Part shown: piece after piece, positions 1 to 64,000 of the stretch
How positions within the stretch are numbered: position 1 is the first letter of the stretch
Layout: every line of letters begins with the position of its first letter
From: Perkinsus chesapeaki ATCC PRA-425
Taxonomy: Eukaryota > Protista > Perkinsozoa
Assembly: GCA_013115145.1 (NCBI GenBank)
Contig: JAAPAO010000001.1
Location: 62,001 to 126,000, forward strand
Direction: 5' to 3'
Length of the DNA: 64,000 nt
Notes under the pieces: generated by a model
Database searches by the model: none
What the model was told of the DNA's origin: nothing
Seen by the model: only the letters and a program-made list of their open reading frames with translations
Program-made: the position numbers and the translations under genes

Positions 1-447
1 CCATCGATCCTCTTAGACCTGTCTCTGCAGCCCTGCAGCTCATCGATAAAGAGTGGGAAGAAGGGCGAGTGAGCTCCAATGATTAGCATTTTTACAAGCC
101 CTACACGTGTACATTTGTCTCCACTTCTAGTGTCCAGTATTTTTGTGACTGTTTCTCTGCATCATCAACTTGAGTGTTGTAAGTTGCCGGAAGAAGGCGT
201 AGCTTACGGAACTCGTATGCCACGATGAGCACGTATTCGATTAAGAGAAGATATATCGTCGAATAGTTACCTCAACGGTGACGTGACTCGAGAGAAGTCT
301 GTGGGGGACCCTCGAGGGCTAAACTATATCGTCGGCAGCGCGAAGTCATTGGACAATTATTGCCCCTTCAGTAGAAATCACCTCAACACTAGCATTGCCG
401 GGTATCAAGATGTAACAAATGTACATGGAATAACGATGACAGAGTGA
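1..447 (+). CDS. 3' end of an unidentified spliced gene (partial)
   Basis: Exon-like IDPLRPVSAALQLIDKEWEEGR is followed by a GTGAG donor at about 68. A stop-free stretch ...EDISSNSYLNGDVTREKSVGDPRGLNYIVGS...GITMTE ends at TGA 445-447. No recognisable domain. Confidence 0.25.
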
Positions 448-503
448 TCACAATAGTAAACTTATTTATAGTACACATACATGTAATAGTCTCATGCGGA
501 TGA

Positions 504-1690
504 TCAGTAATAATTACTCAGGAACGGCCAGGACGGTAGAAGTCGCTGCGTAAGGGTGTAACAGGCAATCTGCTGACCCTTTGCACTCCAAGTATGTTTT
601 CCATCTGAAGCTCCCAGTTCACCAAATTGCATTGTTAACCGGTCGTCACCTCGGCCATAATCTTGGCGATTCCCATACTGCTGCCTCGATGCAACTGTCG
701 TGACCTTGAAGACCGTGACTTCTTCTATGTTCATTTTGGCTTCCTACTTACCGATCATTCACGTCTTCATGAGCATCCTTATAGTCCTCTGCATAAGTTC
801 GCCCATCAACGGGGGCATGCTGGCCCAGGCCTCTCCATGTTGACGGGTTTGTTGCTATGCTGCTTGGCCTAGTTCGAGACTGAGAACATTCTCCAACCGA
901 AGTAGTGATGGGACGGCTCACTCGAACACTTGTGTGGGTCCTCGGTGTCGATGAGGATGTTGCACCTGATCAGATTACTTGATTAACACGGAGCATGCGG
1001 ATCCATTACTCCTGATAGGTGGCAGCTTCAATCTCGGCACATCCTTCGGTTTAATAACAGCAGCTGCCTTTGCTTTCGCTTCGACCTGACACTCCAGACT
1101 CGCGAAACTCCCACAGTATGAAACAATGCGATAAGCTATAAGACACGCAAGTTGTTGCTGCACACATTGCATTCATAAGGCAATCTGAGCATACAGTTCC
1201 TTGGCCGCATGGGCATCCAAGCTTGATGCCCAGATTAAACCTCCTAGACAGTAAGGCGGAGATTGCCTAGCTTACCGCATAACACAGTCCGTCCAAGAAT
1301 AGGACATAACAACAATGCCTGAGCGTGCTGACGCGTCGCCCATCGGAATACGGGAGCGATGGGTCCGGATCTCCGAAGCGCTGGTGTCCGAAGCGCAGGT
1401 CGGAGCCCTACCTATTGTTGCTACCATGCTCGTAAATCCTCCAGCTCTCGCTCGCCGGCTGCCGTTCCCTTTCTGCAGTGAATTTTCCGGCACAACGGTT
1501 GCGGCGGCGTCTCGATGTTCAGAATACTGTTTAACAACAGACGAATGAGGCAGTTGTACGGCTCTTGAAAAGTCGCAACGCACCTTGAAGAATACATTTA
1601 GAAAGGGGTGTGTAAGACATCGAGTTTGAGGCAGACACAGACCACCTTCATAGTTCATAGCGCAGCCTACTATAGTCAACCTCTTTGAAC
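504..1690 (-). CDS. Hypothetical spliced coding region; possible continuation of the EF-hand gene or a separate gene
   Basis: Several GT..AG-bounded exon-like segments (e.g. VEAKAKAAAVIKPKDVPRLKLPPI, GLGQHAPVDGRTYAEDYKDAHEDVND). I could not fix one continuous frame. Confidence 0.25.
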
Positions 1691-1695
1691 TTAAA

Positions 1696-3336
1696 TTATC
1701 TTCCCAAGGTGGCGGGGAGTACTTGTTCGAGAAGAGTTTGGTCAGCTCCAACACTGGACCACTGCTGAGCTTGATACTGCTCAATGACCGAGTTAACGCT
1801 CACAGGGCCTGAGGGAAGCATGAGCGCAAAGCAACGCGATTTAATCACCTGGAATGAACGATCTCAAAAGCATTCTATCGGACTCAAAAACTCGTTTGAA
1901 ATCTTCCAGCGTAACAATCTGGTCGGTGTCGATTGCCTCTTCCTCGACATCTGAGAGCGTTCCTGGTGCACACAAACACTCTCACCCGGCTAGGTTTCCT
2001 AGTGCCACTTTTTTGCTTCTCATTCAGAGAGGCTTCTAGCCCTTCCCGAGAGCACTGCGCTAATAATAGCTCACCACGCTTCCAAAGCCGCCGTTCATCT
2101 TTAGATTCTTGCCTCGCAGTCAGGGCCTTCATAGTCGCTAAATGGAGGATAAAAGGCTCCAGAGGGAACAGTGAGCGCATGCCTACCTCGAAAGAGAAGC
2201 TCTGCGTCACGGATAGCAAGCCGGTCGTTAAGAAGGTGATCGGCAAAGGCGTCGATGGGAGCTCGAGTGATGTTATTAACTTTTGCCGAGAGGAATAGAC
2301 TCTTCATCTCCGCACTGGTCAAACAATTGTCTTCATCCGTATCAAACACCTACACAGGACCGCTGAACACCGAGAACTTGGCAGGTCTCTTGGGAACCAG
2401 TGGCCGCGAGCCAACAGTAATGCAGATAAATCCTGCAGACAGCCCCAAACAAGAATCATAATGGTTTCAGATTGTTGAGCGGTTATTGCCTTTTGGATGA
2501 CAAATCCTCGCTGAGGATGTATTTTCTGTCTTCCATTTCTCGCCAAAGCCACCGTCCTCCTCAGCGATGACTCACTTGGAAAAGTAGCTCGACCTTCTCC
2601 AGTCTCGATACCTCAGGACTTGCCAACAGCACCAGTGACGTCGAGAGAGCTTCAATCGATATACTCCCCAGCCCCTTGCGATCAAGTTTCCAAAAAAGTC
2701 GCTGAAATGGGGCAGTGTGTTCGACGTTGAATTTCTCGTTACCTCAAGTATGTGGAGCAAGCGCGTTATGTATGCAGTTGTCGTCCGGTAGCGTTCCGTC
2801 CTTGATTGAAATTGAGGAGCCTAAAACCCTTAACCTTGCTCCTTCGGCCACTCTGACAGGTCGAGCCCTACTTGGGAGAGCCTAATGACGGTTATCTTTT
2901 TAAAAGCGTCGGCATCCACTAAAATCGTTCTATGATCAACTGCTTCCTGCTTAATATCGTTCAGTAATCCTCTTAAGAATCCCTTTGTTAAACTAATAGT
3001 ATCATCGGCAGGCATTCCGGTACATTCTACCATTCTTGCAGCAATCGACATGCCATTCGATCCTCCAAGTCCACCGGATTCGGTCGGGCAGTGAACGAGC
3101 CACGCGGTGGGCCCTCTGCATCTTGCTCTTCCTGGACCTACGGCGAAGCCCTACTAATAAGGAGTGCGTGGTCTTTGTCTGAACACCCCAGAGGTACTTG
3201 GCCCAGGTTGGCCCACTTAGATAGAGAAATTTAGCAACTAGCGTTTGAGAAACTCGGCCTGATTATCGATGAGAATGTTCCCGTACATGATTCGCTTTCT
3301 CCATTCTGGACGCGGCCAGTAGATTGAAGAACCCAT
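1696..3336 (-). CDS. EF-hand Ca2+-binding protein, calcineurin-B/NCS-like (multi-exon; 3' end uncertain)
   Basis: Spliced translation gives RLFWKLDRKGLGSISIEALSTSLVLLASPEVSRLEKVELLFQ|VFDTDEDNCLTSAEMKSLF and later DTDQIVTLEDFKRVFESD. These are EF-hand loops with the KVELLFQVFD spacing typical of the CnB/NCS family. Candidate start is MGSSIYW at 3336. Confidence 0.65.
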
Positions 3337-3499
3337 GATCTGGGCGACTGTAGTTGAACCGGGCGGAGCGATGGGTTTGACTCATTCAGCAGTAATCATA
3401 ACCCACTATTAATTCACACTTAAATAAGAGCCACTCAAACCAATAGACAATGAGGATTCAATATTCATGATCATGAAATAACCTCCGGGGAATCTTCAC

Positions 3500-4638
3500 T
3501 CAACCTGCTTGTTCAGGTGGCTGCTCTCCCTGCGGTACCAATTTGAACTCTTGCAGTCGACTAATAAGCGGTTGCTCCATAAAGGGCGCTGCCTCACCAT
3601 CCCCATCCGTTTGGTCGGACCGTGACCAGCCTGAGATAACCATAGCCGCTCGAACCCTACACAAAAGGCTTTTGTCACCTGCATGCGTGACCTCTATGCG
3701 TTGGCTCATCTTGTCAAGAACTTCTTTCAGCATGTCCGCGAATTCGAAGGCCATAGCCTCCATTTTGTGCGTCAACTGTCTGATAGATGCGTCCTGAAAT
3801 CCGCCCCGTCCATTTAACACACTCCCTCCTTTGTTACTTTCTTTGCTATTTCATCCTCCTTCTCCTTGCGTGTTGCCTCGCGTCTGTTCTCGACCTCAAC
3901 TAAAGGAGAAGCCCCTCCAGTAAAGCGTCTCCACCTTATCATTACCGATATCCTCCTGCGCCTTTTTAACTTGCTCCTTTAAATCAGCTATGCGCTCATT
4001 GAAGCTATTCTGCATCTCATTATACTGCCGAGTCATTTCTGATACCACTTCCCTCCGCCGCTCCAGTTCTCGGTCACTTTGAACCCCCAATTCCGCTGAA
4101 TTAATCGGAACCATTTCGGCACTTCGGATTCTTAATGAGCTGCCCTTTCCACACTACAGATTTGTGTTTTCAAAATGCGTGATATCGACCAAGTGAGACC
4201 TATCTTAGATCACTCAGACTAACCTAGGTTCTAGGAGTCGCCGCTGAAAAAACACGACTCAGATTGCCCGTTTGCTGCACATTAATTCCTTTCAGTTGGT
4301 TGCTTTCCAGCCTAGTTCTCCGAAGCTCCCTCTAATCCCCAACGCTCAATGCCCCCACACTGAGCTACCTTTCCGTTTCCTTTGCTCCTCGAGTTTCTCC
4401 TTACTTTGGTCCTGAGGGGGCACTATAACCCGAACCAATATGCACAGTAGATGAGAAAGCTTCCCCATTATACGAATTGTTAGTAAATCGCCGCCCCTAT
4501 TATTACAATAACTTCTTCCTTAAGCTGTATCCGATGCCTAATAACCTCTAGTCGTTTCTGTAGCATATAGTTCTCTAGGTCGTAGTCCTTTTCTTCGGCG
4601 CCGCCATCCTTCTTTGCTGGAGCTTTCTTAGGTGGCAT
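3500..4638 (-). CDS. CCDC153: Dynein regulatory complex subunit DRC12 / CCDC153-like flagellar coiled-coil protein
   Basis: MPPKKAPAKK N-terminus, then VVSEMTRQYNEMQNSFNERIADL and KMEAMAFEFADMLKEVLDKMSQRIEVT, which match the CCDC153 family pattern as I recall it. Confidence 0.7.
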
Positions 4639-4699
4639 TCTTAATAAAGCCTTACAGACCAAACCAAGCATGGCAAGTTCGCAAGAAATATGTTTAGAT

Positions 4700-5388
4700 G
4701 TTGGATCGGCTTCCTCAAGCCTTACTGACAGCTTAGCGCAATGAATAGGGATCTCAAGCGACTAAGGGTGGAACTATTAACAACACCTTCCTCGGAAGTG
4801 TCCCTCCTCCCCAGGATAGGCTAGGACATGGCAATATTCAACAGGAATGTGCCGTGAATTTACTGCTACTCTCTGTTATACCCACGATACCCGCCAAATG
4901 GCCTTATAACACGAGCAACACAACACTCATCTTTCCTTTCTTTCCTCGCGAGGAGCATAGAGTTTATCCTGTCCGAAAGTGCGCTGTTGTCGGCGGTGCA
5001 ATTAGAGCCGTTATACCGCCCCGACAAGGAACTATTCCGCCTCTCATCTATTATGCGGTGTCCAAATAAACCCGACTGGTGTTTTAACAACGCAATTAGC
5101 GTTCGCCTCTTTTTGATGAAACCGCGCACGTCGTCGGCTCCTACGATGGACGATTTAAATTATACCATCAGCTCAGTTAACAAACCTCAACCTGAGCTGA
5201 AGCACAGAGAGGGCGATTAGGGACCAGAAAGGAGAGTGGGATTTTCTATTAAGAATTGCAAGGTCTTCAACAACTGGTTAGTTACCACACTTCTACTGCT
5301 AAATAACCAAATAGAAAGTCCGAAAAACGCTCAGGGAGGTATAAGATATATGGAAAGCATTTATAAAAACACTCGAGGGATGACGTAA
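4700..5388 (+). CDS. Hypothetical protein (start uncertain)
   Basis: ORFs 4854-5069 and 4987-5220, plus an open stretch GPERRVGFSIK...RYMESIYKNTRGMT* ending at 5388. No domain recognised. Confidence 0.3.
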
Positions 5389-5432
5389 GTGTTATTAAAG
5401 CCGCTTAGAGAGTCGATAAGAGTAGCTATTGA

Positions 5433-6016
5433 TTATAGAGTATAGTCCGCCGTACTTAGGCTTATAGATGCGATGATACCGCTCTTGAAATGGATAGGTA
5501 ACACAATACTACTCACGGCCAACTGGAGTTCAATAGGGGTGGGGTTCGGGGGAATATAGAACTTAATCCTTTGGAAGATGTATGGTATCCTTGTCAACCT
5601 AGGATTCCCTATCGGCATCCCAGTCATACATCGAACTTGACCGTTTTTTGTCCATGCAACTAGAGTCGTGTTAATAGTGTAATAACCTGGTTTATATGGT
5701 TTGATGGAGCTCAACCCTTTAGCTATATAATTACATTTAGTCCTGAATCTGACTTGATAGAAGCCAGCGAGCATGTGCGTGGCCGGCCAACCACATAAAC
5801 TGATTCAGGCGATACACCAACGCTTGTTGCCCACTGCGGGCAGGTCGATTCTAGGATCAAGGTGTGTAACGACCATACTGGTCTTATCGAGCTGCACAAT
5901 CCTTTACGAGTCCATATACGGAATAGGTGTGCATGAAGCGCAGAGGATGGCCGAGAGAACCCGAGTGGTAAGTATCGACTGCAGCCCGCTGGGTGAGTGA
6001 TTTTCTCGTACATCAT
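5433..6016 (-). CDS. Hypothetical protein
   Basis: A 113-aa open frame (5433-5774) with overlapping upstream ORFs, convergent with the previous gene. No domain recognised. Confidence 0.25.
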
Positions 6017-6177
6017 TTCATTACATCAAGTTGGTAAATAAGTTCGAATGCAACTTAATTAGGGATTGCATACTATTTTGGCAACAAGTCGAAATTATCA
6101 CTTTAGCACGGATTGAGGAAAACAACTGATTCCTCCGTAGTGTATTATATATAGGGAAAGGTGGTGATCTTAAAAGT

Positions 6178-8033
6178 ATGGTCGTATTAGATGTTTCCCA
6201 CCCTCTTCTCAAAGCTTCGGCTCCTATGCACTGGCAGCAGTGCACCAAAGGAGCATCCCACCCCTTTAGGGTATCCACGTTATATGTATCCTAGCATTCC
6301 TATCGCTACGGTGGCAACTTCCTGGACTATGTGGGACCAAAGGGATAATCCCAGCAAACCGCAGAATGCAATATATGAAGGTGATCTCCTTCTTAGCATC
6401 ATCCTCGCTGACGCCAATTCCTGTCCTTTACATTAGGACCACCTCTCTCACGGTATAGATCTTCCCCGAGTCAGTGAACTTCTAATACGAGCCGAGATTC
6501 TCACACACGCCTGGATGCGAGGGGAATTAAGGGACCCAAGCACTACCAAGAAAACCGATGATGTGAGATTGCTGCTCACTCACGCTCTTGACAGCGGAGT
6601 CGAATCTCAGGACGTCTTCACCAACCGTCTGGTTGAGATATGCGACATCGGGCTCTGCTCTGCCGTCATTGGTATCTTCGTACCAGCGCCACTGTCCACT
6701 ATGTGTCTGGCTATCTGTTGGTTCACCTATTGGATCCTCAAACGTTGCTGTGGTACCTTCCTCTGCCTCCAGTGGGACCAGCTACTGCTCGAATGCTCCG
6801 CCCTTGGATGCGCCCTATCTGTTCCACCACTGCAGCTCGGCGCCGTATGGAGTCTACGTATGCTGCTGTTTAAGCTCATCCTTTCATCTGGCATTTGCAA
6901 GATAGTCTCAGGCTGCCCGAAGTGGGCGTCCCTCACCGCTATGGACTATCACTTCTGGACCCAACCGTTACCCACAATTATCGGTTACCATCTCAATCGT
7001 AAACTGACCCCAGGGCTGAGCCGCCTCATGGTATGTTTCACGTTCTTCGTTCAGCTACTCCCGGTACCATGGTTGCTCCTTCTCCCGTATCCGTTCGGGG
7101 CCATGGGCGCTTCGCTGATAGGGCTCATGATGGTCCTCATTGCATTCACTGGCAACTACGGCTTCTTCAACTACCTTACGTGCGCACTGGCCCTCTCAGT
7201 ACCGTTCACATCGAGCAGTGAACGAGTCGAGCCGTATACTATCTTCGACGCTGTTGCTCTTTGCTATGGTTTGATCACCAGCCTCGGTGTCATCCAACCT
7301 TTGCTGTGCACATTGGACCTTCGTCATCCGGCTTGCGCTTGGGCGTCATCAATAAGTCAATTCCTCAGGCCAATGGCAATCAGCAGCGGATATGGTTTGT
7401 TTGCCAGGATGACCACCTTCCGAATGGAGCTCAACTTCGAGGTGGAGGTCTCGCCAAGTGGCGGCCCATGGCACGAGGTCATCTTCAAGCACAAACCAGT
7501 GGATCCGAATAACCCGCCATATTTTCTCCCTATCGGACACATGCCTAGACTGGACTGGCGCCTGTGGTTCGTACCGTTAGGGTTGGTGCGAGGTGCCCCG
7601 ATGCCTTCGTGGGTTGATACGTTCATCGAGAAGTTGTTAAAGCGAGAGCCCTGCGTTGTGAACGGAATTCTTCCCAAGCAATCTTTTGCTTGGGATGATG
7701 TAACCAGAGTTCGTGTCGTCCTTTGGAACTACAGCTTTGGAGACCGTGGCTGGGTTCGCGAAAGGCTTGATGTAAGTCCCGCTCACTTGGTCGTTAATGA
7801 TTTGTCACTAGCGATCTGGGCTTCGGTATCACCGTTGACCTTGTGTTTTGCCTGATCATCGCTGGTATGCTGTTGTTCATTGTCAGACACTGTACGTCGC
7901 ATCCCTCGATTCGCGAGGGGAGCTGATATGCAGAAGTCCGGAAAGCCTGTCCGAATCTTCCTCCTCCTGCCCTTCAGAGAGCAGCATGAGCTCCTCCGAG
8001 GAGCCTATTATCGTTCCCCTTCATGAATCATGA
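6178..8033 (+). CDS. LMF: Lipase maturation factor (LMF1/LMF2 family) ER membrane protein
   Basis: First exon ILAFLSLRWQLPGLCGTKGIIPA, then LLECSALG, FKLILSSGICK, WASLTAMDYHFWTQPLPT, IAFTGNYGFFNYLT, SGYGLFARMTTFR, FKHKP and GHMPRLDWRLWF, all LMF hallmarks. A GTAAGT donor near 7772 leads to a last exon ending at 8033. The exact start is uncertain. Confidence 0.9.
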
Positions 8034-8197
8034 CTATTATAACATACCATAAATGCGCCTATGCTAATCTTGTGATTTTAACAGGCTGATTAACACTTGT
8101 GTCGTATAGGCCGTCACATTCATTATCTAACGTTATCGTACAGTGTTGGGTGATAACTAGTAACTCAACCGATCATCGAATGACAACAACCGGATCA

Positions 8198-9336
8198 TCA
8201 TGTGAACAAACCAACTATGTGCTTCAAAGACCTATAATGTACAAACGCCCCGCCAGCGTTCTTCGGAGGCAGCGGAAGGACGCCGTTACGGAACGGTGCT
8301 GCTAAGGCGTGGACAGCCTCATGTGACATGCCCCATGGTGGAGAGTAGCAGCTGCAAAGAACTCCCTCTATAATGACATGGCCGCTAGGCAGAAGGGGGC
8401 AGGCTAAACCAGAGTCACTGAGCTCAATGGCTTGAACGGACTGGACCTTGTAGTTGAGGAGTTGGTGGTCTAAAGCGGAGAGCCTAACAAAAGTCACCGA
8501 CAATTTAAAAACTCGGTTTGGCATGGCTCACTTAAATACGGTCGTAGCGGTGCAGGACACTTGCTTGGCTGGAAGATATCCAAGATTGGTGGGTACAAGA
8601 TGCTCAGGGGAGAGATAAAGATCACCGGATGACGCTGTTGTAAGCCGGAGGAATCGATGACGTCTCTGAGGACCACTTAGCCCAGGGGCTGCCCGCCGTC
8701 CACGTACTTTTGGAGATGGAGGCTCATAATGCAGCCACCCGACAATAGGCTCGAAGTGGGGTTCCTGCGAAGCTGAGGAGCTGGTCAACACACAATCTCC
8801 AACGTCGATATCTGAGGTCATCATGAATCGGAACAGCTCTCATCTTGCCTACCGCAGAGGGGCGTCCACCCTCTTCCTTGGACGAACGCTCGACTCGTAA
8901 CAGGGAAGCACGTTGGCATCCTTCCACCACCTCCAGGCATCCTGACAACTGGATCGAGCAGTAGCGACTGCAAGCTTACATAGAATAGGCCCTTTGGACG
9001 GACGCCACACACTCGTGCGTGGCTAAGGCATCTCCCTGATAGGCAGCAGCAGCTCGTCACGGAGAAGGGTGACAATAAGCGGACCTTGAACTCTCTTTGA
9101 CACTCGCTGATGCAATCCTGCTCATCCCCACTGTTGCAGTCTAGCTTCCAGTCCTTGTTGTTCGCGGCAAAATAGATACGCTTGATCCTATCATCATGTC
9201 CAAGATAACCGTACTGGAAATATCCAGTAGACTCACCCGAAAGCCGTGGATAAAGGATCGTTATGATGGCACATGGTACTTGATGCGAATGTACTTGCAA
9301 TGCTATGATGAGGCTGATGACCGATATGGTGGGCAT
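8198..9336 (-). CDS. Secreted Hedgehog-type Hint + sterol-recognition region (Hog) autoprocessing precursor
   Basis: Signal peptide MPTISVISLIIALQVHS. The spliced Hint reads GGGGRMPT|CFPVTSRAFVQGRGWTPLCDIDVGDCVLT...GWLHYEP...LYLSPEHLV...AKQV...GLACPLLPSGHVIIEGVLCSCYS. An SRR-like segment follows: SHEAVHALAAPFR...VHYRSLKHI. Confidence 0.85.
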
Positions 9337-9551
9337 CGAGAGCCATTATGGCAGGCAAATACTTCCGGACATTCTGGCCATTAAAAAACACAAGGGACAG
9401 AGGTGTCGAGAGAATGTGACATGACAGTCCTTAACAAAGTGAATCATATGCGAAATCTCGGAGGCAATCTACTTTCAGTGAATTCAGCATCCTGTCTCGG
9501 CACACCCGCGGGATGCCTGACGGACGGTTCTTAGGCGACCACTGGAGCTTC

Positions 9552-10345
9552 TCACCGTGCTCTATGTTTTTTGACTCTCTTTTCCTCCTTAGCAATCCTC
9601 CTCCTTCTATGTCCGGGCCTCACACGCTCCTCTGCCTCTTGTCCGCTGCTCTCCCCATCCGACTCCACAACTTCATCGTTCGAGCATCGCGCTCTACCAG
9701 AGCTACCATTCGACTTTCTCCGATCGCGCTGGACTACCACGGCTGTTGGAACTGACCATGGCCACATCGCTCAAAGAACCCTCTGGCCACTCTCACGGGC
9801 CGTTGTGTATCCGAAGCTGGTCCGCCTGATCGACATGGAATCCTTGCTGGCGAGATCCTCCATTCGCCGATCGAGCTGAAGGAAGGATGAGGGGATGCTA
9901 CTGAGCACGACGCCTCGAACCTCGCGGTTGAGTTCTTCAGCATTAGCAATCCAACGGGATCGGCTTCCTGAGGTGCTGTTGCCGTCATCGTTATCTGATC
10001 ATGAAACTGTGTCGCAACCGGTATGTAAATTTCAGTGGCAAGAGCGCCTTTTCCAACACATTCAACGTTGGCACAGTGCTCAAACAATGTGATGGTGGCT
10101 GGAAGCAGCATCAGCAGCAGCATTGAGAGCAACTATAACACACAGCTCGTGTTCGATTCGCAGATATACGAGAAAACCTTCAATGCCTCTGACGATAGAA
10201 ACAGTAGAGTTCGCTGTAGTAAGGTTGACAAAACGCCCATCACATTATACAGAATCACGTACTGAACAAACTGCCAATTTATCAACTCACCAACCGATAA
10301 TCTTAATCAATAAAGCGCCTACCTTCATCACTATCATCATCAGGT
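9552..10345 (-). CDS. Hypothetical multi-exon protein with acidic then basic C-terminal tail (5' end may extend to about 10750)
   Basis: Exons splice in frame: YVILYNVMGVLSTLLQRTLLFLSSEALK|LLSMLLLMLLPA...KNSTARFE|LDRRMEDLASKD...GYTTA|LPTAVVVQRDRRK...HRRRRIAKEEKRVKKHRAR*. Confidence 0.45.
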
Positions 10346-11012
10346 CCACCTAGGCCTCCTGTTCCAGCCGACAACAGGCTCCTTAGGCTCCTAGACACGC
10401 TCAGCGTACTAGGTGCCGGTATGAATCTGCCGCGAAGTAGCGACCACTGGTGCCGACGAAAACTAAGTCTCCTACTTCACAATTTCGCCACGAAAGGGAG
10501 GCATTCCATTGCTAGATCCTCCGGGCGCAGCCCACAGGCTTTGGTAGAGAGCGACAACATTCAATGGCCCGTCTTGGGCCAAGGCACCGAACACGCGCTA
10601 GCAAAGAAGGTGGAAAGCGTGGTAAGAGAAGAGTGTGACTCACCCTAGATACCCTGATGATCATAAGTGACGGACGGCTGAGTAGTGAGCTCTCACGAAG
10701 ACCGCCGAGCAGAGTGTCATGGAGGACTTGAGGGGATAATCTGACAAGACACACACAGTTATGCTATATTAGGTATACAGCGAGTTATGCGAAAATGTGG
10801 TAGAGATTCCCCCGATGAACATAGGTTGAGCAGCTTCTAGTCATCTAGTCAACTTAAAAGGCTGCTCCGAGCCAGCTTATAAAATGGCACTGGCGAGACA
10901 CTCCATCATTGATGACCTGTTATGCACGATCCTTGCTGGCGCTGTTGCAGAGGTCCACGCCTTCTGGGCGGCCTATCAGGCAACAACTGTGCTTACAACT
11001 GGCTGAGTGATG

Positions 11013-12510
11013 TCATTGGTCTACCGTAGCGATCGAGTCCCCAGCTGATGATAAGCGGCAGGCTAATCTAGCTCTTATTCCCGCCTTCCCTTTTGTTCTC
11101 TCTTTCCTCCTGCTATTACTGAGTATACAGAACAATGACTGGAGAAGGAGTAGCACGTACCTCGAATAACTGCAACTGGACGGAGCACCAGTACGTCGAC
11201 CTTCTCGACTTGAAGCAGTTCGCCGACTGCTCCGCTCGATCTCTAGGGACGAGCTGCGGCCTTGCAACTATCCAAATACATCAACCTCGACACTCCACGG
11301 CCCTACTGCTCTGCCTTGAACTTCCCTCTCGTTGCTTGGTCTCCTAAAATTCACCCACTTTGCCCATCCAACTCCTGTGTGCCCTCTACCAGCGTTCCAC
11401 AACGGCGTCGTTACCCTCTATAGCCGCCGCTAACCTGGCCGCTTCATGGTACTTGAAGTTAGGGTCCAGTTTCCCCTCCACAACTCCGAGATACCTTCAG
11501 CAGTGCAATCAGGAACTCCGTGAACCCGGTGTCGCTCACCCGTCAATGCGAGCAGCCACACCGGCCAGGTCACCATTAACCCGGTTGAATCCGCCATCGA
11601 GACGGTCAGCGACCGGCATTAAGAGGCCCACAAATATCGACTGGGCCACACGACCGCAAGGGCCTCTGCACTCCGGCAACTGCGGCGGCATCTGCCACGT
11701 CATTAGCCGGGACACCTTATCAGCAGCAGAACCTTCCCCTCTTCTAGTTAGACTCACACAAGCGATTAATGACACAATCAAAGTTAACATCAACGTGCTC
11801 ATCTACAGTATATCATCTGCCAACTTGAATGCCGTTCCCCAGCGCTGTATTCCGCCCTCGCCTCGAGCGTGGGTCTCAATGATGTGCTGAGTTGCCAGCG
11901 ACTTCAGACGCTCTCGCCGCTCTATCCTAGACTTTCTTGCCGCCTCTGGACACTCTTCAAGGAGAATGCTTGCCGGCCTCCAGTCCCTGTCATAGTCGGA
12001 AGAGTATCCAACGAGTATCAACAATGCTGCAAGACCTACGATTTCCGAGGTTTCTCCTCCAAAGCTTGCAGAAGTGTATTAAGTTTCCTCTGTAGACTTT
12101 TCCTGGTATTGCAGTAGCCCACCCCTCCCTAACAGTTAGCCCATCACATTGAAGCAGCCCCGGCCTATCTCACCGTTATGTGGGTATCTATGATGGTGGC
12201 TGAGGGGTGCGGAGGCGATCCCCCTTGCTTGGCTGACGAGTGGTCGACTTGCTGAGTTCCCCGCTGCCTCCTTTCGGCCTGAAACTCCCTCCATTGCAGT
12301 CACCTTTACTACTGCCGCTACCTCCCCTCCAAAGGCACTGTACCGCATTCTCTCATTAATGCGAGGACCTCGTAAAGTCTCGTATGTTCTGTGACGGAAC
12401 ATGAGCCCCGAAATGGCCATCTTCCCCGTGCGATGGTGAAGATATTTACGCTGCAGCTCCAGCCGAGTGATAGCTGGTCGCTGCTGTCTTAATAGATTTG
12501 TATTATTCAT
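11013..12510 (-). CDS. Hypothetical multi-exon protein (3' end uncertain)
   Basis: A chain of GT-AG-bounded ORFs (12136-12510, 11803-12024, 11536-11802, then YLGVVEGKLDPNFKYHEAARLAAAIEG). No domain recognised. Confidence 0.45.
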
Positions 12511-12610
12511 TTACACATAGTAGTACATAGCCTCCTAACCATCCGATTCCCTTGACCATTGACAAACTCATCAAGTGACGCCGGAAACCACCATTGAATA
12601 GCATTGACGC

Positions 12611-13164
12611 CTAATGTCCATCCTCCCCCTCGGGGGCAGCGGCAGCCTCTTCTCCCTCCTCTTTACGTTCAAGCATGCTTATATACAGGACTGACAGGGA
12701 AGTGTCCTGGTAATACAGCCATCAGTTCAGCCTACCATTATTGCCTCTAATGACAGCCTGACCATACCGACGACCCTCAGATCCGCTGTTCACACCTAAA
12801 ATGGCGAAGCCACTTAGCTACGGAGGCAGGGGAGGTACAGACCATATGGGAACTCAACCGCCTCATCCATGGCCAAGTTCATGAATCCATCCAAGGCGAG
12901 CAATCGGCCAGTGTAGTCAGTACCGTTATTAAGACGAACTCTTACACCACAGCCTCGCACCTGACAGCTAACATATTCCCTATGGAAGAATTTCGAAGTA
13001 ACTAGAAGTCCGAACAAGATCGTGCATTTTCTGATTCCCATTTCTAGCGCCCAGGAGCTAGACTGGTCCCATGTTACACCCTCCCCTCCCATGCCTAGTA
13101 ATACTACCTCTCTCAAGAAGTCTCCTGGAGTTCGCCGATTGGCCGCAGCAGCTGTGGCTGACAT
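12611..13164 (-). CDS. LSM6: Sm-like protein LSm6
   Basis: MSATAAAANRRTPGDFLRE|VRGCGVRVRLNNGTDYTGRLLALDGFMNLAMDEAVEF...RYGQAVIRGNN|VLYIS. The Sm1/Sm2 motifs are present, with the LSm6-specific TPxDFL N-terminus. Four exons. Confidence 0.9.
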
Positions 13165-13330
13165 GCTTATTAGGACCAAACTATCACCACATTTCTATTA
13201 ATATGCGCCAGCACAACACCGACACTCAGAGACATATATGTGATGATGAGACTGATAATGATGATGATGAATTAACAAACAATAAACAACAACCATACGC
13301 AATCCTAAATGCCCAACAACCGTGAGCGAA

Positions 13331-14636
13331 TCATCGAGGGACTTTAGAACACGAAAACCACCTCCAAAGTCTCCCAGGCAAACCGCCTTCCCCCTCCTCC
13401 CGGCCCGCTGACAGGTCCTCGGTTTGCACCATATTGTATCCAGCCGCATGAATCTTGTTAATGACGTCATAGACATCCTCCTCCCAAAACCCATCGCTGT
13501 GTTCGGCCAAGATACGGCAACGCCTCTCACTCTCATCAAGCAGATCCTGCAGACGAGCAACTTCCAAACGGAGACGGGTGATTTCGAGCTCGGGAGATTC
13601 CACGGATTCTTCGCGGTGCGCAAAGATGCCCTGGGCTGCACGCCAACAACGAGGGGTATGCAAACTGACGGCAATGGCCGCTCGCTCTTCGGGCACTTCT
13701 GGCGCTAAGGAGCCCTCAGCGGACACACTAAAGGTATCCTCAAATACCAGCAGACGTGGTGAAACTGAACACACTCTCTGACCGTGTAGGAGGCCTGTTA
13801 CGACGCACCACGCTCCTTCTCTCTGTGCTCCTCTGGAACCTCTGCGTCCACGTATGGCGTGCCCACAGGATCCTCCCCGCACCGTTTGTCCAGGCAGGGT
13901 GTCCTCTCTGGCTCCTGGTCAACCTTAAGGCTGTCATCCTCCACAGGCGGGCTCAACACGGCAGTCGACGGTGTCAACACTATGCTCTCTACACTTGCAA
14001 TTCTAACTTCACGCGCAACGAAATTTCCTCACTTTTCTTAAGAGGTGATGGAGTTCTAGCTGCCACCGCTTCTGCTGCCTCCTCTGTGGCCCGGGCTCCA
14101 TCACCAGCTACGCTGGCTGGTGCCGTCACCGACCACCTCAAAGGCTGCACGGCTCTCGATGCGGTAGCCTCCTTTGAACCGATACGTTCCCATGCCCTGG
14201 TGAAATGCAACGTAACTTCGATATCCTTATTGAGTTGAAAGCGAGTAAGCAAGCCATCGTGGGCCATGATGGGAACCATTAGCCGGCTTACGCGAATGAG
14301 ATGGAAGTTCTGGATAACAGCATGTGATACGTCTACGCTTTTTAGAGTCAAGCGAGGCCACAGAAAAAACGGGCACTGGCGAGTTATCGATATGTCCAGT
14401 AGGGCTGCTAAACCAGCATTGAGAAGGATAGAGTAGCTTTCCCGCCTTTAGTACCTTTGACCAGCATCAGCCTTCGAGAGGGATGCCACAGTCTCCCATA
14501 CTTCACCATTGCTTTCAACAACCCGTCGCCTAAGCTCCAACTTCCTATTGAACTCGGCAAGACCATCACTACTGGGGCAGACAGGTGATGGACTCCAGCC
14601 AGAAGAGGAGGTGCTACTCAGTTGACGAGTATCCAT
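13331..14636 (-). CDS. Hypothetical protein with short C-terminal coiled coil
   Basis: ORFs 14448-14636 (MDTRQLSS...), 13989-14351 and 13331-13882 (ELEITRLRLEVARLQDLLDESERR), separated by GT-AG introns. Confidence 0.45.
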
Positions 14637-14662
14637 TGAAGGAAGAGCAAGGCTGATGAGGG

Positions 14663-14846
14663 GAAAGATACCAAGGGGTTGAAGAAAGATACCTTGCAGA
14701 TGAAAGATACTAAGAGGTTGAAGAAAGATACCTTGCAGATGAAAGATACCAAGAGGTTGAAGAAAGATACCTTGCAGATGAAAGATACCAAGAGGTTGAA
14801 GAAAGATACCTTGCAGATGAAAGATACTAAGAGGTTGAAGAAAGAT
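14663..14846. repeat. 39-bp tandem minisatellite, about 4.7 copies
   Basis: Unit gttgaagaaagataccttgcagatgaaagatac(t/c)aagag repeated head-to-tail. Each unit contains gaaagatac twice. Confidence 0.95.
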
Positions 14847-14883
14847 TATCACTTTACGCTTTTCTCATCCTCCGAGATTTCAG

Positions 14884-15394
14884 TACTCTGGCAACGATTC
14901 CAGCGTTGAGGAAGTGCAAGAATTGGCTAGACAGCAAGATTACATCGGTTTTCTGTAAGGGTGAATAGAATTGTTTCTTGTGAGGTTAATGTTTTATGAC
15001 TCTTCGGATCCTTTGTATGAGGACGGTAGAAGAATGGGACTAGTAAATACCTTTAGTGAGTGGATGGGTAGTGCTAGTGCCCAAGCACAAAAGATATCAC
15101 ATCAAGTCACGTCAATTAGAGATCCACATAGATGGGAGGCATGGAACTTTACTGCTAAGACATTCGTCCCTGGTGTAGCAGATGTCATGGGTACTAATGG
15201 CGGAGAGACAGGAGGCATACCGTACTTCTCTCGATGACCGTAAAAATTACTATAGTGACCTTGGGGCTTTAATGAGGTTAATGACGCGAACTTCCTATTA
15301 TATTGTTATCTACACTTCCGCCGTCTGGACTTTTTCAAGCCAAACTTCGTATTCAGTGGAGGCAATTTATAAAAATGCTCGAGGAAGGATGTAA
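14884..15394 (+). CDS. Hypothetical spliced protein (start not evident; possibly 5'-truncated)
   Basis: In-frame splicing gives YSGNDSSVEEVQELARQQDYIGFL|LMFYDSSDP...AKTFVPG|EAYRTSLDDRKNYYSDLGALM|SQTSYSVEAIYKNARGRM*. Confidence 0.4.
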
Positions 15395-15611
15395 AAGACG
15401 CTCCTACATAAAAACAGTTCCGTAGGAAAGTGTATTAGAAGTTCTCTTTTGTAAGCAGTCATCCGATGAAACCCACCATTTCCGAACCCCGGCTGGAGAA
15501 CGCATAACGATCGTGGGGCTGTGTCTAACCTATCAACCATGCGAAACTGAATGCCTGTACTTGGTGCGTTAGGGTTTTCTTCCGAGCTCTTCTCCCATAT
15601 ACTTTGCTTTC

Positions 15612-15709
15612 TCCTGGGTCACAATCATTGCCATATAAAGGGTTATGTGTCACACTGGTCTCACCGGAGTTGTATTCTCTGGGCAATCGCCATGAGCTCT
15701 CCTGTGCAT
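15612..15709 (+). pseudogene. Inverted pseudogenic fragment of the Kir1 M2 helix
   Basis: High identity to the reverse complement of 20881-20989 (SWVTIIAI-GVMCHTGLTGVVFS...GNRHELSCA), with an in-frame TAA at 15636-15638 and an 11-nt deletion. Confidence 0.85.
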
Positions 15710-15776
15710 CCCCCTTATTTAGCGTTTCCCTTTTAACATATCCCGGAATCGCTTTTACTATGTGCGTAGTACTAAA

Positions 15777-16345
15777 ATGTGTCGAATGCTTAAATCAAGT
15801 TCTACTTCATACTTGCCAATTTCAGGTCGGCCTAATCTCCGACCATACCTTTCATCGTCATTCTTGGCCAGCCAAGATCCAGACGACCTTCAAGCATTCT
15901 ATCGATCACTGCCCTTCGCATCCCGTTTCGACGGCTTAGCCTTTGCTACCTGTGCTGTAATGTTTATCATACACCCTCCACCGCAGGCCGCCGCCGTTTA
16001 GGTGCTGCCTTTTCTGGAGGCTGTAAAATACGACTTCCCCGCTATTCGGCGCTGGAAGGTCCTCCCGATCACACGGTAGGATACTGGGCACTATGAGATA
16101 GAGTCTTGATTCCTTGTAGGACCTTCGTCGGCATTTACGGTCTCCAGTGTGTGTTCCCCCATGAGTTCTATTACTGCTTGCATCGTATAGTTCAATCGAC
16201 TTCCTATTATTGCTACAAGATCGGCCCCATGAAGGTCGGTGCAGCTGTAATGGTCCTAGTAGGCGCTGCAGCGTATGCATTGGGCAGAGGGCGGCGGAGA
16301 CGAGGAAGCCGTCAAGATGATGACGACGACAATAGCGACTGGTGA
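15777..16345 (+). CDS. Hypothetical protein with C-terminal transmembrane helix
   Basis: Spliced VLPFLEAVKYDFPAIRRWKVLPITR|TFVGIYGLQ...KVGAAVMVLVGAAAYALGRGRRRR...DW*: a hydrophobic segment followed by a basic stop-transfer cluster. Confidence 0.45.
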
Positions 16346-16447
16346 ATTTGATCATTTATAAATACCCGTGTGTTTCGATAACTGTTTCTAATACCCTCTG
16401 GTCTTGTGCTTAAAGTTTCCACAACCTCACTCGAACTTTCTCTACAG

Positions 16448-18996
16448 ATGCTTGCATCGTCATCACGCCTTCGACCGTTAGCATGTCGTCGGGCCTTCGT
16501 AGTGGGTATCTCACCGAGCCGGGGATTCACATCGTCGCTCACTTCCGAGGAGGCTGCTGCCAGTGGCCCTCTGAGCTCACAGGACCCGTTGGCGATACTT
16601 TCTGGTGGAGGTGACTTTATAGAGGCCACTAGGAAGGCTGTTACTATGTATGGAGTGTTTGGATGCGGCAATGAGGAGAAAGGTACTACTACGGGGATGG
16701 GCAACCGTATGCTGTCCACCGGAGGTTGGTTTCAGACGAGAAGTGGCGCGAGTTTTGTGGGCTACTGTGCGCTAGATGGACCTGGCTTAATGAACACGAG
16801 CATTTCTTGCCTTCTGAAGTTACTACTGAGCTCATAAAGGCACTTTGCCGCGAGGGGGAGGTCACTTTGGTAAGTAAAGGAAAACCAGTCTAGGATGACG
16901 TTCTCCCCCCAAGCTTCTATTGCAAAGGTTTCCTTTCAGAACTCCTTTTGGAATAAGATTCTTGCCTTGCCGGACTGCACGGCTCGTCACCGGTTTACCT
17001 CGTTTGGATCGATGGATGTGAAGCAAGCGTCTGAGATCGGGAGAGCCCTGGGTTACATTGGCAGAGTGTAGCCAGCTGCTGCTGCTAGGTCGCTAGCCTG
17101 TACCGTGTCATCTACTGCTAGGCATGTCCCTCTGGCACGGAGATTGGAGGCCTGCGCATCTACACAGGACACTATGTGGACAATGGACTTGCCTGAGGTT
17201 GCCCCTCTTATCAGCGCTCTTGGACTGCAACAAGTGAGATCTGAGGAATGCCGACTCCTATCATAGAACTTATGCCGACGATATTATTTGCACCCTAGTT
17301 GTATAAACACGTAACCGAGGGTTACGGACTAACCTGCATGCGGCCTTGCCCTTGTATAGTCTATCGGCCAACCGCTACTGCTAATCCTCTGTTATATACC
17401 TCAAGCCTCACCCATGGTACCACTGATACGTATAGTACCTCCGTGAAAGATTCCCCTCCGAAGTCTTCCCTTCAGTATGCTGGGCAAGATCTATATGAAG
17501 AGCTAGCCCAACGTGTGTGCGAAGAGATGAACGATCTCAGCCGAGATGAGCTTCTTGAAGTGCTAGAAGCCTTTGTAGAGGTGGGCCGCCCTGCAGCCAT
17601 CGGCCTGCCTGCTTCAACTTTCTCCCTCCGTCCACCAAAAGCTATCCTCGTTAGGGCAACATGCTTCCTCGAGAAGTCATCAAACATGCTGGTCGAGTAG
17701 TTCATGAAGGCATGTCGGACTTTACCCCATCGGACTTCATGCGATTGGCCCGAATGTGAGCATCCGATTGTACAAAGCAAAGGCTCCTCTGTCGGAGTGT
17801 CGGAGTCGGAAAGACTGCTCGTTCAGTTACCAAAGGATGGACAAACGGCATGATACCTTCTGTCGGTTCTGGATTCAGGACATGCTACATCATAGAGGAA
17901 TTGACGTAGAACCCGAAGCTTGCGTTCGTCCATCGGAAGACGCTGATCGCAAGTAAGACGTTCATTTGCCTTTGTTGTGTATTTTATGTGGTCTCGTGGC
18001 CTAATGGATAAGGCGTTGGTCTTCGGAACCAAAGATTGTGGGTTCGAGTCCCACCGAGATCGTTTTGCACTCCCAGGCAGATACACTTTGGTAGAGGCAT
18101 CGTTTGCCCTAAACTTTATGAAACAGCTTAAGCTGAATGTAGGCACCACAGAGTGGTGGGACAAGGAAGCAGACTACAGAAGGCTAAATGGCATAGTAGA
18201 CCGTCAGCGGGTTGCAGCTTTCACTGCATTTCACCATCAGGTGATTAACGGCTTCTGTAAAGCAGATGAACGAGGTGCTCGAGAGATGATTTCTGTAATG
18301 TCACCTCGAGACATCTCTCTCCTCGCATACTCCATATCACGAGCAACCTATCTCAAGAACTCCGACATTGAAGTGGTTGTACCAGCCATTGTAGACTTGT
18401 ATGTGGTCAATGCCTGATCGATGAATCGTCACTTCAGATGGATCGCTTCCGGTACCTGTTAACCCCTGGGAATGAGATTGGGGTGCCGATGAGAGAGAGG
18501 GCTGCAGAATACATAGCACCAACGATGGAGCACCTAGTCCGTTGTGGCAGAAATCGACGGAAGGATAAGTGAGACATCCGTCATAATGGCGTACCACTCC
18601 AAAGCACTGCAGGTATCTTGATTGTTCTTGGGTTGCCATCTGGTTGTGTAAAACTGTCTATTCTCGAAGCGTGCAGCAAATAGTGAGCATCAATAGGTAG
18701 AGGATCGGTGGTGACTTGCTGGAACTGCCCACCAGATCCCTCGGTCATCTCGGATACTCTGATCCGAACTACCACAAGATCTGGGTCAACTTCTACCTCG
18801 ATCGCATCGACTCCCTTAATAAACCAGACATAACCATGATCAAGGACACGTATGCCTTCACATCCCTCCATGGTTAGGGGGCCGCCTCAGGTTTAATAAG
18901 TTGAAGCTGCACGACGAGGACATCGGACGAGATCTCTTCTGGAGGTTAGGTCTGCGTTTTCAGCAGTGTGTTGTCAACACCAGTGCTGCACGGTAG
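16448..18996 (+). CDS. Organelle-targeted helical-repeat (HPR/RAP/FASTK-like) putative RNA-binding protein
   Basis: Ser/Arg-rich, acid-free N-terminus (MLASSSRLRPLACRRAF) typical of a mitochondrial presequence. Repeat-like segments include NDLSRDELLEVLEAFVEVG, YTLVEASFALNFMKQLKL, MSPRDISLLAYSISRA and LNKPDITMIKDTYAF. The family assignment is by motif resemblance only, and the 3' end is approximate. Confidence 0.5.
17990..18062 (+). tRNA. trnR-UCG: tRNA-Arg (anticodon TCG)
   Basis: GGTCTCG/CGAGATC acceptor stem, TGGCCTAATGGATAAGGC D-arm, TTGGT-CTTCGGA-ACCAA anticodon arm and GTGGGTTCGAGTCCCAC T-arm, followed by a TTTT Pol III terminator. Confidence 0.97.
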
Positions 18997-19030
18997 CCTA
19001 CTTCACTCCCATCAATGGTTACATGTCTTT

Positions 19031-19725
19031 TCAGGTTCTATGGAAACCGGGTGAGCCGCAGGATTCGACGAATTGGATGAATTTGGCAGCACGATAAACA
19101 TGTGACGTTTCTGTTAGACATCTCCTTTTTTTCGTTTCTTGAGTGTAACGCAATGGGAAGTCCGCGAAACTACACATCATCGGATACATGTCTACGATAG
19201 AGCGCATCAAGCACTGCAACAGTCGTTGGAGTGGTCGGGGCTCGATCGAGAGGCGCTGGCAGGCCCCATCGGAATATCTCGACTCTGACAGAGCGAATGT
19301 GAATTGTTAATGGAAGGTGGCTCACACTCCCCTGAATTCCCCGTCCAATGCTGGAACTTTGCCACATGGGTTGTCGATGCTGGGGCCACTGTAACGGCCG
19401 AAGCGATACCGCTATACTTGCCTCGATAGCTCCTCACCTTCCTTTGGATGCCACACGGCAGCGTGGAGCTCCCCTCGGCTCATTGTTCTCCTTTCCCTCC
19501 CCTCTCACTGCCTGGACTAGGCGACCTCGTCTCACGCTGTCATCTGGAGAAGAATACCAAATCAGCAGCGTGTCTTCAGTTACCCTTGGAAAGGACCGCG
19601 AATGGCGTTCTCTTCTCGACAGGGTACCGCGCAGTCTTCTCCTTTGAGATATCATGCGCCACCTTTTCGTTCCTCCCGTCATCAGTTGGGCGCTCTATCA
19701 TTTGTAAGACGTTCATCGGCGACAT
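19031..19725 (-). CDS. Hypothetical spliced protein
   Basis: MSPMNVLQMIERP... followed by GT-AG-bounded exons. The final frame is ambiguous. Confidence 0.3.
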
Positions 19726-19870
19726 TGGACACAGCCGGAAATGACTAGCACAGTCTCCTTCCCTTGTGATAAACGCGACAGCTTCGCTTCTATGGACATC
19801 CTTATATACGCATCATTGGTCATGACAGTCAAACAGAAGTAACAACTTTTCAGGCGTACGCGTACGTATC

Positions 19871-21905
19871 CTAGCCATGCTCGCCGGCCTTGAGGTGCTC
19901 GAGGAGCGGTCTACTGACGGAGTCAGATGATATTGCTGATGTCCTACGCGAGACAGATAACGATGGGATAACTCCCATAAAAGGACCAAGAAGGCCGCTG
20001 CTGTGCGCAGGTGTGGAGTGTGATTCATGGCTTTCGTGTGCCTGGCGTACGATGTCACCAGTAACAAAGGGCGGAGTCGAACCCGATGGCTGGGATGGTG
20101 GTGGTGCAGTAAAATCAACTTCATCGAGGCAATTAACATCCACGTCATAGCATCCACTGTCCCCTTGTCTGTGCACTATGTTACGCCACTGTATGTTTTC
20201 TGTGTCCTCTGGCATCCATACAACTTTGCGGAGGTTCCAGCTCTTTCGGACACCGATCACTCGCCCAGTTGTAGCGTCCGTAAATTCAATGGTACAAACG
20301 AGTTCGAACTCTGTGGTGGCGTGAGGGTCGCTGGGATCCACTTCCGTGACGAGATCAGACTCCCGCAGGTCAAAATGCTCCTTCACAGCTTGGTGAGGCG
20401 CCGAGCGATCCGTTCTCTTCGTTAGCCTTCCCGGCTTAACTTTTTGCCGCTGCTGATGCGAGGCTCCCATTCTTTTGTCTACTCTCTTGTACGGGACAGT
20501 GACTGTCACTTCAACAGGGAGGCTCATAAACTCCAGTGGGATGGAGGTAGCTATATCACTTATTTCCTCAACACTGGGACACACCCAGCCGTCTGTTTTA
20601 CATGGATGATGCTCGACCAAAAAGCAGCGAATGTTAACCCCGAAGAAGTGACGGTGGAAAACATTGACCAGCCGGAAGCACAAGCGGACTGTGCTCTCTT
20701 CGTCTGGTAATGACACAGACGTGCTCGAGCCACTGCAAGAACAATCACTTCTGCACCCCTCCTCCTGGGAGTCCTTCGACTCATCGCTGAGGAATGGATC
20801 ACGCGTGGCTAGATGGTGATGACGATGATAATGATGACGATGATACTCGACGCAGGGTATAGCATACAGTACCGTTGAAAATGCACAGGAAAGCTCATGG
20901 CGGTTGCCCAGAGTGAACTTGGAGAATACCACTCCGGTGAGACCAGTGTGACACATAACCCCAGATATGGCAATGATTGTTACCCAGGAATGAGTGCTGA
21001 AGCATATAGGGTGCATCACGCCATAACCGATGGTGAACATAGTCTGAACGATGATGACGGTAACTACTAATAGTAGAGGAGGACGGGAATCGGTTACCTC
21101 CACTGTGAAAAAGAAAGTGTCAAACCATCCATGGGCTTCCTCCACGCAAACCATGCCTGGGTCCATCATCGACAAAAACGTGGCGAAAATACCGATGAGT
21201 ATCATGTAGCAGCAGAAGCAATCTGAAAAGAGCAGATGAGTTAGGTAACCCACAGAGAGGGTTTCATACAGAACCAGAGCTTGGCCCAGGTCATTCGAAT
21301 GAGAGCAGGAAAGAGATCGAACTTCCATGTAAGCCAAAATCTAGCAGCCGCCGATAGCCTCAAGTCGACATTGTAAATTCCTCTCTTCGACACAATGGAC
21401 TTCCCCGTTCCCGAGGCGAATAGTCTGAATGGGTATATTGCACATTGATCCAGCGGTAGGATCGCTCACTCATTGTATGTCTTGCGCGCGTTAGTGTTTT
21501 TCCGGCCTGAAAACACCCTGTATGTAGTTCGAGCAGCGTCACAGAGACGTACGAGCCTCGTTAACAGCGTTGACGAAGCCTCCGAGATCAGCCGGACTCA
21601 GAACCATCGAAAGCCTGTGTGCCGCCGAACCGGCCGCGGCCGAGCTACGGGAGAAAGAGTATGGTCTGACAGAGAGTTTGAAAAAGAGAGATTCTTCCCT
21701 CTATTGCTTCTTACGTGTAGTGTTCCCTTCTAGGATCGGAACTTGTCTGTTGTGAAAGTTTATCACCCATGAGGGACTCTCGCAACTTGTTGCGCTCCGT
21801 ATCGTCCAAGGGTATTGATGGGAGAGTGAAGTCGAAGTGGACTTGTTGTGCTGAGGACTCTGGCGTGGTTAGTTTCAGTCTTGGCACTTCCGGGCGAATG
21901 CTCAT
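19871..21905 (-). CDS. Inward-rectifier K+ channel, copy 1 (Kir1)
   Basis: Slide-helix region SIVSKRGIYNVD...KFDLFPALIRMTW, M1, CVEE...FFFTVE|TMFTIGYG...PICF, M2, and a cytoplasmic IRK domain (LCFRLVNVFHRHF, PLEFMSLPVEV, FELVCTIEFTDATTG, RKSW, YDVD). Confidence 0.92.
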
Positions 21906-22270
21906 TAACTTTGATTCCAACTCTGAGTCGAAGCGCTTTCTTTGGAGTTCCTCTGAAGATAGCCGTTGAATTCTTGACACAGTAAAGAGTACAGACAATT
22001 AACCAACGCAGCAGGAACAATGGAATGAAACGAATTCCGAGCGAAAACGCCCCTCGAATGGGTCGAAGGATGTGATGGTATAATAAGATATACGTTAGAA
22101 CAGTAGACACACCACGACCGGGCATTCCGATCGAGTTATCGTTAATATAAGGAACAGTAATTGGCAAGAAAAACAAACAGAGGGAAAACACAATCATCAA
22201 ACAGAAAACGGTCATCGCCCTATTGGGAGGCCTCATTGGGGTATGCTCCCAGCGGCGAGGTACATGCAAA

Positions 22271-25200
22271 CTACGCCAGGCTGTCGACCAGCCTAGACCG
22301 AAGCTTCCGCCACCGCGCTCGCCATCGCGGTGGTGTTTTTCCTTTCTTCTTCGATGGACTCGACGGAGATATCTCGTGGCTACCCCGTCGTTCGGGAGGA
22401 TTCTCGATATCATTATACGGCGAAGACCTGCACGACAACCAAGCAAAACTAAACACCAACTAATGCCAATTCACCTTCCCTTTCCAGATGCCACTTCAGT
22501 GCTGCCGGAAATCTCGCTGCTGCCGCGGAACTTGATGCCCCAATCCGATAGAGTGCGGCTCCTATGAGGCCTGTCAACAGCAAAGAGATCACGGCGATGT
22601 TGACCAGCTCCGCACTTACATCTGTTGGGACGCCCCTTTGTTGCTCTGTGTCTCAGAAGGGCGCCTGTTGTCTTCCGTATCGCCCTCGGCTTCCGAAGGT
22701 GTCCAGCGAACCTTCATATCGTTCATAGATTCCATACCGTTCATCTCAATGAGATCATAGGCGTCATCTGTTAAAGCATCAAGGTTGCTGACCTGAGCAG
22801 CGAGGTGTGATTGGTAAGGTGCGAAGCGGAACTGAAGCTCCTACATCAACATCATACGAACCATTGTCGCCCATTCTCTTCACGATCTGCGCCCAGCAAA
22901 GAGAGCTCTCCGTACCAGCTGGCAACCACGTTACATCAGATAAAGGCCATGACTTCCTTGCATTAATTTCATTCCCTAAAGCGGCCTTCCCAGCCTATGG
23001 AGGTTGGCAGCCTACCTGTAGTGGCATCCGTAAACTCGATGGTGCAAACCAACTCAAAGCTGCTTTTCGAATCACTGTCGGTTATCGATCGCATTTGGCG
23101 CAGTCGTCTACGCCCACCCATAACACGTACAACCTGGTGTTAGAGCTTACCTCTGAGAATCGCCGGCCTTAGTCTTCTTCTCCACCGGCTGAGTTGGCCA
23201 TCGAACAGACTTGGGTATCGGTGGCAGCGTCCTTTCATTCAACACTTCAGGATGGCGGTCATACCTAAAGCAGCAGCAGTAGCAGCAATGCTAGTGGAGC
23301 CTCCACCTCCTCGACAGCCTACCCTGGACTAAAATGTCTAATCCAGTTCTGCTCCCCCAAAGTGAAGGTGTTAGTGTTGTCGTATTTGGTCTTGGCCGGG
23401 GGCGGTTTGCCGGCGACTGTCTGCCCTTCAGCTGGACAGGATTTGCTCGAACGATTCGACACTTCCCCTGACAAAGCCAATAAAGCCCATACCGCCAGCT
23501 CCCCTTACCCTCTTGACCAGAAGCGTCCACAGCGTCGTCAGCACTGCCATCACTGCCACTGCTGCTGCTAGCGTCACTGTCATCCTCCATCTCAGCCACG
23601 GCTGCTAGCCTATCCAGGGGGATGTAGGCACAGACTTCCACTGGCAAACTCATGAACTCCAGTGGCATGGATGTATCGAAGAAGTGAAGTTCCTGATATG
23701 CTTCCTTTATTATGTGCTGTGTAGAGCATTGGTCTACCTGTACAGTAGGACAGCTCCAACCATCTGGAGTGGTATCGTGCTCAACGAGAAACAACCTCAT
23801 ATTAACATGGAAGAAGTTCCTATGGAAGACCTAGAGGCATCACAGTCGATTCCGGCCAACCCTGCCAGCTATGTTACATCAACAAATCTAAAGCAGAGCC
23901 GTAGATGATTGTCCGGCTCCTGGTCTTGCTCGACCTCTTCAGCTCCTTCCTCAGATGGTAGCGGTGGTGGAGGGGGCGGCACCTCAAGTTTCCTGGACAA
24001 ATGGACGTAACGGCCGCCTTTAGGAGATAATAGTACTCAGAGATCGACGAGGCGGCGTCGCTGTCATCGTTGTCACCATCGGGTGGTGGTATAGCCAGGA
24101 GCCTAGAGGAGAACGCACAGGCTACGTTGCGTGAATCTGCAAACGACGGCGAGGAAGCTGCCATGTCGGAGAGGCGGCAAGGTAGTATTACTATCTAAAG
24201 TGAACTTGGTGAAGACTATCCCAGTAAGGGCGGTATGCATTATCATACCGAGGATAGATATAATAGTAACACCAACATTAGTACCAAAACATATAGGCTC
24301 TTTACCACCATAACCTATAGTGAATATCGTCTGGACCTATGGAGGAGGTTTAAGGAGGGGTAATGGGGGAACTGGACTTACGACAAAGAAGTAGTAGTCA
24401 GAGAGGCTGTTGACGCCACTGGCGCAGATGTAGTGGGGATCTATAATCTGTAGATCGATGGCGTATATACCAATTGTGACTACATATCTGAGAGAGTGGT
24501 ATGACCATGTCCACAGGCCGTCTTGCGTTATTACGTTATTATGATATACAAGAAGAGCTTCTTATATGGCAATCGGATGATGGACGCGAAGGTGTCATAG
24601 AACCAGTTAAGGTACAGCTAAGATGAGTCCTTCTATCACCACCCTCCCCACCAGTACGACAACCTACCTTAGTTCCCTTTGGGATTAACCGATGAACATT
24701 GACCTCTCCTCTAGGGGATATAATACTCCTTCGTCCACCCTGCATGAAGACCCTCAGATCTCGCCAGGAACTGGTACGACTGAGAAAAGTACTTAATCGA
24801 TCGGAGGGTGCGATACAGGTAAACGACATATATACGCACTTATTATCAAGGGATGGAATGTACTCTGTGCTAGCTGCTGTGCGCCATTCAAAGGCACCAC
24901 TATGGTAAATAAGACCGTATCCAGCAGCAGCAGCCTCAAAGTAACATGCCCCTAGCGATTTCTCTATGCTACGATATTTGTATTAGTGTATGTATCTACC
25001 CCCATCCATAGCACCGGTAAGATTGTGGGGAATAAAGAGTAAGAAAGGAGAGCTCTACATCCCTCATCAGATTGAAGATGTTGCCGGGTGTGGGGGTAAA
25101 AGTCCAAGTGACATTAAAGCTAGAGTCTCACCACTCTTAATCATGCTAGAGCCCACTACTCCTACTACCTCGAGGCCTTGCTAGTAGGGGTAGTCTCATC

Positions 25201-25662
25201 CCACAGGGGCATATCAGGTGCAGAGAACTGGCATCTATCAGATCTCCACTCATTAGGAGGGACAGATCTGTGTCTTGGTAGGTAGGGCTCAGATCCTCCA
25301 TGTTGTCGGATCCGCCCTTGCTGTTGCTTCCAATGTGTGTACCCTCCCTATCAGACTAGTCTCTAAAGATCCTGCAGCATAGGCAACTCTACCATATCGT
25401 CATCATCTCGTTTGTAGGAAGCTCCCTGGGGTATCCTACCCAGCGCCCCGAGGCCACCTGGGGGCACTCTCGTCACCACCGATGTACCTGAGCTGCCACA
25501 TCGAAGAAATCTCAGCAGAGGTAGATAACATGCACTACCATGCCCAGCTGAAAGTGTAGTCCTATCGGATTTGGCGTGAGGCAGTAAGGGCTGGCTGGCC
25601 CCTTTGAGGGATGTTACAGACGGAGCCTTAGTAGATGATGAGCATGATGGAACATGTGTCAT
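22271..25662 (-). CDS. Inward-rectifier K+ channel, copy 2 (Kir2)
   Basis: SIISPRGEVNVHRL, YICASG...YYFFV|VQTIFTIGYGGKEPICF, M2 GMIMHTALTGIVFTKF, PLEFMSLPVEV, FELVCTIEFTDATT|G and RKSW, ending RLVDSLA* at 22271. The start is approximate. Confidence 0.88.
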
Positions 25663-25998
25663 CAAATTTGGTATCTTCAACTACGTCCGATACCCTTCCG
25701 AGACCGCCCCCACCCAATCCCGTATCACATAGCCTTTCGTCAATAAACTCAACAGTACGCTTATCATTCCAGAAGTGCAGTTGTTCATTGTTGTTAACTT
25801 GAAGGCGTAATTATGATGATGGTCATAATAGTTTGAGGTGTACCAGCAGGCAGGAGGAAACGTAAGAGTTATTATATGACAAATCCAATGCTACACCCTA
25901 TCATACAAAAAGGTTAACCAAAGTCAATTACAGTGCCACAACCCCTCCGTCTACCTCTACTATCAACTAGCACGACCTACGGACTGCCGAGATCTAAT

Positions 25999-28900
25999 CT
26001 ACTTTAAGCTGTCTACCAGTTTGGTACTAAACGCTCGTGGCCGTAGACCCTGCCGTGGGGTGCTACGCCGGCTGCTACCACCATCTATTGTGCGAGGTGT
26101 TCGATAAGCTGATCCAGGAGTGGTCCTAACAGTCTCTTCACCGCTATTCAGCGGAGGATCTTCTAAATCTAATAAGTGACCCCTTCCATGGCTTGCTGGC
26201 GGCGACTCTTGGCTCGATGGCATTCTGACATGGAAAATATCTTACAATAAAGACCTCGAAGCGAAGGCAGCAAAGGGTGGACCTAGAGACCTCATATTTC
26301 CTATGTTAAAAAGTAGTGAAACGCCGAGTACCCTGATTTAAGGTTGGCCACCCAAGCCCCCGGAATACTACTCGTTATTATTATCGTTTCCTTCCATGGG
26401 CAGCGCACTGCCTGTGAACTGTATACCCCAATCAGAGTAGGTCCTTCCGCGGAGTACAGGTTGCCTACCGTTCAATAACACTCGACAAGGCCCCATTATT
26501 ACCGAGAGTCCTCCCCATCATCCTCTTTGAAGGGTATTGATTCCCTATCATCATTGGACCACATAGCCTACCACCTTATTACTCTAACCCTTCCACGGTA
26601 CCGGCCTACTCTGAGATCTCCATCAACACCAACAACATCGGCGCAGTTCATCTCAGCAAGATCGTATCCCTCATCAGTCATCGCGTCCAAGTTGCTGACC
26701 TGACCACCGATGGTATAGGCGGCCCAAAGTCCAATGCCGCCGCCTACATCAACATCATATGATCCCTTGTCACCAACTCTCTGAACTATCCTGTCCCAAC
26801 AAAGAGAGCTCTCCGTACCAGCAGGCAACCACGTTACATCAGATAAAGGCCATGACTTCCTTGCATTAATTTCATTCCCTAAAGCAGCCTTTCTAGCCTA
26901 TGGAGGTTGGCAGCCTACCTGTAGTGGCATCCATGAACTCAATGGTGCAGACCAACTCAAAGCTGCTAGACCTCTCATCGTTATTAGTTATCGTCTTCAT
27001 TCGCCTCATACGCCTAAACCCCATGTCCCCAAAACCCACGATTTCCCAATTACGAGGAGCGTCCTCCACTGGATGTACCGTATCCGCCTGAACGTGCTTG
27101 TGGGGCTCTAGGCCTTGGCGACTCTAGGAGGTTACCCTTCGGCAACGGAGGCAGCGTACGATCGTTCAAGCCAGCGTCATATCGCTTGTATCTGTCGAGC
27201 ACCAGCAGCTGCCTGACGCTTGTGATGGTCTCGCTGCTGGTCTCACTGATCGCTAAAATGGCGTATCCAATTCTGTTTCCCTAAAGTTATAGTATTGGTG
27301 TTGAACACCTTATTAAGATCCGCCTCTCTTAACCGCCTATGCGTCGCTGTTGGACATGACTTGTTTGACTGTGCACCTATGTGTCCGTAGTAGACCCCTT
27401 CCCACCCCACGAGTAGTACTGTTATCACTACTGCATGAAAGATCACCGAAGTCAGCGTCACCAAGTATATCCCCGTCTTCGTCTTCCCCAGTACCATCGT
27501 CCATTACAAAGAGCCTGTCCAATGGTATATAGGCGCACACTTCAACCGGCAGACTCATAAACTCTAGAGGGATCGATGTATCAAAGTAATGGATCTCCTG
27601 TCAAGGAAGAAAGGTGCCTTGTTGACCTTGTCGGGAATGGTCGAGCCTACCTGTACTGTCGGACAGCTCCAACCGTCACTGGTCGCGAGATGCTCTACTA
27701 GAAATAGCCGCATATTAACATGGAAGAAGTGACGGTGGAAGACCTGCCATTACATTTACTATTTCCCTAGGCCAGACAGAGTATTACATTAACAAAGCGG
27801 AAGCATAATCGTAGATGGTCATCGGAGTTCATCTCATCACTGCCATCGTCAGCACTGAAGGAAGCAGCACGTGAGCCGTCAACAGTACCCGATGAGCTAT
27901 TGAATTCCGATGGGCAGTCAAAACATTCATAAGCAGTCCCGCTGAGTTGGAGACCCCTTCGAGTTTTCACTATTGGATTATCAAATCTCTTCTCCCTTGG
28001 GAACTAGCAAGAAAGCCCTTCGAGCTCTTCCCGTGAGTATTACCATCCCCGGGCTCCAACTGAGGGTGGGGGTATTGCCAGGAGACGTGTAGAGAAGGCA
28101 CATGCTACATTACGAGAGTCTGCAAAAAGTAAATGGACATCAACGGGAGAAGAGGATATTACTGTCTAAAGTGAATTTGGCGAAGACAATCCCGGTAAGA
28201 GCGGTATGCATTATCATACCGAGGATAGATATAATAGTAACACCAACATTAGTGCCAAAACATATAGGCTCTTTACCACCATAACCTATAGTGAATATCG
28301 TCTGGACCTATAAAGGAGGTTTAAGGAGGGGTAATGGGGGAACTGGACTTACGACAAAGAAGTAGTAGTCAGAGAAGCAATGGACATTTGATGCACATAC
28401 GTAATGGGGATCTATTGCCTGCAGAAAGGAGGCATATATGAAGATAGCCATGACGTAACTGAATAGGACGGTGAACAGAGGCAAGATAAGGCGAATCTTA
28501 CACCACAAAGACGGCAAGAAATAGAGTTCCATAAGGCAGTCTGATAATAGAGGGGAACGTATCATACATCCAGTTGAGGTAGACCTGATAACACCTATCC
28601 CCCAGAATCTTATATAAGGATCACCTTCGTCCGACTTGGTATGAGACGATGTACGTTAAGTTGGCCTTTATGGGATATTAGACTCCGTCGCCCACCTTGG
28701 ATGAACATTTTTAAATTCTGCCTCTGCCACGAAGATCGTTTGCCATACTCACTGATGATACACTAATCACCCCCCTTTTCAAGACTGTTACCTGCTATCT
28801 GTTGACCTTTGATCGTGTTCCAATCGAGCGTGGTTGACCGGACCGGCCACTGTGAACCAGGCTTGGGTATTCCCATATAGGTTATTGGGTGAATGAGGGT

Positions 28901-29333
28901 ACTCGAGTCCGACGTCCACAGAGGCGCTCCTCGGTGGCCTGCCTGGAAGCTCGTTCCGTTGTGCTGTCTTGCATTGATTCTAAAGCACATTATGCCACCC
29001 AAGTTGGACCATACTATTACTATATCATGATGTCCAGCGTAAAAAGAGCCACCATTTGGTATCCTCTTAGGGGAGCTCAACTGTCCTTTTGGGACATTAT
29101 TAGGCCTTGGAGGGCGCCGGCCTGGATGTGGCGGGGAAGCCAGCTGGCCTAGGCAAGGCCTATTTGAGGGTTCAGACTGCATGCGTACCTTCATTATAGT
29201 ATCTATTATGTTCCTCTTTAGATGCTCCCTGTTGTTGAGGCAAATCCTGTAACAAAGGGAGGCTGACATCAGAGAGGTCCCCTCTAGACGAAGATGCTCC
29301 GGTGTTTGGGAGAGGATCCTTATTATAAGTCAT
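25999..29333 (-). CDS. Inward-rectifier K+ channel, copy 3 (Kir3)
   Basis: Start MTYNKDPLP at 29333, then SLISHKGQLNVHRL, YVCASN...YYFFV|VQTIFTIGYGGKEPICF, LCFRFVN|VFHRHF and PLEFMSLPVEV, ending KLVDSLK* at 25999. Confidence 0.88.
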
Positions 29334-29597
29334 TCAGAAGGATACGGAGCATCAAGACTGAAGGAATAGTCAAGTTGAACAACCACTGCTCAAGATTCGC
29401 TGCGAAAAAAATGACAAGAGAAAGTCTTGCCTGGGCTTCGAACCTGTGCGGGACTGGTATCTTTGGGTTTTTATTTTGTGGGCTTTTGCTTTTTACCAAG
29501 ACCGTCACCAGCCTTTCCGGGCCTATTCTCATATAATCTCGATTGTATACTTGTCACGTAATTGACTGAAATGATAGTTTATCGTCATCAATATTGA

Positions 29598-32582
29598 ATG
29601 GCAAAAGGAAATCACGATACCGCCTCGACCGCGAGGAAGCTGAAGGCAATTTATGAGGCTTTGGACGGTGGAAATAGCAAGCAAGCCTTAAAGCTTGCTA
29701 ATTCCCAACTAGCTGTTACGCCTGATAATCAGATAATAAAGTAATACTGAGTACGATATCCTAGTCTATACAATCTCAGAGCCCTAGCATCGGTGGCATT
29801 GGACCGTCTAGGTCGACATGACGAGGCATTAGCACTTTGTGATGAGCTTATGAAGGAAGGACCACCAACGGAAGATACTCTCATATCCACAATGGCTGTG
29901 GTAAGACGCAAAGATACGTTTGATGTTGGATTGTGAGCTTAGGTGTATCGAGCAAATTCTTGCTACAAAGCAATGCTGACTATGTACCAGAATGCAGTGG
30001 GGAAGGAGGATGGCCCTGATCTTGAGGAAGGCCTTACTACAGTCTATGTTGCTGCATTGAGAACCTCCGACTGGTCAGCTGCTCAACAGGCTGCGATGAG
30101 GCTGTAAGCCGCGCACTGAGTACGTAGGGAGCTCCAGGTCATTTCTTATAGGGCCAAGGCTATTCCTAGCAAATCTCAACAGTTCCTCTGCGGCTATGTT
30201 TTAGCAGTATTATTGTCTCGGCCGAAGTCTACCGATCCTATCCTCCGCTTAGCAAAGGCCTCTTTGAGCAAGGTACCTATACACAGCTCGCCTTCACTTT
30301 ACATTGCTGTTCATCAGGTTCTAGCTAGTCCTCCAGAGGACACTACTCCTCGTCGCGAGGCATCCAAGCAGCTCCTTTGGCTCAGTGTCCTGGTGGCAAA
30401 CGGAGAGTGGGAAGAGGCTATGGCCACCGTGGACAAGCTCGGAGGATTTGCTAGTGATGGACAAAAATGTCGTCTGAGAGCCGATATATACGAGACGTCT
30501 GGAAACATCGAAGAGGCTTTCACAGCCGTGCTTGCCGGTGAATAATTTAGGGCCCCCTAAGGTGAACCTATTTTCCGTCGGCAGATCCGAACCCCGATAT
30601 GTCTACCATAAGGAAGGCTGTAACGTTAGCTACTTCCCCCAAAGGCTCTGGTGATATGATTAAAGCTGTGAAAGAGTGGCTTAATGAGGCTACACTCGGT
30701 GAGCGTCCTTCTGATGACGATACAGCAGGGTAGTGGGGAACAAGGGGTCTTTTGTGCATGTTACCGTCCTTAGGTTTGCCAACTCTGTTCACTATGGTGG
30801 CGTTCCTAGCGCCTCTTTGGCCAGACTCGGCCTTATGCTCCTATCTACTTGCACTGGTGAAACGGACGACTTGGTAGCCCAATTAGAGGACTATGTGGAG
30901 GTACTAGTTTGCTAGCCGTTGCTCGACGCATAAGGGTACTCCTTAGGCTTTCGGCCACACGTCTCCTTGCTATTTTGCCCTGCGGCCTTACCTGTCTTCC
31001 CTGACAATGAGCCAAGCTCAGGAATTAGGGAGACTTATGCTGAAGCTTTCGGAGATGAGTATTAATGGTGGAAGTACTTCGTCTCAAAGTGGAAAGCCTT
31101 TCCGACAGCGAATGCTGACGAGAGCACGCATAGCCTCCGCGTTGGTGCCTAGAGAAGTCCCAGTAGAGCAATGGCTTGAGCTGGGGAAGAGCTGGGATGA
31201 GGAGGAAAGTGAGCAACAGGAGGAAGGCGAGGAATGTTCTATTGGAAGGATGCTCATTATCTCTGCTGTTGTGGTAAGGCAACTCTTGTTATTAGGGAGC
31301 CCATAAAATTTGTCTCAGGCCCTCATTGGGCGCGATGAGCCCATACCAGCCTTTGCTGTCTGTCGAGCTGCACGTCTGCGTCATCCCACTTGTGACCATT
31401 TGTCGGTCCTAGAGATAGTGCTACTCAAGGGGGGCCTTGGAATAACTGATATAGGAGAGGAAAGGCAGGAGGTAGTATCACAGGGATTTAGGCCTGGGCG
31501 GCGCAGTTTTCCATTGTGGAGTCCCTCGCCTAATGGTGTTTTGTTAGACTCTTGGCGACCTGAAGAACGCTCAGCATCGCACACTGCTTTGGTTAACTGG
31601 GAATGAGCCTGCGGCTGTAAATCATGTCAGAGACTTTGATTCCGATATGAGCGATACGGTCTTACTGAGTCTGCAGGAGGGGCTATGGGGAAGGGTGGAG
31701 GAGTATCTTAGAGCCGGATGTCGGACCAAGCTCAGTGGAGTGATGGGCGGCCCTGGCGGTGTTGATCAGGATCTTACTCCAATACACTTTGCTATTCCTC
31801 CGGCGATCCTAGGGCCCAAAGCCAATGGCTCACTAGCCGTACTCACCTCCTCTCGTACATTGAGCGAGCCAATGACGGCTTTGGGGTCGATAATAGGCAG
31901 CGAGGACCTCAGCCCGACACCTGTTACTGAGCCGGAGAATGCCGAGTACATCCATCCTATGAGGAGGCTTGTAATGGGAATGCGACAGAAGGTGGACTTG
32001 CCCTCGGAAGTGCGATCGACTAGAGGCGAATTCACGGAGCTGGCAGGGGAGAAGTTACCGGAGAATGCGCCGAAATCCGAGTTGCCAGCCTTGCTTTATC
32101 GGACAGAAGAGACCCTTATGGGCTCACCGGATAACGGTGGAAAGGAAAAGGCAGAGAAGCTACTGGAGCAACTCATCAACAAGCTTAACGAGGATTACCT
32201 TCAGATTGGTACTAAGTTGCATAGAGCGGGCGCGGAGGATGAGGACTGTTGTAAGGCAGTGGAGCAGATCTCTTACTTTGGGGCCTTTGTTGGCCCTGCA
32301 GTGTTTTCACTGGTAATGCGAACGACCAGCTCGTTGTCTAAGAAGTCCCCTATGAGAAAGCTGGTGAAGCATTTCTCCCATAAGGTGCAGGAATTGCTAA
32401 ATGCTTGCTCCAAGGGACTCGAGTCGAGCCGGCCGGCATTGAGGCAGGTATCAGCCTACGGTCTTGGGAGGTCTGTCGGTGCTGCTGTCTGTGAGGTTGA
32501 GGCATTGAGGACCCGGGCAATGAGGGAATCGGCAAAGGTGTGCAGGAAGTGGGCCAATAGCCTTGCTGAAAAGAAAATGTAG
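29598..32582 (+). CDS. NAA25: N-terminal acetyltransferase B auxiliary subunit (NAA25/MDM20)
   Basis: N-terminus RKLKAIYEALDGGNSKQALKLAN...KALASVALDRLGRHDEALALCDEL...TEDTLISTM matches the NAA25 TPR start. Exons continue to a long terminal exon at 31647-32582. The C-terminal half is assigned by continuity. Confidence 0.75.
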
Positions 32583-32722
32583 AGAACGACGATTGCTAGT
32601 GCTTTATTTGGATTCCTACTGTCTTGTTTCTTATAGTGCGATACTTGTTGTTGAGTTCACCCACGCTGCCAATTAAAGGAGGAAAACTGGAGATAGTGTA
32701 GGATCAGCATCTTTCCTTGTTC

Positions 32723-35700
32723 ATGTCGGATCCTCAGCAGCCAAGTGAGGAGGTGCTGAAGGAAACCGGCAATGCGGCAGGAATGAGCGCCGTGGAGGCT
32801 AGTGGAACGCAGTCGCAGGGAGCTAAGGAGTCAAGTAGTCAGGAGGGTAGTAGCACTGGCTGGGGCGGCGGAGACTGGCACGGTGGCAGAGGGTGGCAGG
32901 GGAGCTCTCAGTGGGGTAACAGCAGCGGGGTGGAGGGAGGAGGCTCATGGAATCAGAAGGGAGAGTCAGAGTCGTACGGTAAGCGATGGCGTGATGGAGA
33001 TGAGCAGTATGGCAATAAGAGATGGAGAGGGGGCGAGTGGGACGATCAGAGCTGGAATAGACGAGGAGGATATGATAGCTGGAAGAAGGACAGTAGGGGT
33101 TATAGGGACACGTGGAAGAGCGGCGGTTATAAGAGGTCCTGGGAGGGCGATCATTATCAGAATAGCGGGCAACCGTATAAGGCACGTCGATACGGCAAAG
33201 GAAAGGGAAGTTGGGGATACCAGAAAGATTCTTACGATGAGAGCAAGCCGGTGCCGCCATATTTCCCGGATAGGAATATCTTGAAGACTGATATAATAAA
33301 GCATGTGTATGAGTTTCCGAGGGCGGAGAATCCCGACCGCGATTTCATGAGGAATTTGCCACAGTCGAGTGAACCATGTGAAAAATGCAAAGCGGAACGG
33401 CGGCAGTGCATATGTGAGATAGCAGGGAAGCTGGGATTGCGTGTCCATCGGAGGGATTCTGGGTAGGCTGGAGGTGGAAGGCGGTAGTGTTGGTGATGGC
33501 TTTGTTAGGATAACTGAGGAGGTACAGGAAGCGAAGACAAGACTTAATGAGACTAAATCAAAGTTGGACGGCTTGGACTTGGAGCCTTGGAAGGCGCATA
33601 CACGGGAGACCCTGGTAGTAGCGGGAATGCTCTTTGAAGACCCTCGCAGGGCTCAGCCTTCGAGAGATGATCGGAACATGCGACAAATTTTGAGAGATTG
33701 CTTGCCGTAATGCCCCTCGGGTCAGCTCACAATCAGGGACACCGAGAGGAAGAAACGGCGGTTCGTTCCGTCTGTCCATAGCGTTCGTATGTTCGCATAG
33801 AGCACAAGGTCCTGGAAAAGCAGGTTGCTGTTGTATAGGTGACATCCTTCGTTGTCCGACAAGTACGAGATTATAGCCAGGCGGAGCTGTGTACAAATGC
33901 GTGGTGTAAAATGATGGAGATGTTGGAAGCTATGCCACTAATACCGAAGGATATCTGTAAAGGGGTTGAGGAAGGAGGAGATGGAGGTGTTAATGGGAAT
34001 ATAAGTAGTAGCGGTATGGGAAGTGAGAGGGCCAGTGGGTACTTCAGGGACAATGCATTTGTGTGAGTGCCCGGGGGGATTCATATCGGCTACTAATCAT
34101 CATCTTAAGACAAAGCATCCTAATATGGATAGCTGGCAATGGATGGCAATAACACTGAACCCGTAGGGAGTCTGGACGTATTTGTGGAAGTGTGGTACAG
34201 TTACTTTGAGGGCAACACTTTAACGGCAATGATCGATGATGATGCCTTCTATAGGGAGACCTATCTCAAATGGAGCACTGGGGTGGACGATAGTGGGAAT
34301 GTGATGGTGAGTAGGAGGCTCGATTGCTGTTACTAGGGCCATGGGCTTTGCTCAGAGCTACAGGAATGTACGGGATTTGGTCGAAAGGGCAAAACGGAAA
34401 GAACAGGTCTGCGATGTGGTTACAGCAGATGGCTCGGTCGATACGCAGTAGTAGAGGGCAAGTTCGGGCCGGTCAGGTTTATAGCCTGTCAGGTTCGATG
34501 CTAACAATCAAGAGCGTATAACAACCCGCCTACACTTCTCTGAGTTGGTGGCCGCCTTGGGCCTGCTTCGTACTGGAGGCTCTCTGGTAGAGTTACAGGT
34601 GCGTTAAGGAGATAAGCTCCTTGTAGGTACTGAAAATGTTTACTTTATTTGAACCATCAACAAAGTCTATTATATGGCTTATCAGAGCGATGTTCGATCG
34701 GTGTATCGTTTGCAAACCGGAAATGAGTAAACCTGGCAACTCAGAGGTGATGGATTAGATCAGCTATCTCCCAAACACGGGCGGTGCCGTGCCAATCAGG
34801 TCTACGTCGTCGGTCTCGGTTTTGGCTTTGTCCGCTCAGCGGTGCTCAACAGGCTAATGGGTCTAATGGAAGATAGTGACCTGTGGAAGGGCATAGAAGC
34901 CGGCGATGAGGAGGGCTTGGAGCGAGCGATAGTCCCTGGTGAGCAGCAGCAGCAGGTGTGTGGAAGAAGCGTACTTTCAGACGAGTGGATGTCACCTGTC
35001 TTTAATGAAGCTTTTTCGAAGTGCTCCGTTTACTTCTCAACTCAGCAGACTGAGTATATCGAGCGGAATCTGCGGCTATTCAATGACTGGCCCGAAGAGG
35101 AGAGGCAACTCATTAAGGCTAAGAAGCGAAGGTGTGCACCTTACAGCAGCAGCAGCAGCAGTAGCTTGGGTTGGGTATAGCTGTTGGTTAGTTATCCGTG
35201 GGAGTTCATAGAGAGACTTGACCTTAGAAGGCTTAAGAAGGAGGACAAGATAGTTCCTGATCCTGCAATCCCGCTGGATAAAGGTGGCAACATTAATAGT
35301 ACCAGGTAAGCCCTTTGGAACAGGGCCGAGGATTAGGTTCGACTTCAGGTCTCTTCCGACTGGGGATAGGCCTAATAAGAGTGGTACTCAGTCATCGAGG
35401 GCAGAGTTCAGGAGGCTGTATGATGAGACGCAGGAGAAGAGGGCAACATTAGCCAAGGAGAAGGGGTGCCAAGGATTCGTACCAGTGGAAGGCGCAATGG
35501 TGCCTCCAGGGCAGAGAGGCTCATCTGGGGCCGATGCTGGTGCGTGACTGGTACTTGTAGGATGTAGATGTGCTTTTAGATCCTACCGAAGTGTCGGCGG
35601 TAGGCAGTACCTTGAGCAAGGCTCTGTTAGAGAAGTCTGGTCTTGTAGGAGAGTAAGTGGACTTGAGGGTCGGGGAATCTACCGGGCCGGGGAATCTACT

Positions 35701-37316
35701 CACGAACTGTCAATCGCTGCAAATATAAATGTCGATCGGTATACATATCATTAGCGTTTCTTATCAAGAACTGCCTTCAGAGGCCTTAAGCGAGGGAACC
35801 CAGTGATCGAGGTGGAGAATAGGCACCCTGCCGACCATCGGGGACTGGGGTATGGTGAACAAAAGAAGAGAAGGCGTGGAAATGGAGATGAACGAATGCG
35901 GGCAAAAGAGCCTATGAGGGTGAGCGTGGGTACGATGGTCGCCGCTATATTCTGTAGCAAGGTTGCGAAGGAAGTTGAGAACACGCTTCTTGGCAAACTG
36001 TGCAGCGGGGACTATCTTAAGGAGGCTTGGTAAGCGAAGGAGCAGAGATGGGGAATAGGTTGCTGCTTTGTCAGGTTCACTGAATGTGGTGTGCCGTTGG
36101 AGCCTTACGAAGTTAAACTGTCGAAGTTTGCCGACTCGGACATTCTTGATAAAGTCATCTATCATCGCACAGATGCAGTGTGGGAGAAGCCGGACAGGAA
36201 GGTGGAGGTCCCCATGGCAGAGCAGGATGAACTTGCCGAGATACGAGAAGTGGTGGAGCTGATGAATGTCCCAGTGGGAGAGTAAGCCACTTCCATCAGA
36301 CACTGCGTTGATTGCTTTCATTAGGAGGATACTCGAGATCAATCCAGCGAACGCGACAGAGTCTGTGGTAGAGTGTGAACGGATAGTCCGCTGCGAGCTA
36401 GGAACGTCTACGTCTGTGAGGCTACCAGATATGCACAAAGATGTCATCGCACTGCTGCCATCTGAGGCCACTTCAGAGGATATTGACACTGTGTTCGTTA
36501 GGATAACCCGAGGTGAGATGGTGCAGTATCAGCTAATCTAAGCTGAGAGTGTTTTTTTGGAATCCACTGTCATCGCGATTACCCGATAGTCATTCGGGTA
36601 GGAAATATTATAATTGTAGATACTGAGAAATAAATCGCGGGAAAACCGTCCGTATACCAACTTTTCTTCAGATGCTGCGTGCCCATACCCCCTGGAGCTT
36701 ACAGAATACGAGCTACATCACAGGCGAGAATGGCTTGGACCGATCATAGCGGCTATGAATTGCCACCCTCATCGAGCCTTGGTGATAGGCCTGCCACAGA
36801 GCACCCTCCTCACGCGGTAAGGCGTAACTGGTTGGTATACTAGGAGTTGGCAATCGTTGCGGTCAGGTGGTCTGCTGGTATCTTGCAAATACTGTCATTA
36901 GCCTTTTACCACACACAGCTGGTCACACCCGAGGACCCTGTCACCAAAGGTGCATGGATTGTATGCACTCATAGAGGATTCGATGAGGTAGGAGGCACAA
37001 CTGCTGTTTTAGACTTGGTGTTTTATGCCTTTACTATCAGACCATTCGAGACTCGGTACCCTACAGAGCATGTAGGCAGTTCCTCCAATGTCTCTATGAT
37101 GCCACTACAATGACTGAGGCCCGCGGAGGCTTCATTCCCAACGTCCTTCCCCCTCCCTATTTCACACAGGACTCCTTCGCCCGATACATTTGCGACTTCA
37201 ATCGAGAAGTTCTTACTACCGAATGTGAGCAGGTATGGACGCCCGAGAAGTCATCCGATTCAGCGAGGCCGGCGCCAGATAGTCCCAATGGTGCCTCCTC
37301 TACTATGAACAGTTGA
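32723..37316 (+). CDS. CMTR2: Cap-specific mRNA (nucleoside-2'-O)-methyltransferase 2 (CMTR2/FTSJD1) with Trp/Gly-rich N-terminal extension
   Basis: QAELCTNAWCKMMEML, CECPGGFISATNHHL, AITLNP|YFEGN, MIDDDAF and GVDDSGNVM match the CMTR2 catalytic domain. The later LLTR|WSAGILQILSLAF...AWIVC matches its second, degenerate Rossmann domain. The joint between the N-terminal exon (32723-about 33440) and the rest is not resolved. Confidence 0.85.
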
Positions 37317-37416
37317 TTCATTCCGCTCCCAGACGTCATATTTGTTTTACTGTTTCTGATGTCGCTTTTTTGAGTTCGTCAATAGCAGCACGGAACCCTC
37401 CGCTCGAAAATGACGA

Positions 37417-37472
37417 TTTTTTGGGCGCGCGCTTTTGTCGGCGCAATATGGGTCGGATCGCTGCACGGTCGC
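37417..37472 (+). promoter_or_regulatory. Candidate upstream cis-element (copy upstream of coiled-coil gene A)
   Basis: ttttttgggcgcgcgcttttgtcggcgcaa...gatcgctgcacggtcg is nearly repeated at 46362-46412, upstream of paralog B. Confidence 0.5.
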
Positions 37473-37540
37473 ATTAGAAGTGGGTGGCGGCTTCTACTGG
37501 GGTTTACTTAGCCATTACCAACTTTATTACGTCAATATCT

Positions 37541-40500
37541 ATGGTATTTCGGTCGGCTTTCCTCTCATGGGCCTTTTTCTTTATTGGAAAGGCCGAAGAT
37601 GTAAGTGGGGGCATATCTTGAGGTTAAACCATGAAGGATACGAAGAAACTCAACCTAGTGCTGCCTATTCGTGATTTATGGTTTGTATTCTATTAGGATA
37701 TCATGGATGACGACAATATACATGAACTATTAGCCCATCGAGCTCGAGCCCCTGGCTTTGAAGACGAGGTGAGCACACACGCGGTCGCAGCACCACCACA
37801 TGCGTATCTTCCTCGTTCGCTTCTTCAAGTCCCCTAAGTTGAACCCTTTGCCTTTGTCGAGCAGTCTTCCATCCATCCGTATTGTAAAAGAATAGCACAT
37901 GACATAACCATGGTCTCTCTGTTTGTCTTATTCGGTGATGATGCTTCTTAGGTGCATAACCTGGTCCGCGAGTATCCTGACATGGGCTCCGAATCCGAGC
38001 TCATTCAAATGCTTTCGAAGGTAAGCGGTAGGTTCCTTCCGGTACCGTATATATTTGTTATAGGTTGACTCACGTGCGGAGATGACCCTTTTCCACAAGA
38101 ATCGTCGGAGAAAGAACGATAGTCCCGAGCGAGCCTGTGAGGAGCGTGGTACAGATCCTGATGGAGACGATGACGATTGCCATAAGCGAAGGTGAGCCCT
38201 ATTCTCTGAAGTGATTCAGCTTGTTTTCCTTTGCACAGATACGAGATGATTAAAGCTATGCTGCAGCCGATGAAAGAAATCCATCAGGATAACGCCCAGC
38301 TGCAAAGCGAAACTCACGTAAGCCCTGTACATGTCCTTATTGTTATGTTTTGCTTCCTTAGAGCCTGGAGGAGAGATGGAAGCTAGCCAATGCTGAGCTG
38401 GAGGAAGCTATGGGCCTCACTTGTAAGCATTCAATAGCTCTCAAGTCATGACTGATTGACCCTCCTTAGATGGTCCGGGGTTCACCAGGGAAAACCCGAG
38501 TAAGAACAGCGGGTTAGTGAGCGAGTTCGGTCTCCTCGCTGGCTCCCTGCTCTCTTTGAAGGATGCCGCGGTGAGTCACGGTTGCCTGAGTATTTGGTTG
38601 AATACATCGTTGCTAGGTCGCTGCTGCTGATGAGGCCTGGGCGGAGCTTGATAAGGTTCACTATGGCATTATTGTTGATGTTGACACTATGAAGGGGGAG
38701 GTAGACAAGAGGATGGACACGGTGAGCCTTTGTTAGTGTTCTTGCCAGGGGAAGTTGTTCTTGCTGACGTTTAGCTCGTTAAAGGAGTCCAGTTCCAATC
38801 CACGATGCAAGCTGAATCCCAGATGCAGAACATGGTGGACTTGAATAAGCTAGGCAATAAATATATGAAGGAAACGGTGAAGTCGATCAATGACGGTCAA
38901 GTAAGCAATATGTCTAAAGATGGATGATTAGAAGGTGATGTCTTCAAGGTGCCGGTCGAGCAAGGGTTGAAGCAAACAATGAAAGCTAGGGACACCATGG
39001 AGAGAAGCACCACAGGATTCCTGTCGGACGCAGAGGACCTACTTGATGATCTCTCGAGTAGGATGACTAAGTTGCTTAGTTATTAATAATTGTTTTCGAT
39101 TTGCAGGTGAAGTTGAGGAAGTACCAGAGGTTGCGATGGAGGCTCGAGAGAAGGCTGAGACCAAAGCTGAGCAGGAGGTAGATAAAGCCAAGGATGAGAT
39201 CGATATGGCAGCTGATCATGCCCTCAATGAGTTTGTGTAAGTTGGAGGAGGATTGCTTGTTGAATAACAATAAGAATGCGCGGTGTCTTCTTTCAGATCA
39301 CAAACTGATGGAAAAACCGATAAAATAATGGAAGTTGGAGAGAAGCAAATTGAAGATCTGTCCACGGAGGCACGTGTAAGGATGACAACTTGAGGTTGGT
39401 TGTGTTGTTCTATACTTGTGCCATATAGGAACACGAAGAGGCTCGCCGGAAGGACGGAGAGAGCAAGGTTGAACAGCAGAATGAGGAAGTAGAGTCACTT
39501 CAGGTGACTTCACTAGTGTGGGCAGTGGTAGGGGTATGGCATTCCTTCAGACTGAGATACATAAAAAATATGAGAATGCTGAAGAGAGGGCCGACCAGCG
39601 TGTTGAGAGCTTTAGAAGTAGGTCATGGGCCGATAGTGGGAAGATGATTAGGATGTGTTAGATGAGACCGAGAAACCTTTGACACACGAGAGCTCATTCT
39701 CTGGTGACCTCGATGATGCTATTAAGAAGGTTGAAGGTGAGCCTACTTTACTTAGGTGCGTGGAACAAGTGTTATGTAACCAAATAGGTATGCTGTCCAA
39801 CTTCGAGGAGGCCGTTCAGACTGGAACGAGCCAATTACAGCAAGAATCTAGAGAGAGCTTAGACCCACTAAGGAAGTCGGTCGCTAAAATCCATGGTAGG
39901 ATATCTATTTCGCCCTGATATGTGATTACCTCAACCTTTTAGCTGCCTCCGGTGCTCATGCAGTTGAGCTGTTTACACAGATGGATAACTCATTAATGGA
40001 GGCTAATCGCGACATAGCCAGCACGTCTCGATTAGAGATGCAAAAAGTTATGGGTGAGTCTCAAATTATATCGGAATACTTGGCACTGATGATATTGTAA
40101 TTCACTGTAGGCAAAGTTGTTGACTTGAAGAAGAACCTGGGCTTGCAGAATAGCAAGCTGAGTGGCTTGTTAGCGCAGCTCTCAGACGCCCTCAGAAATG
40201 GCGAATATGAGCTCGCCGCTGAGTTGTCGATGCAACACAATGCACTGCAGTGAGTGCCGACGGGGCACGAGGAATATGGTTATTGGTTCATGTGCCTTAG
40301 GGCGGAGATGAGCCAGACAAGCGCTGCTTTGCAAGAAGCCATGTTCGATCTATCCCACAAAATGGCGCAGGAAGGGGCGGCACTAAAGGCAGATTCGTAT
40401 GCAGCTGGCAGGGAGATAAGCGTAAGAATTTGATGAGGAAGGAATTTAGTGAGTCTCTTGTTGGCTGTTCTCAGAGCAACATATCTCGTGGGGTGAGGGA

Positions 40501-43255
40501 CACAGAAGACAAGATGAAGGGCGTCCTTCGGGATCTCGAGAATACAGAGGCCGGTGTAGAACTGACTATGGATGAGAACAAAAGAGTAAGTCTAGAGTGT
40601 CTAGAGCCGCCTTCACTTTTTTAATCGGCTTGTAGGCCCATCTCAATGCCATCAACCACGCAATGATGTCAGCTAAGGGAGTTGATGCTGCACTAGCTGG
40701 AATTGACAGAGGTAAGGACGTGGCCCGAAGATATAGGTGAGGGAGCGTTGTGCATTTCAGAGGAGCATGCCATCAAGTCGGATTTAATGACACAACAGCG
40801 CAATTCAAAGTCGGTGATAGGGCACTTGGGGCAATCTATTTCCCGCCGGGAAGCCGCATTCGTAGGTTATCAGTATTGCAGTTAAGCTGTTATGCGGTTT
40901 TTAACTTCAGCTGAGAGAAGTGGCGAGGGTGTTAGCAACATCTGAGTCCAACGCTAAGAGGGCGATGGAAGAGGAAGGAAATGAGGCAAAGAGGGGATTC
41001 GGACAAGTGGCCTCGGAAGCGGCTCATGAGATACAGGTGGGGCTCTAAGGGATACAGCAGATCCTTGGGAATAATGAACTTCAGAGTTATGAGGCGGAGA
41101 ATTACCGGGCAGAGAGAGACTTAAAGTCGAAGATGAACATGAACAGTCAGAGAGCCAGGAGCCTTGGCTTGGAGCTTTCTGATGTGGGCCCAACATTTTG
41201 CTGTGTTCTCTGGAATGTTTGTCACTTAGATTGAGCGCGACGTGCAAAAGGTCATGGGTGAGAAGGTGAAGGACCTATCTGAAGAGAAAGAGGAATATAC
41301 GTAGGAGTGGCGAATTGCACAACCTGATAACGCCTATTAATTGCAGGGCGGACCTTCAACGTCAAACACTCAACAGTGATCGGGAAGTTGAGTCACTAAT
41401 GGGGCATTTTGCTCAGTCTCAAGAAAAAATAGAGAAGGATGTTCGTGAAGCGGTAAGCTACATGTTATTGCAGGGCTTTTGTGATGTTGGTATTTTTATT
41501 AGCTAAAGTCCAGTATGGACAAGGCGAGCGAGCGCAACAAGGAGGTATTGGTGAAGGCACAGGCAGAGGTCGCTGCTGGCCAGAAAGAGTATCTTGAGGA
41601 CAAATCCCGCTCAACGGTAAGACTTACACGAGCTCTGTGCAGCACCGTTGAAGGCTTCCCTTGTTTGCAGGTCATGACCAAGAAGCTTGAGGCAGACTCA
41701 AGTCGATTCCAGAAGCACTCAGAGAAGTATGCCCCATTTTAAATTAAGCCTAACCAACCAAATGCCCGTGACGCAGGTCCGAGAAGGAGATGGAAGAGAT
41801 TTTGCGCGGCATTGAGGCAAGCAAGAGCATGTTTGCGGACGAGAGTAGGGGCCTAATGAAGGAGTTTGTGTAGGGATAGCAGGAGGCCTTCGGTTGCCTT
41901 GGACGCTGCCTTTCAGGGATATATCCGGAAATGAAGAAAAGCGAATAACGGAGAAAACTGTTGAAATCGAGAAAAAGATGGCTGATTTGCCTCATAAATT
42001 TGATACGAAGGAGTTCGAGAAGGAGGCGCTTAAGTCGACGGAGGACATAGACTTGAGAATCACACAACTGGAGGAGAGAGCTAACACTGCGGAGACTCAA
42101 GAAGAGAGGGAAGAGGCCGAGAAAGGCATTGAAATGATGAAGAAGTTGAAAAAACTTGCTGATAAGGATCGTGTTGATGATGAGAAGCTAAAGAGCAAGC
42201 TAATAGAGAGTGAGGATAACGATATCGAAAGAACAGAGCAAGTTCAAGAGAGTATGAAGAATATTACTAACAACTTAGAGACTATTGAAACCTCCATGAA
42301 CGGTGGAAACAACGACCTTACAGATGAGCTTAGGGAGTTCTCTAAGAGGAACACAGGGCTTATTTCTGGTGCCGAAGGTGCGGTCTCGGAGGCAGAGTCT
42401 ATCTTAGCCAGAGAGCTGCAGCAGAGCCGTGCTAGCGCGAAGTTCGATATCGAGACAAAGCAAATCGCAAACGGTCGATTGCTTGATAGAACAGAAGCGG
42501 AGAGGAATCACTCCGCAGTTCTAGCGCGCCACGAGCAAGCTGTATTTATGGGGCTTGAACACGCTTCCAAGAATAATATCTCGAGGGTCTTCGAACAGGC
42601 TGCGAAGACGAAGATGAGAATGGCTAAAATGATGGGGGATGTGATGAGTGAATTGGCTCGAGTTGATATGAAATTTGAAAGTGCAGAAACCGGCGACAGC
42701 AGCGATATCGGCATTCGCTTGGCCCATACTCGACAAGCGATGAAGAGTATCCTGCAGCTTTGGGATCAGCATTCACTTGTTATGGGCAAAAATCTCAAAC
42801 GCTTCCAGAATGATGACACCGAATTTATTGAGCAACTCTCGATGCGTCTACATCAGGAGATGCTGAAGGCTGAGAATATATTGAGGAAGTCGAATGAATC
42901 GGTGAACTCGCTGCACAGGAAGCTGAATATGGGATACACCAAGAGCAAGGAGTTCGAGGCCTCGATAACCGATGATATCGCCAAGATAAGAGCAGAGGAG
43001 GCCAGGATAAACAACCGTACACAGACCCTCGTCGCTAAGATTAAGGACCAGCTAGGCGAGACGATGCAAAAGCAAGATGATCTTGACCAAAAGGCCCTTC
43101 AAACCGCTAGGACTACTGTTCAAAATTTCGAAAACGATATCACACAGAAGGCAGACGAAGCTTTAGCGAGTATTCGTTTGACAAGTAACAGTGTCACTCC
43201 GGCACCCGCTGCGAGCCCCAGCCCTAGCGGCCCTGGAGGTGGTACGAGCCCGTAA
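37541..43255 (+). CDS. Giant secreted acidic coiled-coil protein, paralog A
   Basis: Signal peptide MVFRSAFLSWAFFFIGKAED|DIMDDDNIHELLAHRA, many short-intron exons rich in E/K/A/L/Q heptads, and a 453-codon terminal open frame ending at 43255. No TM segment seen. Confidence 0.8.
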
Positions 43256-44058
43256 TTCCATGACTATGTCATTGGTCAAACCTACTTGTTGTATGAAATC
43301 AACCTTTTGCAGAGTTTATAGTTCTCAACGGCGGGAGATGTTTAACTTTCATCATCGCGAAGGGCGTGTTCTAATAGAGTACGCCTAGTTTAATGGTCAT
43401 GTAACATCGAAGACCTAGCCTTGGTCCAAGACTCTAGGCAGAACCGACGCAGTTTTCGGTCAATATTATGATAATATTATTATCCACTAGGAGCCGAAGG
43501 AACTGTTGTTCATCTACTTCTACCCCGCGAAGTCGACCCCACAGGCGGATTCTCCAATTTGTAGATCGCCGGTTCATGTCACGGAAAGCACTGCGCGACA
43601 TGCATTGGTGTTGAATATCTCGCAAACCTCATTACATTCCACTCATGAGTTTGTTTAAAATACGGGAGACATCCAAAACGGCAGTGAGGATGTCACTCGT
43701 CTTCGTAGCCGCCAAGGCTACGAGTAGATACGTGATAGGCTCGCTGTTACGAGTATATGTGTGCGGACAACCATCAGCTATGAGCGTGAGCGATAAGTTG
43801 CACGCGTGCTCCGAACTGTTCATTGCTCTCCATCTATAGTCATGTTGAGTTCCCCCAGTGGTCAGGTGACCGTATACAGGTATATGGCCCCATGGAATGC
43901 CCGACTCGGATCCATTGATATAATCATAAACGGCCAAACTAGTTTGTGACGTTGAAAAAAGGAGACATCGCTAAGGTCGCGCTGCACAATCCCGCGGCCA
44001 CTTCTAGGCTAGAGGGTCTTCCTTCTATAATACTGTCTAAATCAACAAATTCAGCGCT

Positions 44059-45217
44059 ATGCGTTCTTTTATCACTTTATCTGCTGTTGCCGCGGTCGCT
44101 GCCGCTGGTCAATGCTCCCAAGCCGATCATGATTTGTGGATGTCGTATGGACAGGATTTTGGCAATTTCGTGGGTTATTGTGGCCTTGTGTCTTTCGGTT
44201 CGGCCTCCGGTGCTGCCAACTGCCTAGTTGACGGTACTGATGGCGAGCTATCTGCGAGTTGCGCCCAATGCTATGGTCAGTCGGTTGCTTGTGGCGGGCA
44301 GCATTGTATGATGCAATGTTTGGCTGGTCCTGCTGCTCCTAAGTGCCTCGCATGCGTGGACAAGACAGAGTGTAACCCGGACCTTTACAAGTGCACTGGA
44401 TATGGACCAAGCGAGATGCCTCCTCCACCTACCGGCACTGCACCCCTTCCTAAGACCACCAAGGCGCCTACTACCACAACTACTGCTACTACGACTACTA
44501 CCACAACCACCGCTACTACGACTACTACCGCAGAAGCCACCACTACTGAGGCTGCCAGCACCACCACTACTGAAGCTGCCAGCACCACCACTAGTGAGGC
44601 TGCCAGCACCACCACTAGTGAGGCTGCCAGCACCACCACTNNNNNNNNNNNNNNNNNNNNNNNNNNNNNNNNNNNNNNNNNNNNNNNNNNNNNNNNNNNN
44701 NNNNNNNNNNNNNNNNNNNNNNNNNNNNNNNNNNNNNNNTACCGAGGCTGCCAGCACCACCACTAGTGAGGCTGCCAGCACCACCACTAGTGAGGCTGCC
44801 AGCACCACCACTACCGAGGCTGCCAGCACCACCACTAGTGAGGCTGCCAGCACCACCACTAGTGAGGCTGCCAGCACCACCACTACCGAGGCTGCCAGCA
44901 CCACCACTACCGAGGCTGCCAGTACCACCACTAGTGTTATGTCCACTACTATCTCCAGCAGCTCGTCGAGCGAGACTACATTAATCCCCACTACAACTAC
45001 TGGTGCAAGCTCTCAGAACAGCACATCTACCTCTACTTCGTCCTCGTCAACTACCACTCTTTCTACTTCCTCACGTACTCCTACTACCACAACGGCCAAC
45101 GCAGGAACTATTGATCCTGCTGGTGAGACTACTGCGAATCCAACAAGTGGGGCCTACACTTTAACAAGTGTTGCTTCAATTTTCATTGGCACTGTTGTTG
45201 CCATCGTTTTCGCTTAG
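44059..45217 (+). CDS. GPI-anchored mucin-like surface protein with 12-Cys N-terminal domain (spans assembly gap)
   Basis: Signal peptide MRSFITLSAVAAVAAA, a Cys-rich head, a Thr/Ser/Ala stalk, and a C-terminal small-residue omega site plus hydrophobic tail TSGAYTLTSVASIFIGTVVAIVFA*. Confidence 0.85.
44530..44931 (+). repeat. Coding 24-bp tandem repeat (TTT[S/T]EAAS) interrupted by an N gap at 44641-44739
   Basis: accaccactagtgaggctgccagc units occur on both sides of a run of Ns. The true copy number is unknown. Confidence 0.95.
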
Positions 45218-45817
45218 TTCCGTAGAATGTATTTGTGTATAGTAGCAAGGTTGCTGCTGACTGTTTTCGAACCAGGATGTTTAACGGTCGTCGAAGATAT
45301 GACTGTTGAACATACGTTACTATAAACGTCCTTGGTTTTTTCCGGCACCCATCAACGGGATACCGTCATGTTTACTACTGCTTTTCTCCCAGTCTAACCG
45401 TTGCGGTTTCAGCTCTAGTGTTTTGGGTTATTATTTGTGATGATAGGAATACGAAAAAAGAAGCAAGTTCGGAATACGAGAGCAGTTGAGAAATTTCTGG
45501 GGCACTGCGTTTGTATGAGGACCAACACCAAGTGTGAAAGTTGAGCACGAATGGCTCTTAGCTACGAGCCTCGTTATTGATGGAGAGGTTCGCTAATAGC
45601 GACTGTGTTGATACGTAAACACAAGTACAGAGACTTGAGAAGACTTGATCTGATAACTGGGAGTATAAGAACCGCGCCTAGCACGGTCGTCGAAGACCTT
45701 AAAAATCAACTAAGCTCGGCTGACTAAATTGGCCAATACTAGCATTGGCGTACGGCGGGGAAGTAGGTGCCGATTGAGACCTAGAGTCGAGTATCAAATA
45801 AACTAAATGTACAGTCA

Positions 45818-46204
45818 CTAATCGTGATAGTGAACAATTTCGATACTGTTGACTTTGATGTGGACTAGGTCATTTCTTTCGGAATACTTCAGTTCTTTCC
45901 AATCATCGGCAAGGAGATTATAATCTCTCAGCATTCTTGTCAAACCTTCAGACGATTGGTTAAGTGTGACTACGGTGGGGTCACTTTTATTAAAAACATA
46001 ATCGATATCGTAACCGTAATACATCAGATGGTTCCCTTTGGTCTTCCCTCCGAGATGGAGCGTTCCCTCCTCTTGAGCGGGCTCGGGGAAGTAAACCCAG
46101 AAGAAAAAATGGGGCAGAGTGCAGTTGATGTAGATACCTGTCGGTGGACCGGCTACAGCGTAGTTGAGTAAAGTTAGTACTACAAGACCAGACAATAACG
46201 CCAT
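45818..46204 (-). CDS. Small secreted protein (128 aa, single exon)
   Basis: An ATG-initiated intronless ORF with a clear signal peptide (MALLSGLVVLTLLNYAVA) and N-glycosylation sequons NCT, NKS and NQS. Confidence 0.75.
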   Translation of the reverse strand: MALLSGLVVLTLLNYAVAGPPTGIYINCTLPHFFFWVYFPEPAQEEGTLHLGGKTKGNHLMYYGYDIDYVFNKSDPTVVTLNQSSEGLTRMLRDYNLLADDWKELKYSERNDLVHIKVNSIEIVHYHD

Positions 46205-46361
46205 TTGATAACAACAAAAATGATAACCTTTAATGATACGAAGTGAGCTAGCTAGATCAGTTCAAATTATTCACATTCATCAACTTTGTGGCGAATCTGC
46301 AACACTTGTAGCAACCACATGATGGATTGTGGCCGAATAGTGTTTTTGCATCGGCGTGCCA

Positions 46362-46412
46362 ATTTTTAGGCGCGCGCTTTTTTCAGCGCAACTTGATCGC
46401 TCTGCACGGTCG
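46362..46412 (+). promoter_or_regulatory. Candidate upstream cis-element (copy upstream of coiled-coil gene B)
   Basis: tttttaggcgcgcgcttttttcagcgcaacttgatcgctctgcacggtcg, paralleling 37417-37472. Confidence 0.5.
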
Positions 46413-46464
46413 TAGGGTTGAATTGAACGGTTCCTTGAGCTATTACATTTTTTATCTCTATGCT

Positions 46465-49400
46465 ATGATACAACGCTTGAGCTTGCTGCTGTGGATTGCT
46501 GCTGCTATCGGGAGAGCGGATGAGGTGAACAGGAATATCAGGATCGATCTGGCGATCGGACAGGCTTCATTTTTAGGACATAATGGATGATGAGAATATC
46601 CACGAGCTTCTGGCTCATCGTGCACAGCTACCCACTATGCAGGATACAGAGGTACCAGCGTTGGGCCGTCGACTACTTCACCTGTGAAAATTTGCATTGG
46701 CTCCGACCAATACTGACGGGGGTATCTTTGGCTGTGGCAGGTGAAGAGGTTGGTTGCTCAGTATCCTGATATGGGATCAGAAGAGGAGCTTATACAGATA
46801 CTGTCAAAGGTGAATATTATAGATAACGAAGGAGCAACTTTATAGGCAGGTCGATTCGAGGGCTGAGTTCTCACTCTTTCATAAGAATAGGAGACGAAAA
46901 GGTGAAGGAAAGGGGGTTAGAGCATGCGAGGAAACTGGATATTACTCTGATGCTGACAATTATGATTGCCATGAGAGAAGGTGAGGGAAGATTACAGTAC
47001 CTGGGCTGCGGTGGAGGCTATGGCAGGTATAAGATGATCAAGGGGCTATTCGAACCTGAGAGAGAACTGCATGAAAAGTCGAAGCAATTGCAAGCTAATA
47101 TCACGGTAATGCATTGACACTGTGGCTCTATGGCTCAACTTGTTACCCTCAGACTCTACAGGCCGACTGGGATGCGGCAGAGGCGAATCTTGACAAGCTT
47201 ATGGGGTACACATGTAAGTTGTAGCCTTATTTTGCTATTGGCACTCTGTGTCCCTCAGATGGCCCTGGATCCAGTAAAGCGTCCCCGAGCACTACCGAGG
47301 GTTTAACACATCAAATAGGCCTCCTTTCGGGGGCTATATATGAGCTCAACTCAGCTGCGGTTAGGCGATTGGAGGGGACTAGCGTGGCACATGGCGGTTT
47401 AGGTCGCCAGTGCCGATGAGCTTTGGGCTGAGCTTGATAAAATCCATTTTGGATATGTCGCCGATGTCGACCAGTATAAGGCGGAGATGAGCACCGCACT
47501 CAATAATGTAAGGGATCGAAAGTGTTAGGTTGTGGATACGCGATGGGAAAGCTACTTGTTTAGCTACTAAAAGGAATATCTCAACTGGCAAGGCAGCAAT
47601 CGGATGCTCAAATGAGGAATACCATTATCCTAAATAGGCAGGGGAATAAGGCATTGAACGACATGGTGGATACTATAAACAAGAATCAGGTGGGGAGTGG
47701 GTTGGAGGGAAGGGCTTGAACTTAGAAGGGGTGTGTTTTAAGGTTAAAGTCGAAACCGAGGTGAAGCAAGCTGATTCGGAGAAGGCAAGGATGGAGAAGG
47801 TTACGTCGCAGAGCCTCGATGATGCAGAAGATGCTCTGTCGGGCCTCTCTGGTAGGCTGTAGATCTTTTGCTAGACACTTCTTAACGGAAGGTTTTTAGA
47901 TGAAGTTGCCGAGCTGCCTGAGGTTCAAGAAGAAGCCCGAGAGAAGGTAGAGAGGGAGCTGGATGAGAAGATACAGGACAATGCGGCGAAGACCAGTGAG
48001 GAGCAGCACAAGCTGGTTGATTCATATAGGTAAGAGACTCTGGGGGAGATGGGCGCGGGCAGGGTTGGTGATAGGAATGACGGTGAAAAGAAGATTGACA
48101 GCTTTGTCAAGGATGGAGATGCCTCTATCGAGAACCAATTCAAAGCCTGGGAGGTGGGACTAGTTTAGGATATATGGAAAAGTTGGTATGATGTAGGATG
48201 AAGAGAAGAAACGACGTGCTGTGGTGGAGGGACAGGTATCGGAGGAAGATGCCAAAGTGCAGGGCCGACAGGTGAGGTCCCATCTCGGGGGGAGACGGAA
48301 AGGCTGACTTGGTGTTTAGGAGGCGTTCAAGAAGGAGTTTGACGCAGCCGATGCGAAATCCCAGAAGACCGCGGAGGATTTTGCCCGTAAGCCTTGGGAA
48401 GGGGAAAGTTGGTCGTGAAATGACACTGTTGTGAAGGTGAGACGGAAAAGGAGTGGTCGGATCAAGAGAAGGTGTCATCGGATATGGCAAGGTCCATGAG
48501 GGAGGTCAGAGGTGAGCTCAGCTGGGTCCTGTGATCGATGGAAGCTTGTGTCTTAGGGATGCTCGATAGTTTCTCGTCAAATACGGAAAAGGAAGCACAC
48601 GAGTTGACTGTGGAAGCTCGGCAGAAGCAAGCTGCATTGAAAAAGGAAATCTTTGAAACTATAAGTGAGCGTTGCTAGAAGTGTCGGTGGTTGTTGCTAT
48701 GGGTCGTTGGCTGTTAGACAGCGCTGGTGTGAGCCTAGGAGACGTTCTGATGTCGATGGATAAATCGCTGTCTGCTGCTGATAAGGATATATTCTCGAGC
48801 TCCAATGAGGCAAAGACCAGAGTGATGAGTAAGAGAGCATGCTGGATCATCAAAGGCCTATTTCTGTGGTATCAGCAATGATCCGGGACGCCTTCCGGGA
48901 GGGAGGGGAGAAAGGCGCAAACATGGCTGCCGTGCTGAAGGACCTCCTTGGTGGTATAGAGCATGGGGAGATGTCATTGTCGAGCGATGTGAAGGCCAAG
49001 AACACAGAGGTTGAGTAGGTTGCAGTGGAAGTTGGAGGGTGGACAGCAGCAGATGTTGGTTGTTTGTTGTTTAGAGCGGAAACTTTTCAAGTAGGAGAGA
49101 AGCTTCAGATGGGTATGGAGGAACTCTCAGAGATACTAGCTCGAACCGCTAGGGAAAGTTCCGCAGAATCGAGGCAAGTGAAGGACTCGGCCGAGGTGAG
49201 CAGAACGGTTGGACGGAGAAGGTCCAGAGCCTGTATTGATGTAGGGAGCCATATATCGGGATCGAACTGAGTTCGAAGGGAAGCTGGGAAGTTTGGAAAA
49301 GCAGAGCGCTACGAATGTTAGGGGAGCGGATTCTGAGATCCAACGGAACTACCAGGTGAGCTTGGGGTGGTGGTGAAGCTTGATAGTCGTCGTATGACAT

Positions 49401-52400
49401 CTGTTAGGGATTGCTGAAGATGGTGACCGATGCTGGTGGCAGCGCCGAGGATCTGGTGCAGGCCTTGAGGGGTTTAGCGATCGAAGAGGGGACACTTAAG
49501 GGTGATCTCCTCACAGAAAAGCGCAGGTCCTCGGAGAGCTTACAGCGATTGGCTCGGTTACTCTCTACCAGTGAGGGCGAGTTAGTAGGGAATCTCTCAG
49601 CTCGGTTATTGGCTGCTATGTTACCTGTACTAGGCTTCGAGGCTAACGGCCTTCTTGAGGGCATCCAGCTCAAGTATGAGTGACGCTATGAAAGATGAGG
49701 ATAACAAGGCGACTAGAGCATTCCAAGGTGTGGCAACGGAGGCGAGCCAAGGCATTAAGGCAAGCTACTTCACTGCACATTGGGCTCTATTATTTCATCC
49801 ATGGTCATACGTTTGTTACTGCCACTGATGTCTACGGTGTATCATCATCATCATAGTACGTTCGAAGGTATAGTGTTATTCCTCAGAGCTACGAGTCTGC
49901 AACCCGAAGGATTGAAGGAGAGATAGGCTCTAGTCTGTCCTTGGATCAGCAGAAGGCCCGCATACTTCAGCAAGAGCTTAGGAACGTTGACACTTCAATG
50001 GAGGACCTGGTGAAGTCTCAAGAGGCCGAACTGATGAAAGAAAAGAACGTCTTCACTGAGGGACTGGCGCAGAGCAACTCTCGAGCTGATACGGCGTTGG
50101 CTCAAGTGCAGGCTGAGCTAGCAGGAAATGAAGGGAAAATGGAGGAGGGTCTGAAGAGCATGGTAGGCATGATGAGAGCTGTACATCTGTGCAAGGTGTG
50201 GTTCCAGCTCGAATCAAGAATGTTGAGCGCCGAGAAGAGAGCACGTGATGTTGAAACTCGAGCCGAATCTGAGATAGATTCGGCCAATAAGAAGTATTTA
50301 GCGGAAAAGACGAACTCAGCTGTAAGTTGCGGTATTAATGCTGTCCGCTGATATGATGATGCGATGACAGGTTTTAGAAAAGAAACTTCGCGATGATAGT
50401 GAGATGTTCCAAAGAGCTTCGGCGGGGTGAGAAGTACGAAGCTAGTGAGGCAAATACTGCTTCATAGTTACTATCGACAGTTGGACGGTGTGATGAGCTC
50501 GGTTGATGCCCAGAAGCGACAGTTCGAGGACAGCTTCATGAACCTCATGGAGCGCTTCGGGTGAGGTTGATTGGAGCCACGGTGGCGATGTTGTAGAGTT
50601 GCACATTTATGACAGGGTCCTTTCCCATCATGAAACCGAGAAGTTACGTAACTTAACGCGTGTCTTCGAGGAGAGGATTGTGAAGTTACCGCAACTCATG
50701 TCGCAAACAGCTCAGGATATTGAGGTGAGAATGGGCTTTGCCTACGATGCGTTTGCGTGCAAAAGTTTTGTGTCCACGCCTGTCTCCTTCTTAGCGCGAC
50801 TTCACTATATCTCAGCAGCAAATTGAGACTCGTTTGAGCGAGCTGCAGCATCAGGCAATGAATGCGGAGACGGAGGAAGAGAGAGCAAGAGCCGTCCAAG
50901 CCCTTCAAGTATTTTAGCTTCTTCTATAAAGCACAAGCTGCAGGACATCATCGACCTTAGGCGCTGGAACAGATGCGAGCATTGGCCGAACGTGTCAGGA
51001 CTGCCAACACTGCTTTGAAGCAGAAAATTCTCAATGGTGTGAACACTGCAGCTCAGATGTGGTTGACTAACTGCTATTAGGGGAGCAAATAGACAGTCGG
51101 CAGGTTGATGCTCTTCAAACCAGCATGAAGAGTGTCATTGGCAATCTCGAGTAGGGTAGCGTTAATCTGTGTATCACTGTAGAGTGTCCTATTGCCTGTA
51201 GAATACTAGACGCCCATCTGAATGGTGAGACAACTCATCTCCAGGGAGAGGTTGAGAATGTAGCCCAACGGACAAGTCAGCTCTTCCATGGTGAGTAGCT
51301 GAGCCTGAGGACATCTTAGTGCACGAGCGGGGTTGCAGGCCTCGAGTCCGCTATGAATCAAACTAATGCATTGCTCGATCGAGAACAAAAGGAATCCGAA
51401 ATGTCCACTCGCTTCGCCATCCAGGTGAGTACAATAGGGCATTGTGCGATTCTCAAGCAGCGCTACTCTACCATGCTTTAGACGACGGAGATCAATAATA
51501 AGCGACGGATAGACAGTGTGGCTGGCTCTGCGAAGGAGGCGGATCACTTGATCAAAACTGAGAACAAGGAGCTATGGATACTAGAGCATGAGCAAAAGAA
51601 TAACATATCAAGGGTGTAGGTCATCACCTCTTATACATTGCTATATTGGTGACCTGTGTATCTGTCGGATATGCGTATTATCATCGTTGACAAGCTGTTC
51701 GCCTATTGGAGCTAGATCCTCGTACTTGTTTACAATGTTATATTGAGATAGTAGTACTGTTGTCACTGACAGCGTGTGTGAGTATTAGTTAGTATACGTG
51801 CCTGTGAACATGGAAGGCTTGACAACATACTTGTGAATTTGCAAACCTTGCCTCCCCACCGCTTACTTGCCCTATCCAATTTTGCTATTGGTCAGGTATG
51901 ATAGTATTAAGGATATGAAGGAGGGCATTGAGCATCGTATAGGATTACTCATGGATGAACTGGCTAAGAACCAAGCTATGGTCAGTACCACCACACGTCG
52001 ACGACGACTACAGGTTTTGTCGTTTAGGTTGAAACCGAGGCGCAAGGGCAGGAGGGAGACGTTGCCATCCGGCTTGGTTTGGTGCGGCAAGCAGTCGGCC
52101 ACTTCCTGGGCCTTTGGAGAGACTTCTCTGCTGTTATGTCATCGAAGTTTCAGCGCTTCCATCAAGTGAAGCGGACAATCTTGGCGAGACATGATTGGCT
52201 TATTCTTAGGCGGACGCAGAGTTCATAGAGCAGCTGGATATGCAAGTGAGGAACGAGTTGGCTAAGAACGAGGATGTCGTGGTGCAAGCAATGGAGAATG
52301 TGAGTGCCTTCAACAGTGGATGGTTGTTGCCGCCGTACAGTTGATTAGGTGAATAAAGTGCATAAGGAGCTGGATAAGGGGTACCAGGAAGAAGCTGAGT

Positions 52401-52770
52401 TCGAGAAGTAAGCCTTTGGAATAGAAAGAAGTATTAGACTCGCTTTATTAGGTATATGACAGAACATATCAAAAAGCTACAGGAAAGGCAACGGGCAATT
52501 CACGACCATCGAAACGAACTTCTATTGAAAGCCAAAGCTGAGCTTGTCGAGCTTCAGCGCAAACAGCAGCGGATGGATGCAGGTAGGAGTTCGCGGCTTA
52601 CCTATCGGCAGCTTACCAGTGTCGTTGATTCTAGAGGAGCGGAAATACGTTCGCGACAACATTGCTAAGTTCGAGGAGGATATGACTAAGAAAGCTAATG
52701 AGGTAGAGATACATTCGTGGCCCTTGTCATCATTGTCGATTCCCAGGTTCTCCAAAGCGCCGCCCGCTGA
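46465..52770 (+). CDS. Giant secreted acidic coiled-coil protein, paralog B
   Basis: Signal peptide MIQRLSLLLWIAAAIGRADE|DIMDDENIHELLAHRA. Exons are collinear with A and C (VDSRAE, ACEETGYYSDADNYDCH, NAETEEER, KNNISRV, DVAIRLGLVRQA). Ends VLQSAAR*. Confidence 0.8.
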
Positions 52771-52952
52771 TCAGCACTGCTTGGTCTATACGGCCTTCCT
52801 GCTGCTGGCATGAATCATGCTGCCCCCACCAAATGGTGCTACTGCTGCCATTGCTTTGCTGTCGATGGAATATGATATTGTGTTGGTTAATTTGAAAGGT
52901 GTATGACCGAATCGTTGAAGCTATTACTTTTAATACTTTTTTAATTGTATAA

Positions 52953-55900
52953 ATGCTGCTAGTGTTCAAATTGCTATCAGCCTTCGGCACCGCAGCTGTG
53001 ATGTGTCGGAGCTTCTCTATTGAGGTGAGATACCATTTCAAAGGCGTAGAGGAAATGTGGATTGATGATGGCAGGCTGATGATGCCCTGGACGTGGACGA
53101 TACTGATCTCTCCTCGCTCCTGGCCCACCGTGCACACTTGCCTAGAGCTGGAGATGATGAGGTAACCTGTGTAGTGGCGATGATCAGTTCAGCTTGTTCG
53201 GAGCCTTCAGATAAGTCGACTAGTTGCTGAGTATTCTGACGTTGGTACCGAAGAAGAGCTCATGGAGATTGTAAGGGAACTTCTGGTCCAATTGGAGATT
53301 GCTTGTGGCAGGTGCGCAAAGTCGATGCTCGAGCTGAGATGGCGATGATGTATAAGGGAAGACGGCGCAGGGGTGAGCCACCAGGAGTTCTGGCCTGCGA
53401 GATGCTGGGCGTCTACTCGGATGCTGATAACTATGACTGTCACATGAGAAGGTGGGGACGGGCATCATGGTTGTTGTTGTTGTTGTTGATGTACAACTGG
53501 TCGAAACTATTGGAGTTTTCAGATATCGCGAGATCCAAGCCACATTCGACCCAGAGCAGACTGTACACGAGGAAGCCTCTCAGATGCGAGTGAAGGCTGA
53601 TGTAGGCTGATGATGATGATGAGTTGCTTCTATACTGGATTCATTCTTCGTTATGTCAGACGCTGAAGACTGAATGGGGCCGTGCGGAGACAGCGCTGGA
53701 TAAGTTGATGGAATATACCTGTACGGCAAGGCCGCTATGGTAGAGTAGGAGGCCAACTGCTGCTGTTCAGATGGCAAAGGAGGTTCCAAGTCCAACCCTT
53801 CTACGAAGGACGGCTTAACCCATAAGTTCGGTCTTGCATCGGCTGCTCTCTACGAGTTACACGCTGCAACGGTGAGCATGATCCAGAGAAATTGGAGAGT
53901 GCACGGGTGATGGTTGTTAGGCAACGGCTGCCGATGAGATATGGGCAGAGTTTGACAAGATCCATTTTGGCTACTCGGCTGATATGGACGATCTCAAGAC
54001 CGGTGCCGTCCATGCCTTCAACTCGGTAGGGAAGTGTTGATAGTTACGAGAATATCATTGCGGCCATTTGATTCAGCTTATTACTGGCATTCAAGATGTT
54101 ATCCGAGGACAAGCTGATGATCAGATGAAGAATCAGGTCACACTGAACGAAGATGCAAATGCGAAACTCTCCAACTGCACAAAAGGAATTAACCGGAACC
54201 AGGTGAGGGGGGAGGCTTGAGGAGTGACAAGTCTGGATGGATACGAGCAGGTTGAGATTGAGCGAGCAGCTAAGGGAGTAGAGAACCAGAAAGACAGATT
54301 GGAGGCAACAGCAGAGAAGTCTTTGGACGACGCTGAGGACACTTTGACGAATATTGCCGGTAAGCTTGAAAGGTATTTTGCGCGTGGCTGCTGAGCGGTG
54401 ACGTAGATGAGTTGGCTGAAGTACCAGTGAAGGATATGGAGGAGAGAGACAAAGCGTCAGATGAAGTACGTCATCAGATGGAGAAGGATGAGGACCAGAC
54501 AGAAGCTGAGATGGAGAAATTGGTCGCTGGATATGAGTAAGACGACGATGACGATCGAGAAGCGAGCTCTAACACTGCTGTGGTTTCATCAGGGAAAAGG
54601 CCGATAAAAAAATGGATCAGTTCGAGGAGGGTACGACCAAGCAGATCGAGAATCAGGGCGCTGATTGGAAGGTGAGAGATGTGACAGTTGCGGGTCAGAT
54701 GTGTCAATGTGATTGGCTTCAGGCGGAGGAGGAGAATCGTCGTAAAGGATTGGAGGCAAAGGTTGAAAAGGAACGCCAGGAGCTAGACAAGGCACAGGTA
54801 CCTGAGCAACCAATCTTAGTCACCTGGGGTCCCTCCCTTTAATACAGTTTGCGTTCCTGTCTCTGCTTGCTTGTGGGTTTATACAACTTTCCGCTACTCC
54901 CTCATAATGATAAGCTATAGCGGAAGTTACTCGAGCCATGGTGATGCGTAACTTTACTTTGGTTCAGGGAACGTTACAGAGCGCAATCGGAGATGCCGAG
55001 GAGAAGGCCTCTCATGAAGGCCATGAGTTTGAAAGTGAGCTCGACCACCGAGGCATGATATCATCACTTGGGAGCCTTTACTCGTTCAGAGAAGCATGCT
55101 GGTCGATGGGCAGAGTTCGAGCAGCTTGCCGCTGACATCGGCTTGAGCAGTGAAGAGTTCGAGAGTGAGTCAGCCAGAGCGATCATGGATTTAGGATTCC
55201 GTCACTTGTCAGAAATGGTGGAACAATTCGGGCTGGAGACCGAAACGGGAACGCACGAACTTGAGGAAGAGGCGAAGCGGAACCAAGCCGGGCTTAAGAA
55301 CGAGTTGTCCGATAAAATAAGTAGACACTGAGAGGCTCTAGGGAGGGCTTGAGGGCTCGACACCGCGGCATTTGATCTCAGGCGCAACTGGCGGTGGAAT
55401 AGCTGGCATTCTTGGCTCGTTGTTCTCTGCACTCGCTGGAGCTGAACAGGATATTTACGGAACCTCCGAAGGGGCTAAGCATGATGTCTTGAGTAATACA
55501 ACCTGCTGCTGTTGCTGCTGCTGCGTGAGGCATGGTATGCCGAGGAATGACACTCCACTTGTTTTTAGAGAGCATCAGGAAGACTTTGGAAGAGAGCGGA
55601 TTGGAGAATACGAAGATTGGGCAAGTGCTGGGAAATTTCATTGATGGTGTTCTCAAAGGCGAGAAGGGTCTAGCCTCAGATCTGCTAATGAAGCTGCAAG
55701 GAGTAGAGTAAGTCTAAGGGAAGGCAGGCTTATCGGCAGAGCGATGTGTGTGTCAGTATCGAGGCTCATGAAGTTGGGGATAGTCTCCAAGGTGGGGTCA
55801 TGCATTTGTTGGACAATCTGGGCCATAACGAAGCGAGAGCGAATCTGCAGGCTCATGGTATAAAGACGGACGTCGAAGTAACCCGACGCCAGCTTGAGAG

Positions 55901-58900
55901 ATTATCACTTTTAACTTTAGAACTCCTTGCATAACGGAGTCAATGGCTTGGACGGTAAACTGACAGGATTGAATCACGCTGTGCTCACTGCTGAAGAGGA
56001 GACCACCGGTCAGATGAACAAGGGGCTTCATGTGAGCCGCAGCAGGAGTTTCTGAGGTGGATATTTTCCACTGTGGCTGCTTTTAGTCGATCCTCCGCGA
56101 GCTGGGGGACGTAGGAGATGCGGCTGATGGGCTGTTCCAGGGCCTGACGGGCTTATCTCACGATGAGCACCAGCTAAAGGGAGACGCTCTGACTGGAAAT
56201 CGAAGGATTTCTGTGAACGAACGAAGACTCGCCCAGCGACTTGCTCAAACAGTGATGGGTCTGGTAGGGATGATGCGGGAGATGTGAGGTGGCGATTTAA
56301 TAGGACAATTCAGGGAGCACAGCTGATGCAGTTCGTTACCGGCTCAGAGGGGAGCCTGGCCGCCAGCATGCGTAATGAAGATATGAAAGCTGGGAAGGAG
56401 TTTGGCGTCGTGGCTGGAGAGTATGGTCTGGGAATCAAAGTGAGTTTATAACAGCATCCACTAGTGAAGACGAAGATGATGGTGATGTGTCTCTGTCAGG
56501 ACTACGAGGGCACCGGTAAAGAGGGCTACACTGAGTTGAAGAGTCGGTTGGGCAACGATGCGATTCGAGCGAAGGGGCTTGAAGGCGACCTTGGGCTAAC
56601 TGAAGAGCAGCTAGCTAAACTGCAGCGAGGAGAACAAGTGAACTTGGATGATGAGAACAAGGCATACGAGAACTACCTTTCACAAAACACCGCTAAAACG
56701 GGTGCTGAACTGGAAGGAATCAGAGCCAGGCTTGTCGGTAGCGAGGGACAGATTGAGCGGGAGTTGAGGGATGAGGTGAGATGATGATGACTAAAGACAT
56801 GAAGAAGAGTATATGGGTTCCAGATGGATTCGGCAGCCCAGAGATCTGAGCAAGAGGCTCGCAAAAGAGAGGCTGAAGCTGGCAGAACTATTAGTGCTGC
56901 TGAGAGAAAGCTGCAGTCGGAACGCTCCGATGATGCGGTAAGACGGGAAGAATCTGGCGTATTTGAAACGATTGTCTCAGGGAACCGAACGCAAGATGGA
57001 GGAGGATGCCGATCGGTTTAATAGGGATAAGGATGGCACTGAAAAGGACCTTGATGACGTTATGAAGGATATTTCTGGGGAAGACACAAAGTTCGATGCT
57101 GACCACAAGGACCTCATGGACAAGTTCAGGTTTGAAGGGTTTCAACAATGGTAAACCGAGATAACGGATGTTGTGCTTTAGCGAAGTGCAAGGGAAAGAA
57201 CAAGAAGATCTGAATAAATTGACAGCGACCTTCGAAGGCCGAGTTAACGCTCTACCTAAAACCGTTGCGTCGAGGATGAAGGAGCTCCAGGTGAGGAATT
57301 CAAACACAAGGAACGCTGGTCATGTTTATGGTTCAGAAAGAATTCTATGCATCCCATACGGCTATCGATAAAAGAATTGCAGAGCTGCGTCATCAAGCCG
57401 CGAATGCCGAGACTGAAGAGGAACGAGAAGCTGCCAGAAAGAATCTTGAGGTGGGTGGCGGCGGCGGCGCAGCGTTGATGTCGATGAAGACAAGGAGGCT
57501 TTGCTTGGGCCATTCAGGCTTTGGAAAAAATGAGGGAATTCGCCGATAAAATAAAGGCGGCTGACGATGCGATGAAGGCTAAGATACTGAGAGGTTGGGA
57601 TAGAAGGGAATCCCTATGAGACATGGTGTATTGTAGGAGAGGAAATCGATGAGGAAGAGTTGCTGGCTGTGCAGGATGGCATGAAGGCAGTTGTTGGGAA
57701 TTTAGAGTAAGTAGAGATGGCGGCGATCTCTTTACGCTGATGACTCTTTGATGCTGTTAGGAACATCGAGGGCGACTTCAATGGCAACGGTGACACGTTG
57801 AATTTGGAGTATGGAGACGTTGAGAGAAGACTGGGGAGCCTATATAGTGGAATGGGGGCCTCTGTTACTGAAGGCGTGTCGGTGCTGGACCGAGAACGAA
57901 GGGAAGCTCTAACGGGGACCCAATTCGACATCCAAACTTCTGAGCTAAATAACAAGCATCGTCTCGACGGCCTAGGAGCTGATACGAATGGGGCGAAGCA
58001 TATATCTATTTTGGAGAATCAGGAATTTCTCGCTCTGGAGCACGCACAGAAGAACAACATCACGAAAGTGTAAGACAAACGACTACGACGGGAGGCGCTC
58101 TGAAGTCATGGTCACTATTTAATCAATTCAGACAAAGTGAATTGCGAGACATGAAGCAAGGTATAACAACACGCATATCAAATGTTATGACAGAACTAGC
58201 TAAATCACAATCGAGAGTACGTGAGATTGGAAAGGAATGAGCGTAATACTATTAGTATTATTGGGTAGATCCACCGATCTGTGAACGAAGACGAGGCTGA
58301 CATAGCATTCCGCCTTGGTCTAGTGCGACAAGCAGTAGGTCAATTTTTGGCCATTTGGAAAGACTATGCCAACAGCATGCATAAGAAGCTGAACAAATTC
58401 CATCAGGTGAATCGTTGATCATCTCGATAGGTATTGGTATGACTGATGGAGTTCTCCTCAGACGGATCTCGAAATATTAGAATTGATGGTACAGGCAAGT
58501 CGCAAGGCTCAGGATGATACAACACGGAAAGTGGAAAAAGCAGCGGCAAAGGTAACGACAAAAAACCCTTGCCTATATTCATATCACTTCTATCAGGTAT
58601 CGAGTTATGATAGGCAGCTGGATGAGGGCTATAAAGAGGCTCGAGAGTTTGCTGAGTAAGCCACACCAACAACAAGTGAAATGTCGGTCGTATTCTGCCG
58701 CCTTCAGATTTACCGACTCGCAAGTATCAAAACTGAAAGAGGAAGAAAAGGAGGCTCAAGAGAGGTCTAAATCTGTGATGGAGGAGTCTACCAAGGACCT
58801 CGAACAGATGATCGACACTCAAGAGAAGTTGAATGAAGGTAGATAGAAAAGCACGTCATTGGCACCGCGAAGATCACCTTCAGATCAAATGCACGCCGCC

Positions 58901-59043
58901 ACTCAAGCGTTCCAAGACTTCCGGGCAAATTTGGAGAAGAATGCCGCAGAGGTGAGAATGCCGCCTGTCGTTTTCGACTACTGTTTCGTAAGGTTCTCGA
59001 GAGTGCTGGAATTGAAGCTGCAGGGAATGCAGCAGCATTTTAG
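52953..59043 (+). CDS. Giant secreted acidic coiled-coil protein, paralog C
   Basis: Signal peptide MLLVFKLLSAFGTAAVMC, then DLSSLLAHRAHLP, VDARAE, ACEMLGVYSDADNYDCH, NAETEEER, KNNITKV and DIAFRLGLVRQA. Ends VLESAGIEAAGNAAAF*. Confidence 0.8.
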
Positions 59044-59150
59044 CGTCCTTGTGGGACATGCCAATTCCGATGAATTACGCGGTTGTAATCTTGTGTGGCG
59101 ATTGCGTTATTGGAGTTTCAACACAACACAAAGGGGGTGAAATATGCATT

Positions 59151-60938
59151 TTAATGGGTACCGAAACTAACTATGTTTGATATGGTCGCACTAATCATGA
59201 CCAAAACACCAAAAACAAGTATTCCCATGTCCGACTTGTTGGTACCACCGATGAGCTTCATGTGACATATCGGAGGAGCTATGAATACTAACGGCAGACC
59301 GCACATGGACCCAATTAGTGAGATGAAGTGATCTAGATCCCGACCGGCTACCATCGCGATGCCGGCTAGGAATAATATATATATAAGCCTGAAGAGATTC
59401 TTGGCCATCTTCCGGCGTAATGGGACATGGCGTTGTTTGGGGAAGTAACCAGAGTAGTACTCGACAAGTCTAACAGCTGGTAATAGCTGAAAAGGGAATG
59501 TAATGAACACTGCCAAAGTGTACCTGACAAGGTGGTGAATGGCCCCATCGGGAGATAGATGACCTACATTGATTTCACAGCGGAGCTAAGTAGACTGCCC
59601 TGCGGTAAATTAGAAAGGACTATAGTCTGAGTGTAGGGCCCGAACTCGTAGTAGCCTGAGACGGAGATGATTAGCGGAAGGAACGGTATTATAAAACCGT
59701 CACCTGCAAGGCCAATGAATAGGAAAGATGCTGTTGTGACAGCGAAAGCTCGGCTGAAGACCTTTTCGAATTTTTGCGGCTCCTTCATTGAATCGTAAGT
59801 GGGCAGAATTAGTCCGATGCCCTCAAAAACGTACCTACAATTTCGGAATATGCCCGCCGCCTAAATCGAGGGACTCACAAGGCAGTTCCCATGAAGACCA
59901 GGAAGCCTCCGTCCCAGAAGTTGATGGGAGGATAGCTGCGCTCATGAGTTTCGCTGTGGAGGGCTGCCGCTTCCCCTGGGCCCGCCGTCACCATGAATGC
60001 TACTAGGCCGAAAAGGCTGAGTATAATGAGGACCTATCAAGGAGTTCAATACCGATTGCAACAGACCCTTACATTGGCAGTGAGATTTGTGAGGGAGAGC
60101 TTTGATACCTGACGGAACCAGCATAGTGGGGTTATGATGGCAGCCTGGAGGAGGACCTGAGGAGGCGGGCATCTAGATTAGATGGGAAGTATTGTGACCT
60201 TAGTGGAGAAGGGGAGAGAGGCAATCCATGGGCTGACATCTGAGGCCATATTGGCGACAAAAACGAAGTAGCCGGTGCATATGCCAGACTGCAAGGCCAA
60301 TAGGGAAAGGTCAATCATTATCCTTCCGAATTTGGATCCTGTGGCTTCAAGCATGATATCACCATAGCCTCCTTTGCGGACTATTCTACGGCATTGAACT
60401 AGCCTTAGCGAGCAGGTGCCAGCCATGAACGCTAGTATAGGTAGAACCAAGGTAGAGAAGAGCCAACCACCATTAACCCATGCACGGGGGAGATAGAGGA
60501 TACCAGAACCAAGATTGGCCTTCAGAATTGCTATGGCTACTGACGAAGCACTTGTACGGTGCCTCGAGCTAACATAGCTGTGGGCCTGTTCAATGGACTT
60601 GCTGCGGTCACCACCTATAAGGGGTTCTTCTATGGCGGCATCTGACAGAGTAGTGCGAGGCGAAATGGAGTTGTGGGCTTTACCTTTTAAGGATTCCTCA
60701 GCTTCATCGTCTGGTCTCCAACTATCTTCGAGGCGTGTTTCGGTATAGCCAGCATAGTTCCTGAAGCAGAAGAAGGCTTACGTAGACTGCAGAGGTGATT
60801 CAATGCCGAGCCAATGAAACGATGCGAGCCGGATGAGACAACACATGTCTTTTCTTGAGAGGTTTACCAGGAGAGATTACCTGAACATAAGAAGGTCGGC
60901 ATCATTAACTGGGCGAATTTGTGCAGCATTCGAAGACA
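59151..60938 (-). CDS. Amino-acid/proton symporter (Aa_trans, SLC36/AVT3-like)
   Basis: AILKANLGSGILYLPRAWVNGG, GYGDI...GSKFGRIMIDLSL...QSGICTGYFVFVA, MKEPQKF, LSNLP, FPFQLLPAVRL and LIGSMCGLPLVFIAPPICH. Start MSSNAAQ at 60938. Confidence 0.9.
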
Positions 60939-61242
60939 TCTATAAGGGTAAGAATTGTTATTAAAGTATTGTTATTGATTAAGATCTTGCGACGTGAAAA
61001 GCGCTCGCCCGTCGCCTATCAGGATCATTTTCAGTTTCGTCGTTCGTTCGGGTGAGCATCTGGAGATGATTTGCAACCAGACCCAAATCGGCAGAACTGG
61101 CTAAATCTCTTACATTAGCTCGACGAGCGTGACTGCGTTCTCGAGCATCAGGGTTTCTGGGGTTGGTTTCCCAAAGTTAGTAAGGTTAGCGTTAGGTCCA
61201 CAAGGCAGCATAAGCTTTCCTATCTTGCAGTTTTTGTGTACA

Positions 61243-62611
61243 ATGAGGGTTCTGCTTCTCCTGAGTATAGCAGCTCTGACATGCAACGCTGGTTGGTGGT
61301 CCAGTAGTAAGACAACCGAGGAGGAGGATGTGCCGTTTGATGACGAAGCACAGGACTATTACAGTAGTACTATAAAAGGGAGTTGGGCGTAGTGGTGATG
61401 GTTAGAACTGCTGGAGGTGAGCCCAGAGGCTACGGGACCGGAGATTAAGAAAGCCTATCGGCGATTATCATTGAAAAATCATCCAGATAAGGGTGGGGAT
61501 GAAGATCTTTTTCAAAAGGTAAGTTGATCGAGGTTTGGTAGTAATGGCCATCAGAGCGCTTAGATATCCCAAGCCTATGAAGTCCTTAGTGACCCCAACA
61601 AGCGCAGAGTGTAATACCGATGCCAGCACAAAGATGCCAGGCAGTATCTTTTATAGGTATGACTTAGATGGGGTTGAGGGACTGGAGGAGCTGGCCAAGA
61701 GGGAGGCTCAGGGATCGGCAGGCTTCCATGACCCTTTTGGTGACATGTTTGGCGGCTTCTTCGGTGGAGGTGGTGGAAGGTAATGAAGTTTGGAGCGCCG
61801 CTCGGCGGGGGAAGTAGTATTTTTAGGCGAAGATCCGACAAATCTCCCGATCTGGAATTGCCGCTTTTTGTCACCCTCAATGATCTCTATTCGGGGAAGA
61901 CCTTTACGTTAGATGCATTCAAGCAGAAAAGATGCGAAAGGTGTCGAGGTGGGCAGGAGACATGCATACTAGCGCTAGTGCTGGAAATGTTGCGCAGGCA
62001 CCGGAGCGCGGACCAAGAAGGATTTTAAAGACTGTCCAGCCTGCCAAGGTCAGGGATCAGTTGTTCGAATGGTCAAGCTGGGGCCGGGAATGTACCAGCA
62101 AATTCACGAACAGTGTGGGAAGTGTGGCGGGAAGGGGAAGATAGCGGCGAAAAAATGCCCGAAGTGCGGCGGAGCTAGAGTAGTGGCTGGCATGGATTCT
62201 TATGAGGTCGTAGTGGAGCGAGGGGTACCTGATGGGCATCGAATTAGCATTCCCTACGCTGGAGACGAGAGCCCTGAGAAGGCGGCTGGAGCTGTCACTT
62301 ATGTGATAAATACTATACCACATCCGACTATGCGAAGGGAAGGCCAGGATCTACGCATGGACTTCGTAATAACCTTGAGGGAATCTTTGCTGGGCTTTGT
62401 AAGGACAGTAGAGCATTTAGACGGCCATGAGGTAGTCCTGGATCGAATTGGTAAGGTAACGAAGTCAGGACTAGTGGTCCGGTATCCAGGGGAGGGAATG
62501 CCCTTAAAGGATGTACCAAGCGAGGCTGGCGACTTAGTCGTGAAGTTCCGTGTTGAATTCCCGGACAAACTGACAGAAGAGCAGATTGAAGGCCTGAAGA
62601 ACATCCTATAG
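61243..62611 (+). CDS. ER-targeted type I DnaJ/Hsp40 (Scj1/ERdj3-like)
   Basis: Signal peptide MRVLLLLSIAALTCNA, J-domain with IKKAYRRLSLKNHPDK, a G/F region, four CxxC Zn-finger motifs (CERCRG, CPACQG, CGKCGG, CPKCGG) and a DnaJ C-terminal domain. Confidence 0.92.
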
Positions 62612-62734
62612 CGGCGGCATCCTCTGCTCGCAGTTTTTAGCTCTTTCACCTACTAGTGCAAGGAGGTTGTTGCGTTGGGTCAGGTTGGGGTGCTCTGTTC
62701 AGATTGTTGTTGCTGTTGTTGAGGCCGCCCCAGA

Positions 62735-63085
62735 ATGTTTGAGCTCATCGTCGGTATAGCAGTTGGGGCGGGATTGGGTAATACTGGGAGATGGAAAAGG
62801 CCGCCTTCGTTGAAGGCTCCAGCAGGTGCATACTTCCCCTCTAAAATTCAACCATGCTTCGAACCATTTGTTAATGAAAGTAAGAAAATAATGACAACAC
62901 TGCGCGATAAGGTGAGGCTTTGTCTCATTGTCGGGCTATCATCTGTCCCTATATAGATCGTGATGGCCAAAGAGGAGTTGTCTAGCGGCCCTGGTGTGAC
63001 AGCGGCGATGGCCCCAAAGGATCGAGGGACAGGACGGCCATCTCAGTCACCAGTTTTAATCGCTCATCCAGCCGCATCTTCCTGA
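62735..63085 (+). CDS. Small protein with N-terminal membrane anchor
   Basis: Three exons splice in frame: MFELIVGIAVGAGL|GAYFPSKIQPCFEPFVNESKKIMTTLRDK|IVMAKEE...AASS*. Confidence 0.55.
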
Positions 63086-63202
63086 ATGATTTTGTAAAGA
63101 GGGGCCGGTTGTGTGTGGCCCGATAAATTAATCCGCACTTTGCCATATCTGAGTTGTCAATTAGGAGCAGGGAGGGGGTTTGAGGTGTGGCGTGCTCGCA
63201 GT

Positions 63203-64000
63203 ATGGACTCTACAATTCAGCTACCTCGGCGTCCACTTTCTGCAGCGAGCTCTAGGATGGCATCTGTGAGCACTCTGTCATCTAGAGGGGATGAGGCCGT
63301 AATAGCTGGTGTCGGTAGAGTCTTAACTGGGGGACTGTCAGGTGGCACCTGACACATTGGCGATGTCCCAGTCAAGCCTGTCCGAGTGCAGGGGAGCTAG
63401 AGGTGCCAGTATATCTTCGAAGGTGGGGAGGTGGGGAGAAGGTAGAAAGCTGAAGAACAGGTACGACAGTTAAGTGATAGGGTGCAGAGGGCGATCAGCG
63501 CTGATGAGGCTAAAATAGGCATGCTCTCTGAACAAGTCGGTAGAGCTGTCAGAACGTTACAGCACGCCACATCGGCCCCACAGGTGACCAGGCTGCGGGA
63601 GAATCTCCATAGTGACAAAGTGGCGGCAGAGCTGTTGGACGAGCGATTGGAGAAGGATATAAAGTTGGTGAGGCGATGGCAGTTGCATCCTTTTGGGGAG
63701 GGGGAACCATGCAGATAGAGTCATCGGTGGAACTTGACCTAGACGCCCTCACACGAGGTCGGAAGGAATCCCTGGCGAAGCTGGAGAAGGCTGCTAATAA
63801 TACCATTGCGGAGATGACTCAGGTAGCGTAGGGACTTTGGGATTTGGGGACATTGTGGTGCTCAGGAGTGCAAGGCTAGACAGGAGGAACATCAACGAAG
63901 GAAGAAGGAGATGTGCCGACAGGTCGGATGGCCCTTGGTGGGGGGGCCGCCGGCAGATGCTTTACAGGTAGCTGAGGGTGTGATGAGGTTGACGGCTGAG
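63203..64000 (+). CDS. Hypothetical coiled-coil protein (5' part, runs off window)
   Basis: MDSTIQLPRRPLSAASSR..., then VQRAISADEAKIGMLSEQV...LEKDIKL|IESSVELDLDALTRGRKESLAKLEK, with GT-AG introns. Confidence 0.5.

Follow-up and report, generated by a model that had tools for sequence, protein, structure and literature searches.

The minus strand of the window, by which we mean the whole 64,000-nucleotide stretch of DNA that was analysed, was confirmed to carry a real, intact Hog-type gene of the clam parasite Perkinsus chesapeaki. The Hog module is complete and occupies positions 8910 to 8198 in four exons. We consider it fairly probable that this is a functional gene for a stand-alone Hog-type autoprocessing precursor of about 293 residues, with a proposed transfer of a lipid, likely a sterol. 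The locus is already in the public record as KAF4678293.1 (UniProt A0A7J6N345; P0001 below), a P. chesapeaki "Hedgehog protein Hint domain-containing protein" of 948 aa with an automatic Hint annotation, and the gene adds to the already known protist Hog family. What is new is an orphan cargo under strong constraint, the absence of a signal peptide, the prevalence of a natural His as general base, and probable errors in the annotation. A search of the available literature found no paper on Perkinsus Hog proteins.

The gene was read on the minus strand between window positions 8100 and 10400. A preliminary description, made from the DNA letters, had proposed a complete Hint and sterol-recognition module with short introns in an alveolate-like genome, and the motifs on which it was based were all found on this strand. 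They comprise the GGGG linker, the cleavage site T-CFP, DIDVGDCVL, GWLHYEP, SPEHLV, ACPLL..GHVIIEGVLCSCYS, SHEAVHALAAPFR and VHYRSLKHI. The three introns within the module (8852-8812, 8707-8666 and 8531-8484) are 41 to 48 nt long and each begins with GT and ends with AG, and the whole gene has six GT-AG introns of 38 to 49 nt. The junctions that we placed from the window agreed with those of P0001, which contains every whole-codon exon block as an exact substring and which comes from a member of the phylum Perkinsozoa. The genome is alveolate, as had been proposed. Cargo exon 2 is bordered by introns of 49 nt, both GT-AG. On the plus strand, an LMF1-like gene (lipase maturation factor; 446-aa ORF) lies at window positions 6515-7855, convergent to the Hog gene. 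The features of the locus are listed in the table.

Table. Features of the Hog locus on the minus strand of the window, with the most likely start of the gene and the identity of each exon to the ortholog on contig L006
Feature	Position	Strand	P0001 residues or Pfam Hint profile positions	Content	Identity to L006
Upstream ORF stop TGA	9444..9446	-		Probable end of a separate upstream gene	
Likely first coding exon (cargo exon 1)	9237..9346	-	P0001 656-691 (exact substring)	ATG 9346-9344; variable His-rich N-terminus (leader) of ~37 aa, without a hydrophobic signal peptide	9/27
Cargo exon 2	9085..9187	-	P0001 693-726	Beta-hairpin and start of helix 1; three of the four Cys	34/34 (16 synonymous, 0 non-synonymous differences)
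Cargo exon 3	8980..9035	-	P0001 727-745	Helix 2; fourth Cys	17/18
Junction exon	8853..8941	-		GGGG linker, scissile Thr755-Cys756 (Cys codon 8910-8908), first Hint strands (motif A, CFP)	27/28
Hint exon B	8708..8811	-	Profile 31-88	DIDVGD and WLH (His802 codon 8731-8729)	25/33
Hint exon C	8532..8665	-		SPEH block (TxxH equivalent): Ser828, His831	31/44
End of Hint fold	8345..8483	-	Profile 120-161	ACPLL (drifted YAPLT), SCY motif J (Cys899)	
SRR/ARR tail	8198..8344	-	P0001 907-919 and 932-944	Motif K helix 1, loop, motif L helix 2, stop codon 8200-8198	56/93 (last exon, with SRR)

The ortholog used for comparison is carried by a 20-kb Logan contig (L006; run SRR12548988) of a Perkinsus-like relative, and was reached via an 89-aa fragment (P0009). 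It adjoins a convergent PF06762 LMF1-like gene, as in the window, so the locus is syntenic. Intron positions are conserved between the two genes, and the donor of the likely first coding exon (TTCGG/GTGAG) is kept in L006. Synonymous sites were saturated (pS 0.74-1.0), with dN ranging from 0 to 0.31 over the same exons. The conservation of the frames despite this saturation validates the exon frames and excludes an alternative frame. The preliminary description had conceded that transcripts using the frame DAWRWWKDANV would speak against the Hog reading; that frame was ruled out, because the CFP frame is identical to L006 at 27 of 28 residues. Unspliced read-through of the two cargo introns, for which frame 2 has no stop between 9345 and 8824, was also rejected. 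L006 has stops there and conserves the separate exon frame. The exon identities show that constraint is much stronger on the peptide beside the cut site than on the processing domain, and the Hog domain itself remains under purifying selection.

Membership of the Hog family was supported by several searches, with a match well beyond what chance would give. Spliced P0001 matched the Pfam Hint profile (PF01079), the HMM against which the preliminary description had proposed to check the protein, with 54.6 bits (E 1.4e-14; cut-off 29.7) over residues 755-901. In a six-frame search of the 41.7-Mb assembly this locus scored 43 bits (E 6.7e-10) against the same profile, and two of its exons matched separately, at the colinear profile positions given in the table. 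We then built a profile from two paralogs and the exons of the window gene. The all-against-all HMMER search that used it gave 2991 proteins at E <= 0.001, with P0001 as the top match and a dinoflagellate protein (Yihiella) as the closest named relative found. When the family profile was compared with solved structures, SHH and Drosophila Hh-C were the best matches (SHH 1e-10), and inteins reached E ~0.5. Single exons gave little in phmmer searches against the PDB (exon D matched SHH weakly, at E 0.058, and exon B had no match), so that only the profile was informative.

Conservation of individual columns was counted in an alignment of the window domain with its 129 closest relatives (130 sequences). 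Of the 101 relatives that reach the nucleophile column, 98 have the Cys and 97 the Phe that follows it. Both are kept here, in support of the nucleophile proposed earlier at T-C. The residue before the Cys varies widely among the relatives (Gly in 34, Thr in 5, and many others), and the Thr found here is unremarkable. The His of the T/S-x-x-H block is invariant (130/130), with Ser (66) or Thr (59) as the first residue; the window gene has SPEH, and HMMER aligned this block to LTAAHLLF of SHH. In the SCY motif J, Ser, Cys and Tyr occur in 130, 120 and 121 of the 130 sequences, and the window gene has SCYS. All four of the typical residues of motif K are retained (His, His, Pro and Arg, in 107, 115, 122 and 120 of 130), as are the three of motif L (Gly, His and Leu, in 101, 91 and 102 of 130). 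The motif K of the window family was aligned by HMMER to HSWAHRAFAPFR of human SHH (372-382).

The predicted structure agreed with the sequence evidence. The AF2 model of P0001:738-948 (pLDDT 87.4, pTM 0.85) consisted of a beta-rich Hint fold followed by a helix-loop-helix, with the tail helices at model residues 171-182 and 200-210. The Foldseek search of this model returned 6TYY, the D46H mutant of Hh-C, as the top match (E 2.6e-12, TM 0.89), and 1AT0, Drosophila Hh-C, as the next (E 2.2e-11, TM 0.88-0.89), both with an rmsd of 2.1 Å. Inteins ranked from the third place onward. The Drosophila HhC fold, to which the preliminary description had pointed for comparison, is thus the best structural counterpart of the domain. 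The Pfam Hint alignment ends at profile position 161, before the SRR, and the SRR was assigned on the basis of the family alignment and the AF2 model, the last 30 residues of which have pLDDT values of 55-71. Taking the Pfam score, the kept columns and the model together, the complete module proposed earlier, a Hint fold with an SRR/ARR helix-loop-helix, was upheld. The sequence and fold features of the Hog family (Bürglin 2008) are all present and the gene is therefore assigned to it, with an autocatalytic chemistry that is predicted only.

Within this family the gene can be set against several known systems. It has in common with animal Hedgehog-C (1AT0, SHH-C) the Hint fold (TM 0.88-0.89), the nucleophile Cys, the xxH block, the SCY loop and a first SRR helix of the HxxAHxAxAPxR type. 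In contrast to animal Hedgehog, it has no Hedge domain and no signal peptide, its SRR loop is shorter, and it has Thr for Gly before the Cys, His for the Asp base and Ser for Thr in TxxH. Pfam found only Hint in P0001 and had no match in residues 1-760, hence no Hedge domain. The Hedge domain, signal peptide and Asp base that mark Hedgehog proper are all absent. Inteins have the Hint fold and the N-terminal Cys nucleophile in common with the Perkinsus gene, which differs from them in having no C-extein and no terminal Asn step and in ending 47 residues after SCYS. The C-extein is missing because the frame stops right after the second SRR helix, and the gene is not classed as an intein.

Bürglin (2008, BMC Genomics 9:127) described Hog domains from dinoflagellates, Cryptosporidium and ciliates and did not list Perkinsus among the taxa. 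In those protist proteins, as in the gene described here, the N-terminal region is specific to the lineage and has conserved Cys, and CF..., TxxH, SCY and motif K come after it. The Cryptosporidium Hog proteins have a signal peptide, whereas the Perkinsus gene lacks one. In haptophyte Hogs the reported conservation pattern is the reverse of the one found here, in which conservation is much higher in the cargo than in the Hog domain.

The His of the WLH motif (His802) occupies the place that the general base Asp46/Asp303 has in Hedgehog, and HMMER aligned it to the Asp of SHH and to the His of the D46H mutant 6TYY. The preliminary description had likened this WLH form to nematode warthog/groundhog proteins. 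The His is not a special trait, since it is the majority state of the column (105/130, against 21/130 for Asp) and therefore the usual state in this protist-dominated neighbourhood. The Perkinsus paralogs examined all have W[LI]H. The His of 6TYY (Drosophila Hh-C D46H/D303H) was engineered, whereas that of the window gene and of the other sequences in the majority is natural. The D303H swap in Drosophila Hh kept the structure and cholesterolysis and widened sterol tolerance (review PMC9163320), so by analogy a His at this position would be compatible with sterol transfer.

The drift of YAPLT to ACPLL, which had been noted before, proved to be real. Thr is present at its column in 123 of the 130 sequences, and Leu occurs there once, in this gene only; the Tyr is replaced by Ala here, as in 2/130. 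Such changes at the near-invariant Thr and at the Tyr would be expected if this paralog, which diverges most among the five Hog loci, were decaying or catalytically dead, with the Hint fold serving a structural role only. The Pfam score of the locus, 43 bits against ~70 for the other two full loci of the genome, would fit the same explanation. However, neither the reading frame nor any of the six splice sites is disrupted, and no catalytic column has been lost. dN lies well below dS, which is saturated, and the junction exon is nearly identical between the species. The L006 ortholog also carries A-x-P-L-L, so the drift is a trait of the lineage, kept under selection, and no sign of decay. We regard a dead paralog as extremely improbable, and keep to a functional gene in what follows.

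The cargo, the part before the cut site, has about 100 residues: a His-rich leader that varies, a four-Cys core of 53 residues that is nearly invariant, and the GGGG linker. It is followed by the Hog domain of 193 residues, with the Hint fold and the helix-loop-helix adduct-recognition region. In the AF2 model of P0001:656-948, the His-rich leader was disordered (residues 1-36, pLDDT <50), and the core formed a beta-hairpin and two helices with the four Cys (residues 38-90, pLDDT 78-87). The Gly linker was floppy (residues 92-96, pLDDT <50), and the Hint fold began at about residue 101 with pLDDT >90. The cargo had no match in Pfam even at E 1, no paralog was found for it in a search of its own genome, and a search of the ESM Atlas gave no usable match. 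Its sole relative found was in the P. olseni ortholog, the public model FOZ60_006380 (P0152), with ~80% identity. Four Cys in a cargo that lacks a signal peptide are unusual if the protein is cytosolic. Metal binding, suggested by the His-rich leader and the Cys/His pattern, is a guess.

The start of the gene affects what the cargo is. The public 948-aa model runs from window position 12510, and it probably fuses two genes, judging from the comparison with L006 and P. olseni. Past the annotated donor, the upstream reading frame stays conserved over a further nine codons, with synonymous changes, and its TGA (9446-9444) stands at the equivalent place in L006. The GT of the annotated donor is GC in L006, and DNA conservation collapses beyond the TGA. 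In addition, P0152 starts as a separate protein at a Met equivalent to ATG 9346. We infer that the Hog gene most likely starts at this ATG and encodes a stand-alone protein of ~293 aa. These observations weigh against the possibility that the public model is correct and that the Hog domain ends a large intracellular protein with a cargo of 755 residues instead of 100. The GenBank/UniProt model does join both parts, and L006 conserves the upstream exons, which lie ~100 nt away on the same strand; even so, we consider a single 948-aa protein quite unlikely, and take the shorter one as the likely product of the Hog gene.

The upstream reading frame is a multi-exon ORF of ~636 aa at window positions 9444-12510 on the minus strand, with an identity to L006 of 35-60% in blocks and its conserved TGA ~100 nt 5' of the Hog start. 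A Pfam search of this ORF found no domain. Spliced-leader trans-splicing and an operon-like cluster with co-transcription have been reported in Perkinsus (PMC2868825), which makes such a close spacing of genes on the same strand credible. Another start, ATG 9336 in frame 2, would give a signal-like sequence (MPTISVISLIIALQVHS...), but L006 has no equivalent open hydrophobic reading; moreover, the frame-1 donor is conserved in L006 and the P. olseni model uses the other frame, and this start was rejected. P0152 follows the ortholog correctly as far as ...WLHYEAPSAK and then runs into an unspliced intron and a shifted frame. As annotated, this mis-spliced model is without most of the Hint fold and the SRR.

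The preliminary description had called the product a secreted precursor. No signal peptide was found at the ATG 9346 start or at the start of the 948-aa model, and secretion is therefore unsupported. For the same reason, processing would be expected on the cytosolic side, unless the protein is targeted unconventionally. By analogy with Hedgehog, Cys756 would attack the Thr755 carbonyl, aided by the SxxH block, to give a thioester. A hydroxyl-bearing lipid held at the interface of the Hint fold and the helices might then be activated by His802 and attack the thioester. This lipid would most likely be a sterol taken up by the parasite. The small conserved peptide would be released with the lipid esterified at its C-terminus, and the Hog domain would be discarded. 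We know of no protist Hog protein for which there is biochemical evidence of cleavage or of an adduct.

A sterol, if that is what the adduct is, would come from the host or from the medium. Squalene synthase, squalene epoxidase and oxidosqualene cyclase were not matched in an exon-by-exon search of the fragmented assembly of 3544 contigs. P. marinus has been reported to need dietary sterol, in a paper that also notes conflicting hints (PMC2868825). Sterol ligation using host sterol, as the preliminary description had supposed, may be considered plausible.

Self-cleavage could also take place without a sterol. Water, or else a sugar, a small alcohol, a different lipid or the like acting as nucleophile, would then resolve the thioester, and the Hog domain would only release the peptide or tag it differently. 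Outside true Hedgehogs, Bürglin 2008 (BMC Genomics 9:127) deliberately names the tail the adduct recognition region (ARR), because the adduct of these Hog tails is not known. The tail of the window gene is short: 49 residues follow the SC of SCY, where the median is 66. The last exon, which holds it, is the least conserved of the Hog exons (56/93), the motif L His is Tyr in L006, and YAPLT has drifted. All of this would agree with a nucleophile other than a sterol. On the other hand, the gene has motifs K and L, by which Hedgehog-like SRRs are recognised, the AF2 model has the helix-loop-helix, and a His base supports sterol transfer in Drosophila Hh-C. We therefore think cleavage without sterol somewhat unlikely, and continue to favour a precursor that transfers a lipid.

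The most specific form of the proposal, which we put forward as improbable in its entirety, is that a non-secreted precursor esterifies scavenged host sterol onto the near-invariant four-Cys core, giving a possibly metal-binding peptide anchored to the cytosolic face of a membrane. If true, no sterol-modified protein would have been known outside animals before this one, and a parasite auxotrophic for sterol would be putting that of its host to direct molecular use.

Catalogues of non-animal Hog domains go back almost twenty years, yet to our knowledge none of these domains has a known adduct or cargo function. The locus offers a compact test case in this respect, with a precursor of ~293 aa and a cargo that is far more constrained than the processing domain. 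The organism can be cultured and reportedly needs external sterol. Should sterol transfer be shown, it would settle whether protein sterolation predates animals. The analysis also flags the probable gene fusion in KAF4678293.1 and the mis-spliced P. olseni model.

The six-frame search revealed four further Hint loci in the assembly, two on contig C3031 with ~70 bits and two partial ones. The two on C3031, L001 (G000:C3031:9219-9617, plus strand) and L002 (G000:C3031:17352-17972, minus strand), are convergent Hog paralogs 8 kb apart. Both have WLH, an intact YAP[LM]T and a 14-residue insertion before motif K, with seemingly only short Lys/His-rich peptides before the Cys. The fifth Hog gene, L005 (G000:C2937:46078-46176, minus strand), adjoins an amino-acid-transporter-like gene. 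It has a signal-peptide-like start (MRRKLSSALLAQILL...) and a Cys-rich cargo, unlike the window gene, together with CFPGN, WIH and a motif J reading SRYA, in which the Cys is lost. Two metagenomic proteins (P0033 and P0007) are close relatives. One of them, of 974 aa, has a reprolysin-type metalloprotease upstream of the Hog domain, and the other, of 798 aa, has two Hint-type modules.
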